Assembly (NCBI GenBank): GCA_965649825.1
Contig: OZ287700.1
Coordinates: forward strand, 1,054,001 to 1,118,000
Source: Penicillus capitatus
Lineage: Eukaryota; Plantae; Chlorophyta
Reading direction: 5' to 3'
DNA: 64,000 nt
Position numbers and translations under genes: made by a program. Under the pieces are notes generated by a model. The model was given only the letters and a program-made list of their open reading frames with translations. It searched no databases and had not been told where the DNA came from. Positions 1 through 64,000 of this stretch are shown here, piece after piece (position 1 is the stretch's first letter; every line of letters begins with the position of its first letter).

Positions 1-1713
1 ATCCAGTAAAACGCCCTCTGAATTGAACACAAATTCTTCAGGGATCTGCAGCGAATGCTGTCGATGGAAAGACGTCTATGGACGGATCGACCTGTTGTGG
101 ACTCTCTTCTGGTTGATCTTCATCGTTATCCTCTGGCTCATCTTCCTTCTCTTCATCCTCCGGCTGTTCTGAACTTGGCGGCGGCGGCGGAGGCGGCGGA
201 GGCGGTGGCTGGTTCTCATCTTGTGGCGGCTGGTCGAGTAGAATGGCTCGAGGCAAGATGACCAATCGGACTGCCAGTTCTAAATCTTCCTTACTCACGG
301 TGTTTCGCGCCTCGAGTGCTGCAGCCGCCTTTGCCACCTGAAAGAAGCTCATTTGGATCCACGGATTGGATCAAAGCTCTGTCATAACACCCGAACAGCA
401 AAGATTTCTGAACGGTGTCCTTCGACGAATCCCCTGGCAGCTTCTTCCACCAAATACCCCACCTGGTCTTCTGTGATGCTCACTTCGTTCAAAATTTCAC
501 GGGCAATCAAAATCTGAACGACTGCCAGTATAGCAAAGAAGTGATAGCTGTTTGGTTGCTGGACCTGTGTTTTCGTGGCTTCGGTGACTTCTTTGGATTC
601 ATCGATGAGTTCTAGGGGACGGTTCTGAAACAACGTGGCCGTATCGACGGCTTCGATCCTCTGCTCCATCGTCAGATTGACATCGGCACTGATGGTAACG
701 GCAAATCTGTCCAGCAGATGCTCTCTCAATTTGCCTTCCTCTGGATTGTAAGTCGCAATCAGCAGCGGTCGACACCTGCAAACACCCTTTGCTTAGCACT
801 CGATCCGTCTACCATATCCTCCAATCTGACGGATGGGACACAGACAGTCCTTCTCGTTCGACTCTGTTCACACCGTCTGACAGAGTACTGAGCAAAAGAT
901 TGCAGATCCCATCGTCCAGGAGATTGATTTCGTCCACATAGAGGATCCCGCGATGTGCTTCGGCCAATAGCCCTGGCTGGAATACCGTTTTTCCTTGCTT
1001 CATAGACACACCTGCGATGGGACATGGTAAATGCACAGGCTCTCACTGACTTTGACCGATTCTTCGATATCGACGGTTCCTAGCAGGCGATCCTCTGTCA
1101 CGCCTAAGGGGACTTGGACAAAAGGGGCGTCCTTTATGATGGTCGGAATCTTCACTGTGTCTCTGTACTTCTCTCTAAGATCCTCCTGGTAATGGAAGCT
1201 GTGAAGAAGCTGGTGTCGGTGGAGAACGTACCTCCCATGAGCAAGGATCATTTGGATCGGCATTGCACCAACTGCCATTCACTATTTCAATCGGAGGCAG
1301 TAATGCATGTAGGCCTCGGGCCATGATCGATTTAGCCGTTCCCCTTCTTCCAGAGATCGAGATGCCGCCGAGACCGCGATCGACCGCCCCCAACAGCAAT
1401 GCCTGTTTTACCAGATTCTGTGCCACAACAGCAGCCAAGGGGAAAGCGCGTGACAAGTTGCCAGATCGATCTTCCGGTACATATCCGACCTCTTCCTCCT
1501 CCTCTGCTTCCGCCGCCATTTGAGCTACAGACAGAATCTCGAACAACGGCGATGCGGCGAATCCCGACCTCGTTTTCCAACATTCGAAATCGCAGAGGTC
1601 CGTTGACGTGATCGAATGCGTGTGGACAATGAAGGAGGCGCCCGAAGACAGAGCGACGTGCAACAAGGACTTCTGTGCTGGCCAATGAGACGACCGTATG
1701 AAACGCCTTGCAT
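1..1713 (-). CDS. CHLD: Magnesium chelatase subunit D, chloroplast (5' part; gene continues off the left edge)
   Basis: Spliced exons give [73 protein letters not shown] and the poly-Pro/acidic linker. A transit-peptide-like exon starts at the ATG at 1713 (MQGVSYGRL..), with a 44-nt intron; the start is inferred. Confidence 0.95.
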
Positions 1714-1791
1714 CTTGCACGGGGCAGATCTGGGATACGATGAAGGGTGATGACATCTTTGATGTGACGTTTCTGCCATCACTGTACCGTC

Positions 1792-3112
<1,321 letters not shown>

Positions 3113-3521
3113 ACAATTGGTGGCAGCTCAATGGTGTAACGAATGTCTATGTCAAGATAGCTTGGTGTTGTGAATCAAATCGACCTCGTTCGTCTGTGTG
3201 ATCGCGCACACATAGGATATGGTGCCGTTGTGATGAATGTAGCTCTTTAGCAAGAGGGCACAGAGTGTATCGGTCTGCCGTTGGAGTGCGTCCGTGTTGA
3301 GTATAAAATCTTGTTCCTTTCGTGTTCTTTTGTCAAATTTTCTGCGGCACTGCGCGAAGACGCGATAAACAAGCTCTGTGAGAAAGCCGACGTCGAGTCG
3401 TTCGTGGACGAAATTAGAATTGATGGTTTTGTGGTTTGCGGCGGTACGGATCAACGTCGAAATCGTAGATCCAAAGAATCGAGGACTGGCATCGCCGTCG
3501 ATAGTAGTCGTCGCTGTAAAA

Positions 3522-4572
3522 ATGCTGTCGCAGCGACAACTGAACTTCTTCGAGGAGCAAGGTGAGGAATACGGAAGCGATAGCACGCCATTCGTCCTTC
3601 TTTCAGGATATCTCGTCATCGAGGATTTTGTAAATGCGGATGAAGTGGCGTCTCTATATAAACGGGCACAAGAACTTCTTCAAAACTACGATCCCTCTGA
3701 GGCATCTCCGTTCTCGGCAACCACCCCCGTACCAGTCAGGACACCATGTCTCTTCGCTGACCATTCCTGTCGCAGAGCAAGATTAAGACAGACTATTTCT
3801 TGAAAACGGCCCACAGTGTTGGGTTCTTTGTGGAAGAGGACGCCGTGGCAGAAAACGGCCAACTGAACTGCGATAAATCTATGGCCATTTGCAAAATCGG
3901 ACACGGTAAGTGGCACGCTATCGTGTTCTTGGTAAGAAAAAGGAATCGCAGCCCTTCATGATCTGGATCGTGTTTTTCGAAACTTCTCTCGATCCACCAA
4001 GATGACCGAGATTTTCAAGAGCCTTGGTTATCGGAGACCCATCCCTGTTCAATCCATGTATGTCTGTAAGGTGAGTGGTGTTGCCGTGAGCTTGTATGAC
4101 GAGAGATCGAGAGGACGTTGTTTAGCATCCTCGTATTGGGGGCGTCGTGCTGCCACACCGAGAAAGCACATTTCTCTATACGGAGCCTCCTTCTGTGATT
4201 GGCGCTTGGTTGGCCATTGAAGAGGCGACGACTGAGAACGGGTGTCTCTATGTCTTACCCAAATCTCACAAGGGCACACTGCACATGCGTTATGGATGGA
4301 ACGCCGACGGAAAGCTGGACGTCTTGTGGGGCGAGAATCCTGAATGGGACATGAGTGTCTTCAAGGCTCTGCCAACAAACCCTGGAACCCTTGTGATGCT
4401 GCATGGAAGCGTTGTACATTGCAGCGGTGCAAATACATCGGACATATCTAGGCATGCTTACACGGTGCATTATGTCGAGAGCGCCTCTGGCTATGAGTGG
4501 TCGAAGGAGAACTGGCTGCAAAGGCCTGCTGGGTTCGATTTTGAACCCCTTTACACTTTGGAGACAGAATAG
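3522..4572 (+). CDS. PHYHD1: Phytanoyl-CoA dioxygenase domain protein (PHYHD1-like Fe/2OG oxygenase)
   Basis: FFEEQG|YLVIEDF, PHRESTFLYTEP, WLAIEEATTENGCL, HGSVVHCSGANTSDISRHAY, ENWLQ. Confidence 0.88.
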
Positions 4573-6478
4573 AGAGACTGGCAAATCGATGATGAACAGC
4601 AACGGAGGCTGAAATGTGTCGGCGTGTTTCGCGATCTGTTCCGCTACATGGATCTCTTTCTATCTGTTACAGAGGTCTGCGATATCGACTATGCGAGGAT
4701 GGCATTCCTACGGGAATCCTTCACCGCGCGGCGATCACGTGCTCGTGTGAAAGCACGAACTTGAAAAACTGGTGCCGCGAAATGGAGAGGCGTGATAGCT
4801 CAGGGAAGAATATGCCCAATTTATGGCAAAAACTAACATTTAGACAGGGAGGAGAGTAGCTGTATCAGAACTTTGCTATTTCCTCTATTTCCTGATCAAG
4901 TGATTGTTTCGATGACGGTACGTGATGTTCAGTCGGCGTTATTTTTTGTCGGTTATCTCTCTGCAGTGCATTCTGAAGTTAATCAAACAGGTCGCTGTGA
5001 TCGTAGACGTCGAATCGCGATAACAGCAGAAGGGAGAAGAGAACGAAGTCACGATAGAGTTAATCGTAAAAATCGTTTTGATCCGCTGCAGAGTCCCGAT
5101 CAGAGGCGAGCGAACAAGAGTAACCGAATTCACATATCGGTCGATCTCCGTCGCGATCGCTTTTTCCCGATGAATATCATCAAGATCACAGACTGTCGAT
5201 CGTCTGATGCACACTGAAATCAAAACGATCGAAGTCGACAGACAACATACGTCGAAGCAGTCGGAAAGTTTGGATTCTAGAAAAGTCGATCTCGAACGAG
5301 TTCTTAATCGAAAGCAATCGCCGTGTTAACGTCGAAGTTTTGTTTAGGTATTACAATGTCGTCGGTCCGATTGAAATCGTAGCATGGCAAAATGTAAACA
5401 ATCGCTAGTTCGATGTTTTCTACAAACTGATCGACTAGCAAAGTACTATGGGCGCATCACTGCGAATCGACGATAATCGAAATCATCTCATGGCGCGTGA
5501 TCGAACCCGACAGACGATGAAGAAACGAACGGGGCTCGATTGAGTCGAAGAATCTTTCTGTAAAAACGAGTCGATCGAAATCGAACAAATCGAGAGCAGA
5601 TCGAGAGCAGACATGTCGACAATGGCTTCCCAAATGCGTTCAGACACGCACTATCGAGATGTTTGCACATCACGCACATGAAAATGCAATCGATGCTGTC
5701 TGTCGAAGAAGAGCTGGCAAAGGATGGATCCTCCATAACTGTTCGATGATTTCCTCGGTGCATCGGTTGTGATGTCAAACGATGAGATAGTACAGGAATA
5801 GATTTGCCATTCAAGGATGCAATCTTCTCTCAACTCCGGAACTTTTTGCTCAGGAGAAGTCCTTTCGAGTAACTGGGTATTCAAGCCTGAATGTGAATCA
5901 CTAGATATCTATGAATCCTAGAGTATCTAGAGTACACAGTAAACAAGCAACACTAAGCTTTTGAGCTTTGCTCTAAGTACAGTGCATTGGCGTGGCATCA
6001 ATGCTTCCCACCTACGATGCACCTATGAGTAATTGCTCTCGCCAGCTGGAGGCCTTGAAAACAGAGCAAAGCCTTCACTAAAGTCTAGGATCAGTAAAAC
6101 AAAATGAGCTTTAGGCGCAAAGTAACAGAGATATGTTGCTTGATTCATAAGGCTACTCACAATGGACGATAATGCTTACAGAGCTGTCCTCCTCCAGTGA
6201 ACATCAACAGACGTGCAAGCACTTTATTTTGCATAGGACTTCCTGTGAGTGATTAAATTTATCGACGAGGATGCAATCCCTGTGAGAACATCAAACTTCA
6301 GCTCTGTAAGGTATGAGTAAGTGGATGGATGGATGGATAAGTAAGCAGAGTATGGTTTATTCCTTGACGCATCTTGAACAAACGGCAATCGACGTTTGCT
6401 CAATCCAACAAAAAAGGAAAGAGTTTCCTAAAAGACTCTATGCTCGATACTGCGCGTTTGATTGTGCCACAGTATTGC

Positions 6479-9145
6479 TCAACTAGAAGATGGACCAGTC
6501 GCATCCAGTTTTTGAAGGATGTGGTCTATGGCAGACTCCAATCTGTCTATTCTGTCCTCCATGCGACACCTCCAATTCTCCTCCTGAAGTTTGTCTTGTG
6601 TTGTTTCTTTGTCGACCTTCGAACAATGCGCTGTCAATTCCTCCATCTTCTTTTCCAGAAGTGCAATTGGCTCCATCTTTTTATCTAGGAGTGCAAGTGG
6701 CTCCTTCAAACTTCTCGAAATCTTGTGCACTTCAAACTTGACGGTTCTTTCTATGGCTACCAGTCTGCCCTGCCATTCATCTTCACGCGATTCTAGTCCA
6801 TTGACTTCGGGAACGAGAAAATGGAAGTAACCTCCCTCCAATGCATTCGCAATAACTTCACTTGTCGTCCTTCTACGTCGTCCTGGTTGAAGGCATCGAT
6901 ACCAACCCCAAAACAGAAAGCAGCAAAACCGTATAAGAGAGTAACTGCGTTGCCATCAAACATGACAGTAAGCTTTAGATTCCGATTATACTTCGATGAC
7001 TTACCGCGCACATCTGCCAGAACCATTCACAGACTGAACTCTGGCAACTATCCGGAGTCGCAGTTTTCGCAGTTCTCCTTTCTCCTTTGATCGAACTCTG
7101 TCGTAGATATCTTGCACAGTGGCGATCAGCACACTGATCAATACGATCGGTAAGATGTAGATGAATGAAGCAAACAGTAGAGTGGCCCAAACTGGAAGAT
7201 AATTGTATCAAGAACGAAACATCTGCACCGGCATATCAGATCTAACATCGAGAACACAGCAAGGGAGGTTAATGAGGACATACCTCCACTTCGAAGTTCC
7301 CAAGGGAGGCGTAGAGGAGGGTTTCAAGTGCATGCGGAAGAGTATCGAAGTTCTCTTCCTCAACGATCATAAACCCGCTCTTAAAGAGCGCCACAAATGC
7401 AGAAGAATACCCAACGATGAACAGCGTCATCAATGGCAGAAAACGCCAGGAGTCTGAGACAGCTGATTTTACCATCGAGACGAAGGTCCCGATTCGTTCA
7501 AACGGTTCCCACAAGAAAAACATCTAAGATGCACGAACAAACTCAGTGGGAGGCGGAATTGATTTGGTGAATACCGCGATCCATTGAAGGACGCAGATGA
7601 GGGATGTGAGAAAGACGTAGTACGCGCTGTAATGACCATACAGGAAAGTTAGCACAAAAAGCAGAAAGTCAATCGCCGAGATGCTGATCCTACACCCATC
7701 CATCTCGTAAACTCGCTCGACAAACGATTAGGCAAGTGATTGCTTACCTTTGAACAGACCGGAGGTAAAAAGTTCCAAGGGATCGTACAAGGGTGGAAAT
7801 AGTTATCATTAGATATGGTGAAAGAATATCGATCAACCATCCGTACTCATATGGAGAGTCAATCGCAAGGGAGAAGAGGGTAAAAGCTAAAGTTGCTACG
7901 CCATCCAGGATGATGAAGATTTTATAGACAGGACGATAAACTTGAAACCAATGGTCAACAAAATTCATCAGCGTCTCGGATTCGAACACTTCCACTGGCA
8001 AGCCCAGACTGTGGAGGTATTTACAGAGATGTTCTTCCCTACGGTTGACGAGGCAGAGTAACGGACGCAGGAAAAACGATAGCAATGCGTTGGGTTCTTA
8101 CCGAGGTACTGGAGAACCGATGCAGAAGACCTTCGCAATCACGGTCATTTGCGCATCCGAGATTCTGGTGATCGAGTGTGCTTCCTCTTCCCAGTGCTCG
8201 ATCCATAAACCCTTTCCCTGTTCGCCGTCCATCGCTGTCCAGTTGTCCGGTATTGTCTTTGTAATCATCGTTTTCGGTATCTTGCTTTTACTATCAAGAA
8301 AAACCTTCGGTACTTGAAATCTGGCGTACTCGATGGTAAACTTATCGTTCTTGAGGAGATCCGCCAGCATTTCGGGATATCTTTCGGCGATGGTGCGTAG
8401 GTGTTTCGCCAGGAGATCACTCGTCTCTTCGACAGAAGAGCACTTCTCAGTGAGCTTTTGCAGAATGAATCTGACACTCCCGTATGCATCGTTATCGATC
8501 GCCCACAACAGCAGATCTTCACCCTCTTTTAAGAATGTCACGGCAATTCCTTCGTTCTGTGCGTAATCAAGCAGCATATTTGCGCAGTCGTATTGACCTT
8601 TCTTGATGGCATCCCAGAAAAAAGGTTGTCCGTTTTCGTCAGTCGCGTCGAAGACATGGATTCCGTGCTCGGAGATGAGCCTGTCCGTCAAGCAGAACGA
8701 GCACTGACCGGCCGAAACGTGCAAGGGTGCTGCTGCTCACCATTTCACGTCTTCCGGTTCCCATTTCAACAGCGGTTCAAAAACGCGTCGTCGGAATTCG
8801 TTCGGTGAACCGCCGCTCTCTTGTCCTAGAACATCGCGTCGTCGTTCATTCTTCGGTCGAGAGATAAAGAAGATATAAATGGTTCTTACACACCTGCGGT
8901 CGCAGCTTGTCGCGTTGTTCGCTGCGGCCTCATCTCCCGTCTCGGGTCGCCCATTTGCTGCTACAGAGGAAACAGGTGCCGTTCGTCGTTTTCCTCGTTC
9001 GGAGCGTTTTCAGCGATTCTTGACAATACTGTACCTCATGATAAAGCGGTAACGCGAAAGGAAGCTCGGAAAGTGCGTAAATGTGGTGGTAATGTGTCCT
9101 CAGACGGACGATCGCCTTTTTGAAACAGATCACGCTCTCTGTCAT
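6479..9145 (-). CDS. Ankyrin-repeat TRP-like cation channel with C-terminal coiled coil
   Basis: Ankyrin-like DENGQPFFWDAIKKGQYDCANMLLD; S5-pore FLPLMTLFIVGYSSAFVALF..ETLLYASLGNFE; S6-like LPIVLISVLIATVQDIYDRV; coiled-coil tail. The start exon is uncertain. Confidence 0.72.
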
Positions 9146-10075
9146 GCACCGGCATCATTTCTATTTGATGCAGCATAAAGTCCATCAAACAAAATGTATC
9201 TTAAGATGGATAGAGCACAGGTAAAAAGATAAGACCTGTGACTCCATGCCACGTGTTAGTCGATTTTGGTCGCTTATCGGAATACCTAGAACATCTCGCA
9301 GCTCAAAATTCAACAGACACAGATGAAGAATCAGAATCCTCGCATATATGTCTAAGAAGAATCACCCAATGTCGCTGAGCTCAACAAACGCAGCCGATTT
9401 TCCTCCATATCCGCTAAGCCCTAGATGTCCACCTTTGGAAAGAACTAAGTTCTCATCTAGAGCTGTGTTTTCTGGCATGACTAGATCCAACCGTATTCCA
9501 GAATCTGTCAAGAGACACTCTTTGTAACAGAAGTCCCAAAATGCCGCATCCTGGGATCATATCAGCAAGTGATTGTATCGTCTTTCAAATCACGCCATCG
9601 ATCCTACGAACAGAAATGGACTCCTACATAGTCATGGTCAATAGTTCAGCTCCTCCTGTAGCACAAGAGAATTTCACAGTTTTGAATTTAAATGGATGCA
9701 CGCGTTCGCGGCTTACTAATGTCACGCTTTATCGAAACCGTTCACCAAACACACGAGGAATTTTGGTGTCTCCGAACCTCCATTGCTCTGTACCACCAAA
9801 CAACACCTTTTAACGACGCAAAGGAGAAAACGCAACGTTTGTCATGAGGACTGCTGGACACTGCCAGGAAGAACAAGATTCATACAGCGTTTAACGATAA
9901 CCGCAGAACTAACTTCCGCGACCGTTATATCAAATAAAAGTTACGTTATTCTACGCGTTGTGAGCTTATTTCGTGTGTAATCTGTTCGACGAAAAACTTT
10001 CGCTCGTTTGCGCCGAATCGTTCTCGCATTCGTCGTTCATATATTTATCATAGACACGACTACAGTGGCCGAATC

Positions 10076-13000
10076 ATGATACAAAGACTGTTTCGTCGCT
10101 TCAGAAAAAGCAAAGGAACTGCTGTGCCAACGAATACAGAGACTAATACAGCGATAAACAGTAAAACAGCGACAAAACACGCAGAACAGAATGCGACGCT
10201 GTGTCACTGTTGTAGACTCGGTGAGCGCAACGGACAGAGCGACGACGAAGGCGGAACAACCGTCGCAATGGCAAGGAACATACACAGTGATCCAAAGGCT
10301 CTCTAAAATACGCACTCCGACGCGGTGTTCTTCGTTGGCAGTGGCGCGTAGAGAACTTTTCGCGAATCGAAGCACGAAAAAGCTGTTCACCTGAATTCGA
10401 CATTGATACATACACCTGGTAGGTCTGTCATTCCGTTGTCACAAATGCTTTAAAGGGATGCGCGTAGGCGATTGATACTCTTTCCGAGAGGTAATGAAAG
10501 TGTGACCAAGGGGGAGTTCGTGGCTGCCTATCTGGACTTCCCGGAAGCATGCTTCACTCCACGCCAGCTCTGTCCAAAAGCATATTTCGAACTAGTCGCC
10601 GTCAATCACGAACAAGAATCGATGTCCTTGAGACGCAGTTTGGGATTTCTCTCATTGCGAGTTCTCACTCTTCCGTGTCTAGGGGGGAGTCATTGGTTTA
10701 CGAACGAGGCAAGGGATTGGGGTTTCGCTCAATTTCTGCCTCTTGAAGACACGCAGCATGCGACAACCGGTTTTGTAGTCAATGACACGCTTACGTTGAC
10801 GGTCAACATCACAATGCAGAGAGAAACGCATCTGGACAAACTGACGCGCAGCCAGACTGGATTTGTTGGTTTGAAAGACGAGGAAGACAACAGCTACATG
10901 AACTCACTCCTTCAGTGTCTCTATCACATTCGCCGCTTCAGAAGAGTGAGAATTTGGTAACTTGTTGTGATGGACAGGCAACAATGAACGATTTAGGCTG
11001 TTTATCGCACACCGACGCTGGAGACGGTTAAACCAGAAAGATCCGTTCCGTTGGCACTCCAGAAGCTCTTCTACAGGGTGAATCAAGAAACGCAAGATCG
11101 CTCTGCTGAAGGCAACTCTGTCGCTGTTGTTGTTTAGCTTCAATACCAAAACTCGGTTGTCAGCACAAAAGACGTGATAAAATACTTAAAATGGAGAACG
11201 AAGAATGCTCTCTTCTGGTGGCACATCGAAGAAATGCAAGTGACATTGTGCGAAGACCTAGAGCAGAAGATGAAGGTCACACTCACTCTACGCTCAGTCG
11301 CACCAACATACTGTTCTTTTCAGGACACGGAGGTGGAGACTGCCATAGCTGATCTCTTCGTCGGGCACTACTCGGCCTACGTGAAGTGTCGTTACGTTCC
11401 ATACACCTCATCACACAGAGAGCCGTACATGGGAATCGAGTTGAATGTGTCGGGATGCAGGAACGTCTACGAATCCCTGAAGAGATCCTGTGCAGAGGAG
11501 ATGCTAGAAGGAGCACACAAGTACTATACAGACAAATACGGAGCCCAGGTCAGATCTCACTCTTTGAATCGCCGCGCCTCGATCGAATGACCAAGGTCTT
11601 CCCTGTCAGGATGCCCGATGCCGTGTACGGTTTGAAAGCTTTCCTCCTGTTCTGCAATTGCATCTAAAGCGATTTGAATACAACTCTTTTTGCGATCCCA
11701 TTAAAGTATGTGACACTTTGGTTTTGTTTTCCGAAATTGTGACGGATCTGTGGCTCTTCGCGTAGATTAACGGTCGTTACGAGTTCTACGACGAACTAAA
11801 CCTCGACTGCAATAATCGCACTTTGTTTTCCAAAACCACTGACAAGACAGTTGTCAACAAGTATCGACTGCACAGTGTGCTAGTGTGCAGTAAACGGCCA
11901 CATGGGTGGCATTACTCCGTCTTCATCAAGTTGAACGACAAATGGTACGAGTTCCACGATGGAGTCGTCGAGGAAGTGACCGAGAGACAAGCAATCACTG
12001 AGCAATTCGGTCAAAGCACGTTCTTCCGTTAAAATTTGTGAGTGGCATGATGCGACAGCACAGGTGACGAAGACAATCCGGTCGAGTCGGATCTAGTGGC
12101 AGGCCTCGAGGGTTCAACGCAGTCCGTTGCCTGTATGCTGATGTACATTCGGACATCAGATTGGGATTGGGTCATGTGCGAGACTGACAAAGACGATATC
12201 GCAGAGCCCGTCCGCAGAATGCTCGAAGTACCACTGGTCGTAGTGATGCTTGTCCCATAAAATAAGATACTGTCAGGTACAACAGATGAGGAAAGAGAGA
12301 CGACAGGAAGCGAAAAAAGAGGGGCATCTGTATGTGGTGATTAAGGTGGCTGGCGAAAGGCACTTCGCTGAACAATTGGGAGAGAGTTGCTACTTTGATT
12401 TGGTGGATTTTGACGGCGTTCAGAACTACAGAGTTCATAAGAAGACGCCGTTCGAAGATTTCAAAGAGATGATCAGCCGAGACTTTGGCATTGCCAAACA
12501 TCTCCAGCGCTTCTGGTCATGGACCCTTCGTCAGAACGGGACCACGAGAATTGAAAAGCCTTTAGAGGCAGTGTCCGGCAAGATCAAAACTGTCCTGGAT
12601 CTCGCAGCCTTCAGAGAGAGGCATCTCCCACCGGCCTCCGAGAAGACCGCCTTGATGACAGTTAAACTCTTTTTGGAAACGCCGGACGTCGGCAATGTGC
12701 TGCATTCGTTGCGGCAGACAGAGATTCTCATCTTCATTAAGCATTATGATTCAAGACTCAGAAGGCTCTCGTACGTCGGACATCTCTATGTTGAGCAGTC
12801 AATGCAGATTCGAAAAATCTTGAAGAAGGCGAAGAGATTAGCAGGCATTCCACAGAACGCAGATATTATAGGATTCGAAGAACTGAAGTTTTCTCCCCAA
12901 GTCACCTGTCCACATTTGCAACCTGATCACACGGCAGCAATGGTGAGATGTTTATCATGTTCTACTGGATCGCACTCTTCTTCCATCACAGTGTCAACTC

Positions 13001-14113
13001 ATTCGAGGTGACATTATCACTATCCAGGAACGCGTCAACGAGGCCGAGGTGATCGAGCAGGCCTTTCCCCATCCAACCGTTGAGTCCTTTCTGAAGTTCA
13101 TTCGGAACCACAGAGAGGTGTATTTCAAACCGCTTGAGAATCGAAAGGTTCTCTTTGTCTCACATCTGGCACATCATGTCACAGTGTCTATAGGACGATG
13201 ATTTAAAATTGGAACTGCTGGAAACAATGAAATACGATCAGGTGACGACCGAACTGGCCAATCATCTGAAAGTGGAAGATCCCAAAAAGATTCGTCTGAC
13301 ACGACACAATATTGATCTTGATGTGCCACACAGAAATCCCATAAAATACAATGGCATCAACCGTTTACAAGCCATGCTATTGGACTCCAACCGGTACACG
13401 AATATCCTCTACTATGAGGTACTGGACATGCAGCTCCCTTCTCTGGAAAGGATGAAATGTGTGAGTATATGCTTTCACAACCAGAAATCTGAACTGCAGT
13501 CTATGCACATGTTCCGACTACCACAAGAGAAAACAAACGGTGACCTCATTGAGCAGTTGAAGCAAGAGCTTGGCGATGATTACGCCAATTCTGACTTCCG
13601 ATTCATGCGGATTCGGTACTCCAGGATCTACAAAGTAACGTGTTACATCAATTCATACGACACGGATCGTTCTGCGGTCAGGTGCTGGAGCACGAGACAC
13701 CGCTCAAATCGCTGCATGAGAATGACTGGACCCTTCGAGCAGAAGTTATACCAGAAGATCAACGGTACCTGAAATCGAACGAGTATATGGTGCATTGTTG
13801 TCATTGCGATACCAGCGGCATCAGGCCGACGTTCTTCGGAGATCCTTTGTGGATACGTGTGAAGAAAAGAGAAAAGCTGAGAGATATCAAGAAACGCATT
13901 CAGGCAACACTAGAGATTCCAGACGGGGACTTTATGCAATGGAGATTTGGATATCATCGAAGACAGGGACAGTCTCTGGAGTACCTGAGGGACAACGATA
14001 AAGTCGTTGCCAAGTTTTCGACTAATCCTCTCGTATCGACGAATGAAAAGTACCTTGGAGACAACCAGTCTTTCATTGCTTTGGAACATGAAAACACTAA
14101 GCCAAAACCATGA
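10076..14113 (+). CDS. USP7/UBP12-13-like protein (MATH + USP + UBL repeats) with a degenerate catalytic triad
   Basis: MATH: WQWRVENFSR..TYTW..LILFPRGN..DWGFAQF. Cys box: GFVGLKDEEDNSYMNSLLQ. His box: YRLHSVLV..GWHY..WYEFHD. C-terminal RFWSW..RQNGTTR and ILIFIKHYD motifs. Confidence 0.9.
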
Positions 14114-15619
14114 CAGCGTATTTTCCGTGATACTTATTGACGTGACATCAAAATTTGCTCGTCTTAGAAGAGATGACATTTAGTACATAAAATTGTTGGG
14201 TGGGCACTATGTGCGGAACACAAATCGTGATCATTTAATGCACTGCAGTTGTAGATGAGGTCTCGTTGACGTGTTGTCGGATGTCTTTTTGTTGATATTT
14301 GTCGGTTCGAGTTTGATTTGTACAATGACGTCTCTTGTTTGTCAACACAAAATTAATGCAGATGGACGATCATTTGTCCTCTCCTGATTAGAAGGCGTGG
14401 ATTTGCAGAATGGTTCCATGACGAGTTGGTGGTAGGCAACTCATGTATGCTCTTCTTCTGCAGGTTGATTTCTGTCGTCGAAGAGATCTCGAACAATTTC
14501 TAAGATGGCACGCTTCGGTTTCTGAAAGTGAAGGAAAAGCCGATTGTATCAAGCAAACGGCCAATTCGTCCTTATTTATTTCGCAAGACCATGGCCATCT
14601 AAGAATGCAGAACGGCATCAATCCAAAACCGAATTGAAAGAATTCTCGTATGTTTCGGTGTATGATGATCGTCAGTCGCATTCTTCAGGCATTTAAAGTC
14701 TCCGTCTGCAGGGGATTTGCTTTGTGGGGATGGATACAGAGCCGCCTCCATGATTTCGATTCGTCCTAAGCGAGCCGTCTTCAGTTCTGTATTTCCATTG
14801 ATCTTGCAAGACTCTACCGCATTGACCTTTGAAATCCATCAAACTACATGCCTCGGGAACAGCGACAGACCTTCGGAGTCGAAGATCCTATAAAATCTCA
14901 GAGCGAGCATCAAATAGATGTTTATGAATGTGATGTTCGTTGCGCTAGAGACTCATCATGCACGCCGTTGTCATGGGAGAGGACTGACGTCATTCTGAGT
15001 ATGTACACGGAACAGTTCTGTTGTATCCGTCTAAGTATTTAATTATACATTGCCGACGGAGTCCCCCTGCGCGGTTCGCCATCCTGTCCGGACTCGGCCG
15101 TCTGGCCGACTCTCACAATAAACACAAATAGGGATGTGATCTTCTTCTCAGTGACCAACAAAAGACGTGCTGACATGAGATTTGAATTCAAGAAACAGTC
15201 ATTTTGCTCGTTACGTGTGTCAGTATCGTTTTCGAATCCGCTTTAAGGAGGTCATGCCGAATTAATACTCTGTGAACGAGTTCGGGGCCGTAAGACAAAA
15301 CGCGGCCGCATTAGAGTGAGAGCTATGAGGATGGCTCCGACAGAATGTCGGTCACACTTCTGCTCGAGTATTCTGTTAGAACGATGCGATTACACAGTAC
15401 TCAGTGCGCAATGTCATGTCACATTACCGCACACGAGATAGTGAGCACATTCTCTGTGGCTTTGCGCATCACAACGTCCTCACTGCGGAAACGCTGAGTG
15501 CGAATCGTACCGAAGTGCGTAACTAATATATCAAAAATTCTTATAGTTGGTCTTTGCGAAAAAATCTGACAGATAAATAGAGGATCGGTTTAATCCTATG
15601 AGGACGGAGAATCTCTAGT

Positions 15620-15640
15620 AACAACAACAACAACAACAAC
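15620..15640 (+). repeat. (AAC)7 microsatellite
   Basis: aacaacaacaacaacaacaac read directly. Confidence 0.9.
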
Positions 15641-18600
15641 ATCCAACCTTGCGATTTGCAAAGAGTGTTTCTCTGTAGCAAACCATGTTACCTCACTCTT
15701 GAATCTACCGGCTGACAGAGATGCCATCGACTGAAAGTTTGTGAACAATTGAGATCGTCTGTGGCACCTCGAACTAGCGGAACTGACAAGTGAAGGGACG
15801 ATCGGTTCGATTTCTATCAAAAGCGATCGATTCAGGAACGGCGCGATAACGTCGACGAATCGCGCCACTTTGTCACAAGAACCATCGACACAACAAGTCG
15901 TATGATTGACATACTGCTTACAGAAAAGAATAACATCGTGCTCTAGCGAATCGTCGCTCGTCTACTGCATAATGCACTGACAGTGAAGGGATCGAGAAAT
16001 AGACCAACGATGTCTCTTGTTTTGCACACATCTCCAGTGAAGGTTGTTCGATGGGATCTTGCGTCGAAAGAGGTCTTGACTTGTGTTTCGTGTACCAAAA
16101 AAGGCATCTCAAGCATTTCCAAACCTGCCAAAGACATGTAGTTGAGTTTTGACACATATGAGTACATCCAAGAGTAGCCAACTTCTCTAAAATACTATGT
16201 GTCTATCATTGCGATCAACAAGAGATCGATAATCATTTCGCATGATTGGCGATTAATTCACCTAACGCCTTTCACTAATGTCTAGTACAACACATATCTT
16301 CAAAAAGAAAAAGATGCTAGCTAGAATAACTGATCTCGTTTCCTTCAAGAATTGTTGGTGCATGCTGAGAACAAAAGTTACAAAAGAATGTGTCGACATG
16401 CCGAACTAGAAAGATCCAAATAGGGGTCGTGAGGATATTCTGATGCGACACGTTGTGAGGTTCAATTAATCGTTTTCGATGATCGTTGACACTTTCTGAA
16501 AAAGATTCTTCAAAACGACGTATGTTAAAAGGGTGTTTTACATTAATAAGCGGCTTATATAATTGTACGGTTCTCTGTAAACATCTTCTATCTGTCCGAC
16601 AACTTACAACAGTTACAACACGATCGATGCCTATTCCACGCAGAACTTCCATTATTGGATCCTTTCGCATCGTTCCCGATGCGCACTGGTCTCAGGACAT
16701 GTAACCGACTCGAGCTTTCTCAAAGTACTGCATTCCAATGGCTTCTTTCTCATCAGTTCCGATCGAAACATCGTCATCCGTTTCGATTGTGACAATGATA
16801 ACTTCTCCAAGCTCGGTTTTCCGTCGATGGCCGATTCGCATCATCGCAAGGAGCCGATCTTCCGAATGCGTTCTGCGACGTTTACACAGCACACATGGAG
16901 TACATTACTATTCCGATTGAATTTCGACAGTGGATGGGACAAACATTCAGACAAACAGATAATTGTCCGTCGATCGGATCACTTTCTACGATCGTTTATC
17001 ATTGTAGTATTAGCCAGGCGATAACTATTTCGATTGCCAATCTTTTCTGCTGCTAAGCACTCTTAACTCATAGATCGCAGTGACAGGTAACACCGGAGTC
17101 GATCCGATTGTGGTTGATGGCGGATAAATTCAGATCGGAGACCCGATCGAGCATCCGACAACGGGGAAACAATGCTCAACGCGCTACGTCAAAGAAATCG
17201 ATTCGATTCGATAAGACGCTATTATAGACAAGCAAACTGCTATACTAAGTCAGCTATCATGGCCATCATATTGTTCGATGCCAACATCGTGCAAAGAGTG
17301 TTCCATCAATGCTGCCTAAGGTGTGATCGTCTAACTGATTGTTATACACTTTCCCACGATAGAGTTCGAGAACAGCGGATCAGCGCTTCTCCACGCTTCA
17401 TCAACTATGTTAGGTTTTTTGAGAACAAAGCGTTTTGATTGCGAGTAGTCAAACCGTGCAAGCAGGTTAACGCAAAAACACTACTAGAGTTGACTTCGGC
17501 AAGGTTATAGAAAATCAACTGACTCCATGTGTTACTTGCAATGGGCAAACATGATATTTGACACTGACAAGTCGATTGAACATCATCGAAGAGCACAAAA
17601 AAATAACTGCATTCAGAATCGATCGTCGAACGCTCGCTGGTCATATCCGTACAAGACGCTTCGTTTCGCCGATAAAAGCTTCGTCGACGAATTGCGTCCC
17701 GGGACACGATTCCAGATAGGAAGTGTTTATCTAGTTCGATTGAATCGACTTCGATCAACGCGTTAGCGATCATCACCGATCGATCGACTTCCATCAGCTT
17801 AAACAATCGCACTCTCGATTGTTTAAACGTTCATCGAGAGTCGATTACACGCGATTAGATAATTTTCGATATCGTTGGGAATGACACCACATATTGCGCA
17901 TTTTACATACGCCCATCGTGCACATGGTTATTCTTGCAGCAGTGCGAAATCGCATGAAGTGTTACAAACTCTTTGCTATGTTTAAAATCCAGGAATGTCC
18001 AGACTGGAGCAGATATATCTCTGTTTTCTTACATAGGAAGTGGATTTGGGGGCATGTTCGACCTGCAAGACGATTTCGTGGATTTCTAAGTAATACTAGC
18101 GTCGATAGTAGTTGTCGATTTTGTGACAGTGCAGATCTCCCCCGTCGTTTACTTAACGACAAATCTGGTAAAGGGCAATGCGATTGCCGTCGCCGACGAG
18201 TCAAACGGGTTCGAACGCACTGGGAGGCAACTCAATTTCATTTTGACTTACCCCAGATCCGGGTGTCGTTCCTTTCTCCATCGTTGGTCTACCTGAGTTT
18301 CATCCAGTTTGCCTCAGTATAACGAGGCTTGCCACTAACTCCTATTAATCCTTCCGACCTTCGCGTTCTATTTCTTATGTTTGTTAGAATCGCGAGTTGC
18401 TGGCAACTATGTAATCAAATAAAACGGCCGAGACTATCAGTAAATACTGTCATTACTAAGTTTCATTGAACCAAACCAATTGTCGTCGTCGTTTGTCGAA
18501 CTCGTTTGAAACAGAGATAAAAGAGTGACCTCTTTGTTCTTAAGTCTAGGTTCAACCGCAGCGTCGACAGCGGAAAACACGGATGCGTCTCGACACACCT

Positions 18601-18907
18601 CGTGACCGTTTGATCGTGATCAAGCAATCAATGAACACGGCAATGGACAAACATCCAGGACACAAGAGTGATTGTTCGATATTGTCAAGCCTTAACATTT
18701 GAGACGTTCGTCAAGATCAAGAAACCGTCTTACCGGTCGCAAACATACACGTCAAGGAACCGTCTTATTTGAGATGCACGGCGGAAGAAAAAGAACTCCC
18801 GCATGGTTTCTACGTCCTGAATATACAAGTGTGGCTGTTTCCAATAGAGTTCAGGTTTTTTGTCAAATGCACTTCTATCGAGATCTCGTCCGCTCTTGCG
18901 GTTTCAG

Positions 18908-20734
18908 TCATATGAAACAACCTCTATCGAACTCAACGAAAGAGTTATTACTCATATCACCCAGTTTCACCATCGTATGAGGTGATCTGCGTCTCATGCG
19001 TTTCAACAACTGCTCATCTTGTGGATAGTGTGCGTCGCACAGCAGCCACAATTGCTCCAATCTCGTGACAAGATTAGTAGACAGCAGAGACGACCATATT
19101 CTTTGTTGTCTGGGTTCGAAGGATTGTATCCCCAAGATACGAAGGTTGTACAGATTCTCCAGCGCATGTATTCCTTGGTCTGTCACAGTTCCTGCACGAC
19201 TAAACATGTATTCCGATCCGATGAGAAGAACTTCGAGATTCGTTTGTCGCGAAATAAATATCAGCTCAGAGTCACTGAGAATTGGGACGACACTTAGAGA
19301 TCGAAGTTTTGGCATTGTCATCTTCTCCCACGGTAAAACTAGTGTCTCTTGACACCCGAATCGTTGACACGCCAGATTTCGTGATTGATTAGGCGAGCAT
19401 ACGCCTGTCCAAACTAAGAGCTCGAGTTTTCCGAACTGGGACACAAAGCTCACGTCGCTGTCCGTCACCGTACAGTCTTCGATTCTTAATGCCTTTAGAT
19501 TAGGCAGACTTCCTCGGAGTGATGCTCCGTCGAAATGACATGATATCATATTCAGACATTCCACCTGTTCGAAGGTATAGAAAGCATTGTTTGGAATGAC
19601 GAGTTCGTCTTCTTCTTCCCAGCCGTCAATAAAAAGAACCTTCAGATATCTCGCAACACGACTACGAGACAATTGACTCAGATTGTCTTGATAGGCCCCG
19701 AGTAGAACTAAACCAACCAAACGATTCAGATGGGCATATGTGTCAAGTGCGAATCTATTGTCGGGTTCCACTACCGCTGAAGAGACTGTTGTCGCCCACG
19801 GAATTGGTAATCGGGAAACTGTGCGAATGTCCACACCCTGAAGCGTCACATTTTTAACTTCGTCGAGAAAGGCAAACTGCCTGCAATCGTTTAGTATGGA
19901 CCCTTCCACTTCTAGTGATTCCAATCGCTTTAGACTGCCCACTATTAGATCCAGTGTATTTGAATAGTCCTTCGGATGCCGTAACGGCCACAAAAACAAT
20001 GTGTTTAGATGTGTTTTGCCGTACAGCTTGAGGTTCTCTTTGCCATACAAATGTGCTGAAGTGATTCTTTCTAATCTCGAAAGCTGTTCTTGCGCCCTTG
20101 CACAACGATGGTGGAAGACAATCATCGCATGCAAACCGACTTCGATCTGAGTCAGCTTCGGCAACTGGCAGAGCACGTCAACAAGCCTCTCCAACTTCGT
20201 GTCATACCAGTTTTCCAAGCAGAGTTTCTTCTGTTTGCGGTCTTTAGGCAATGCACATTTGGGAGGATGCGTCAGAAACGGCGAGATGTCCACGGATGTC
20301 ACCCGTTCAAACTTCAGCAGCGACGCGAGGTCCGCATCGTTAATTTTTCGCGTGGTGTCGGGACGAATCTCCTCTACGTGCATACTGACGGCTGCGGACC
20401 AGTGTCTGTTGAGCATTCTCAGGGACCGACCCTCCAGTCTCCATCTGCGAGTGTCCTTGAGTACGCGAACGAGACTGTCGATGACGGGCGACGGAAGAGA
20501 AGCCCAATCTCGATGACCTTCATCCACTGACGTTTCGACTTCAGGCGAGTCGGTCACGAAACCCATTTCGTATGGCTCTATTTCTTTCGGCTCTTCTTCG
20601 ACGATAGCGAACCAACGATAGTCGCCTGGCAACAAATACCCGAGTCTCTGCAAGGATGCGAAGCCGCTAGGATGCTCGGAAAAAGACGTTCCGAATGCTG
20701 ACGCGGCGCTTGCATCATACTTTCGTACGACCAC
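18908..20734 (-). CDS. Single-exon F-box-like/leucine-rich-repeat protein (608 aa)
   Basis: Uninterrupted ORF. DWASLPSPVIDSLVRVL..LRMLNRHW is F-box-like, and LxxLxxL motifs repeat (LPKLTQIE, LKRLESLEV, LPNLKALRI, LYNLRILGI). Confidence 0.75.
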   Translation of the reverse strand: MVVRKYDASAASAFGTSFSEHPSGFASLQRLGYLLPGDYRWFAIVEEEPKEIEPYEMGFVTDSPEVETSVDEGHRDWASLPSPVIDSLVRVLKDTRRWRLEGRSLRMLNRHWSAAVSMHVEEIRPDTTRKINDADLASLLKFERVTSVDISPFLTHPPKCALPKDRKQKKLCLENWYDTKLERLVDVLCQLPKLTQIEVGLHAMIVFHHRCARAQEQLSRLERITSAHLYGKENLKLYGKTHLNTLFLWPLRHPKDYSNTLDLIVGSLKRLESLEVEGSILNDCRQFAFLDEVKNVTLQGVDIRTVSRLPIPWATTVSSAVVEPDNRFALDTYAHLNRLVGLVLLGAYQDNLSQLSRSRVARYLKVLFIDGWEEEDELVIPNNAFYTFEQVECLNMISCHFDGASLRGSLPNLKALRIEDCTVTDSDVSFVSQFGKLELLVWTGVCSPNQSRNLACQRFGCQETLVLPWEKMTMPKLRSLSVVPILSDSELIFISRQTNLEVLLIGSEYMFSRAGTVTDQGIHALENLYNLRILGIQSFEPRQQRIWSSLLSTNLVTRLEQLWLLCDAHYPQDEQLLKRMRRRSPHTMVKLGDMSNNSFVEFDRGCFI

Positions 20735-21179
20735 TAGTCGTCTGATTTGGAAGCTTTCAATCGGTGTTTAGTAGACAAAAGATTGACGAGAGGTCGAAAT
20801 ACTAACCAAGAGGCAAGCTTCTTGTCGAGTTTATCATCCGAATCAGACAGTTATCATTGTCTTAAAATGATTCGATGCTACAGTCTCCTTGAATATAGAG
20901 TGCATAACGTTCATTTACGATCAGCTTATCAATCACACTTCGCGTGCTTGTGGATTTGCGGATTTTTACGCACTTCATGCACTACGGTATTCTCCAAGCC
21001 GTTTCCATGGCCTTATTTAGAATCTTGTGTGACTTCGACGCGATCATCGGCTAGAAGAAATGTGGCTTTAAAAACTCCAAAAAAACACGTTTCATGCAGG
21101 ATCTGCACACTTATATAGCTCTTCGACGTCTGTGGGGTTTATCGACATCAATTTATTGACTATCGACAATAGTACGCAC

Positions 21180-21440
21180 TTAATGAGGAGCGAAGAATGC
21201 GTTATTCTCCCGGAAGCATAATCTTGATCCGTTATTGGTCAGTTTACAATCTGTGCCTGTACAGACCGGAATTGGCATGACGGTAATATCGCACGGTTTG
21301 TTTCCATTAAGTCCACAAGTCACAACGACGGCTCCATTTTTGCATTCGAACAGAATTTGGTTGGCACGGGCAAGAGCGCCAGAAAGGGAGAACAGAAGGA
21401 CGAAGCTCCGTGTCCACCAGAAACGTGTTCCCGTCGCCAT
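21180..21440 (-). CDS. Small secreted Cys-rich protein, copy 1
   Basis: Signal-peptide-like MATGTRFWWTRSFVLLFSLSGALA, then FECKNGAVVVTCGL..CDITVMPIPVC..C, paralogous to 22181-22600. Confidence 0.65.
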   Translation of the reverse strand: MATGTRFWWTRSFVLLFSLSGALARANQILFECKNGAVVVTCGLNGNKPCDITVMPIPVCTGTDCKLTNNGSRLCFRENNAFFAPH

Positions 21441-22180
21441 TTCGATGAGGACGAATTGCCAAGTCTCGGATAAACTAGTCACTGCAGGTATTCAGGCAAA
21501 CAGCAGTAGCCGACGGTTTTGTGTGAACCTCTTGCATCTGTGAATCGTCTGCTCAGTTAGATGATAGGTATTGCTCTTCGACGTACGTGATGCTGACCTT
21601 ATACAATCCCATTCGATGCTATCGATCGAGCTAGGTAGCTGCACAACATAACACTCGGCTTCCTTACGAAGAGAAGAATCTTGTAATGCTTCGCAAGAAA
21701 GAGGGGGTTCTCGCGGTATCTTTGTCCAAAAACCGCTGCTGTCGAGTTTATGATTGTACGCCGTCAGCTTTATCACTCGCGTCTGATCGTTTTATCGACA
21801 TGTCTTGTTCAAGACAAGCACCGAGCGCAGATCAACCATATGTCGATGGCACCTCCCCACTTTTCTTTATGTACTAGACGCGTTCATGACGTTACAGGCA
21901 AAGGTTCATCTCCATATTAACAATTTCCGACATTTCTTGGCAGTTCTTGCCAAGACCCCTTTCATCATAACCCGTGTCATCTTTTTGCATGCAATGGAGA
22001 TGTTCGGCTGTAAAAAGAAAAACACATCTGTGTGCATAGTAATGAGCACGTGTGCTGCTCGCGACTTGCCGAAAACTGAACAGTCCTTCAAAGGAGCAAT
22101 CCTCTTTCCAACCGTGAGCACCAATCGATGTTTATTCATGGAATATAAAAAAGTCCTTGCATCATCCGGCTTTAAATGCG

Positions 22181-22600
22181 TCAAGGATTGAAGTTAGCAC
22201 ATGGTTGGTCACATGAGCCACCACATTGATTGTCGCCCGCAAAGGTAGATCTGCAGACGAATGTGCCTCTTTCGATTCCTCCATCTGCAGACCGACACCA
22301 GGCAACGCAACGACGCGACGCCGCCACCAACGGAATGCACGAAGCGGCGGGAACTGTGTTTTTAAGAAGTTGAACGGATGTTCCGACGTCGAAGACTGTG
22401 CAGTTGGGAGGGTCGCATGTTGGTATAGGCTCGACGGTAATGGCACATCCAGCATCCTCCTTCAGCCCTCTTGTTACCAGCACAGCCCCAAACTCGCAGG
22501 CAAAGACGTTTGGCGAATCTCCACATGCAAGACTTACGGCGAAAAAGGCGGAGAAAAACAAACTGCACGCCAATAACAGTCCATCTCGTGCACGCAACAT
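22181..22600 (-). CDS. Small secreted Cys-rich protein, copy 2 (139 aa)
   Basis: Signal-peptide-like MLRARDGLLLACSLFFSAFFAVSLA, then FACEFGAVLVTRGL..CAITVEPIPTC..C, and a further Cys-rich tail. Confidence 0.7.
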   Translation of the reverse strand: MLRARDGLLLACSLFFSAFFAVSLACGDSPNVFACEFGAVLVTRGLKEDAGCAITVEPIPTCDPPNCTVFDVGTSVQLLKNTVPAASCIPLVAASRRCVAWCRSADGGIERGTFVCRSTFAGDNQCGGSCDQPCANFNP

Positions 22601-24864
22601 TCTCGACGCTGTAGAAAACAACTGGAGGAAAACGCAGCCGGCAAATGTCACCTCGTTACCGTCCTCGACGATAGAGTCCACGCGGCCTCCAAGGGTCCAC
22701 ATGGATCTGCGGTTAAAGGGGTATTGAATATAGTTAAAACTATTCTTGTTAATGCGATCAAGAACTTAATCATGCGCTGCGGAGACTGTCAGAGGAAATC
22801 TCGATCGCACAGTATCGAACCCATCAGGATGCAGCTAGAAGCGAATCAACAACGGATTATCGATGAATTCTTAAACCGATCACTTCTACTCGACCACAAT
22901 CCGATCGACGCGACGTTTGTACACATTTATCGCAAGCATAACGAATCGAATTGTTGTTTTTTGCGTTGTGGACAAGAAAGATATTTCCAGATGTGCTGTG
23001 TGCAATCTGAACTACGATCCGTCTTGTCACAACGACTTCTGACATAGCATCCGTCGAACTACAGATTTTTCACGATATATTCTGCTTGAATGTGCTGTAG
23101 GCTTTCCTCGCCGCTTCGCCAATGTTTGACTACTCTGATCTGTGCTTTTAGTGGATGACATTGAAAGACAACAGACTGCATGAAGAACAAAGATGGACAG
23201 CGATTCTTTGATAATCGACGATAGAAAGTCGACTTGAATTCTCTAACACGTTTCAAATGTACATTTGCAACAAGCCGACTTTGAAGAATTCAGATGGGAT
23301 TTTTAGTGAGGTATCCTGAGTTTCATCTTCGTCACTTCGTTGATATGTAGTAATGTCAGTAAGAAGAAAATGTACCTGGTAGTCAGCAACAATTGTGTTC
23401 GTCGCTGATAGAAAGCCAACTTCTGTTCTCTATTGAATTTTGAATTGGATCGGTCGCTTTTATAAGAATCAAACCCCATTGGTCGACGTTAGTCGAAACA
23501 GGATAGGATCGATCGCATCTCGTCGAATTGAACTATCGATCTCTCAAAATCAAAAACGAATTAAACGATCTCTATTCGTTAGTTTTGCTAACTTCAAGAT
23601 GTTTTTAAGCCCCTACTGAATAAATAACAAGACGAATCGTCGGCCGATTTGGTTTTCGACAAATCATTCTTGTTTGCCACAGCTATTCATTCGATCGCCT
23701 ATGAACAAATCGAACTTCGATTTAGCTGTAAGATCTACTGGCGAAGAACAGCTGGGGAAATCTAGATTCGCCAGCTTCGTCAATCGATATGCATTGTGCT
23801 GTCATCTAACTGGATTTTGATGTCGGATGTACTGCCGTTCTGGATGTTTCATTGGACTAGTAATGGCCCCGAAAGCTACAACTGTCTAACGCTTATTATC
23901 CAACGCCCACTGCCCGGGTCTACATGGACTTATAGAACGATTTCATATCTAAGAATCGTACTTCAACGAAAGTTTAGTCCAGTCATTTTTTGAGGCGCGA
24001 CCATAATGCGAAGATTAGAACATGCCATACTTAACAAAAAGAGCGAAAAACCGCAGCAACAAAGTGATCACGATGAGATCAGTGAGATTGCGTGTGTTAA
24101 GGATTAGTTGGCATGAATAAAGTTTGAGTCAATCGCGGAGTTAGCTGCCTTCCATATCTGACTGAATAGCTTATATCTCAAAAAAGTACCGGTGTTTATC
24201 GACTTCGATCTCGATCGGTCGATTATTTTCGATCGATCTCGCGCTGTTCGATTCTTAGTAATCGATTTCGATAGGCATTGATTTTAACGGCAATTTGTTC
24301 GCTTTCGAGCTCTCGATTTCGATTTTCTCGATATTGATCTTGATCTTTCCGACTACTATTGATTGATTTCGAGCAAATCGCTTCCTCGATGTCGTCGGGC
24401 ATCGTCAATTGTTCAATCATCTTTCAGGCTTCGATTATACGGGATTATATAATTATCGTCTATTCAGTGTAATCGGTTGAAGCAACGATCTATGCACGAT
24501 TTGCCGCTGGAACAACGAAGACTCTTAAATGCGTTTACAACTCAATCATGAAAGGAAAGACGGTGCGTCCAATCACATATCGGCGTTTTCGATATCCGTT
24601 GCAATCGTATATCATCATCCGGAGACGTTTTCTTCTTAACAATCCTCTCTCCATCAGCTTCATCGTTGGCAATGCTCATAAGAAGATCTCTCATTGTGCT
24701 TCCCCAGCCACCCTGACGCGAATTCCTCATCCAGAGTGCAGTACAAGACCACACTACGATAGTAGCGCGTCTCTCCTGGGCAGATCGATGTGACGGTGTG
24801 TAACAAGCCTGATCTTGCATTTCGCTAATCTTCTTCGCGTTCTACTACCCCCTCGCATTTCGAG

Positions 24865-26232
24865 ATGGTCGGCGGTGGCCCAAATGCTCCTCTTCCTATC
24901 CATTGGTCTTTCCTATGCAGTGCCTTCGCGACGTCGACAGCAGAGGTTTCTATCTGGGGACCCTCTAAGATCTGCAACGTGTTATGTACTAGGCGCTCAC
25001 CATTCCGCTAGACACAGCAAAAGTGCGTCTCCAGCTACAAACAACAGCAGCCGGCGAGACCCCAAAATACAAGTCCGACGACACATTCTGTTTTCGCCCC
25101 CCCCCCCGACTCCGAGGCGGACTGCGACAGAGGTATGCTGGGGACTGTCACCACGGTGGCCCGAGAAGAAGGTCCCAAGGCGCTCTGGAAGGGTCTAGAG
25201 CCAGGTCACGTCTGTCTGCCTTCAACGAATCACACATGACTCTCCATTTCTCTACTTAGGCATACACCGTCAGTGTCTCTTTGGCGGACTTCGAATCGGC
25301 CTCTATGATCCAGTACGTGTTATCAAAGAGATCACCGCCTTCAGGAGGATAGTGATTCATGCAGATGAAATCGCTCATCGTGGGGAAAGACCATGTTGGT
25401 GATATCCCGCTGCACTTGAAGATCGCATCTGGACTTGCCACCGGTGCTTTGGCGATTGCGGTTGCCAGCCCGACAGATCTCGTCAAGGCAACATGCCACA
25501 GAAAGTTGACGGATTGGTGAGAGAAGCTTCTTTAGGTTCGTATGCAAGCCGAAGGGAAACTACCGGAGGGTGCCACTCGCAGATACCCTTCTGCTTTTAA
25601 AGCATACGGCATCATTGCAAAGTAACACAAGAATAGGTGTGTGACCATCGCCTTCGATTCTGGTGCTCATAGGACGGAAGGGGTAAGCAGTCTGTGGACA
25701 GGATTGGGACCAAACATGGCACGTAACGCCATCATTAATGCAGCAGAGTTGGCAAGCTATGATCAAATCAAGCAAACTCTTCTCGCCTCAGGCTACTTCA
25801 AAGACAACGTCGTCACGCATCTCGCAGCAGGTTCTCACACATCTCTCACTCTTTTCGTCTCACACGTCGACGATTACCAGGTCTGGGTGCCGGTTTCTTT
25901 GCCGTCTGCATTGGATCTCCAGTGGATGTTGTGAAGTCGCGCATAATGGGTACCAATTAGGAATCCGTATTGTGATCACATACAGAGCCCACGTCATAGG
26001 TGCTCCTATCGGGACGTACTCTGGAGTGGTAAACTGTTTCGTCAAGACCTTCCAACAAGACGGCATTATGGCTTTCTACAAAGGATTCATCCCAAACTTT
26101 GGAAGACTGGGATCTTGGAACGTCGCCATGTTTCTGGTTCTGGAACAAGTATGCTCACTCTTTTCACTCTTCACACAACCTAACTGCACATCCCTTCAGG
26201 CTAAAGCGTTCGTCGGTGCTCGGCTAAATTAA
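24865..26232 (+). CDS. UCP1: Mitochondrial uncoupling protein (plant UCP/PUMP type, SLC25)
   Basis: PLDTAKVRLQLQ, HRQCLFGGLRIGLYDP, PTDLVK|VRMQ, PNMARNAIINAAELASYDQIKQ, YKGFIPNFGRLGSWNVAMF. Confidence 0.93.
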
Positions 26233-26378
26233 GTTCATTAAGAAGTGGCTTTCCGTGCCAACAGACAGATTCTTTTGATTTTTGATTAGTCCTGTTTTCA
26301 ATGCTCTTGTTCAGCGAGAACTGCATTGTTTGCATTTCTTTATCCTTTGTGGATGCGAAGCTTTCTTCATGGAATGGA

Positions 26379-27245
26379 CTAGTTTGCGTTAATGCTCTTT
26401 CTCCCCTGTCGCTTGATCATTTCGATGGCGCTCTCTTTGAGCACGCCCACAAACGGCAGAGTTCGATATCGCTGATCAAAGTCCATTCCGTAACCGACGA
26501 CAAATTTGTCCGGACACTACGAGGCAACAGTCTCAGGCTAGACAGATACTTCTAACATCGAAGATCACTTGAAACCCCACGTAATCAGGTGTGACTTTCG
26601 CAGTTCTCCTGGCAGTCTTGTCAAGTAGGACGACCGTTTTGACGGAGGCACAGTTCTGCTGAAGAGCATTGCTGACGTGTTCGAGGGTCAGTCCTGTATC
26701 GCAGATGTCATCCACCTGACCCAAGAGAAATGTAACAGAGGGCTTTGATGGAAAATGAAAAGCTACGAGGAGAACGTGACGATCGGTGAGATTCGTTCTG
26801 CACCATTTCTCGACAGTGACCGTGCCGGACGATTCTTGCTCGGAGCCATAGGACTGAACCGTAAGAAAATCCATCTCCAATTCCTTGGGACATGGCTGCA
26901 TAGCTCGAACAAGATCTGCGATCAAAGCCGAATGTGGCGGCGCGTCGATCATGCAGAAGGGAATGACGACCTGCCGTAAAGAGGAACGCCCCTTTCAACG
27001 CGGAGAGGACGATGGGAGAGCGATCGCGGTATTCTTCGGCGAGTTGTCTACAACAAGGACATAACATCAAGAGCGATATGTTTTGTCTCCCGGGGGACGA
27101 ACGCTCCGAGCTGCGAAATGCGTTTTTGTAGAACCTCTTGTGAGAAGAGGATTTCGGAAATATCTTCCGCCTCTCCTTTGAACGACGTCGCCATATCTAA
27201 CGGTGCCACGAAAGGAGATGTCACATCGGGGCGCGACACCGCCAT
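26379..27245 (-). CDS. HPRT: Hypoxanthine-guanine phosphoribosyltransferase
   Basis: [54 protein letters not shown]. An upstream in-frame ATG at 27434 could add a targeting peptide. Confidence 0.92.
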
Positions 27246-27793
27246 GACCCTCCTCCACCGGTTCCCATCTTCTAGGGTTGTCCTTGAAACACCGCCAGAA
27301 CACACAACTCTCCTTGGAGACCTCCTTTCTCGCTTTCTGCGGTCATGACAACGCCTAGCTCGTTGTCTGGCTTCCGTGTCGATGCGTGTCCGGCAAGCCG
27401 TCACGGTATCGCCGGCAACAAGGAGACACGTCATGATAGGCCAGAGGATGATGTGACGTCAACCAAACGCGAAATTGGACTCGATGCTAATCGAGTCTTA
27501 CTCTCCTCATCGCCGAGCACTCACCTACCTTCCCAGAACGTTGTCGATCCCCTGCCATTGCGACGCACAGAACGGCATCGAGTGACAGCACCCCGTCCTC
27601 ATGTCCAAAACACCGTCCGGTTTCGAAATGCTGCATGACAGATGTGGGCATGATCGGTATTGATGGACCAAACGCGTCGAGTCGTCGACGATTGGATCAT
27701 TGAAAACCGACAACTGTTCTCCGGCGTTCCTTCGACTATTGCCAACGTCGTCATCCATATTCTATCACCGCGGAGCGTATACGACCGAAGGAC

Positions 27794-28680
27794 ATGACGA
27801 AGCACACGACGTCAGGGATACTTATTGCCTTCTGCCTCTCTGGTCTCCCTTTCCATTCGCCTGCATCATCTCCTCAACTTTTATTCTGGTGTAGTGCTGT
27901 CTGTCGTTACTTTCGCTCAGGAGAATCACCCTTTGACGAATATACCACATCCAGGGGACGTTCAAACTTCCTACGTTCTCCCTGATCATCCTTCTAAGCA
28001 GTTTCCTGCTGGAGAGCAAGTCATACAAGAGCACGAATCACATTCTCTTTGCATTTCGGTTTTTGTGCGATGTAGATTCCGATTCTCGTCGGTTTCCACA
28101 ATTCTGCGCCCAGAGGATACAATGTGTCGTATATTCTTGGCTCCCTCAATCTTCCGGAGAACAACATGTTCATCCAGAACTTCTCTTATTACGTACACGC
28201 CTCTCATCTTGAGAAATCACTCCATAGTGTATCGCAGGCGTACTTTGCCATGGTGCCATCCAAGCACGAAGCCACGTTCGAATATGCTTTCCGTCCGGAC
28301 AAATCACTGCGTCCCATGGAACTGCGTGTGGCATTGACGATGTTCTATGGAGACAGTGAAGGCCAACTCTATGGCTCCACCTTCTTCAATGAGACGATTG
28401 ACATCGTGGAGAAGCCGGCGTTGATCGATTACGAGATGGTGTGGATGTGGATCGTTATGCTTGCACTTGCCGGAGCAGCAGGTTCTCTCTCACACTTTTG
28501 TTCTCTCAGTATTAAGTGTGAGATATACTGCACGCAGTATACAGTATCGTGTCGTGGATGGGCGGAATGACGACGGGCAAGAAGGGACGCGTTAAGAAGA
28601 CGCCAAAGAGGACCACTGATGAGAGTAGCAAAGATGATTGGTTAACCGGAACGCCTTCTCAGCGTGCCAAACAAAAATAA
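27794..28680 (+). CDS. SSR1: Translocon-associated protein alpha (TRAP-alpha)
   Basis: Signal peptide, FIQNFS, EATFEYAFRPD..L.P, STFFNETIDIVE, a TM segment and a basic tail ending ..DDWLTGT. Confidence 0.85.
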
Positions 28681-29007
28681 TCTCCATTCATGAGAGAGAC
28701 GGAGACCATGCTCATGCATCTACTGTCTGCTGAACATCTTATCTGCTTTAAGATAGATGGATGACTTTACTTCCATCACACTTCCTTCTCTGAGGAAGCG
28801 CTGTCACATCACGGCATGTCTTCATTGAGCAACGATGGCGATTGCGGTCGACGTCATCGACAGAGATCTAACGTCACGTCTGATCTGACAGCTTGCCAAA
28901 TCGAGATCTCGCCAGACGATAAATTGCGTTTCCCTCGCCTTTGTTTGCCATTTCACATTTGACTCCCAGCTTTCTATTCTCTCTGTTCTCTTCGACGGTC
29001 CAACATT

Positions 29008-29902
29008 ATGTCGGCAATGAGCACCAAGACGTCACCCCTGTCCGTCAAAGCCCCATCCGCCTCGCGCGTCAGAATCCCCTTCAAGGGTGGCCGGGTGCGA
29101 CCCTTTTAGTAATACGTCATGCATGCATCGAACAACGAGATGCGCTATCACAGGATGCCAGTCAGGTGACGCGTGCCGCTGCTGAATTCTACGGACCGAA
29201 CCGCGTCTTGTGGCTCGGACCTTTCTCTGAGGGAACCGTCCCGCCTTACCTCACCGGTGAATTCCCCGGCGACTATGGATGGGACACAGCCGGTCTCTCC
29301 GCTGACCCTCAGACGTTCGCCAAATACCGCGAACTTGAAGTCATCCACGCTCGCTGGGCGATGCTGGGAACACTTGGGTGCTTGACCCCTGAGCTTCTCA
29401 GCAGATACGGCGGTGTTCAGTTTGGCGAATCCGTCTGGTTCAAAGCCGGTTCGCAGATTTTCGCCAAGGGAGGTCTGGACTACCTCGGCAACCCTTCGCT
29501 CGTCCACGCTCAGTCCATCCTGGCCATCCTCGGTTGCCAAGTGCGACATGATCCTTGTGATCCGCGCGTGTCCACGTGTGCGTGGCGTAGGTCGTCTTGA
29601 TGGGACTGGCTGAGGCCTACCGTGTAAATGGCGGTCCTCTCGGCGAGGGACTCGACTCTCTCTACCCCGGCGAAGCTTTTGACCCACTCGGTCTTGCCGA
29701 CGATCCCGATACCTTTGCTGAATTGAAGATCAAAGAGATCAAGAACGGAAGGCTCGCCATGTTCTCTATGTTTGGATACTTCGTCCAGGCCATTGTTACC
29801 GGAAAGGGGCCAGTCGAGAACTGGGCTGACCATATTGCCGATCCCGTCAACGTCAATGGCTTGACTGCCGTCTTTGCGACGAAGTACGACCCTTCTGCCT
29901 AA
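29008..29902 (+). CDS. LHCBM: Major light-harvesting chlorophyll a/b-binding protein (LHCII)
   Basis: [72 protein letters not shown]. Confidence 0.97.
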
Positions 29903-30096
29903 GAAGGACGCCCCACTCTATATTATTTGTTGACAATGGGCGTCGCCCAGAGAAGATCAGCTGTCTGATACCATTATTCTGTTGACGTGCGTACGTACGT
30001 GCGTGCGTTCAACGTGAGATTATTGATTTGTGAGCTCGACGGGAGCTGCGAAAAAATGGACGGAGACTCGATTAAGAAGTTCTTGTTTTACAATGC

Positions 30097-30973
30097 CGCG
30101 ATCGATTACGTCGATAACGATCTCGACAGGCATCATTCGTTTCCTTCCGCACACGGCGACGACTCGTCCTCCTTCCACCGCGTTTCTCTTTCGTCGGCCT
30201 CGGCACCGATCGCCGCCTTTCACCGTAAGCCCGCGAGATACGAACGTCTAACAGGAGACACTGGTGACGACAGGAGCGGAGATGCGTCGCAAGTGGCAAA
30301 GCAATCGAGAAACAGACGCTCGGCACTGTCAAGAGCATCCGTTCGGTGTGTTGGATCAGTTTTTGGTCACAGCTGACGCTGTCTCTCACATCAGCCGGGA
30401 TCCTCTTCTTCACACTCGTTACCTCGAGATCTGTGCGTCATTCTCTCTTGCGAAAGTGCCTTCAACGATCGATCGATATCTAGAGACCTGTGTCTTCGCT
30501 GTTTCTCCTCGTGGGTGTCGCATCGGCACTCATCAGCACCGCCATCATTCGCAAGATCTTGGACGATACACGACGAGTGATCGCCGTTGACGATGTGCAG
30601 CTCACCTTCGAGAAATGGGATGGCGTTGGCTGGCTGCTGCGAAATACAGATGTTAATCTTCTCGGCATGGCTTCGAGCATTGTCGCTTTGCAGGGCGAAT
30701 GCGGGATGCTGGTGGCAAAGCTCCTCCGAACATCGACTGCCACGACACCTTACGCCGTTCCATCTCAAGGCGCCGCACCTGCCAGTATCGATGTCTTTGC
30801 CGTACAGGTATCCCTCGACCCTGTAATGGAAGGAAGCAACTGTCTGCCCCTAGGGATGTGCGAATGTCCTGCTGGCGCATTTTGTATCGATCTTCTTCTT
30901 GACTTTTGCTCTACGTCTGTTACAGGGCCTCCAGGCCAAAAAGGCGGCGGCCGTCATTGATGGACTCGTGTGA
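30097..30973 (+). CDS. TIC21: TIC21/PIC1-like (DUF3611) chloroplast inner-envelope membrane protein
   Basis: The spliced frame gives WISFWSQLTLSLTSAGILFF, VNLLGMASSIVALQGECGMLVAK, SIDVFAVQ|GCANVLLAHF, matching remembered TIC21 motifs. The 5' exons are uncertain. Confidence 0.8.
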
Positions 30974-31143
30974 ATGAATGATGCATCCATAGTCTACAGT
31001 TGTCACAGCTTAATGACAGATGGTTTTATTGTAACGCGTGTTTTTGGCAAAACAAACATCTTTATAAAATGGACCGTCTTTGGTCGAACGTTACTCGTGG
31101 CTCAAGATCCGATTCGTCCAAATCGCGCCCGGCAGAAATTGTG

Positions 31144-32238
31144 ATGGACCCCCGGGAACACGAACCGAAGACGGAAGCCGGCGGCCTTGTCCTCGGATGC
31201 CTGGTTCCGGACTTCGTGGCGGAAACGACGCAGCGGAGGATTGAGTGGCACAGATGGATTGGTAGGCCATCCTTACGCTCTGAACCCACTTGCAGCCTTT
31301 CCGAAACGCAGGCGACAGTTGGGCATTGCTCCTGGGATATCCTTTCGATTTCCATCCGATTGCTGCCACAGAACTGGCACAGTTAGCAAAACTGCGCGGC
31401 GATCTTCGACACAGGTTCCCTCAACACACACGATGACTGCTGGCAACGCATCTCTGTATCTGTCCAGGCAGATAAAGGTGGCGGTCGTGTCGGACAACAC
31501 TGTGGAAGAGCACGAAGTGCCACTCGAGCCCATCGTGAAATGATGTGACGTTTGTATGTGTAGAAATTTGTACGTGACGTTGAATCGATGGAGATAACAG
31601 GCGGCTCTCCGATCGACTTCCCACTGATTTCGGATCCCGAACGGACAGTGGTCGAGACGTATGGGATGTTGGATGCCAATGTCAAATCCCCGACCGATGA
31701 TTTGCCGATCTGCTGTCGAGCACTGTTTCTTATTGGCCCCGACAAGAGACTCAAATTCTCTATGCTCTATCCGACAAAGACGGGACGGAATTTGAATGAA
31801 GTGCTGAGAGTCTTCGATTCCATTCAATGCAACGAAACACACGAGTGCATCCATCTATGCGTCGATGGGTCTTTGATGTGACGTTTCTAGAGTGCTGACG
31901 CCTGTGAACTGGGCGCCTGGTGATCCGGTCGTGATCAATCCTTATCTCGATGAGTCCGCCGCGCATGAGAAACATGGAAAGATCCGGACGATTACGTTGC
32001 CGTCTGGTATGAAGTACCTAAGATACGTGGTACGTCACATCATGCCTGCCATCACGATTTCTCCATGACGGACACGATCCTGTTGCATCAGGCGGATCCA
32101 ACAGGTCCTCCCAAATCGTCGAATTCGTGGGGTGGATTTTTTAAGACGGTCTTGGGAGTGAGTTTCGGCATCGTGATCGGTGCCGTCGGCGGAAAAGTCG
32201 TCAAGCCGCTAAAAGAGAAGTCCACATCTTCTCTCTAG
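31144..32238 (+). CDS. Prx6/1-Cys peroxiredoxin-like protein lacking the peroxidatic Cys, with a C-terminal TM tail
   Basis: G.LVPDF.AETT, GDSWALL, DFHPIAATEL (canonical DFTPVCTTEL), RALFLIGPDKRLK, YPTKTGRN, TPVNW.PGD, LPSGMKYLRY, then an extra last exon. Confidence 0.88.
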
Positions 32239-32412
32239 ATGGATATGGTCCATGACCTCATAAACCAACCCAAAATGCAGAGACTAGTCATTTCTCTGGG
32301 TCAAGAAGCCAGAAATGCCTCAGTGGAGCGGATTTTGAGAGAATTGTATTCATTGTTCGCACGACCGAGAATAAACATGATGTGACGTTTATATCCGCGC
32401 TGTGACGAGAGC

Positions 32413-33915
32413 ATGTTCATATCCATTGTCCTGTTCGTGTTGGTTTCCACTGGCTGTCGTCGAATCGATGCCGAGACCTCTTTGCTCGACGCTGCGAGGT
32501 CCTTTGAGCCGTGGCTGATCGAGAAGCGTCGCGAACTGCATCGCATTCCTGAGCTCGAATTCGATTTGCCGAAGACGACTGCCGCCGTTCGCAACGTATT
32601 GGACACCTACGGCATCTCCTACACGTTATCTCTCTATCTATGTCGTCATCGCGCCGCCGACATTGGGTCTTTAGATATCCCGTGGGTCAGTCTGGCATTG
32701 TCGCGACGATTGGGACAGGAACCGATCGCATCGTCGCTCTGCGAGCCGACATGGATGCACTGCCCATTACAGAAGACACAGGACTCGAGTTCACTAGTGA
32801 AGTGGGACGAAGCTTGTGATCTTTGTGATCACTCATCACATTTGCTGTTGTGCAGCATGAAGGCCGAATGCATGCCTGTGGACACGATGCTCACACAACA
32901 ATGCTTCTGGGAGCAGCACGTTTACTGAAGGAACGGGAGACATCTCTGAGAGGCACAGTGAAGCTCGTCTTCCAGCCAGCCGAAGAGGTTGGCCGTGGCG
33001 CTCGAGATATGCTCAAGACAGGAGTGTTGGATGATGTGATGATGATGTTTGGCTTTCACGTGTGGCCGATGTTGGAGACTGGAAGCGTTGTGACACGGAC
33101 AGGGGTGTTCATGGGTGGCGTCAATCGTTTTGATGTGACAGTTAGAGGAAAGGGAGGACATGCATCGATGCCACATCTATCCGTCGATCCACATGTCGCT
33201 GTCGCCAATATGATCCTGGCATACCAGGTGAATACTTACATAGAGTGAGAACCGTCAGACGATGTGTGACCAGACACTGATTTCACGAAGAACGAGTCCA
33301 ATGGACGCTAATGTCGTGACAGTGACTCAAGTACATGGAGGCAGCGCCTTTAATGTGATTCCAGACACCGTGTCCTTCGGTGGAACGATGAGGTCCACCC
33401 TTTTCCAAAGAAGAGTGACTGACACGACGTGCATGCGTTCAGGTCTTTGCAGCCGAATGGAATTCAGGGTTTGGAGGAAGTGTTTGAGAATATGACAATA
33501 AGGATAGCAGCAACGTTTGAATGCGCGGTGACGATTGAATTTCCCACAAGAGGCGATCCAGTGATCAACCATCCAACCTCCACCGCCTTTGCCCAGGAGG
33601 TCGCGCGAAAGTATGCAAGACGGTGCGCAGGGTATCGCGAGTTTTGTTCGTGTTAGTATGTTCGGGGAGGAGTCTGTGATCGAAGGGGATCCGTCCACTG
33701 CCGCCGAAGATTTTGCCTATTATGGGCAGAAGCTCCCGGCGACGTTTCTCTTTCTGGGCATTCGAAACGAGACGCTCGGGACAACAGCCCTTCTACACAC
33801 GCCGCAGTTTGACATCGATGAGTCTGTATTGCACAGAGGTGCTGCGCTGCATGCAGCGTTGGCGATAGACTATCTGAGCAGCACAAGTCTGCCCACATCG
33901 AAAACAGAGTTGTAA
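32413..33915 (+). CDS. ILL: IAA-amino acid hydrolase ILR1-like M20D amidohydrolase
   Basis: Signal peptide, [51 protein letters not shown]-terminal KTEL. Confidence 0.92.
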
Positions 33916-33944
33916 ACGCACACAAGCGCATCCATCGCCTTCTC

Positions 33945-36900
33945 TCAAGCAAACGTCGTCATTTGCACGCCGGCGTCGTTCGCGATTTTGATAAAGACTT
34001 CTTCGAGCGTCGCATTTGAGACTCCCCAATCGAGGATGTCGATCTCGGCGTCGTTCTTGAGCTGCTCCATGTAAGCGAACACGTCCTGTAGCTGAACTGC
34101 CTCTGTTGGCAGTTCGAATTTCTGCGTGCCGCCCAAGGAGTAGACGGGACGTGCCGTCCGGCAGAATGTATAGATCGCCGAGGCCGTCTTTTCCTCTTGT
34201 CCGCTGGCAGACGTAATAGAAAACTGCAGATAACTCCCGTACCGAGCCGTGAGATCCTGGCCGATAAGCAACGTCAAAGGAAGCGAGTGAATGAATGCAC
34301 GCGCCTTTGGATTGCCGACGCAACGCAGCTGTCCGCCCACAAAGATGCCGAGTCGATCGCAGAGAGCCTCGGCTTCTTCCATAGAATGCGTCGTCAGCAC
34401 AATCGCTGTATGCTTCTTCGCTTTCTTGATGACATCCCAGAGGAGTCGTCGAGACGATGGATCCAATCCAGTGCTCGGTTCGTCGAGATAAGCGACGAAC
34501 GGAACACCGATCAATGCGATCGCAACACTCAATCTCCGTTTCATACCACCACTGCGGCACATAAGATCAGCGACGGTGCAGATAGAAATGCCGAAACGTG
34601 CCTGTATGTGCGAACTTGTTTGTCGCCGATGGCGTCGTTCAAAAGATTGACGCTCTTCAACGAATCATACACAGCATTGGCCAACTGTTCCCCTTTCAGA
34701 TTTTTGAGTCGGCCATAGAACAATAGATGTTCCTGACCCGTGAGCGTCTCCCACAGTAAATCGTGCTGTGGACAGGCTCCCATAAAGGAATAGATGGCGG
34801 ACATGTCGCTTTGTGTATCGTAACCCGCGACGATAACCGACCCCGATGTCGGCTGGAGGAATCCCTCCATCATACGAATCGTTGTCGTCTTGCCAGCGCC
34901 ATTCGGACCCAAAAGACCGAAGCATTGCTGTCGACCGATGGCGAGCGAGAGATTGTTGACAGCGACTTTGGGATCGGCATGTCCTCTCCTCGGATAGACC
35001 TTTCTCAGATGGCGCAAGAGGATGGCGCCATCGCCCTCTGGATCCTCGTCTCCGAGCTCGAAGGATTCCCAAATCTGTTCGACGCGTGCGCGCTCGGCTG
35101 CGACATCGGCGGCGTCATCTTCGCAGTAAGCCCCACTGCGTCGCCGTCCAAGGGCCTCCATTGTTCGGCTCAGGTCATTCTAAACGCCCAGGAAAGAAAT
35201 CGACGTTCGTATCGACGATCGCCGGACACTTGCTTGTTCCATACCGTCTCGATCGACGGGTGAGACAACGGTCTCCAGTAATTCGGCGAGGCGCGATGAA
35301 GAGTCTTCCAGTATCTTGGGCGAACTATCGGATACTGGCAGTGTCGGCATGTTGCCAGCAGATCCCCAATAACTGCCTGTCGCCGTGTCGCTACCTTCGA
35401 TCGGCGTTCCGCCCACCACTCGTGGTATTCCTGTCGATGCCCTGAAAAGAGTCTGCGTCTAAATCGAGGCAACGGGAAGGAGATCGATGCCTAGACTGAG
35501 CGGAATGAACATCAACAGACTTAGAGCTTCGAGATCTCGTCGAGGATTTCGTTTCCTCCTTTGTCGCCACCGATCGTCGTCGCAGTTTACTTTCACGCAT
35601 CAACTCAGCATTCGACAGCGCACGATCCAAAGAGATCTCGGCGTTTTCCTCAGCGGATGCGAGCACCTTCTCTTTGCTCTTCTTTTTCTTTGCGTCATAG
35701 CTGCAGCCCAAAAAGAACAAGGGATGTCGACGCGTCCCTAATCCATTGTCAGACACCTGCGATCGGCCGATCGAACCGCATCGACGTCATCGCACCGATC
35801 GCCCCACCTGATCTTTGTACCAGGCCCCGATGAGAAATACGAACCATTCGATCGCGAAGATGATCAGGACGCGCTTCATGCCGTTCTTCTCATCGCCAAG
35901 TTTGCTCCACGTCAATCCGTCTCCCGAATTGTAGGACGCGAGAAACGCGTACTCGGCTAGTTCCCAGACGCCACGATAGAGACCGAAGGATGGCATGATT
36001 TGCATTCCATGTGCGATCCACGATGGACCGCGAATGACGAATGGACCCAGTAGAAACGAGCCCACGAATCCTGAACCAATGACCCAGACGATGGTTGTAT
36101 GAACAGCGGTTTTCTGATCTTTGAAGAGTGTCGCCATCCAAAATCCCCATGCAACCATCAACTGACCCCACACACCGTAGAATACCAACTAGACACGCAC
36201 AGGTGGGTCTTTGTGACCATCCGTCATGGCCCCACGCAATCGATGACCTGAAGACTCAGCTGGTTCTTAATGAAGACGCTGAGACCGAGCCACGATCCAG
36301 AGATCATGAAAACGGCGATAAAGCAGCAGTAGATAGAAACCTGCCATGTGTACGTTACAAAGTAATAGGCTCGATCGTCGAGTCCTTGCATCTTCATCAC
36401 GATGCGCAGTTGATGTTGCTTCTCATGCATCAGATGATGTACATGTACCTAGTAGACATCCACTGAGTGTCGGTGTTCGTGGATGGACGATCGCGGCATA
36501 CGGGAAGCAGCATCTGAAGAAGCCAGAGAAAGAAAACGGGTCCCAACAATGCCGAGAAATCGATGCTCAGACGCGTCTCCGGTTTTGGCATGCCACGCAG
36601 ACCGTACAGTCGCATATAGTACTCCGAATCCTACACAAATAGCCACCCGTTTTCTCAAGACATCGCGTCATCGCGATCGTTTACATTCATGTGGTGACGC
36701 AGAAAAGCATTGGCCGCGAGATTGAGAGGCTGATTGTGTCGTTGCAGTTCAGGTATCTGATCGAACTCGGTGTATCCTGTATCGTTCACCCGAATGTCCA
36801 CGAGAAAATGTCGATTTCGCGTCGATTTCCAATCGTAGATAGCACTGACATGCTCCTATCGAGCGACTCTATGATGCGCCAAGACGTCATGTGTCATCGA

Positions 36901-38427
36901 CAAAGGTTACCGTGGAAAGATATTTATGAGAAGACGTTGCTGAACTGGAGCGCTCGATGGAACAGGCGGTGTTGAACCAGCTGCAGTAGAGCTCGTAATC
37001 GATGTCCTCCGATCTCGGTCGCCTAGACAGATCGAACGTCATCGGCGATAGACGCGTTTCGTGGAGTTTGCCATTCTGGATCCAGGCTGACGCATCTTAG
37101 CGGCCTGCCGATCAGGTGTTCCGTTTCGCAACTGGCTCTCATAAGTCCAAGCAACTGCACGTCTGTTAAGGCCGAACAGTTGTGCAAGACAACATAGAGT
37201 GGCTCAGGAGTAGGCGGCGGCAGAAGTGCCGGTTCTAAGAACAGGCTCTGGGAGCTAGATGAAGGCGTTCCTGGAACAAAGATGGCCGCTCAGTAAGAGA
37301 CGGGCGTCTGAAGAGATACCTAAGACGACGCCTAAGCTGCTCAATGTATGGGTGAATCGGTTGGCGAGGTCAAGCAGTTCTGTCGACAGCATTCCGTATG
37401 CCTGTCCACGAGTAGTATCTGATCCACGACGCAGTTTCTTCATCTGTTCATCTTCGTCATCGTCTTGACCTCCGCGTTGCGCCGCCGGATCGACGACAGT
37501 ATCCGCAGAAGTGCCAGCGGATAACGTGCAGGTGTCGGATGTGGACAGGAATCCGAGAGGCTACAGAATTACCGCGCGTTCGCACACAGTCTCTGAAAAT
37601 CGTATACACGAACGACATTGGGATCACTGCCGGTCTCTGATCGACTGCCAAGGAGCTCGAGCAGATCCACGACGTCGGACTGATCTGTCGGCACCAGCTG
37701 ATGCATCAGCTTGATAGATCGTTCTTTGTTAAGCCCTGTAAACAGAGTCGAATGGCGTTGAATCCAATCATCTCGACTCTTGGAGAACGGCACCTAGAGA
37801 TCGCACCCGTCAGGCGTAATCTATGCGAAGTGCTGCTGCCGATGACTTTGATAAACGCGGGGTAGGTGGGAGGCTCTTCGATGGCGCAAAACGGTGCCTG
37901 TCTGTCTTTAGAGTACTGCACGCCGCATGTCGTTGAATCGAATGACTAGGCAGCAGAACAAGGATGTGTGATAGAACCTTGATTGTGTCGTTGGATCGCA
38001 CTTGGCATTTCGAAGATCGCAGACAAGGTTTCTGTGGCGTCGCTTCGAAATAGTGGTACTCGTAGCGTTCGATACCGTTCTCTGTGACGACTACCGTTTG
38101 TGGCACGTGATGGCCGATGTGTGTCGTTACCTTCGATGAGAACCCAGTCGAAGCATGACGTGCATCGACATCCACATTTGAAGTTATGCGATCGGAGTTC
38201 GTTTTCGATCAGTAAAGAGAGTCCATAGAGTATCACACAAAAAAAGATAGGCGACAAAACAATCGCCAAATTCGTCTCCCAGCGACGTTTCTATACAAAC
38301 AATCCGCATCGCAGGGCGACAATTGCCGAAGCCACACCTGTAGAGCGACGTTCTTTCGCAAGAGTGCTTTGCATTGAGCAACGAGTGACGCCGGAAGACT
38401 GGGAGACAGATTTGAGACGCACGTCAT
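33945..38427 (-). CDS. ABCA: ABC transporter subfamily A (plant ATH-type half transporter)
   Basis: [91 protein letters not shown]. Confidence 0.95.
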
Positions 38428-38654
38428 GGCCTGACTGCCTTACCGGATATGTTTGCGTTCGGTGAGGTCGTTTCGCTTTGGAACCTCTTTTCCGGGTGCC
38501 ATGGATGACAACGACGATTCATTCACTCGAGTGTCAAAGATAACTTAACAGTCACGCGACGTTTGAGACATGGCTGTAAACTTGTGTTTACAAAACAGGC
38601 AACAAAACTTCGCGTTTCAAAACTGAATGGCAACGCCTTGTCTGATGACCCCAC

Positions 38655-39081
38655 CTAGTTTTGTTTTTCGCTCGCCGACGATTGGCCTTGCTTTGTATCT
38701 TCTCGCATCTTGGCGATCGCGTCACGCATCTTTCTGCGCTGAGCTTCGCGTCTACGACATCAGAAAGCGACATGCATATGGGAATGCCCATGGTTTGAAG
38801 GGTTCACTCTCGAATAGCTTCTTGATAATTTACCGCTTCGGCTGGGGCATCTGCCAAGAATAAGCTCATGCCCACCGCAAGAACGACGCCTCTGCCCAGT
38901 AGGCATCTAAGTCTCGATGAATCTCAACATAGACAGGTTACCTTCGCGTCGTCTCAGGACTCGAGACAAAGGCAGGTGCGGGTTTTTTCGGGGAGACGAC
39001 GCAGTCAGCCGGTTTTGCATGCTTTGTCACAGAGCTGCTACACAGGACGCTGGAACAAGGCAGTCGCGAACGGACAAACAT
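38655..39081 (-). CDS. Small putative thylakoid-lumen protein (bipartite Tat-type presequence), absent from the ORF track
   Basis: Three exons with GT-AG introns give MFVRSRLPCSSV..ETTRR|CLLGRGVVLAVGMSLFLADAPAEA-VNYQEAIRE|REAQRRKMRDAIAKMRE..KQN*. Confidence 0.65.
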
Positions 39082-39422
39082 CGCTACGCCGAACACCTTC
39101 CTGAGATCGCCAACGTAAAGATGATCTCATTCGTGACCGAATGATGCGTCATTGATCCCAATCGCAACAAGTTCGCAGACAATCTAAAAGGGCAGGGCAA
39201 GCCGTAACCGTTTCGATTCGTGGCTGTATGAACATCGTCGCCAACACTATATCACACCACCCGAATTGTAACATAAGATATCATTGATTCCTGGCCCACT
39301 GTGTCCTTGTCAGTACACCCTCTCATTGTATAATTCTATGAGAAAATTTCGTCCACGTGATAGGAACCTATTTAATCAGCGGCCTTTTAGCTTTACTGCA
39401 TTTCGTCCTAAGGCAGAGCGCG

Positions 39423-40482
39423 ATGTCTACTTGTTTTCAATGCGTTCCTCAAGGGACTGTGCGCATCGTCGAGCGCTTTGGCAAATTCAATCGCGTTGCA
39501 TACCCAGGCTTTAACTGCCTCTGGTGCTGCATCGGTACAGTCTCCCTTAACTCGATTCCCTTTTCGCGGCAACGATGCATGACCCAGGGGACTTTATTGC
39601 TGGGCACATGAATATGCGTATTCGCCAACTCGATGTCTCTGTGGAAACTAAAACGCATGACAACGTTTTCGTGCACCTGGTTGTCTCTGTCCAATACCAG
39701 GTATGACTATGCAACGAGCCGTGTCGGAGGATTAACCGGCTGGCTGCTAATCGAAGGTGCTTCGCGAAAACGTGTATGACGCTTTTTACAAACTGACGGA
39801 TTCGTCTTCGCAAATCCGAAGCTATGTCTTCGACGTCGTGCGTTCGACGGTGCCAAAGATGTCCCTCGACAACGTCTTTATCGTAATATCTCTGCCAAGC
39901 ACGTATGACCGCGGAGAAAACGTTGTTTGTTAGAGCAAAGAGGAGATCGCTGTGGATATCAAGCAAGAATTGACGAAGAGTATGGGCTCGTTCGGATTCG
40001 CCATCATCCAGACACTCGTCACAGACATTGTACCTGCACAGAAGGTGAAGGAAGCGATGAACGAAATCAATGCTGCCACACGCCTCAGGTGCAGCCGATT
40101 CGATTTCTAGCCAATTCTGATGAGCCCTTTTAGGGAGGCGGCCAAAGAGAAGGCCGAGGCGCATAAGATTAACATTGTCAAGGCGGCGGAAGCTGAGGCA
40201 GAAGCAAAGTATCTGTCAGGACAAGGTATTGCGCGTCAGAGACAGGCCATCATTGCTGGATTGCGTGAGTCCGTCATCGAATTCTCGCACGAGGTTCCAG
40301 GTGTCACCAATCAAGAAATCATGTCCATGATGATGATGACCCAGTACTTTGATACCATCAAGGACGTTGGAATGCATTCCAAGAACGGCACGATCTTTTT
40401 GCCCCATCAGCCTGGCGCCCTGAGCGACATCGCCAGTCAAGTCCGCGATGGCACTCTCCAGGCACAAGTTATGAAGAGATAG
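39423..40482 (+). CDS. HIR: Hypersensitive-induced response protein (SPFH/band-7)
   Basis: [63 protein letters not shown]. Confidence 0.92.
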
Positions 40483-40544
40483 GGTGGATGTATATAACCT
40501 GTCTCTTACCGTGGACGATTCATCTAACCATAGACTGTATGTAT

Positions 40545-40573
40545 CATCATCAATCACCATCACCATCACCATC
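40545..40573 (+). repeat. Short (CACCAT/CAT)n repeat in the 95-bp HIR-CBL spacer
   Basis: catcatcaatcaccatcaccatcaccatc read directly. Confidence 0.7.
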
Positions 40574-40576
40574 GAC

Positions 40577-42045
40577 ATGCTGTTTTGTTTGCATCGCCCC
40601 TTTAAATGTAACGCTGTTCGAAACCCAAAGCGTCTTTCGAGGCAGAGAAGACGACGAACGAAGGTGCACTGCGCCAAGGACCGTGACCATTGGCGTGTCG
40701 CAACGCGTTTGCTGCACCCGGAAAGCGAAAATTCTGATCCTTATCGCGCCGTCGCGCCTCCTCTGTATCAGACAGCGACATTCGATCAGCCATCGGCCGT
40801 GGAGATGGGCCCATACGACTACTCTCGCAGTGGCAATCCCACACGTACATTGCTGGAGGATCAGATCACCGAACTCGAAGGAGGCGTTAGCAGTTTTGCC
40901 TTCTCCAGTGGTATGGCGGCATTGGCTGTCGTCTGTAAGCTTCTCAAAATGGGCGATGGAATTCTCAGTGGCGACGATATCTATGGCGGGACGAGTCGAC
41001 TGTTGGCTCAAGTGGTGCCGAGTTATGGACTCCAGGTGCATCATGTTGATACGACGGATTTGCAGCAAGTGGAGGATCGTCTTCGGAAGGAGAGCATTCG
41101 GCTGGTGATGCTGGAATCGCCGACGAATCCTCGCATGCAGGTGTGCGATATCGAAGCGATCTGTCAAATGGCACATAATGCTGGTGCAATGGTCTGCGTG
41201 GATAACAGCATCTTGACAGCAGCAAACTGTCGACCACTGGAATTGGGAGCCGATATTTCGATGACGTCTGCCACGAAGTTCATTTCGGGTCATTCTGATG
41301 TGACAGGCGGCATGTTGTCCGTCAAGGACCCCGACTTGGCCAAACGCATCTACTTCGTTCAGGTAAGGACAGGAAAAGGACGCTTTGAGTAAAGAGATGT
41401 GTGATGATGTGACTGTTGGCAGAATGCGGAAGGAGCAATTCTGGGTCCGTTCGATTGCTGGCTCTGTCTAAGAGGCATCAAGACATTAGCTCTCAGAATG
41501 GAACGTCAAGTGCAGAACTGTGAGAAGATTGCCACGTTTCTTCAGGGACATCCTCTGGTAAAGACTCTCCATTGTCCTGGACTGCCATCAGATCCAGGAT
41601 ATGCCATTAACAAGAGACAAGTATGCGATGACAGTCTCGTTCGTTGTGTTAGATGTCTGTCTGCTTCAGGCACGCTGTGGTGGAAGTTTGCTGTCTTTCA
41701 CGACAGGTTCCATCGATGCTTCCCAGACGATTGCATCTGAAGCAGCGCTCTTCAAAATTACTGTGAGCTTTGGCAGTGTCGTGTCGCTCATCAGTATGCC
41801 CTGTTTCATGTCGCATGCTTCTGTCCCGGCCGAGGTGCGAGAGGCACGAGGATTGCCAGATGATCTCGTTCGGATCTCTGCAGGTCAGCTTCGCTTCCAT
41901 CTTCATTTCAGCTCGAACCGACAAACACACCATTGCAGGTATCGAAGATGCAGACGACTTGATTAAAGATCTGGATCAGGCCATGCAGAAAGCAATGGCA
42001 TTGCTCGAGAGCAGAAAGGCGACACCGTCTGGTCAGAAATCGTAA
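40577..42045 (+). CDS. CBL: Cystathionine beta-lyase, chloroplast
   Basis: PLYQTATF, YDYSRSGNPTR, FSSGMAAL, ESPTNP, SATKFISGHSDVTGG, PFDCWLCLRG, ITVSFGSVVSLISMPCFMSHAS. Confidence 0.95.
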
Positions 42046-42131
42046 AAGAGAGGTCCATGTGTCGTTCGTCGCGTACGACACATGTCTTTCTTTCTGTACA
42101 TCGAAGAAAGGGATTCGGTAGTGGTTGGCCG

Positions 42132-42977
42132 TTATTTGGGTCCACTGTTTTGCGAGGGACCACAACGTTTCACCATAACATCGTACAGTTGCTTTCCGTT
42201 GAATATGATGGGGAAGAAATGAATCTGGCCTTCCGGTTTTGTTTGATTCTCCTGCATAATCATACGTTGCCAGACAGTCAAGAATTGTCTTTCGTATCGT
42301 GTCTGTACCTTAAAGTAAACAAGTATTGGGAAACTTGGCCACCAGAATTCCCAATTCGTAAAGGTGTTGAACTTCCATCGATTCTCGCCTCCCACGAAAA
42401 CATTCTCTGTCTCTTTTTCATCTCCGACAAGTACTTCCTGCGAAGACGTGATCGAAATGGCGTCGAGGATAAGACGGGGGTACAAGGGTGTCTTTGCTGA
42501 ATCGGAATTTCACTCGAGTGGCCTGAACTGCCAGAAAAGTGCCGAGAATTCCGAAAAGAACACTCAGTGGAATGTTGTCTGATGCGAAGCTCAAAGCACT
42601 GATCCCCAGGAAACCCAATGGCAGGTTATAGGATCTCTCAGGTGTGACAACACCATCTCCCCGATTCGAATCGACGGCCTGGCGATCACTCGTGTGTCGA
42701 ATGGGACACATGGGTCAGCAGGGACCTGTCGTTTAAAGAGAGAAATCTGCTGGGCTCGAGGCAAGCGTCTTGTGTCAAACGCGATTTTGACTCGTGGGCT
42801 TGAGTGTGACGTACAGGAGTTGGAGCGATGAGCATCGCCTCTGTCATTGAACTGTTTAGTTGAGTGGAACGAAGCTCCTGCGAGAAAAGAAAGTCGGCTT
42901 GTCGTTTTGAACCTCCGATCGGTACCTGTCGATGCGAAGCGTTCTCGCCACGTGCACGTGCTCGATACTGCTTGCAT
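42132..42977 (-). CDS. DUF3119-family chloroplast membrane protein
   Basis: LFGILGTFLAVQATRVKFRF, ENVFVGGENRW, WEFWWPSFPILVYFK, QIHFFPIIF, preceded by a transit-peptide-like region. Confidence 0.8.
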
Positions 42978-44500
42978 CGCAGACGATCGACCTGTTAGAA
43001 ACGATCGATTGCTGTCGATTGGATCGCAGAAGGACTCAATGTGACGACACGTGACGGATGCTGTTCATTGTCTTTCTGTCGATTTGGTTTATTGATTATT
43101 CTTTAGCTTTCCACACAAGCCGTTACCATTTTGGATCAAGCGCAGAGTGATGGGAGCTTTTTAAATCGTTTCTTTTTCGATACCTCTCTGTCGTCCAAGT
43201 TTTAGTGCAGCAATGTGACGGGCGTCGTAATCGACGACGGCGATAGGGCAACAATGATGACATACGTCTCTGCCTATTTTGCCGGCAGGATGAACGAGAT
43301 CTCTAGACGATCGCACTCGGGATAGAGACTCTCTGCTCATTGTCTGTTAGTCTAAGTCGCGTTGAGATGAAATCGGCGTCGAGGTGTTTCCGATACAAAC
43401 AAAAAGGATCGAGATGATCGAGCTTCGTTAAATCGAAATCCTGTTTGTAAGGCCGATTGGCATGGAGTTAATGTGTCAAGCGCGCGTCAACTTGGTTCTT
43501 AGCACACTCCGATCTAAAACACGGATTAGCCACGATCTCCGAAATCTGTACTCTCTCGTGTAAGTCATCTCTGCTTTTGAACGATTGTGCACGACAACAG
43601 ATTTCGTCGCGTCATCCACAGGTGCATCATCGCAATCTCTGGGTTCGATCGATTCGTCCGGACTTGTGCAAAGATATCGTCTAAGACTCTCATGTCTTGA
43701 CTCTGAGTACTATCGATCTTGCTCGCCCTTTTTGTCTGAACAATTAAAAAGATCCATATCAACGCAGATACAATGTCGATCGTCTTCGTTCTGTCAAGTA
43801 AATCGGATCCTGGTTACCGATATCGACGAGTGATGGATATCTATGTTCTTACTGCAAGAACAGATTTGTTGTACGTGTTATTGCTTGTCTATTGCGATCG
43901 TGGCTGAGTGTCTCGACTGTGGCAAAGAATCTGTCGATAATGTCGATCGGGATAGAGTGGTGCCACTACATCGGCTCTGTTGGTGTGAATCCAGAGATAT
44001 TATGAACAGATTTTTTAGAATATCCTCAAAAACAGCGATCGAAACCGATCGTCGGTGTTCGGCCTTGAATCTTCTCATCCGTCCTTTGATTGTACCGATC
44101 TCTCTCTCAGCGGCTCTCGTTCGATTGTCGTGTAATGGCGACTGACGTCGCATGAGGTGTCCACTTCTTTTCGAACCATTGATCGACTTCGATCAGCAAA
44201 GTACTTTCACATTGTCCATGAAGACGGTGGCGATTCATATTCTTCTATCAGTCTTTTCTGTTTTCATCGATAGAGTCTGTTAAAGGATCGTTTGTCCTCA
44301 TAGCAGTATGCATTTTTAATCTATCGTCCATCGCGAAGAAAGACTATTATTCTCCACGGTTCTATATCAGAAGCAGAAAGTATTCCATACAAAGCAACTC
44401 ATTGGTTTTCTTTGGTGGAAATCTGTGCATGGATCACTGGCTTCTTTTGCGACAATCTCTGACAAATCAAACAACAGTAACCCGGTACCGTGCAACGATA

Positions 44501-46055
44501 CTGTGGCGCACCCGTCCACCTCCGGCCGGTCGCCGCCACCGGACGCCGAGATGTTGGTACCCTGTCCGAGCCCTCTTTTGTCCGATGCGTCATGGAAGTC
44601 CAGCTCGGGCGCCATGCGATCCCGACCACCGTAGAAGTCTCGACGGTGCTCCCCTCGGCAGTCGGATCTTTTTTGATTGCCGAGGACAGCACCGTCCTAC
44701 ATCCAGTTAGGGCCGGCACCACAGTGGCGACGGAACGCGGCGAGGAGACCATCATGGGATACGCGTGGCTGCCCGTCGTCAAATGGCCGTATGCCACCAT
44801 GAAGCGCTTTGCCGTCCTGCCCCGCCCAATCTGCCGAATCGGTGGCGGCCAAGGCGCATTCCTGCTGAGAAACCGCGAGATCTCAGCGCCCCAGTTCACA
44901 TACGTGGATAGTCGTGCACCCTTTTTCACCACCGTGTTGGTGCTAGACACATTGCAATACCTGACGTAGCGCCACGACCCCAAGCATCCGCCGCAGTTTT
45001 CTTGTTCGTGTGCTGTGTTTCCTTGTGTCCTTCGTTCATAGACCGTGACCTCTGTGTAATCGCATCGCTGTTTAACACGAACGCCTCGCCGACTGCCATG
45101 CTTGCGCCTTTACGTCCCCCATCGCAGCGGATAGTGTGGTGTGCCCATGTAACGCACTTTGGGCCGAGGATGACTCAGTGCTTTGCGATAGCGCGACGCG
45201 GCGCGTGAAACAACACAGAATCGGCGACGCAGCTTATGTACAGTGATGTGACGTGACACCGCGTCCTGTAGGCTGAGTAATCATCCTACTATCTCACCAA
45301 CTCATTACTTAACTGTGACTCTCACTCTGTCACAGCAATCCCCACAGATCTCACTCGAATCTCATCGAATCAGATGGGACCCCCAAAGCCTAGAAGCGCT
45401 TTGTGCCACGAAAACAATTGCCTCACTCTAATGAGGCCGCGCATGACTCTTCTGCGCTGAACATCCACCGAATCTGGCCGGAAGGCCTACTCACATATAA
45501 AAACCCAATGCGCGCACCTGAAAAAACACTTCGCGCATCACACTAATCCACAATCAACAAGAACAAGCTGCAGAACTGTCCGATTTCGAGGCCCCAAAGT
45601 CGTGAGCACTGCCCTGACCACCAGAACCTTGTCTCCTGAGTCGCAGCCGCCCAAAGCGCCGTCGCAGAACGCCTCAACCAAGTTCGCGCCACTTCACTGT
45701 AACACGGGCAACTTCCCACAGAGGACGTCGCTTGAGTTGAGACTTGGCAAGAAGGCATCTCCGGAGACCCGCTATCCAACGCCGAAGACAGTGCCCCGAA
45801 CGACTGCCCCGTCGCTGAGAACCGAGAAGTCGCATGGCGCGCAGATTCAGGTGTAACGCGCACGCATGGAAAGAAGGTACGGCCGAGGACACCGTATGCG
45901 TAGCAATGCATACGACGCCCTCGACCGTATGGGGTGGCCAGGAACACGAGCAACACGACTTCCGCTGCGCAAGTGTCACATCGTCTGTATCACCCAGAGT
46001 AAGCGGCCCGCCGCCTCTGGTCGCCAGCGGCCGGAGGTGGACGGGTGTGCCACAG
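44501..46055. mobile_element. Non-autonomous DNA transposon, 1555 bp, with 28-bp TIRs and an ATA target-site duplication
   Basis: Left end CTGTGGCGCACCCGTCCACCTCCGGCCG (44501-44528). The right end reverse-complement (46028-46055) differs at 1 base. ATA lies at 44498-44500 and 46056-46058. No transposase recognised. Confidence 0.85.
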
Positions 46056-47736
46056 ATACAATCACTAGGAGAAAAGATTTCGTTTTCTCTCAAATTTGGT
46101 TGCTTCTTTATCGGTATGCAGATTCCTGTGATCGTTTTTATGAAACGCTCTAATCAAACACAGTCAACGATCATAGTTACCCATTTTTCGCAGTCGTCTC
46201 TGTTAGACTTTTCTTTGCATTGTCTTCGATCTTTCGTTTTCGATGGGAGGCTGAAAACTACCAATTTAAACGTCAAGGAAACTATATAAGCATAAATGAT
46301 GAATCCTCACGGTCACTCGAGACTCGCCGGCTGTAACCGATTACTGCAAGTAGTCTCACTAGTCTCACTGTAGATATCGCACATGTCGCAGGAATTTGAC
46401 CAATGTCCTCACAAGTTACTGCCCCTGAATGCGTATAAAATGTGATGCACCGTCTAGTTGTCGACTTCATCATTGACTATAGAGTTAAGTGGTGAGCCCC
46501 AATTCTCCAAGCACTCCAATGGCATATCCGTCGATCGACGAATCCAACTTCAAGTACACGACGAGTCAGATCGACAGCCCGCGACACATGATCTTGCCCT
46601 CTGTCAACTAATCGATCATAATCGATAGGCACTCGCCGTCATCTGATGCTAACAGCACCCGACGATTTGGTTGGCGATTTGGTTCTATGCTAACTTCGTC
46701 ATCGATTGTAATCGATCGAAGGAAACTCGATCTGATCGAGGTTACATCATCCTGATTTGCGGAGGACACACCGTCTATCATGAATCTTGCTGTCGGATCA
46801 AGACTCGTCTTCGTTAGTATCAACAGTGCCTGCAAGTTCGTTTGTCGAATCCGTAACATTTGTGCTTTCTAAAACAAGAACACGAATCTTCATTAAAGGG
46901 TCTTTCTTACAGAGGCTTTGATCAGCTCATTGATGTCTTCTTTTGATCCAAGACAACGTCGTCATCATTCCCCTTACTAACACTTGGAATGTATTTGCTG
47001 TCGCTCTCGTAAAAAAACGCACACAAACGCAAATGATCTTGCCGAACAAGATCTTCAAAAAGAATCACCATCCCCATCTCTATAACGTGACAGTGATATC
47101 TGGGATGTTTATAACGATGATGGGATAACGTATCGTTGCGTTCGATTGTCATCGATCACATCCATCATTCACTTCTGCTTCGAATGGCAGTCAATCGCGC
47201 CTCAATCGCAGCGATATCTGTTAGAACATAGGGTGTCGACAAATGGTCTAAGCGCGTTTAGGTTCGACAGCAGTTTTGCGAGTTGATAATCGAGATCACG
47301 TTTATGTCCGCCCGACTGACTGACTGACGTGACGTCTGTATCTCGAACGTCAAGGCTATCCATCATCAGAAAGCTTTTATTGACACGGCGCATAGATTCG
47401 ACAAGCCTTTACCGTTCGAGAATTCCGAGGCTCGTTGGTCGTTTTCACGTACTGACTCTCGATAGGCGACATCAAGTCCATTTCATATCATTGTCGATTT
47501 GACAGGAAGATAACTGTCGTCTCGCTGCCAGTCTGGATGATCAGGTGAACGATGAGGGCGCTTATCTACGACGTATAAAAGGGGAATAACTGCGCATTGT
47601 TGTATCCCTTTCTAGTGTTAATACACACGCCAAACTGAGTTTAGAACAGTATCGCTCGAGTCTTCGTGTATCGCAAATAACATCCATACCTTCAACCCTC
47701 ATTTCGTAATTTGCTGTCTTGTTTCCCGGCTGAGCA

Positions 47737-49641
47737 ATGGGTTCCCCTCTGGCATTCGCTTTTTCGGCGAGCTTTCTCTTTGGCATCAGTGTCACCGCCG
47801 GCCTTGCGCTCTTCTACTACTTAAGGAATAGACGACGGCAAAGACATCGTGCAGGAGGACGTCATCCGGTGACAAACATATCCATCCTTTGTCATGTTGC
47901 AGGGCTACTCTATGTGTAAAGGCTAACGGTGGCGGTAACGATGGCTATGGCGGTGACGATGGCAGTTTCCGTGACGATGGCCGCCAGCCGGACGGTAGCG
48001 ATGACAACGACGACGTCTACAAACCACCTCGTTACTCGCCTACGGCCTTCAATATCATCCTCGCTGATGTCTACACACGACTGGTACTGTGTCGTTTGGT
48101 CGCGGATGAATGAACGCCTTACTTGTTGTTTTGCGCAACAGGCGTCTGATCCAAACGTTCAAGAAGAGGTCAACAGAGCAATCGACAGAGACCCCGAGCT
48201 CCGCGAACTGATAAATGACATCGGAGGTATCTTTGATCTTCCGATTTGGTTCTCATCTCTGTTTGAATGCCTGCTAGGTGACAAAGCAGGCACTCTTCTT
48301 CTTCTTCGTCGTGGTGGTGGACCGCATCGGAATTAATCATGGACAGAGAATTGTGCGATCGCTTGCTATAATGTGTACCCACCCACCCTTGTTTATATAG
48401 TCCTTCTGAGCTAACAGTCCATGTCGGTACTGGGTGAGTCATGCCCACTCGTATCAACTCCGCTGTACATGGCGCAACGCTACTGAGCCGTCGTTCTGAA
48501 TTCGCTCCCCGCTCTACAGTCATCGACGACCTTGACGTTTTCTTTTTTTCCTGAGCATGTCTACCCGCACACACTTGACAGATGTTCGACGACGTGGAGC
48601 CGTCGTCAACCCAAAAGGAACATCGTCGATTCCGGCAACGCGTCTCACCGCGGAGGATAGCTACCCGAAAGACGTAAGTATCACACGCGTGGCTTTACTC
48701 GCGCCGTTTTGCAGCGAACTGTTACAGATAATCGAAGGACCGTCACCAAAGCCACAAAAAACGCACTTCGAACAGGTGCGTTGCGCCCAGTAAATATCTG
48801 CGCCGTCATTCTCACAACCATTTTCCAGAACGACAGAGGGATGATGTCTCTTGTTCGAAACTTCAAAGGCGATGACCCGTCCTTCACCAAAGAAGAGATC
48901 GACACAACTGTAGAAGAGATCCGAATTCGTGCCTTTCGTCCGGCACTGTCTGTCACGCCTTCCATGATCGAGATAGAGCATGCCCTTATAGGACTGTGGA
49001 GAATAATCATGCAGCGATGGCCTTAGCAGTGCCGTCCATCCTATCGACCATGGACCGCTTACAATTCAACACGCTCCTCAACGCCTCAAGTCGGCTGGTT
49101 CATTCCCACACGCATCAAAGAAGGCTCGTGTGACGTCTGTTCCTGTTAGTTACTTAACGAAGACGTCCAACGCGAGATCGGGATGGCCATCGCGACGGAT
49201 ACCGATTTGCTCGATCTCGTCACGGGCAAGACTCAGGTGTCCATCGCTCTTGTCCAGAGGCGAGACACTGAACTGCAGAACCAGGTGCTTGAGGAACCTC
49301 ATCGAGGCCTTGTGCGCCACCACTGTGGGGACACTGCAGTGAAGAATGCCTTTCTGACGTCTGGCTGGATGCACAACGGCTGGCTACTCCTTTCCCGTAT
49401 TTGCAACGAGGCCTACGAGACATTTCGATCGACACTGCTGCCATACCTGCAGAAGCGTCTGTCCATTTTGGGCGACCACATTTTTGACGTTCTGGGCAAA
49501 CTCGACCGCGAAGACGTCCAGAAGATTGAGGGACTCGCCCTCCAGACTGGAGACATGTTTGGACTCGCACCCACCGCCAGAGTCACCATCGCCGCAGCTT
49601 TCATTCTGTTGAACATGATGCACAAACGTGCTCTCAAGTGA
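47737..49641 (+). CDS. Orphan N-anchored membrane protein with an internal duplication (model partly uncertain; could be two genes)
   Basis: N-terminal TM segment followed by RNRRRQRHR, a G/D-rich linker, two similar helical units and many GT-AG introns. The middle exons could not be joined with certainty. Confidence 0.5.
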
Positions 49642-49764
49642 ATTCCTCGACGTTTCGTCATTTAAGCTTGTGTAAATTATGCGACTATGCGAGCCGTTCG
49701 CTCACATTTCTCAAGACATCGACATCGCGGAATCGCGAATCGTCAAGCGTCGCCACTACACCAA

Positions 49765-52700
49765 ATGAGTTCTGCAGAAATGTCGGCGGACCTGCAGTCG
49801 ACGCCGGAAGGAAAGAATTCATCCATTCCCGATACGTCTCAACTCTACGTCAAGGTATACCACACGGCACACGCATGTCAGAGGCGATATCTGTCGCTCC
49901 TGTTCGTCCACTCTAGGTTTCACACGCCAGAGATCTGATGGCCATGGATTCCAATGGAAAGAGTGACCCATTCTGTATTATCCGTGTGGATAAGAAGACC
50001 CACAAGACATCGACTAAGATGAAGACTTTGGATCCTGTCTGGAACGAGACATTCTCTTTTCGGTCCAAAGACGTGGCGGCGGCGAATGGGACAGTACTTT
50101 TTGAGCTATTCGACAAAGACCAGTGGACGTCGGATGACTTCCTAGGCCGAGTTAGGAATTGCTTTATTATCCGTCCGCATTCCGATGCATCGTTGGCGTG
50201 CTGTCTACAGGCAGAGATCAATATTCATGAGATTTTGACAGAACCTGAACAAACAGAGGCTATAGAACTAGAACTAGCAAAGAAGTGGAATCTGCATTCA
50301 ATGTTCTCTGCCAAACATCACAGTAAAAGCTTAGGACATGTGAGATGCATTTCCATTGAGGACAGTTTTTGAACTCTGTCATTGGCAGGTTACTGTTGTT
50401 CTGTGGTGGGGAGCAACAGAGGTATCCGAAGAAGTGACGTGCAGCACACTCAACCTCTCTAATGGTGACACAGACATCAACGACAGAGCAATAGACAAGG
50501 GTTCTGTGTAGCCGCCGGCGGCTCGTGTGCGAGTGTCGATGCCGGAGCTCAGAGGGTGAAGAGGACAGATGTCTATCCCTCAGAGAACCATCCGCGTTCT
50601 CTTCCCTCCATTATTCATACGTCTCGTGGATCTGTCTTTGAGGAACCGGTGACGGCTGTACTTCTTATTCATGTCACACAGGTCCCGGCATCAAGTGATG
50701 ATCGATTGGACGATTGAGGTTGCTTAGGTGGAACTGCGCCTCGATCCTTGTGCTGGATTGAACACCATCTGTCCGACGAAATGCATCATCCGATCAACGC
50801 ATTGCGCTGCAAAGCGCCATGTGAGTCGATTGCTGGGCAATCTGGTGCACAGTAAACGATTGTCGTCGCTGAGAACTTTGGGTTATGGAAACCGCCATTC
50901 GCATTCTTACTCTGACAGTCCGTCATTGGACTACGGCTCTATGTCCCACGCCAGCAGATTCCTTGGCAAATTGGTCGACGATGGCAGCAGCTCAGATGAG
51001 GATAGCGACGAGACAGCCAATAGAAACGATGATTCCGACGAGACGGCATCAGCTGTCACCGATCTCGACATCAAGGAAGAAACACAGTGGTTCTATGAAG
51101 TCGGTCTTGCACACGCATCTCTGTGCATTCATGTAGACAGTGCCTTCAGGTGAAACTCTTTGACCAGGTTCGCCGTTCCGATAGCGTTGGATACGTTGTG
51201 AACTCCGGAGAGAAGATGGATTTCGATGACCCTGTGGTCATTGTCGCCCAGCTTCCTTTGCCCAATGTCAACGTCAGCATCTCCATGTGCAAGAAATCGA
51301 AGAACAGGTTGGCTATCTCTGCCATCCATCCCTGTCTCTGCCAATCATTATCTGTATTACTAGACGCCACCCCCTTCGCATTCCTTTCAACGTTTCGCTT
51401 TTTGATATCATGGATGACGACGATGGCTTGATCGCCACAACAGACAACGGTTAGGAAATCACTCGTGGCGAGGTTTTCACTTTTGGAGATGTGTGCAGGA
51501 AGTATGACGATTCATTACAAACTGATTCCATTAGATGATCGACCCGGCGTGATGGACATTCCTGCCAAGCTCGATCAGGAAGAACATAGACTCACAGCAT
51601 CCCAACCCATACAGAGCGTCCTCAGCGGCGATGCAGATGATACGTCGACAGACCTCTCAGATCTGGGAGCCGTTTTGGCCAAGGCGACGTCGATCGTGGA
51701 AGACTCCATGGAGATCGATCGGGAAAGGGATATCGTTATCGGTCGCTTTTTCGTTTGTTTAGACAAAGTGGAGTTGCCTCAGCTAAAGAACAACGTGCAT
51801 TCGTGCTTCTGTGTGATGAAATGTCAACATCACTGGGTCATGACCTCATCCCTGCCCGCGCTGCCAACCCTCTTCTGGAGATGGCTGGTGAAACTGCCAG
51901 TCTACGATCCAGCAACGATCGTGTCTCTCTCCGTCTTCGGAGGAACTGGACGTCTGGGCCAGGTTTCTTATCCATCATTGTTACAGTAGTGACCTTACTG
52001 TGTGTCCTCTTGACAGTGTACACGACTTGGTAAGCTGCGCGTGCGGCTTTCGACGCTGCAGCCAGGAAAGATGTACGATTCTTGGTTGCCCTTTGTATCG
52101 AATGGCACCGAAGTGGGTCGTGCAAAGCTCGCATTCAGGGTGTCCTATCCTTCCGAGGTTGATCTCATGAGAGGATACGTCAAGAGCCAGTTTCAGAAAG
52201 AGATCTATGACTATGGTCTGTCCGAGGGATCTGCAAAGTCCATCATTCGGAAAGAACAGAGAAAACTGATCGTCCAGTACCATCCATCTAGATTCTTCTA
52301 AGTGTGATGAGATGCGAGTGTCAGGTGGTTGGATACAAGCGAACCTCGAATCTCGAGGTACGTCTCTCATCAGGTGCTGGACCTGGAGAAAGAGTCCTTC
52401 AGCCGAAAGCGCTTTACCGTACATATTCGTCGTCTTCAGCATTGTTTTGCCTTCTTTGGCCCTCTTGGCAGCAAATTCTCCTCCCTGCAGAGATGGGACA
52501 ATTCCTACGAGAGTGCGGCAGTCTGTGCGGGGATTTGGATCGTCGCATGGCATCTGACGTCAGCTCTTGTCCTTGTTTTATTGCTCCTGTTCTGGTTGGT
52601 GACGCTACAGTATAGAGTGCCATCAGGACCGCCGTCTATGGCTGATCCTATTCTGATGCTCCCGACACCGACGGAAGCATCCAGTCCCTCAGCAGAGCGC

Positions 52701-53036
52701 ACGCCGGAGCAGCATGGCAATCCGTACCTTCTTTTGAAGTCCCGTTATGATCAGATTCAGTCGACACTGGTGAAGATTCAAAAGATCCTCGACTCGATCG
52801 CGAGTTTCTGTGAGAAAGTCCATGCACTGATCTCTTGGAGAGATCCCGTAGCGACAAGACTGTTGACCATCGGATTGTTGATCGGCATCGTGGCCATTTC
52901 GTTGACGGGCGTGAGATTCTGTGTCTGCTTTGGATTGTGCTGGATGTTGAGGCCGCCTATCTTGAGAGATACACTTCCACCTCCGCCGATCAATTTCTTC
53001 AAGAGACTTCCATCAAAATCTGATCAGATCATCTAG
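49765..53036 (+). CDS. MCTP: Multiple C2-domain and transmembrane protein (MCTP/FTIP/QUIRKY-like, PRT_C)
   Basis: MDSNGKSDPFC..KTLDPVWNETF, LFDKDQWTSDDFLG, further C2 units, RYDQIQ..LDSIASFCEKVHALISWRDPVAT, NFFKRLPSKSD. Confidence 0.88.
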
Positions 53037-53207
53037 TAAACGCGATTTGCATGCAACGCTATGCGCCTTTCTGTGAAACGACGGAGAAGTCTTCGACACA
53101 AGAGACGGAGTGCACGCAATTCTCATGAATACATACATCATCATCTGCTACGACTACATACCCGACGGTTGTTATCCCGGATTGTTTAGATCTAGTGACA
53201 AAAGCAA

Positions 53208-53823
53208 TCATGTATCCGAAGACAATTGCTTTACATTTAAGAGCACTCTGTCATAGGGCTGCCACAATGGCATCTCCTCCCTAGAGCGCACACATCTCGG
53301 TTGATGATGTCACATCATCCTGCTATGCGGATCTCTCACGTGTATTTATATACGTGTGCTAAAGGTCGGAACGGCAATACAATGCAATGCAAACTACAGA
53401 CACCCCTTTCGAATTTGAAATCACTTTTCGGTGATTTACTGTAGATGACCAACGCTTGGAGGAAAATGAAATCCAAAGATGCATTCTGCATCTGGGTATT
53501 GCTCCTTTACAATGCGTTCTCCTTCCCGGCGCATATGCTCCACTAAAGGACACCCACCATCAGAGAAAGAGACATCGAAGCAGAGGCGTACAGAGAGGAA
53601 CGTGTCGTGCTTCTAGATGCCGAATATGTTTAATGTGTTCTCGGGGAATGACCAGCAGATGCATCTGTCCGGCTGGACGGCGGTCGTGAAAGGCAGTCAT
53701 GAGATTATCCTGCTCGTGCAGACTGCTTAGGCGTGCGTCGCTGTAAGGGAAACGCACTTGGTAGTGGAATTTCGTTTTTCCACGTCCTGCTGCGATATCG
53801 CAGAACGAGCAACGTGGTGGCAT
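53208..53823 (-). CDS. HINT4: Histidine triad nucleotide-binding protein (HINT4-like)
   Basis: CSFCDI, AFHDRRPAGQMHLLVIPREHI, spliced GFHFPPSVGHLH|LHCIVLP (HxHxH triad). Confidence 0.85.
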
Positions 53824-54106
53824 CGTGAATTCTATCTGCGTTTGCTGTGAGTTTTCAGCAAGATGTGAGGCCGTAAGGTTGAGGAAAGATCGCGAGTGCG
53901 CAATGGCAATATGCAACGTTCGATATTGGTAGTAAACACCAGAGGCGAAGCTACGTAGTTAAGTAGTATGCTGTGGTGCGATGCATTCGGAGTACCGTCA
54001 CATCCGTCCCAGTCACGTCAATCGCTGAAGATTCGCGCCCAATGGCGGCAGATGCGCCATTACGACTGGCGTTCGTACCGTTGCTCCATCGCCTCTCCCA
54101 GTCGCT

Positions 54107-57100
54107 ATGGATGAGTCGCTTTACGACGAGTTCGGCAACTACATCGGACCCGAACTCTCCGATGACGTCGATAGCGTCTTCATTCTCGATCTGTCAATCG
54201 AGTCGCTCTGCTGCAGGAAGACGACGTCTCGAGTGAAGACGATGATGACGTTTCGGCCGAGAATGGATCGGCAGATCGGCAGGACGCTTCTCAGCAAGAA
54301 CTCATGGAGATCGGTACCATTCCCTGACAAACAATCAAGCGATGATGTGACGTGCAGACGAGGATAGCACTTTCAATCAAGTCGTTTTGCACGAAGACAA
54401 GAAATACTATCCCTCAGCCGAGGAGGTCTACGGACGAGAGACAGAGACGTTGGTGATGGAAGAAGATGCGCAGCCGCTAGAGGTGCCCATCATTGCACCG
54501 ATCGTGGACAAGAAATTCGAATCGCAAACCAAAGCGCCGCTCAAAACTACATGGACAAATGAATTCATGGCGGTATTGATGTCCAATCCAGAACTGGTGC
54601 GAAACGTTGCCGTGGTGGGACACCTGCACCATGGCAAGACGACATTGATGGACATGCTCGTCGAGACGACGCACGAGGTTCAACAGGGACTTCCCAAATC
54701 CGATCACCAGATGCGATTCACGGACACGCGATTTGATGAGCAAGCCAGACGGATCAGTATCAAGATGATGCCGATGAGCCTCGTGATGCAAGGCGCGTCA
54801 GGGAAGTCCTATCTGCTGAACATGCTTGATACCCCCGGTCATGTCAATTTCAACGATGAAGTGACGGCGGCGCTACGGTTAGCTGATGGACTGCTTTTGG
54901 TGGTTGACGCGGTGGAGGGTGTGATGGTGGTGACGGAACGGGTGATTAAGCAGGCGCTGTCGGAGAATCTCCCGATCTGTCTATTCGTCAGCAAGATGGA
55001 TCGATTGATCACGGAATTGAAACTTCCTCCGGCCGATGCCTATCACAAGATCCGACATACGATCGAAGAGGTCAATGCTCTGTTATCGGCCATGGGAGTG
55101 GAGGATAAAAAGCTCCTGGATCCAGCTGTCGGCAATGTCGCTTTCGGATCTTGCGTTTCGGGATGGTGCTTTACTCTTGAGTCGTTTTCCAAACTCTACT
55201 GCGAAATCAACAACGCCTCCATTGACCACAAGTCCGTTCGGAGATACCCTCTTGTATGGTGAGATGGATGGTGTGTAGGGAGTTGGCAAAGAGACTGTGG
55301 GGTGACGCCTACTTTTACAAAGATACCCGCAAGTTCAGGCGTAAGCCATCGCAAGAGATCACGCGACGATCGTTCGTGGAATTCGTGCTCGATCCACTGT
55401 ACAAGCTCTACAGTCATATCTTGGGAGAGCATCCGAAGAGCATAGAGAATGTACTGAGTGAATTCGGAGTGCAGTTGCGACCTGCTGCTTATCACATGGA
55501 CGTCAAGCCGCTACTGAAAGAAGCATTGATGTCTATCTTCGGTGCGCCAACTGGCTTAGTGGACATGATCGTGCGCAACATTCCGTCTTCGAGGAGGGCG
55601 GCGCCATCCAAGGTACTGCGTCACTACACTGGAAACCTCCAGTCGCCGATGGCGCTCAGCATGCAGCAGTGCGATCGAAACGGTCCTCTCGTTGTGCACG
55701 TCGCTAAACTGTTTCCCAGACAGGACTGCAGTCAGTTTGACGCCTTTGGACGTATTTTTAGCGGAACGATTCGTCCCGGAGACAAAGTTCGGGTCTTGGG
55801 CGAGAGTTACACGCCAGAAGATGAGGAGGATTCGGTCGAAGCGACTGTCGGTCAGATCTGGGTCTATCAGTCTCGCTATCGCGTGTCATTTACAAAATTC
55901 TCCGCCGGAAATCTCGTCTTGATCGAGGGGTTGGATGCGACCATCATGAAAACGGCGACGGTAGTGACAGCGCAGTACGAAGAAGAGGTCCATATCTTCA
56001 AGCCTCTGCGATTCCATACCCTTTCCGTCGTAAAGATCGCCACAGAGCCGCTGAAGCCAGCAGAGTTGCCGAAGATGGTGGAGGGCCTGCGCAAGATCAA
56101 CAAGAGCTATCCTCTGGCCACGGCCAAAGTGGAGGAATCGGGGGAACACACAATTCTGGGCACGGGCGAGATCTATCTGGACAGTTTGATGAAAGACTTG
56201 AGAGAACTCTATGCGGATATCGAAGTCAAAGTGGCCGATCCTGTCGTGTCCTTCAACGAGACAGTGGTCGAGACATCTTCGCTCAAATGTTTCGCCGAGA
56301 CGCCGAACAAACGCAACAAGATCACGATCATCGCAGAGCCCCTAGACAAGGGACTGGCAGAGGACATCGAGAACGGAGCTGTGGAGATCTCCTGGTCGAA
56401 GAAACGCCAAGGCGAGTTCTTTCGAGATAAGTACGAGTGGGATGTCTTGGCGTCGAGATCAGTATGGGCCTTCGGACCTGACAAACAGGGACCCAATATT
56501 CTCATGGACGATACCCTGTCATCCGAGGTCGACAAAGGACTCCTCGGTGCCGTGCGCGAATCCATCATCCAAGTGCGAGAGACGCTTGTCCGGCGAGAGC
56601 GGAACGGTGTGTTTAGGGGTTTCAATGGGGAGCCAGAGATGGTCCGTTGTGTGAAGAACCGGTGCGCAACGTAAAGTTCAAAATCATCGATGCGCAGATC
56701 GCAGCGGAACCTTTGGCGCGTGGCGGCGGTCAAGTGATTCCGACAGCGAGGCGTTGTCTGTACTCGGCGTTCCTGATGGCGACGCCACGTCTCATGGAGC
56801 CCGTTTACTATGTGGAGATCCAGACGCCTGCCGATTGCATGTCGGCGATCTATAATGTCTTGGCCAAACGACGGGGTCATGTGACGGCCGACATTCCGAA
56901 ACCGGGCACGCCGATCTTTCTCGTCAAGGCGCATCTGCCCGTCATCGAGAGCTTTGGATTTGAGACAGATCTGCGTTATCATACACAAGGACAGGCGTTC
57001 TGTCTGAGTGTCTTTGATCACTGGAGTATCGTTCCTGGTGATCCATTGGATCGTCAGTTTGTCCTGCGTCCGTTGGAACCTGCTCCTGTTCCGGCACTGG

Positions 57101-57231
57101 CGCGTGAGTTTCTGGTAAAGACGCGTCGCCGTAAAGGCATGAATGATGACGTGTCCATCACCAAATATTTTGACGATCCTATGTTGCTCGAACTCGCTAA
57201 ACAGGACTTGGACGTATCGCACATTCTGTAA
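54107..57231 (+). CDS. EFTUD2: U5 snRNP 116-kDa GTPase (Snu114/EFTUD2)
   Basis: [78 protein letters not shown]. Confidence 0.98.
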
Positions 57232-57243
57232 GAGCACGCGACG

Positions 57244-59746
57244 ATGGCAGGAGGCATTCGAACGGAGCATTATCGCACCGTCGAGAATCTCTATCCGATC
57301 TTCGAGATTCTGGAACACTCGTTGAATGTCGGCGCCAAGGAGGAGGCCTTAAGGATCCTGGCACACATTAGCGCCGAAAAGGAGTGCCGATCAGCACTGC
57401 GGCACGTCGCCTGTTCGATCGTCTTGCCGGAATCGTCGCTGTGTGTTGCAGACAGACGGGAGGATTCGGCGTCCTGGTCAGTTTTCTGAAAAACGGGGCG
57501 ATCGAGAACGCGACGCTCGTTGCTCCTGCCGTCCGAACGATTCGACATTTGGCAAATGACAGCGCAGCAACGCGCAAGGCTCTTCGACAGGCTGGTGCAA
57601 CGGAGCAGCTGATACCTCTTGTTGCTTACGGAGAGGAGAGTCCGATCTCTGTGGACGCCATCGCGGCTATCGGCTATTTGGCGCACCACGATACGCAAAC
57701 GAAAGCGACGGTGCGCAAGATGGGCGGCATCCCTTTGCTCGTGCGCATGTTGCATGCCGGTAGCGAACGCATCGATGCGATCGATCAGCGATCGCCGTCG
57801 GTGGCTGTAATGATGGCAACGCGTGTGTTCTATAGATTCTAAGAAGCCAATTGCATGCTACGCAGCTGCCGCGCTGCATAATCTCATCGATGGAAGCGCT
57901 CGCAATAAGAACGCCCTTCGAGCCGCCGGGGCTATTCCTCGTTTGGTTCAGCTGATCGACAGCGAAGTCGGGAATCCTATCGTCGAAGTGGCCGTTCGGA
58001 CGCTACACAAAATCGCCGATAAGTTCGAAGACGCACAGAGCGATATTCGACGAACAGGCGGACTCGGCAAACTGATCGAACTGCAGACAAAAAGTACAGG
58101 GCTGTCGAATGCAGTGAGAGCGCCCTATGCATTTAAATGATGATTCGTAGCCCCTTCCGGTTCGCTCCTCGACTGGATCGAAAAGACGATGCAGACATTG
58201 AAGCTATCGGAAAAGGAGAGAGACGATTCGAAAGTCTTGCTGACCCTCGGAAAAACCTTTCAGAAAGAATTCGATAAACTCAGGTGCGTTCGATACGAAG
58301 ATGGTTACGCCTTCCCTAAAGTCGACAGAACAGGAATGGGACGGATCTGATTCTGCTGCGCGTTTCGGAAATCGACGATGCGTTTAAGGCGTCTATACTT
58401 AACTACGACCAGAAGAACGCTTCCCTTCTAGAGGAGAACGAGCAACTCCAAGGTACTTGAGTTCGAGAAAAGAATAAAAAAAGAACGCGTGGGCGCTGCA
58501 GCGATGAATGCCGAGAAGGATGCACAACTGGATCGATTTCAAGGTCCATCCTTTCGGATCTGCAAAGGAGACGGCTGGCTCATCGTTCTGCAGCGGTGCT
58601 GAATGAAAGAACGTCGCAGCTCGAAATGGCAGAAGGTTTTGCTTCGCCCTATCATCTACTGCGTCCAGCATGGCGCACATCTAGGCGATTTTCGGGCGAA
58701 GGAAGGACAGGTTGCGTCGCTAGAAGGTAAATCTCACCGAACAGTCTGAGGGACGAGACATGATATTGTCATCGCAGAACACATTGCCGAGAAGCAAGAC
58801 GCTCTGCGCGAATGCGAAGGTATATCTAGAAGTTTCCACTCTTTTGTCGGATATCGACGGGTTTCTGTCTTGCTACGATCGAAGATCGGTTACGAGAACG
58901 GGATGCTCACCTCGGAAAACTGAAAGGTATGATTCGTCATCGGCTCGCGAGCCGCCACCCAATCGATGCCTTTTTTATCTTGCACAGAATCGTTACATGA
59001 AAAGGATCTACAACTGAAACAGACCAACGGTACATCTGCCACACAAGAGAGTACTTATCACGACGTTCTCTTTCTTTCACGCTTTGCAGGTGCCCTAGAA
59101 GAAAAGACACGTCATGTCCGACATCTCGAAAGTTCGATCGGACAAGCCAGGCAGGCATCCATCACATAGTCTGTCTGTTTTCCTCTAGCGTTGATTATAG
59201 AGAAAGAAAGGCAGATCAACCAAGCACTGCGTAAACTCGATCATCTTTACCTGAAGATACTGTAGATGTGTGCGTGCGTTTTTAGATGTCGAGAGAGAAG
59301 AGTCCGATCGGGCAAAGCAGGAGAGAAACGCTACGATTTTGGAAATCGTGCAGACGCTGAAACAAGTGGTCTCTGCCACTTCACGACCTGGATCGCCGAC
59401 AGCATTAAAGCAGCATGAGCTCGGCAACATCAGCGATTCGATCCAGTCCCTCCTTTCTCAGATACCGACGCAGAAGACAGTGAAGGAGCCCATCGTCACG
59501 CGATCAAGGGCGAAAACATCGCATCACGCGTTCCCTACGACATCGCCGTCCGATCGCATCGATCGATCCGTCCGCCCAGGACATCGCGATCAACTAAAAT
59601 CCGTCCACGGCTTGCAACGCTTTTCTCCGTCGAGATCCGAAAAGTTCGCTTCCTCGACGAAGACTCAGAATCTCCCTGTTCGCGATCGCATCGCTCGATC
59701 GGAATCCATCGATCAGCGCGCAGGCAACACAGTGTATCAACAGTGA
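57244..59746 (+). CDS. Armadillo-repeat plus coiled-coil protein
   Basis: Repeated ARM motifs (ALRQAGATEQLIPL, VRKMGGIPLLVRML, ALRAAGAIPRLVQL, IRRTGGLGKLIEL), then heptad-rich exons and a Ser/Arg-rich tail. Confidence 0.75.
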
Positions 59747-60040
59747 ATGAGTGATGTCCGCATCACGGGCTCCTTATGAATTCGATCGGTCATTTCGATG
59801 AAACAGAGTACGACAAGACACCGAGTTTATCAACAGCCAGCTAAGAAGTGTGAACCAACAGCGAACAAAATGTACATTCGCTTCGCCCTGCCCCACTTCA
59901 TTCACACGTCAATGAACGCTAGCTTTGTCTAATCATTGATAATCCCCCTTCAAGCTGATGTCCCCTACAGCTTGACACTTGCGAAAATATCGATCATTGC
60001 CACAAGAAAAACGCAACGTCGTTCAGTTCGTTTGTTTCTG

Positions 60041-60943
60041 TCAGGTGATCGAGAAGATCTCTTCGAGCTTGCTCAGTTGTGCGGCGACGGAATTGAGTCC
60101 AGTCGTAACGATCATTGGTGAATCGACCCCTGCTAGATGCGAGGTCTCTGTACTCATAGGCACATTGTAGACGGCAATCGTATCCTGTCACAACACGCAA
60201 TGATGTGACGGATGTCTCACACATGTGTGTGCATTGTCTTTACTTTGAGCTTCCGGACTCGGCTCACCGAGATCGTGAAGGAATCCACGCAGCCGAACGG
60301 GCTCTGGTAGAAATGGAAGAAAGGTAGTGCCTGGAACGAGGCCGTGTGTGCATCATCGAGTGATGTGACGTGTGACTTGCCTTGACGCCCATAACTTGGC
60401 AGAGCTCCAAGTTCTCATCCCAGTCCACTTTCAGCAACAGAACGTCGGGATTCGCTCGACATATCTGACTCAACTACACCGCGATCGGTTCTCTCAGCAA
60501 CAGAACCATACAGTTCGGATCACGCACTTTAGGATAGAGCGCTCGACAGGATCGACACCACTTTGCGTAGAAATCGATGACCACCAACCGATTTCCCGCA
60601 CTTTGCTGCACAGCGATGCGCCGTTGATGTGACAGTCTGAGAGCAAGGAGGCTGAAGCTACCAGCGCATCGAGCATTTGCTCAGGAGAGTGGACCGTGAT
60701 CATGTTCGGTGCTGGATTTCGACTCCACCACGGTTCGGCACAGAGTATATCTTTTGCCAGGCCGAGGTCCATCGCAGCAGCTTTGAGCGGAACCATCGGT
60801 CGTCGTACTCTGAGAGATTTCCCCAGAAGCGTCTGGCGTCGCAAACGCAGACGTGCGCAACATGTTCGACGCGTTTCGAAAACAGAGCGACGCGGAGATG
60901 GCTGTGCTTTGAGTTCCTGTCCGAAAACGGTCTCCACGTTCAT
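60041..60943 (-). CDS. ACHT: Atypical Cys/His-rich (Lilium-type) chloroplast thioredoxin
   Basis: VVIDFYAKWCRSCRALYPK, LLLKVDWDENLELCQVMGVK|ALPFFHFY, transit-peptide-like N-terminus. Confidence 0.85.
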
Positions 60944-61157
60944 CCTAGAAGTCAACCGCGCAAATCCGTGACTCGACCGTACACATGACAGTACTTAACG
61001 ATTACAGCGACTGTTTGTCACATCAACTGCTCGTGCTCCGCTTGCAGAATCGCGCTGGGAGGCACAGAGATGAAGACTGACAATCAAATGATCCATCAAT
61101 AGTACAGACACATATAGGACAAACGGACAATGATTAGATGGATGGGCCTTTATGAGG

Positions 61158-62129
61158 TCATGTCTTCCGAAGATTGACCAAGCGCTCCTAAACAACGGAC
61201 CTCTCGATATTAGCCTGTATAACAGTCACATCAACTTACCTTCAGATCGCCGTCTAAGCTCTCTTCATATCCTTCGGGTGCTGCTGCTGCGGTCTGTTGT
61301 GCTGGCACACGATTGGCCGGGGCAGATGTGAGCTACAAGAGAAGGACGTGATGTGTGATGGCGCTCTCTGTACTTAAGGGATGTTTCTTACCTCGTGTTC
61401 TGTGCTGATGCCAATCTCATCGAGAACCTGATTGACCAGGTTGTCTGTCTCTTCTTCCTCTTCGTCCCCTTCAAAGGCATCGTCGATGGCATCACCCATG
61501 GTTTCACTTGTCATCTCCATTTTTTCATTCTGTATCTCGAACTCGCGCATGATCTTTTGCAGGGCTGGAAGATTCATGCGCTTGTTCATCATTCCCATGG
61601 CCTATACACTATCTCACTCTTTTGGCCACTAGCTTATGTGATCCTCACTTTGGTGGCGCCCTTCATTGCTTGGGCCATAGCTTGTGTCGATTTCAATGTC
61701 TGATCAAAGAGTGAGACGCCATTGCGGAAAAGAGTGAGATAATGGATCGACCTGAAGTCTGAGGGAAACTGCTTGGAGTTGCGATTTCAGTCCATAGAGT
61801 TTCGTCACAGCTGCCCTGTTGCGTACCAATGACTTCGCCATGATTTTGACAGCGTCCTATCGTGAACATCCCTGCGACATCGATGCATACCAGACCATGC
61901 CCATACCATTTGCCCTTCCTTTGCCGTTTTCTTGATTTCAGCAATCAGCTTTTTATCCTGGTTTTGTAGTCCTGTCCTTTCTCGGTCCAGTTCTCGAATG
62001 GCTTTATCCAACATGCGCTTGTTTTCACGAAGCCTCTCTGGCGAACAAACACACGCACTCGGTCTTTACTCGCGTTGCTCGGGGACACACCAGAGACGCT
62101 CTTGCGACTGCCGAAGAGACTCAACATTT
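61158..62129 (-). CDS. VPS2: ESCRT-III subunit VPS2/CHMP2
   Basis: LDKAIRELDRER..LIAEIKKTAK, MNLPALQKIMREFEIQNEKMEM, EEETDNLVNQVLDEIGI, terminal ERLVNLRKT*. Confidence 0.95.
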
Positions 62130-62307
62130 TGATGCTTTGATAGAATGCGAAATATCCGTCGTCGCTTGGAGAATGTATGTATGTTCGTGCAGTCTCCGGA
62201 CACAGAAACGACAAATCGCGATAAGACGAATGTACGACTATCGTGTCACTGTATTGATTATCCCTGAACTAAGATTTTTTTGCAAGTGCAACGCACGACG
62301 GTGAGCG

Positions 62308-63582
62308 ATGACACTCGTCGACGACTTCTCTCGGGCAACCGAGGCCTTTAAGGTTCGATAGGACTACTTCTGTCGTCTTCTGTACGCACATACTCCAGGT
62401 TGCTTACCGAGCGGGAAAGTTCGAAACCTGCAAGACCGATTTGACGAAACTTAAGGTGCGAACGGCACAGTCTGGCAAAGCAGATGGCTCAAAATGCGGC
62501 TATGCAGATTATGATGACGCAGTTGCCTTCTTTGTCGCCTGTGGCTGGGCAGAATCTCCCGACAGCGGAAAAAGAGAACCTCCTGGCTCGAGACGTCTTG
62601 GAACATGCCGTGCTTTTGAGTATACGCCTTAAAGACGAAGAAAGCTTCGACCGCAACTACCTCCAGTTGGAGACCTTCTATTTCGACAAGTGTCACATCA
62701 CTGTACGATGCCTGGCATGAGAATGACGATCGGTGTGCCTGCCTGCATGAATGCAGAGATTACTTACCGCCTTCTCAAAAACAGCAACTGATTCTGGGGC
62801 TGAGGCTGGTTCTGTTGCTGGTTCAGAAACGGACTGCGGAGTTTCATACAGAACTGGAGCGCATTCCGCCTCAAGTAGGGATACAGACGGAGAAAGATGC
62901 AAATAGGAAGTGTGATTTGTGTGACAGGTTCACGAAACAGATGTGTATGTCCGCCATGCCATTCAACTGGAACAATGGTTGATGGAAGGGGCATACAACA
63001 AAGTGCTGGCGTCCAAAAACAATCTGCCGGCGGCCGAGTACTACGCGTACTTCATCGATCAGCTGGCCACAACCGTTCGGTAGGTGCCGCCACGTGATGG
63101 GACAGCCGAGATCGTAATATGCGATTCAGGGAAGAGATAGCGAGCTGCTGCGAGAAAGCATATCGAACTCTCAAAGTATCGGATGCTAAGAAGCTGATGA
63201 TGCTGGATTCCACGCAAGATATGCTCAATTACGCTCAACAAGTGTGATTCGCCCCTCTCTCTACGATCCTTAGACCCTGATGTGTGCAATGGATAGATGA
63301 AGGAATTCAATGAGAGGATGGAGGATGGGATGGAGGACGATGGAAACAATAGAGAGGACGTTGAGATGAGCGACAACAACGGTTCCTCAGGGAACAACGT
63401 AACCGTCACGCATACCGTTAAATGCTCAAAAAATCGATTTGTGTGAGCAGGTCGCATGGGGCGTTTGCAATGGAGTCATTCATTTCAAGCCGGAAATGCA
63501 CCAGAGCACAGCCGAGCTATCGTCGTTAGAAGTCATCAAGAGGACGCTGATGTACGCAAGGGAGTTAGAGAGAATTGTGTGA
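62308..63582 (+). CDS. RPN12: 26S proteasome non-ATPase regulatory subunit RPN12 (PSMD8)
   Basis: LARDVLEHAVLLSIRLKDEESFDRNYLQL, AEFHTELE, EQWLMEGAYNKV, REEIASCCEKAY, terminal TLMYARELERIV*. Confidence 0.93.
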
Positions 63583-64000
63583 GACAGATAGATACTCCAA
63601 GTAAAGGACTTTCGCCCTTTAAAGGTGTCTCAATCTCGCACACGCTTATCTTCGATCGTGCATCGATTAAGACGAAATCGCGACGTCGATCGGGACATCG
63701 AAACACAAGATCGATCGATCGGCAGACATGCGTCGTCATGCATCGTCGCGATATTCGTCATATGACACAGATCGCGATGCCGATCGCCTGAATAACGATC
63801 TCGGTCGAGATCGACGCAATTCAAACAAATCGTCGCCGAAAGAGAAAAGAGAACAACTGTGTGAAGCGACGACCGTTGTCGAACATCTTCCTACGGAAAG
63901 GAATGCGACGTCCAGTGCCGACAGGCCGCGAGATGCAATGCACATGGTGGATGTCGAGATCTGGACATCATCCGCCTTTCTGCGTGATCGTATCGGATCG

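What the first reader, a model, noticed from the sequence alone, without database searches (positions are those of the whole stretch)
31144..32238. Tail-anchored pseudo-peroxiredoxin: Prx6 fold without the peroxidatic Cys but with the PLA2-triad positions kept
Seen: the active-site motif reads DFHPIAATEL, with GCT (Ala) at 31362-31364 where Prx6 has DFTPVCTTEL. The upstream Thr is His, and SHP is GYP. The frame is otherwise intact and spliced, which does not look like a decaying pseudogene. The catalytic Arg is retained (31717), preceded by an unusual Cys-Cys pair. An extra exon (32092-32238) after the normal KYLRY end adds FFKTVLGVSFGIVIGAVGGKVVKPLKEK, a hydrophobic helix followed by basic residues. 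Established: human PRDX6 uses H26/S32/D140 for phospholipase A2 activity independently of C47; the equivalents are present here (His 31249, Ser in GDSW 31317, Asp in GPDK 31741). Inference: a membrane-tethered, non-peroxidase Prx6 acting as a lipase, scaffold or dominant-negative partner. Retaining the last intron would give a soluble isoform. These triad residues may also be kept for structural reasons alone.
Basis: partly seen in the sequence, partly recalled or inferred. Interest (0 to 1): 0.78.

Follow-up and report, generated by a model that had tools for sequence, protein, structure and literature searches.

The report
Tail-anchored dead peroxiredoxin-6 of a green alga
This is a real, intact six-exon green-algal gene for a peroxiredoxin-6-fold protein that has lost its three peroxidase catalytic residues, carries a C-terminal membrane anchor, and is kept by purifying selection; it is a modestly novel pseudoenzyme whose role is unknown.

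Summary
A six-exon gene (31069/31144-32238, +) encodes a Prx6-type protein with Ala (GCT 31362-31364) at the peroxidatic Cys, His at the catalytic Thr, Tyr at His39, and Arg132 kept. A last exon adds one 16-residue glycine-zipper hydrophobic helix and a basic end. The start is probably 75 nt upstream (ATG 31069).

An independent assembly of the same species gives an identical protein. A sister species keeps Ala with a different codon (GCC), all five introns and the tail; dN/dS is about 0.12. The clade is small and includes two Caulerpa paralogues. Cp reads A, A, S, D, and C once. Of 42 near-invariant Prx6 positions, only His39, Thr44 and Cys47 are changed in at least 5 of 6 members, which is a pseudoenzyme signature.

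The lipase idea is not supported. The H/S/D triad is the commonest ancestral Prx6 state, and its Ser is replaced in three of six clade sequences (both Caulerpa paralogues and P0031). The intron-retention "soluble isoform" is not conserved.

C-terminal hydrophobic tails also occur on Cys-containing Prx6 of Pyramimonas, Mesostigma and a marine picoeukaryote. The anchor may therefore predate the catalytic loss, but the tails are not alignable.

Verdict: new variant of a known kind, moderate interest.

The parts
31069..31261 (+). Exon 1. It encodes a 38-residue Ser/Arg/Lys-rich N-terminal extension and the first strands of the Prx domain. His61 (CAC 31249) is the equivalent of human H26.
   Evidence: The extension is 100% identical in L001 and L005 and is shared by P0001 and P0031. 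AF2 pLDDT is below 50 for residues 1-20 and 26-36.
31262..31311 (+). Intron 1 (50 nt, GT..AG)
   Evidence: It is 80% identical to L001, against 94.8% for exon 1.
31312..31414 (+). Exon 2: GDSWA motif (Ser AGT 31317) and the degenerate active-site loop GYPFDFHPIAATEL.
31338..31364 (+). The three replaced peroxidase residues: Tyr74 (31338-31340, human His39), His79 (31353-31355, human Thr44) and Ala82 (GCT 31362-31364, human Cys47).
   Evidence: these are the only near-invariant Prx6 columns changed in at least 5 of 6 clade members; the Ala codon is GCT in the window and L004, and GCC in L001 and L005.
31415..31467 (+). Intron 2 (53 nt)
31468..31516 (+). Exon 3. The donor is GAA|GTGCCA at 31516/31517. 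The alternative donor at 31534 was rejected.
   Evidence: The 31534 donor has no GT in L001. Model A aligns better to PRDX6.
31517..31563 (+). Intron 3 (47 nt). It contains GATGTGACGTTT.
31564..31844 (+). Exon 4: core of the Trx fold. It holds Cys165-Cys166-Arg167 (TGC TGT CGA, 31711-31719), Asp175 (31741) and the YPxxTGRN motif.
31845..31890 (+). Intron 4 (46 nt). It contains GATGTGACGTTT just before the 3' splice site.
31891..32029 (+). Exon 5: 1-Cys Prx C-terminal domain, ending in KYLRYV.
   Evidence: (PF10417)
32030..32091 (+). Intron 5 (62 nt). It has an in-frame stop after 12 codons if retained.
   Evidence: It is only 64.5% identical to L001 and is 52 nt long there.
32092..32238 (+). 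Exon 6: linker ADPTGPPKSSNSWGGFFK, the hydrophobic helix, the basic C-terminal end and the TAG stop (32236-32238).
   Evidence: dN/dS of this segment is 0.24. In the intron-free contigs L002 and L003 it is contiguous with the Prx domain.
32146..32193 (+). Predicted transmembrane segment TVLGVSFGIVIGAVGG (residues 274-289), with GxxxGxxxG glycine-zipper spacing. It is followed by KVVKPLKEK.
   Evidence: The Kyte-Doolittle 19-residue mean is 1.85, against at most 0.96 elsewhere in the protein. Net charge after the segment is +2. The same pattern is seen in all six clade members.

Best explanation
The locus is a functional nuclear gene of a bryopsidalean (siphonous ulvophyte) green alga; the species was not identified, and Ostreobium is only a guess. 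It encodes a 303-aa pseudo-peroxiredoxin of the Prx6 (1-Cys Prx) subfamily.

Shown:
- The complete Prx6 fold is retained (thioredoxin-fold domain plus 1-Cys C-terminal domain), with nearly all family-invariant scaffold residues, including Arg132 and Arg155 (human numbering).
- The three residues that make a Prx6 a peroxidase are replaced: His39 to Tyr, Thr44 to His, Cys47 to Ala. Thiol-peroxidase chemistry at the canonical site is therefore impossible.
- The same selective erosion is shared by a small clade: this species, a sister species, two species known from intron-free contigs, and two Caulerpa paralogues. The gene evolves under purifying selection.

Inferred:
- There is no signal peptide and no other hydrophobic segment. 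The short, Gly-rich, moderately hydrophobic C-terminal helix with a basic end should insert post-translationally as a tail anchor. The Prx domain would then face the cytosol on a non-ER organelle membrane (mitochondrial or plastid outer membrane, or peroxisome).
- The glycine zipper and the normally dimeric Prx6 fold suggest a membrane-bound dimer.
- The most likely mode of action is non-catalytic: a membrane-tethered binding, scaffold or holdase module.
- It may derive from an ancestral tail-anchored but active Prx6, like the Cys-containing tailed forms in Pyramimonas, Mesostigma and a marine picoeukaryote. Because the tails are not alignable, this descent is only a possibility.
- One Caulerpa paralogue still has Cys and is sister to a paralogue with Asp. 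The peroxidatic Cys was therefore lost at least twice. His39 is replaced in all six members, so it was probably lost before the clade diversified.
For: - Gene model and residues.
- Family and fold: Pfam AhpC-TSA plus 1-cysPrx_C; PDB PRDX6 at 6.5e-52 and 3.6e-50; AF2 core pLDDT about 90, and Foldseek top hits 1prx, 2v2g and 5ykj with target TM-scores of 0.88-0.91.
- Not a sequencing error: L004, an independent assembly 99.5% identical in nucleotides, gives an identical protein with GCT. L001 and L005 (sister species, 86-87% identical in nucleotides, colinear) have GCC.
- Selection: 80 nucleotide but only 23 amino-acid differences; dN/dS 0.12-0.17 overall, 0.10 in the Prx domain and 0.24 in the tail. 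Exons are 86-95% identical and introns 64-85%. All splice sites are kept.
- Clade: P0001 to P0004 and P0031 share the N-terminal extension, the tail and a degenerate active site. No further members were found among 5.8e9 clusters or 1.84e9 representatives. NJ monophyly is 100/100 and the Caulerpa paralogues are sisters.
- Pseudoenzyme signature: of 42 near-invariant Prx6 columns, only H39 (6/6), T44 (5/6) and C47 (5/6) are changed in most members.
- Tail.
- Tailed Prx6 with Cp in other green algae.
- The tail is part of the mature message in relatives: the intron-free contigs L002 and L003, with UTRs, read straight through all five junctions.
Against: - There is no RNA or protein data for this species. 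Splicing of intron 5 here is inferred from conservation and from relatives.
- I did not verify that L002 and L003 are RNA-derived.
- Membrane insertion and its target membrane are predictions. AF2 gives the tail low confidence (pLDDT below 50).
- Arg132, Arg155 and the TTE loop are retained, which could mean that some ligand or substrate is still bound and turned over.
- The tails of the other green-algal Prx6 are not alignable with this one, and the sister group of the clade is unresolved. Common origin of the anchor is therefore not shown.
- Nothing here tests what the protein binds.
Confidence: 0.62

Rival explanations
1. Membrane-bound lipid enzyme. The protein kept the PRDX6 side activities (acidic Ca-independent PLA2 through the H26/S32/D140 equivalents, or LPCAT through HxxxxD) and specialised in them after losing its peroxidase function.
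For: His61, Ser67 and Asp175 are present, and HRWIGD fits HxxxxD. A membrane anchor would place the protein at a lipid substrate. Arg132 is retained.
Against: H-S-D is the commonest state in ordinary Prx6 representatives (32 of 124), and GDSWA is the commonest motif. Presence of the triad therefore reflects ancestry. Within the clade, Ser is Arg (P0031) or Asn (both Caulerpa paralogues), His is Pro in P0031, and the D of HxxxxD is Glu in P0004. A clade-wide function cannot rest on these residues. The strict GxSxG motif is not met.
Confidence: 0.12
2. Hetero-dimeric partner. The dead subunit pairs with an active, soluble Prx6 of the same cell. It either tethers that enzyme to a membrane or titrates it (dominant negative).
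For: Prx6 proteins are obligate dimers (established knowledge; dimeric structures 1prx and 2v2g appear). The interface-bearing C-terminal domain is kept. Hetero-oligomerisation has been reported for Prx1/AhpC-type isoforms, according to the abstract of PMC13038412 (I did not read the paper).
Against: No canonical Prx6 of this organism was seen. The window holds only this copy, and the whole genome could not be searched. The conserved glycine-zipper TMD suggests homo-dimerisation. Hetero-oligomers have been shown for Prx1-type proteins, not for Prx6.
Confidence: 0.15
3. Still redox-active through another cysteine, for example Cys166 next to Arg167 or the Cys165-Cys166 pair.
For: A Cys directly before the catalytic Arg is present in 5 of 6 clade members. 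The CC pair is identical (TGC TGT) in all four genomic copies.
Against: The same Cys occurs in 18 of 119 ordinary Prx6 representatives that have a normal Cp, and P0004 has Ser there. Cys165 is confined to the window species and its sister species. The activating His39 and Thr44 are gone.
Confidence: 0.06
4. Non-functional relic: a young pseudogene or an assembly or annotation artefact.
For: Catalytic residues are lost. There are no expression data for this species.
Against: The reading frame is intact, with five conserved introns, in four genomic copies from two species. dN/dS is 0.12. Within each species all differences are synonymous (3 and 4 sites). Homologues exist in Caulerpa and in intron-free contigs at about 55% identity.
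Confidence: 0.03

Closest known systems
Peroxiredoxin 6 / 1-Cys peroxiredoxin (Prx6 subfamily; human PRDX6 1prx/5b6m, Arenicola PRDX6 2v2g, yeast Prx1 5ykj, P. aeruginosa LsfA)
   Same: The two-domain fold is the same (target TM-scores 0.88-0.92) at 36-41% identity. Nearly all subfamily-invariant scaffold residues are kept, including Arg132, Arg155, the TTE loop and YPxxTGRN.
   Different: It lacks Cys47, Thr44 and His39. It carries a 38-aa N-terminal extension and a 47-aa C-terminal linker plus transmembrane helix. By sequence it cannot be a thiol peroxidase.
C-terminally tailed Prx6 of other green algae (Pyramimonas parkeae P0060/P0182; Mesostigma viride P0129; cluster P0066/P0183, named '1-Cys peroxiredoxin 6' by NCBI and abundant in Tara metagenomes)
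   Same: A Prx6 domain is followed by a linker, one hydrophobic segment and a short charged end.
   Different: Pyramimonas and P0183 keep SHPxDFTPVC. The Mesostigma model is defective at its N-terminus. The tail sequences are not alignable with the window's tail. Phylogenetic linkage is weak (Pyramimonas is sister in 27% of bootstraps). My literature searches found no description of these tails.
Tail-anchored plant peroxidases, such as peroxisomal membrane ascorbate peroxidase APX3 (from established knowledge, not tested here)
   Same: A soluble antioxidant-enzyme fold faces the cytosol and is held by one C-terminal TMD followed by a basic cluster.
   Different: It is an unrelated fold (haem peroxidase), and those enzymes are catalytically active.
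Sporadic Cys-less Prx6-like proteins (for example fungal P0113 from Jackrogersella, annotated 'mitochondrial peroxiredoxin PRX1', with Ser at Cp; P0143 from Lasiosphaeria)
   Same: Prx6 fold with Cp replaced. This applies to 11 of 119 representatives outside the clade.
   Different: These mostly keep Thr44 and His39, have no tail, and are scattered rather than forming a conserved clade with coordinated loss of all three catalytic residues.

Membership tests
Prx6 (1-Cys peroxiredoxin) subfamily, by homology and fold | AhpC-TSA thioredoxin-fold domain plus the 1-cysPrx_C domain | tested here: met
   PF00578 at 2.5e-18 (66.6 bits, cutoff 26) and PF10417 at 2.5e-06 (27.8 bits, cutoff 21.1). Best PDB matches are all PRDX6 or 1-Cys Prx.
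Prx6 (1-Cys peroxiredoxin) subfamily, as an enzyme | PxxxT/SxxC active-site motif with the peroxidatic Cys | tested here: not met
   The motif reads PFDFHPIA: Thr is replaced by His and Cys by Ala. This was confirmed in three further genomic copies.
Prx6 (1-Cys peroxiredoxin) subfamily, as an enzyme | Conserved catalytic Arg (human R132) and, for Prx6, His39 | tested here: inconclusive
   Arg is kept in 6 of 6 clade members. His39 is replaced in 6 of 6, by Tyr or Gln.
Prx6 (1-Cys peroxiredoxin) subfamily, as an enzyme | Peroxidase activity | not testable with these tools
   Needs an assay on recombinant protein.
PRDX6-type aiPLA2 | Ser32 in a GxSxG lipase motif, with His26 and Asp140 | tested here: inconclusive
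   H, S and D are present, but the motif is GDSWA. The same state is the commonest in ordinary Prx6 representatives (32 of 124).
PRDX6-type aiPLA2 | Triad conserved among orthologues, as expected for a catalytic function | tested here: not met
   Ser is Arg in P0031 and Asn in P0003 and P0004. His is Pro in P0031.
Tail-anchored membrane proteins | A single hydrophobic segment within about 30 residues of the C-terminus | tested here: met
   Residues 274-289 of 303. The Kyte-Doolittle 19-residue mean is 1.85. The feature is conserved in 6 of 6 members.
Tail-anchored membrane proteins | No signal peptide or other TMD | tested here: met
   The best 19-residue window elsewhere scores 0.96. The N-terminus is hydrophilic. 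This is a hydropathy check only; no dedicated predictor was available.
Tail-anchored membrane proteins | Post-translational insertion with the N-terminal domain cytosolic | not testable with these tools
   Needs localisation and protease-protection experiments.
Pseudoenzymes | Loss of catalytic residues with retention of fold under purifying selection | tested here: met
   (selective loss of H39, T44 and C47). (dN/dS 0.12). (fold).

The most novel reading that the evidence does not exclude
Siphonous green algae (Bryopsidales) converted an ancestral tail-anchored Prx6 into a membrane-tethered protein with a genuinely new, non-peroxidase activity. That activity would use the retained Arg132/Arg155 pocket, for example binding or sensing of an oxidised-lipid or anionic ligand at an organelle surface. 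It could be linked to the wound and oxidative biology of giant coenocytic cells, or to an endolithic lifestyle. This would be the first characterised pseudo-peroxiredoxin clade.
Probability: 0.25. Interest if true: 0.65.

Novelty: new variant of a known kind. Interest (0 to 1): 0.45.

Why it matters
Peroxiredoxins are usually defined by their peroxidatic cysteine, so Cys-less relatives tend to be left out of family classifications.

Here a conserved clade has lost exactly the three peroxidase residues. It keeps the rest of the fold, a membrane anchor and strong purifying selection. That is a clean natural case for asking what a Prx6 scaffold does without redox chemistry, such as chaperone, adaptor or ligand-binding roles that are debated for active Prx6.

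In passing, Cys-containing Prx6 with C-terminal hydrophobic tails were found in several green-algal lineages. I found no description of these tails in the literature. If real, they point to a membrane-bound Prx6 pool in algae, some of which (prasinophytes) are reported to lack catalase (bioRxiv 10.1101/2020.07.21.211367).

The impact is modest. It refines knowledge of a well-known family and does not open a new system.

Tried and rejected
1. Alternative exon-3 donor at 31534 (adds VPLEPI). Rejected: the sister genome has no GT there, and the shorter model aligns better to PRDX6.
2. ATG 31144 as the start. Disfavoured against ATG 31069.
3. Sequencing error at 31362. Rejected using L004 (GCT) and L001/L005 (GCC).
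4. Pseudogene. Rejected (dN/dS, intact frames).
5. Conserved soluble isoform by intron-5 retention. Rejected.
6. GPI-anchor signal instead of a tail anchor. Rejected because there is no N-terminal signal peptide.
7. More clade members. A profile search of 1.84e9 representatives and a profile word-search of 5.8e9 clusters found none beyond P0001 to P0004 and P0031 and the genomic fragments.
8. Placing the clade. An NJ tree with 100 bootstraps gave clade monophyly of 100, but the sister group is unresolved (P0074 47, P0104 45, Pyramimonas 27). A first attempt with Biopython distances timed out.
9. Literature. Searches on tail-anchored, pseudoenzyme, membrane-anchored and green-algal 1-Cys Prx, and on Ostreobium, found no prior description.
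10. A canonical Prx6 from the same organism. P0205 proved to be an unrelated, animal-like sequence from another sample.
11. AF2 gave no confident model of the tail.
12. Species identity was not established. Ostreobium is only a guess. It rests on the Caulerpa affinity, a window GC of about 50% against 52.4% reported for Ostreobium, and the metagenomic sources.

Full report
**Observation**

- ATG at 31144; exons 31144-31261, 31312-31414, 31468-31516, 31564-31844, 31891-32029 and 32092-32238.
- Five GT..AG introns of 50, 53, 47, 46 and 62 nt.
- The product reads ...GDSWALLLGYPFDFHPIAATEL..., with GCT (Ala) at 31362-31364.
- ...LPICCRALFLIGPDKR... has Arg at 31717 and Asp at 31741.
- The protein ends ...KYLRYV|ADPTGPPKSSNSWGGFFKTVLGVSFGIVIGAVGGKVVKPLKEKSTSSL*.

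Homology is unambiguous.
- Pfam AhpC-TSA at 2.5e-18 and 1-cysPrx_C at 2.5e-06.
- Best solved structures are Arenicola PRDX6 (2v2g, 6.5e-52) and human PRDX6 (1prx/5b6m, 3.6e-50).
- An AlphaFold2 model has a core pLDDT of about 90. It superposes on 1prx, 2v2g, 5ykj and 7kuu with target-normalised TM-scores of 0.88-0.92.

**Corrections to the model**

An in-frame ATG at 31069 (AAAATGG) adds MDRLWSNVTRGSRSDSSKSRPAEIV.
- This extension is 100% identical in the sister genome.
- P0001 and P0031 start with it (MDRLWSSV...). In L002 an in-frame TAA lies directly upstream of that ATG.
- The protein is therefore probably 303 aa, with a 38-residue hydrophilic, probably disordered N-terminal extension (pLDDT below 50 for residues 1-20 and 26-36).

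A second possible donor for exon 3 (31534) is not conserved and was rejected.

**Is it real and under selection?**

The window is colinear with three contigs from public metagenome assemblies.
- L004 (ERZ25074695) is 99.5% identical in nucleotides over the aligned gene region.
- L001 and L005 (ERZ26696514) are 86-87% identical.
- All carry the same neighbours: an LHCII gene upstream, then an M20 peptidase and an ABCA-type transporter downstream.

The coding sequence compares as follows.
- L004 encodes an identical protein, with 3 synonymous differences.
- L001 and L005 differ from the window at 80 nucleotide but only 23 amino-acid positions.
- They keep all five introns, all splice sites, the Cys-Cys-Arg triplet and the tail. 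They encode Ala82 with GCC instead of GCT.

dN/dS is 0.12 (NG86) to 0.17 (ML). By segment it is 0.10 in the Prx domain and 0.24 in the tail exon. Exons are 86-95% identical and introns 64-85%.

**Relatives**

The large protein collection holds only four close full-length relatives, at 52-56% identity.
- P0001 and P0002/P0031 lie on contigs of about 1 kb (L002 and L003) with UTRs and none of the five introns. These look like cDNA, although I did not verify the sample type.
- P0003 and P0004 are from Caulerpa lentillifera in EukProt.

All share the N-terminal extension, the linker DP[ST]G..KS..SWGG, a Gly-zipper hydrophobic segment and a basic end. Profile searches of 1.84e9 representatives and of 5.8e9 clusters found no further members; the next best hits drop from above 530 to 255 bits.

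The active-site decapeptides are:
- window and sister species: DFHPIAATEL
- P0001: DFNPVSTTEL
- P0031: DFNPVATTEL
- Caulerpa P0003: DFAPVCTTEL
- Caulerpa P0004: SFTPVDTTEL

In an NJ tree the clade is monophyletic in 100 of 100 bootstraps, and the two Caulerpa paralogues are sisters. The Cys was therefore still present in the clade's ancestor and was lost at least twice. The Ser codon TCC in P0001 is a plausible intermediate between TGC (Cys) and GCN (Ala).

**Pseudoenzyme signature**

I compared the six clade members with 124 other Prx6-like sequences. Forty-two columns are at least 85% conserved in the others. The only ones changed in at least five of six clade members are human His39 (6/6, to Tyr or Gln), Thr44 (5/6) and Cys47 (5/6). 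These are the peroxidase active-site residues. His39 and Arg132 flank Cys47 in the 1prx structure (established knowledge).

Arg132, Arg155, the TTE loop, W33, D105, YPxxTGRN, E159, R162, TPxxW and R219 are kept in all six. This is selective erosion of catalysis with retention of the fold.

**The PLA2 idea**

The window does have His61, Ser67 and Asp175. However:
- H-S-D is the single commonest state among ordinary Prx6 representatives (32 of 124).
- GDSWA is the commonest pentapeptide at that site.
- Within the clade, Ser is Arg in P0031 and Asn in both Caulerpa proteins, and His is Pro in P0031.

Presence of the triad here is ancestral retention. A function common to the clade cannot depend on it.

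For the 'unusual CC pair', the Cys next to the Arg is found in 18 of 119 ordinary Prx6 representatives and in Arenicola PRDX6. Only Cys165 is specific to this species and its sister species.

**The tail**

Residues 274-289 (TVLGVSFGIVIGAVGG, 32146-32193) form the only hydrophobic stretch.
- The Kyte-Doolittle 19-residue mean is 1.85, against at most 0.96 elsewhere in the protein.
- The segment has GxxxGxxxG spacing and is followed by a +2 to +4 end in all six members.
- With no signal peptide, this is tail-anchor topology.
- A short, moderately hydrophobic TMD with a basic C-terminal end is typical of outer mitochondrial, plastid-envelope or peroxisomal tail-anchored proteins rather than ER ones. 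This is an inference from established knowledge and was not tested.

The intron-retention 'soluble isoform' exists only in this species. In the sister species, retention gives 66 out-of-frame residues.

**Context in green algae**

Among the profile hits, several Prx6 with a normal SHPxDFTPVC site also carry a C-terminal hydrophobic tail.
- Pyramimonas parkeae (P0060/P0182).
- A 41-member cluster that NCBI names '1-Cys peroxiredoxin 6' (P0066/P0183). It is abundant in Tara metagenomes and sits in compact loci with no intron in the gene, between LETM1 and UbiA genes.
- Mesostigma viride (P0129), although that model's N-terminus is defective.

The tails are not alignable with the window's, and the tree does not resolve the relationship. 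A single origin of the anchor is therefore possible but unproven. Cys-less Prx6-like proteins also occur sporadically elsewhere (11 of 119 representatives, for example two fungal proteins).

**Mechanism**

Shown: the protein cannot be a canonical peroxidase, and it is conserved.

Inferred: it is a tail-anchored, probably dimeric, cytosol-facing Prx6 scaffold that acts non-catalytically (binding, adaptor or holdase). It may derive from an active tail-anchored Prx6.

Rivals, with my confidence in each:
- lipid enzyme: 0.12
- hetero-dimeric partner of an active Prx6: 0.15
- alternative-Cys redox protein: 0.06
- relic: 0.03

**Novelty**

Full-text searches found no description of a tail-anchored Prx6, or of an algal pseudo-peroxiredoxin. 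The family, the fold and the general idea of pseudoenzymes are well known. I therefore rate this a new variant of a known kind, with moderate interest (0.45).

Noticed in passing
window 1761-1772, 31542-31553, 31875-31886, 32379-32390 (+); 60362-60373 with one mismatch: The 12-mer GATGTGACGTTT occurs four times exactly, always on the + strand. With up to one mismatch there are 5 matches, against 0.58 expected. Two copies sit 9-15 nt before the 3' splice sites of introns 3 and 4 of this gene and look like branch points (TGAC). The intron-4 copy is identical in the sister genome. A third copy lies between this gene's stop codon and the ATG of the downstream M20 peptidase ORF. It could be a branch-point or intron signal, or a TGACG-type regulatory element.
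   Followed up: partly
window 28941-29902 (+), 32413-~33900 (+), 33945-36188 (-): The neighbouring genes are an LHCII-type chlorophyll a/b-binding protein, an M20 peptidase, and an ABCA-type ABC transporter on the minus strand. The order is conserved in L001, L004 and L005. The LHCII gene is consistent with a green alga; the named Caulerpa homologues give the taxonomic evidence.
   Followed up: partly
L001 and L005 (both ENA ERZ26696514): Two long contigs of one metagenome assembly (0.70 and 1.68 Mb) carry the same locus. They differ by only 4 synonymous sites in this CDS. They may be haplotypes of a diploid alga or two co-occurring strains.
   Followed up: no
P0060/P0182 (Pyramimonas parkeae), P0129 (Mesostigma viride), P0066/P0183 (loci L007-L011): Cys-containing Prx6 proteins with a C-terminal hydrophobic tail occur in other green-algal lineages. 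P0183 is listed in 463 index blocks of marine metagenomes, always between a LETM1 gene and a UbiA gene. I found no description of these tails in the literature searched.
   Followed up: partly
one search hits P0032-P0056: Many top profile hits are 450-1200-aa proteins with two Prx6-like domains in tandem (two matched stretches each). I did not examine their origin, or whether both domains keep the Cys.
   Followed up: no
window 31069-31143: The N-terminal extension has dN = 0 and unusually low dS (0.12, against 0.35 in the Prx domain) between the two species. This hints at constraint at the nucleotide level, for example on translation initiation or a regulatory element.
   Followed up: no
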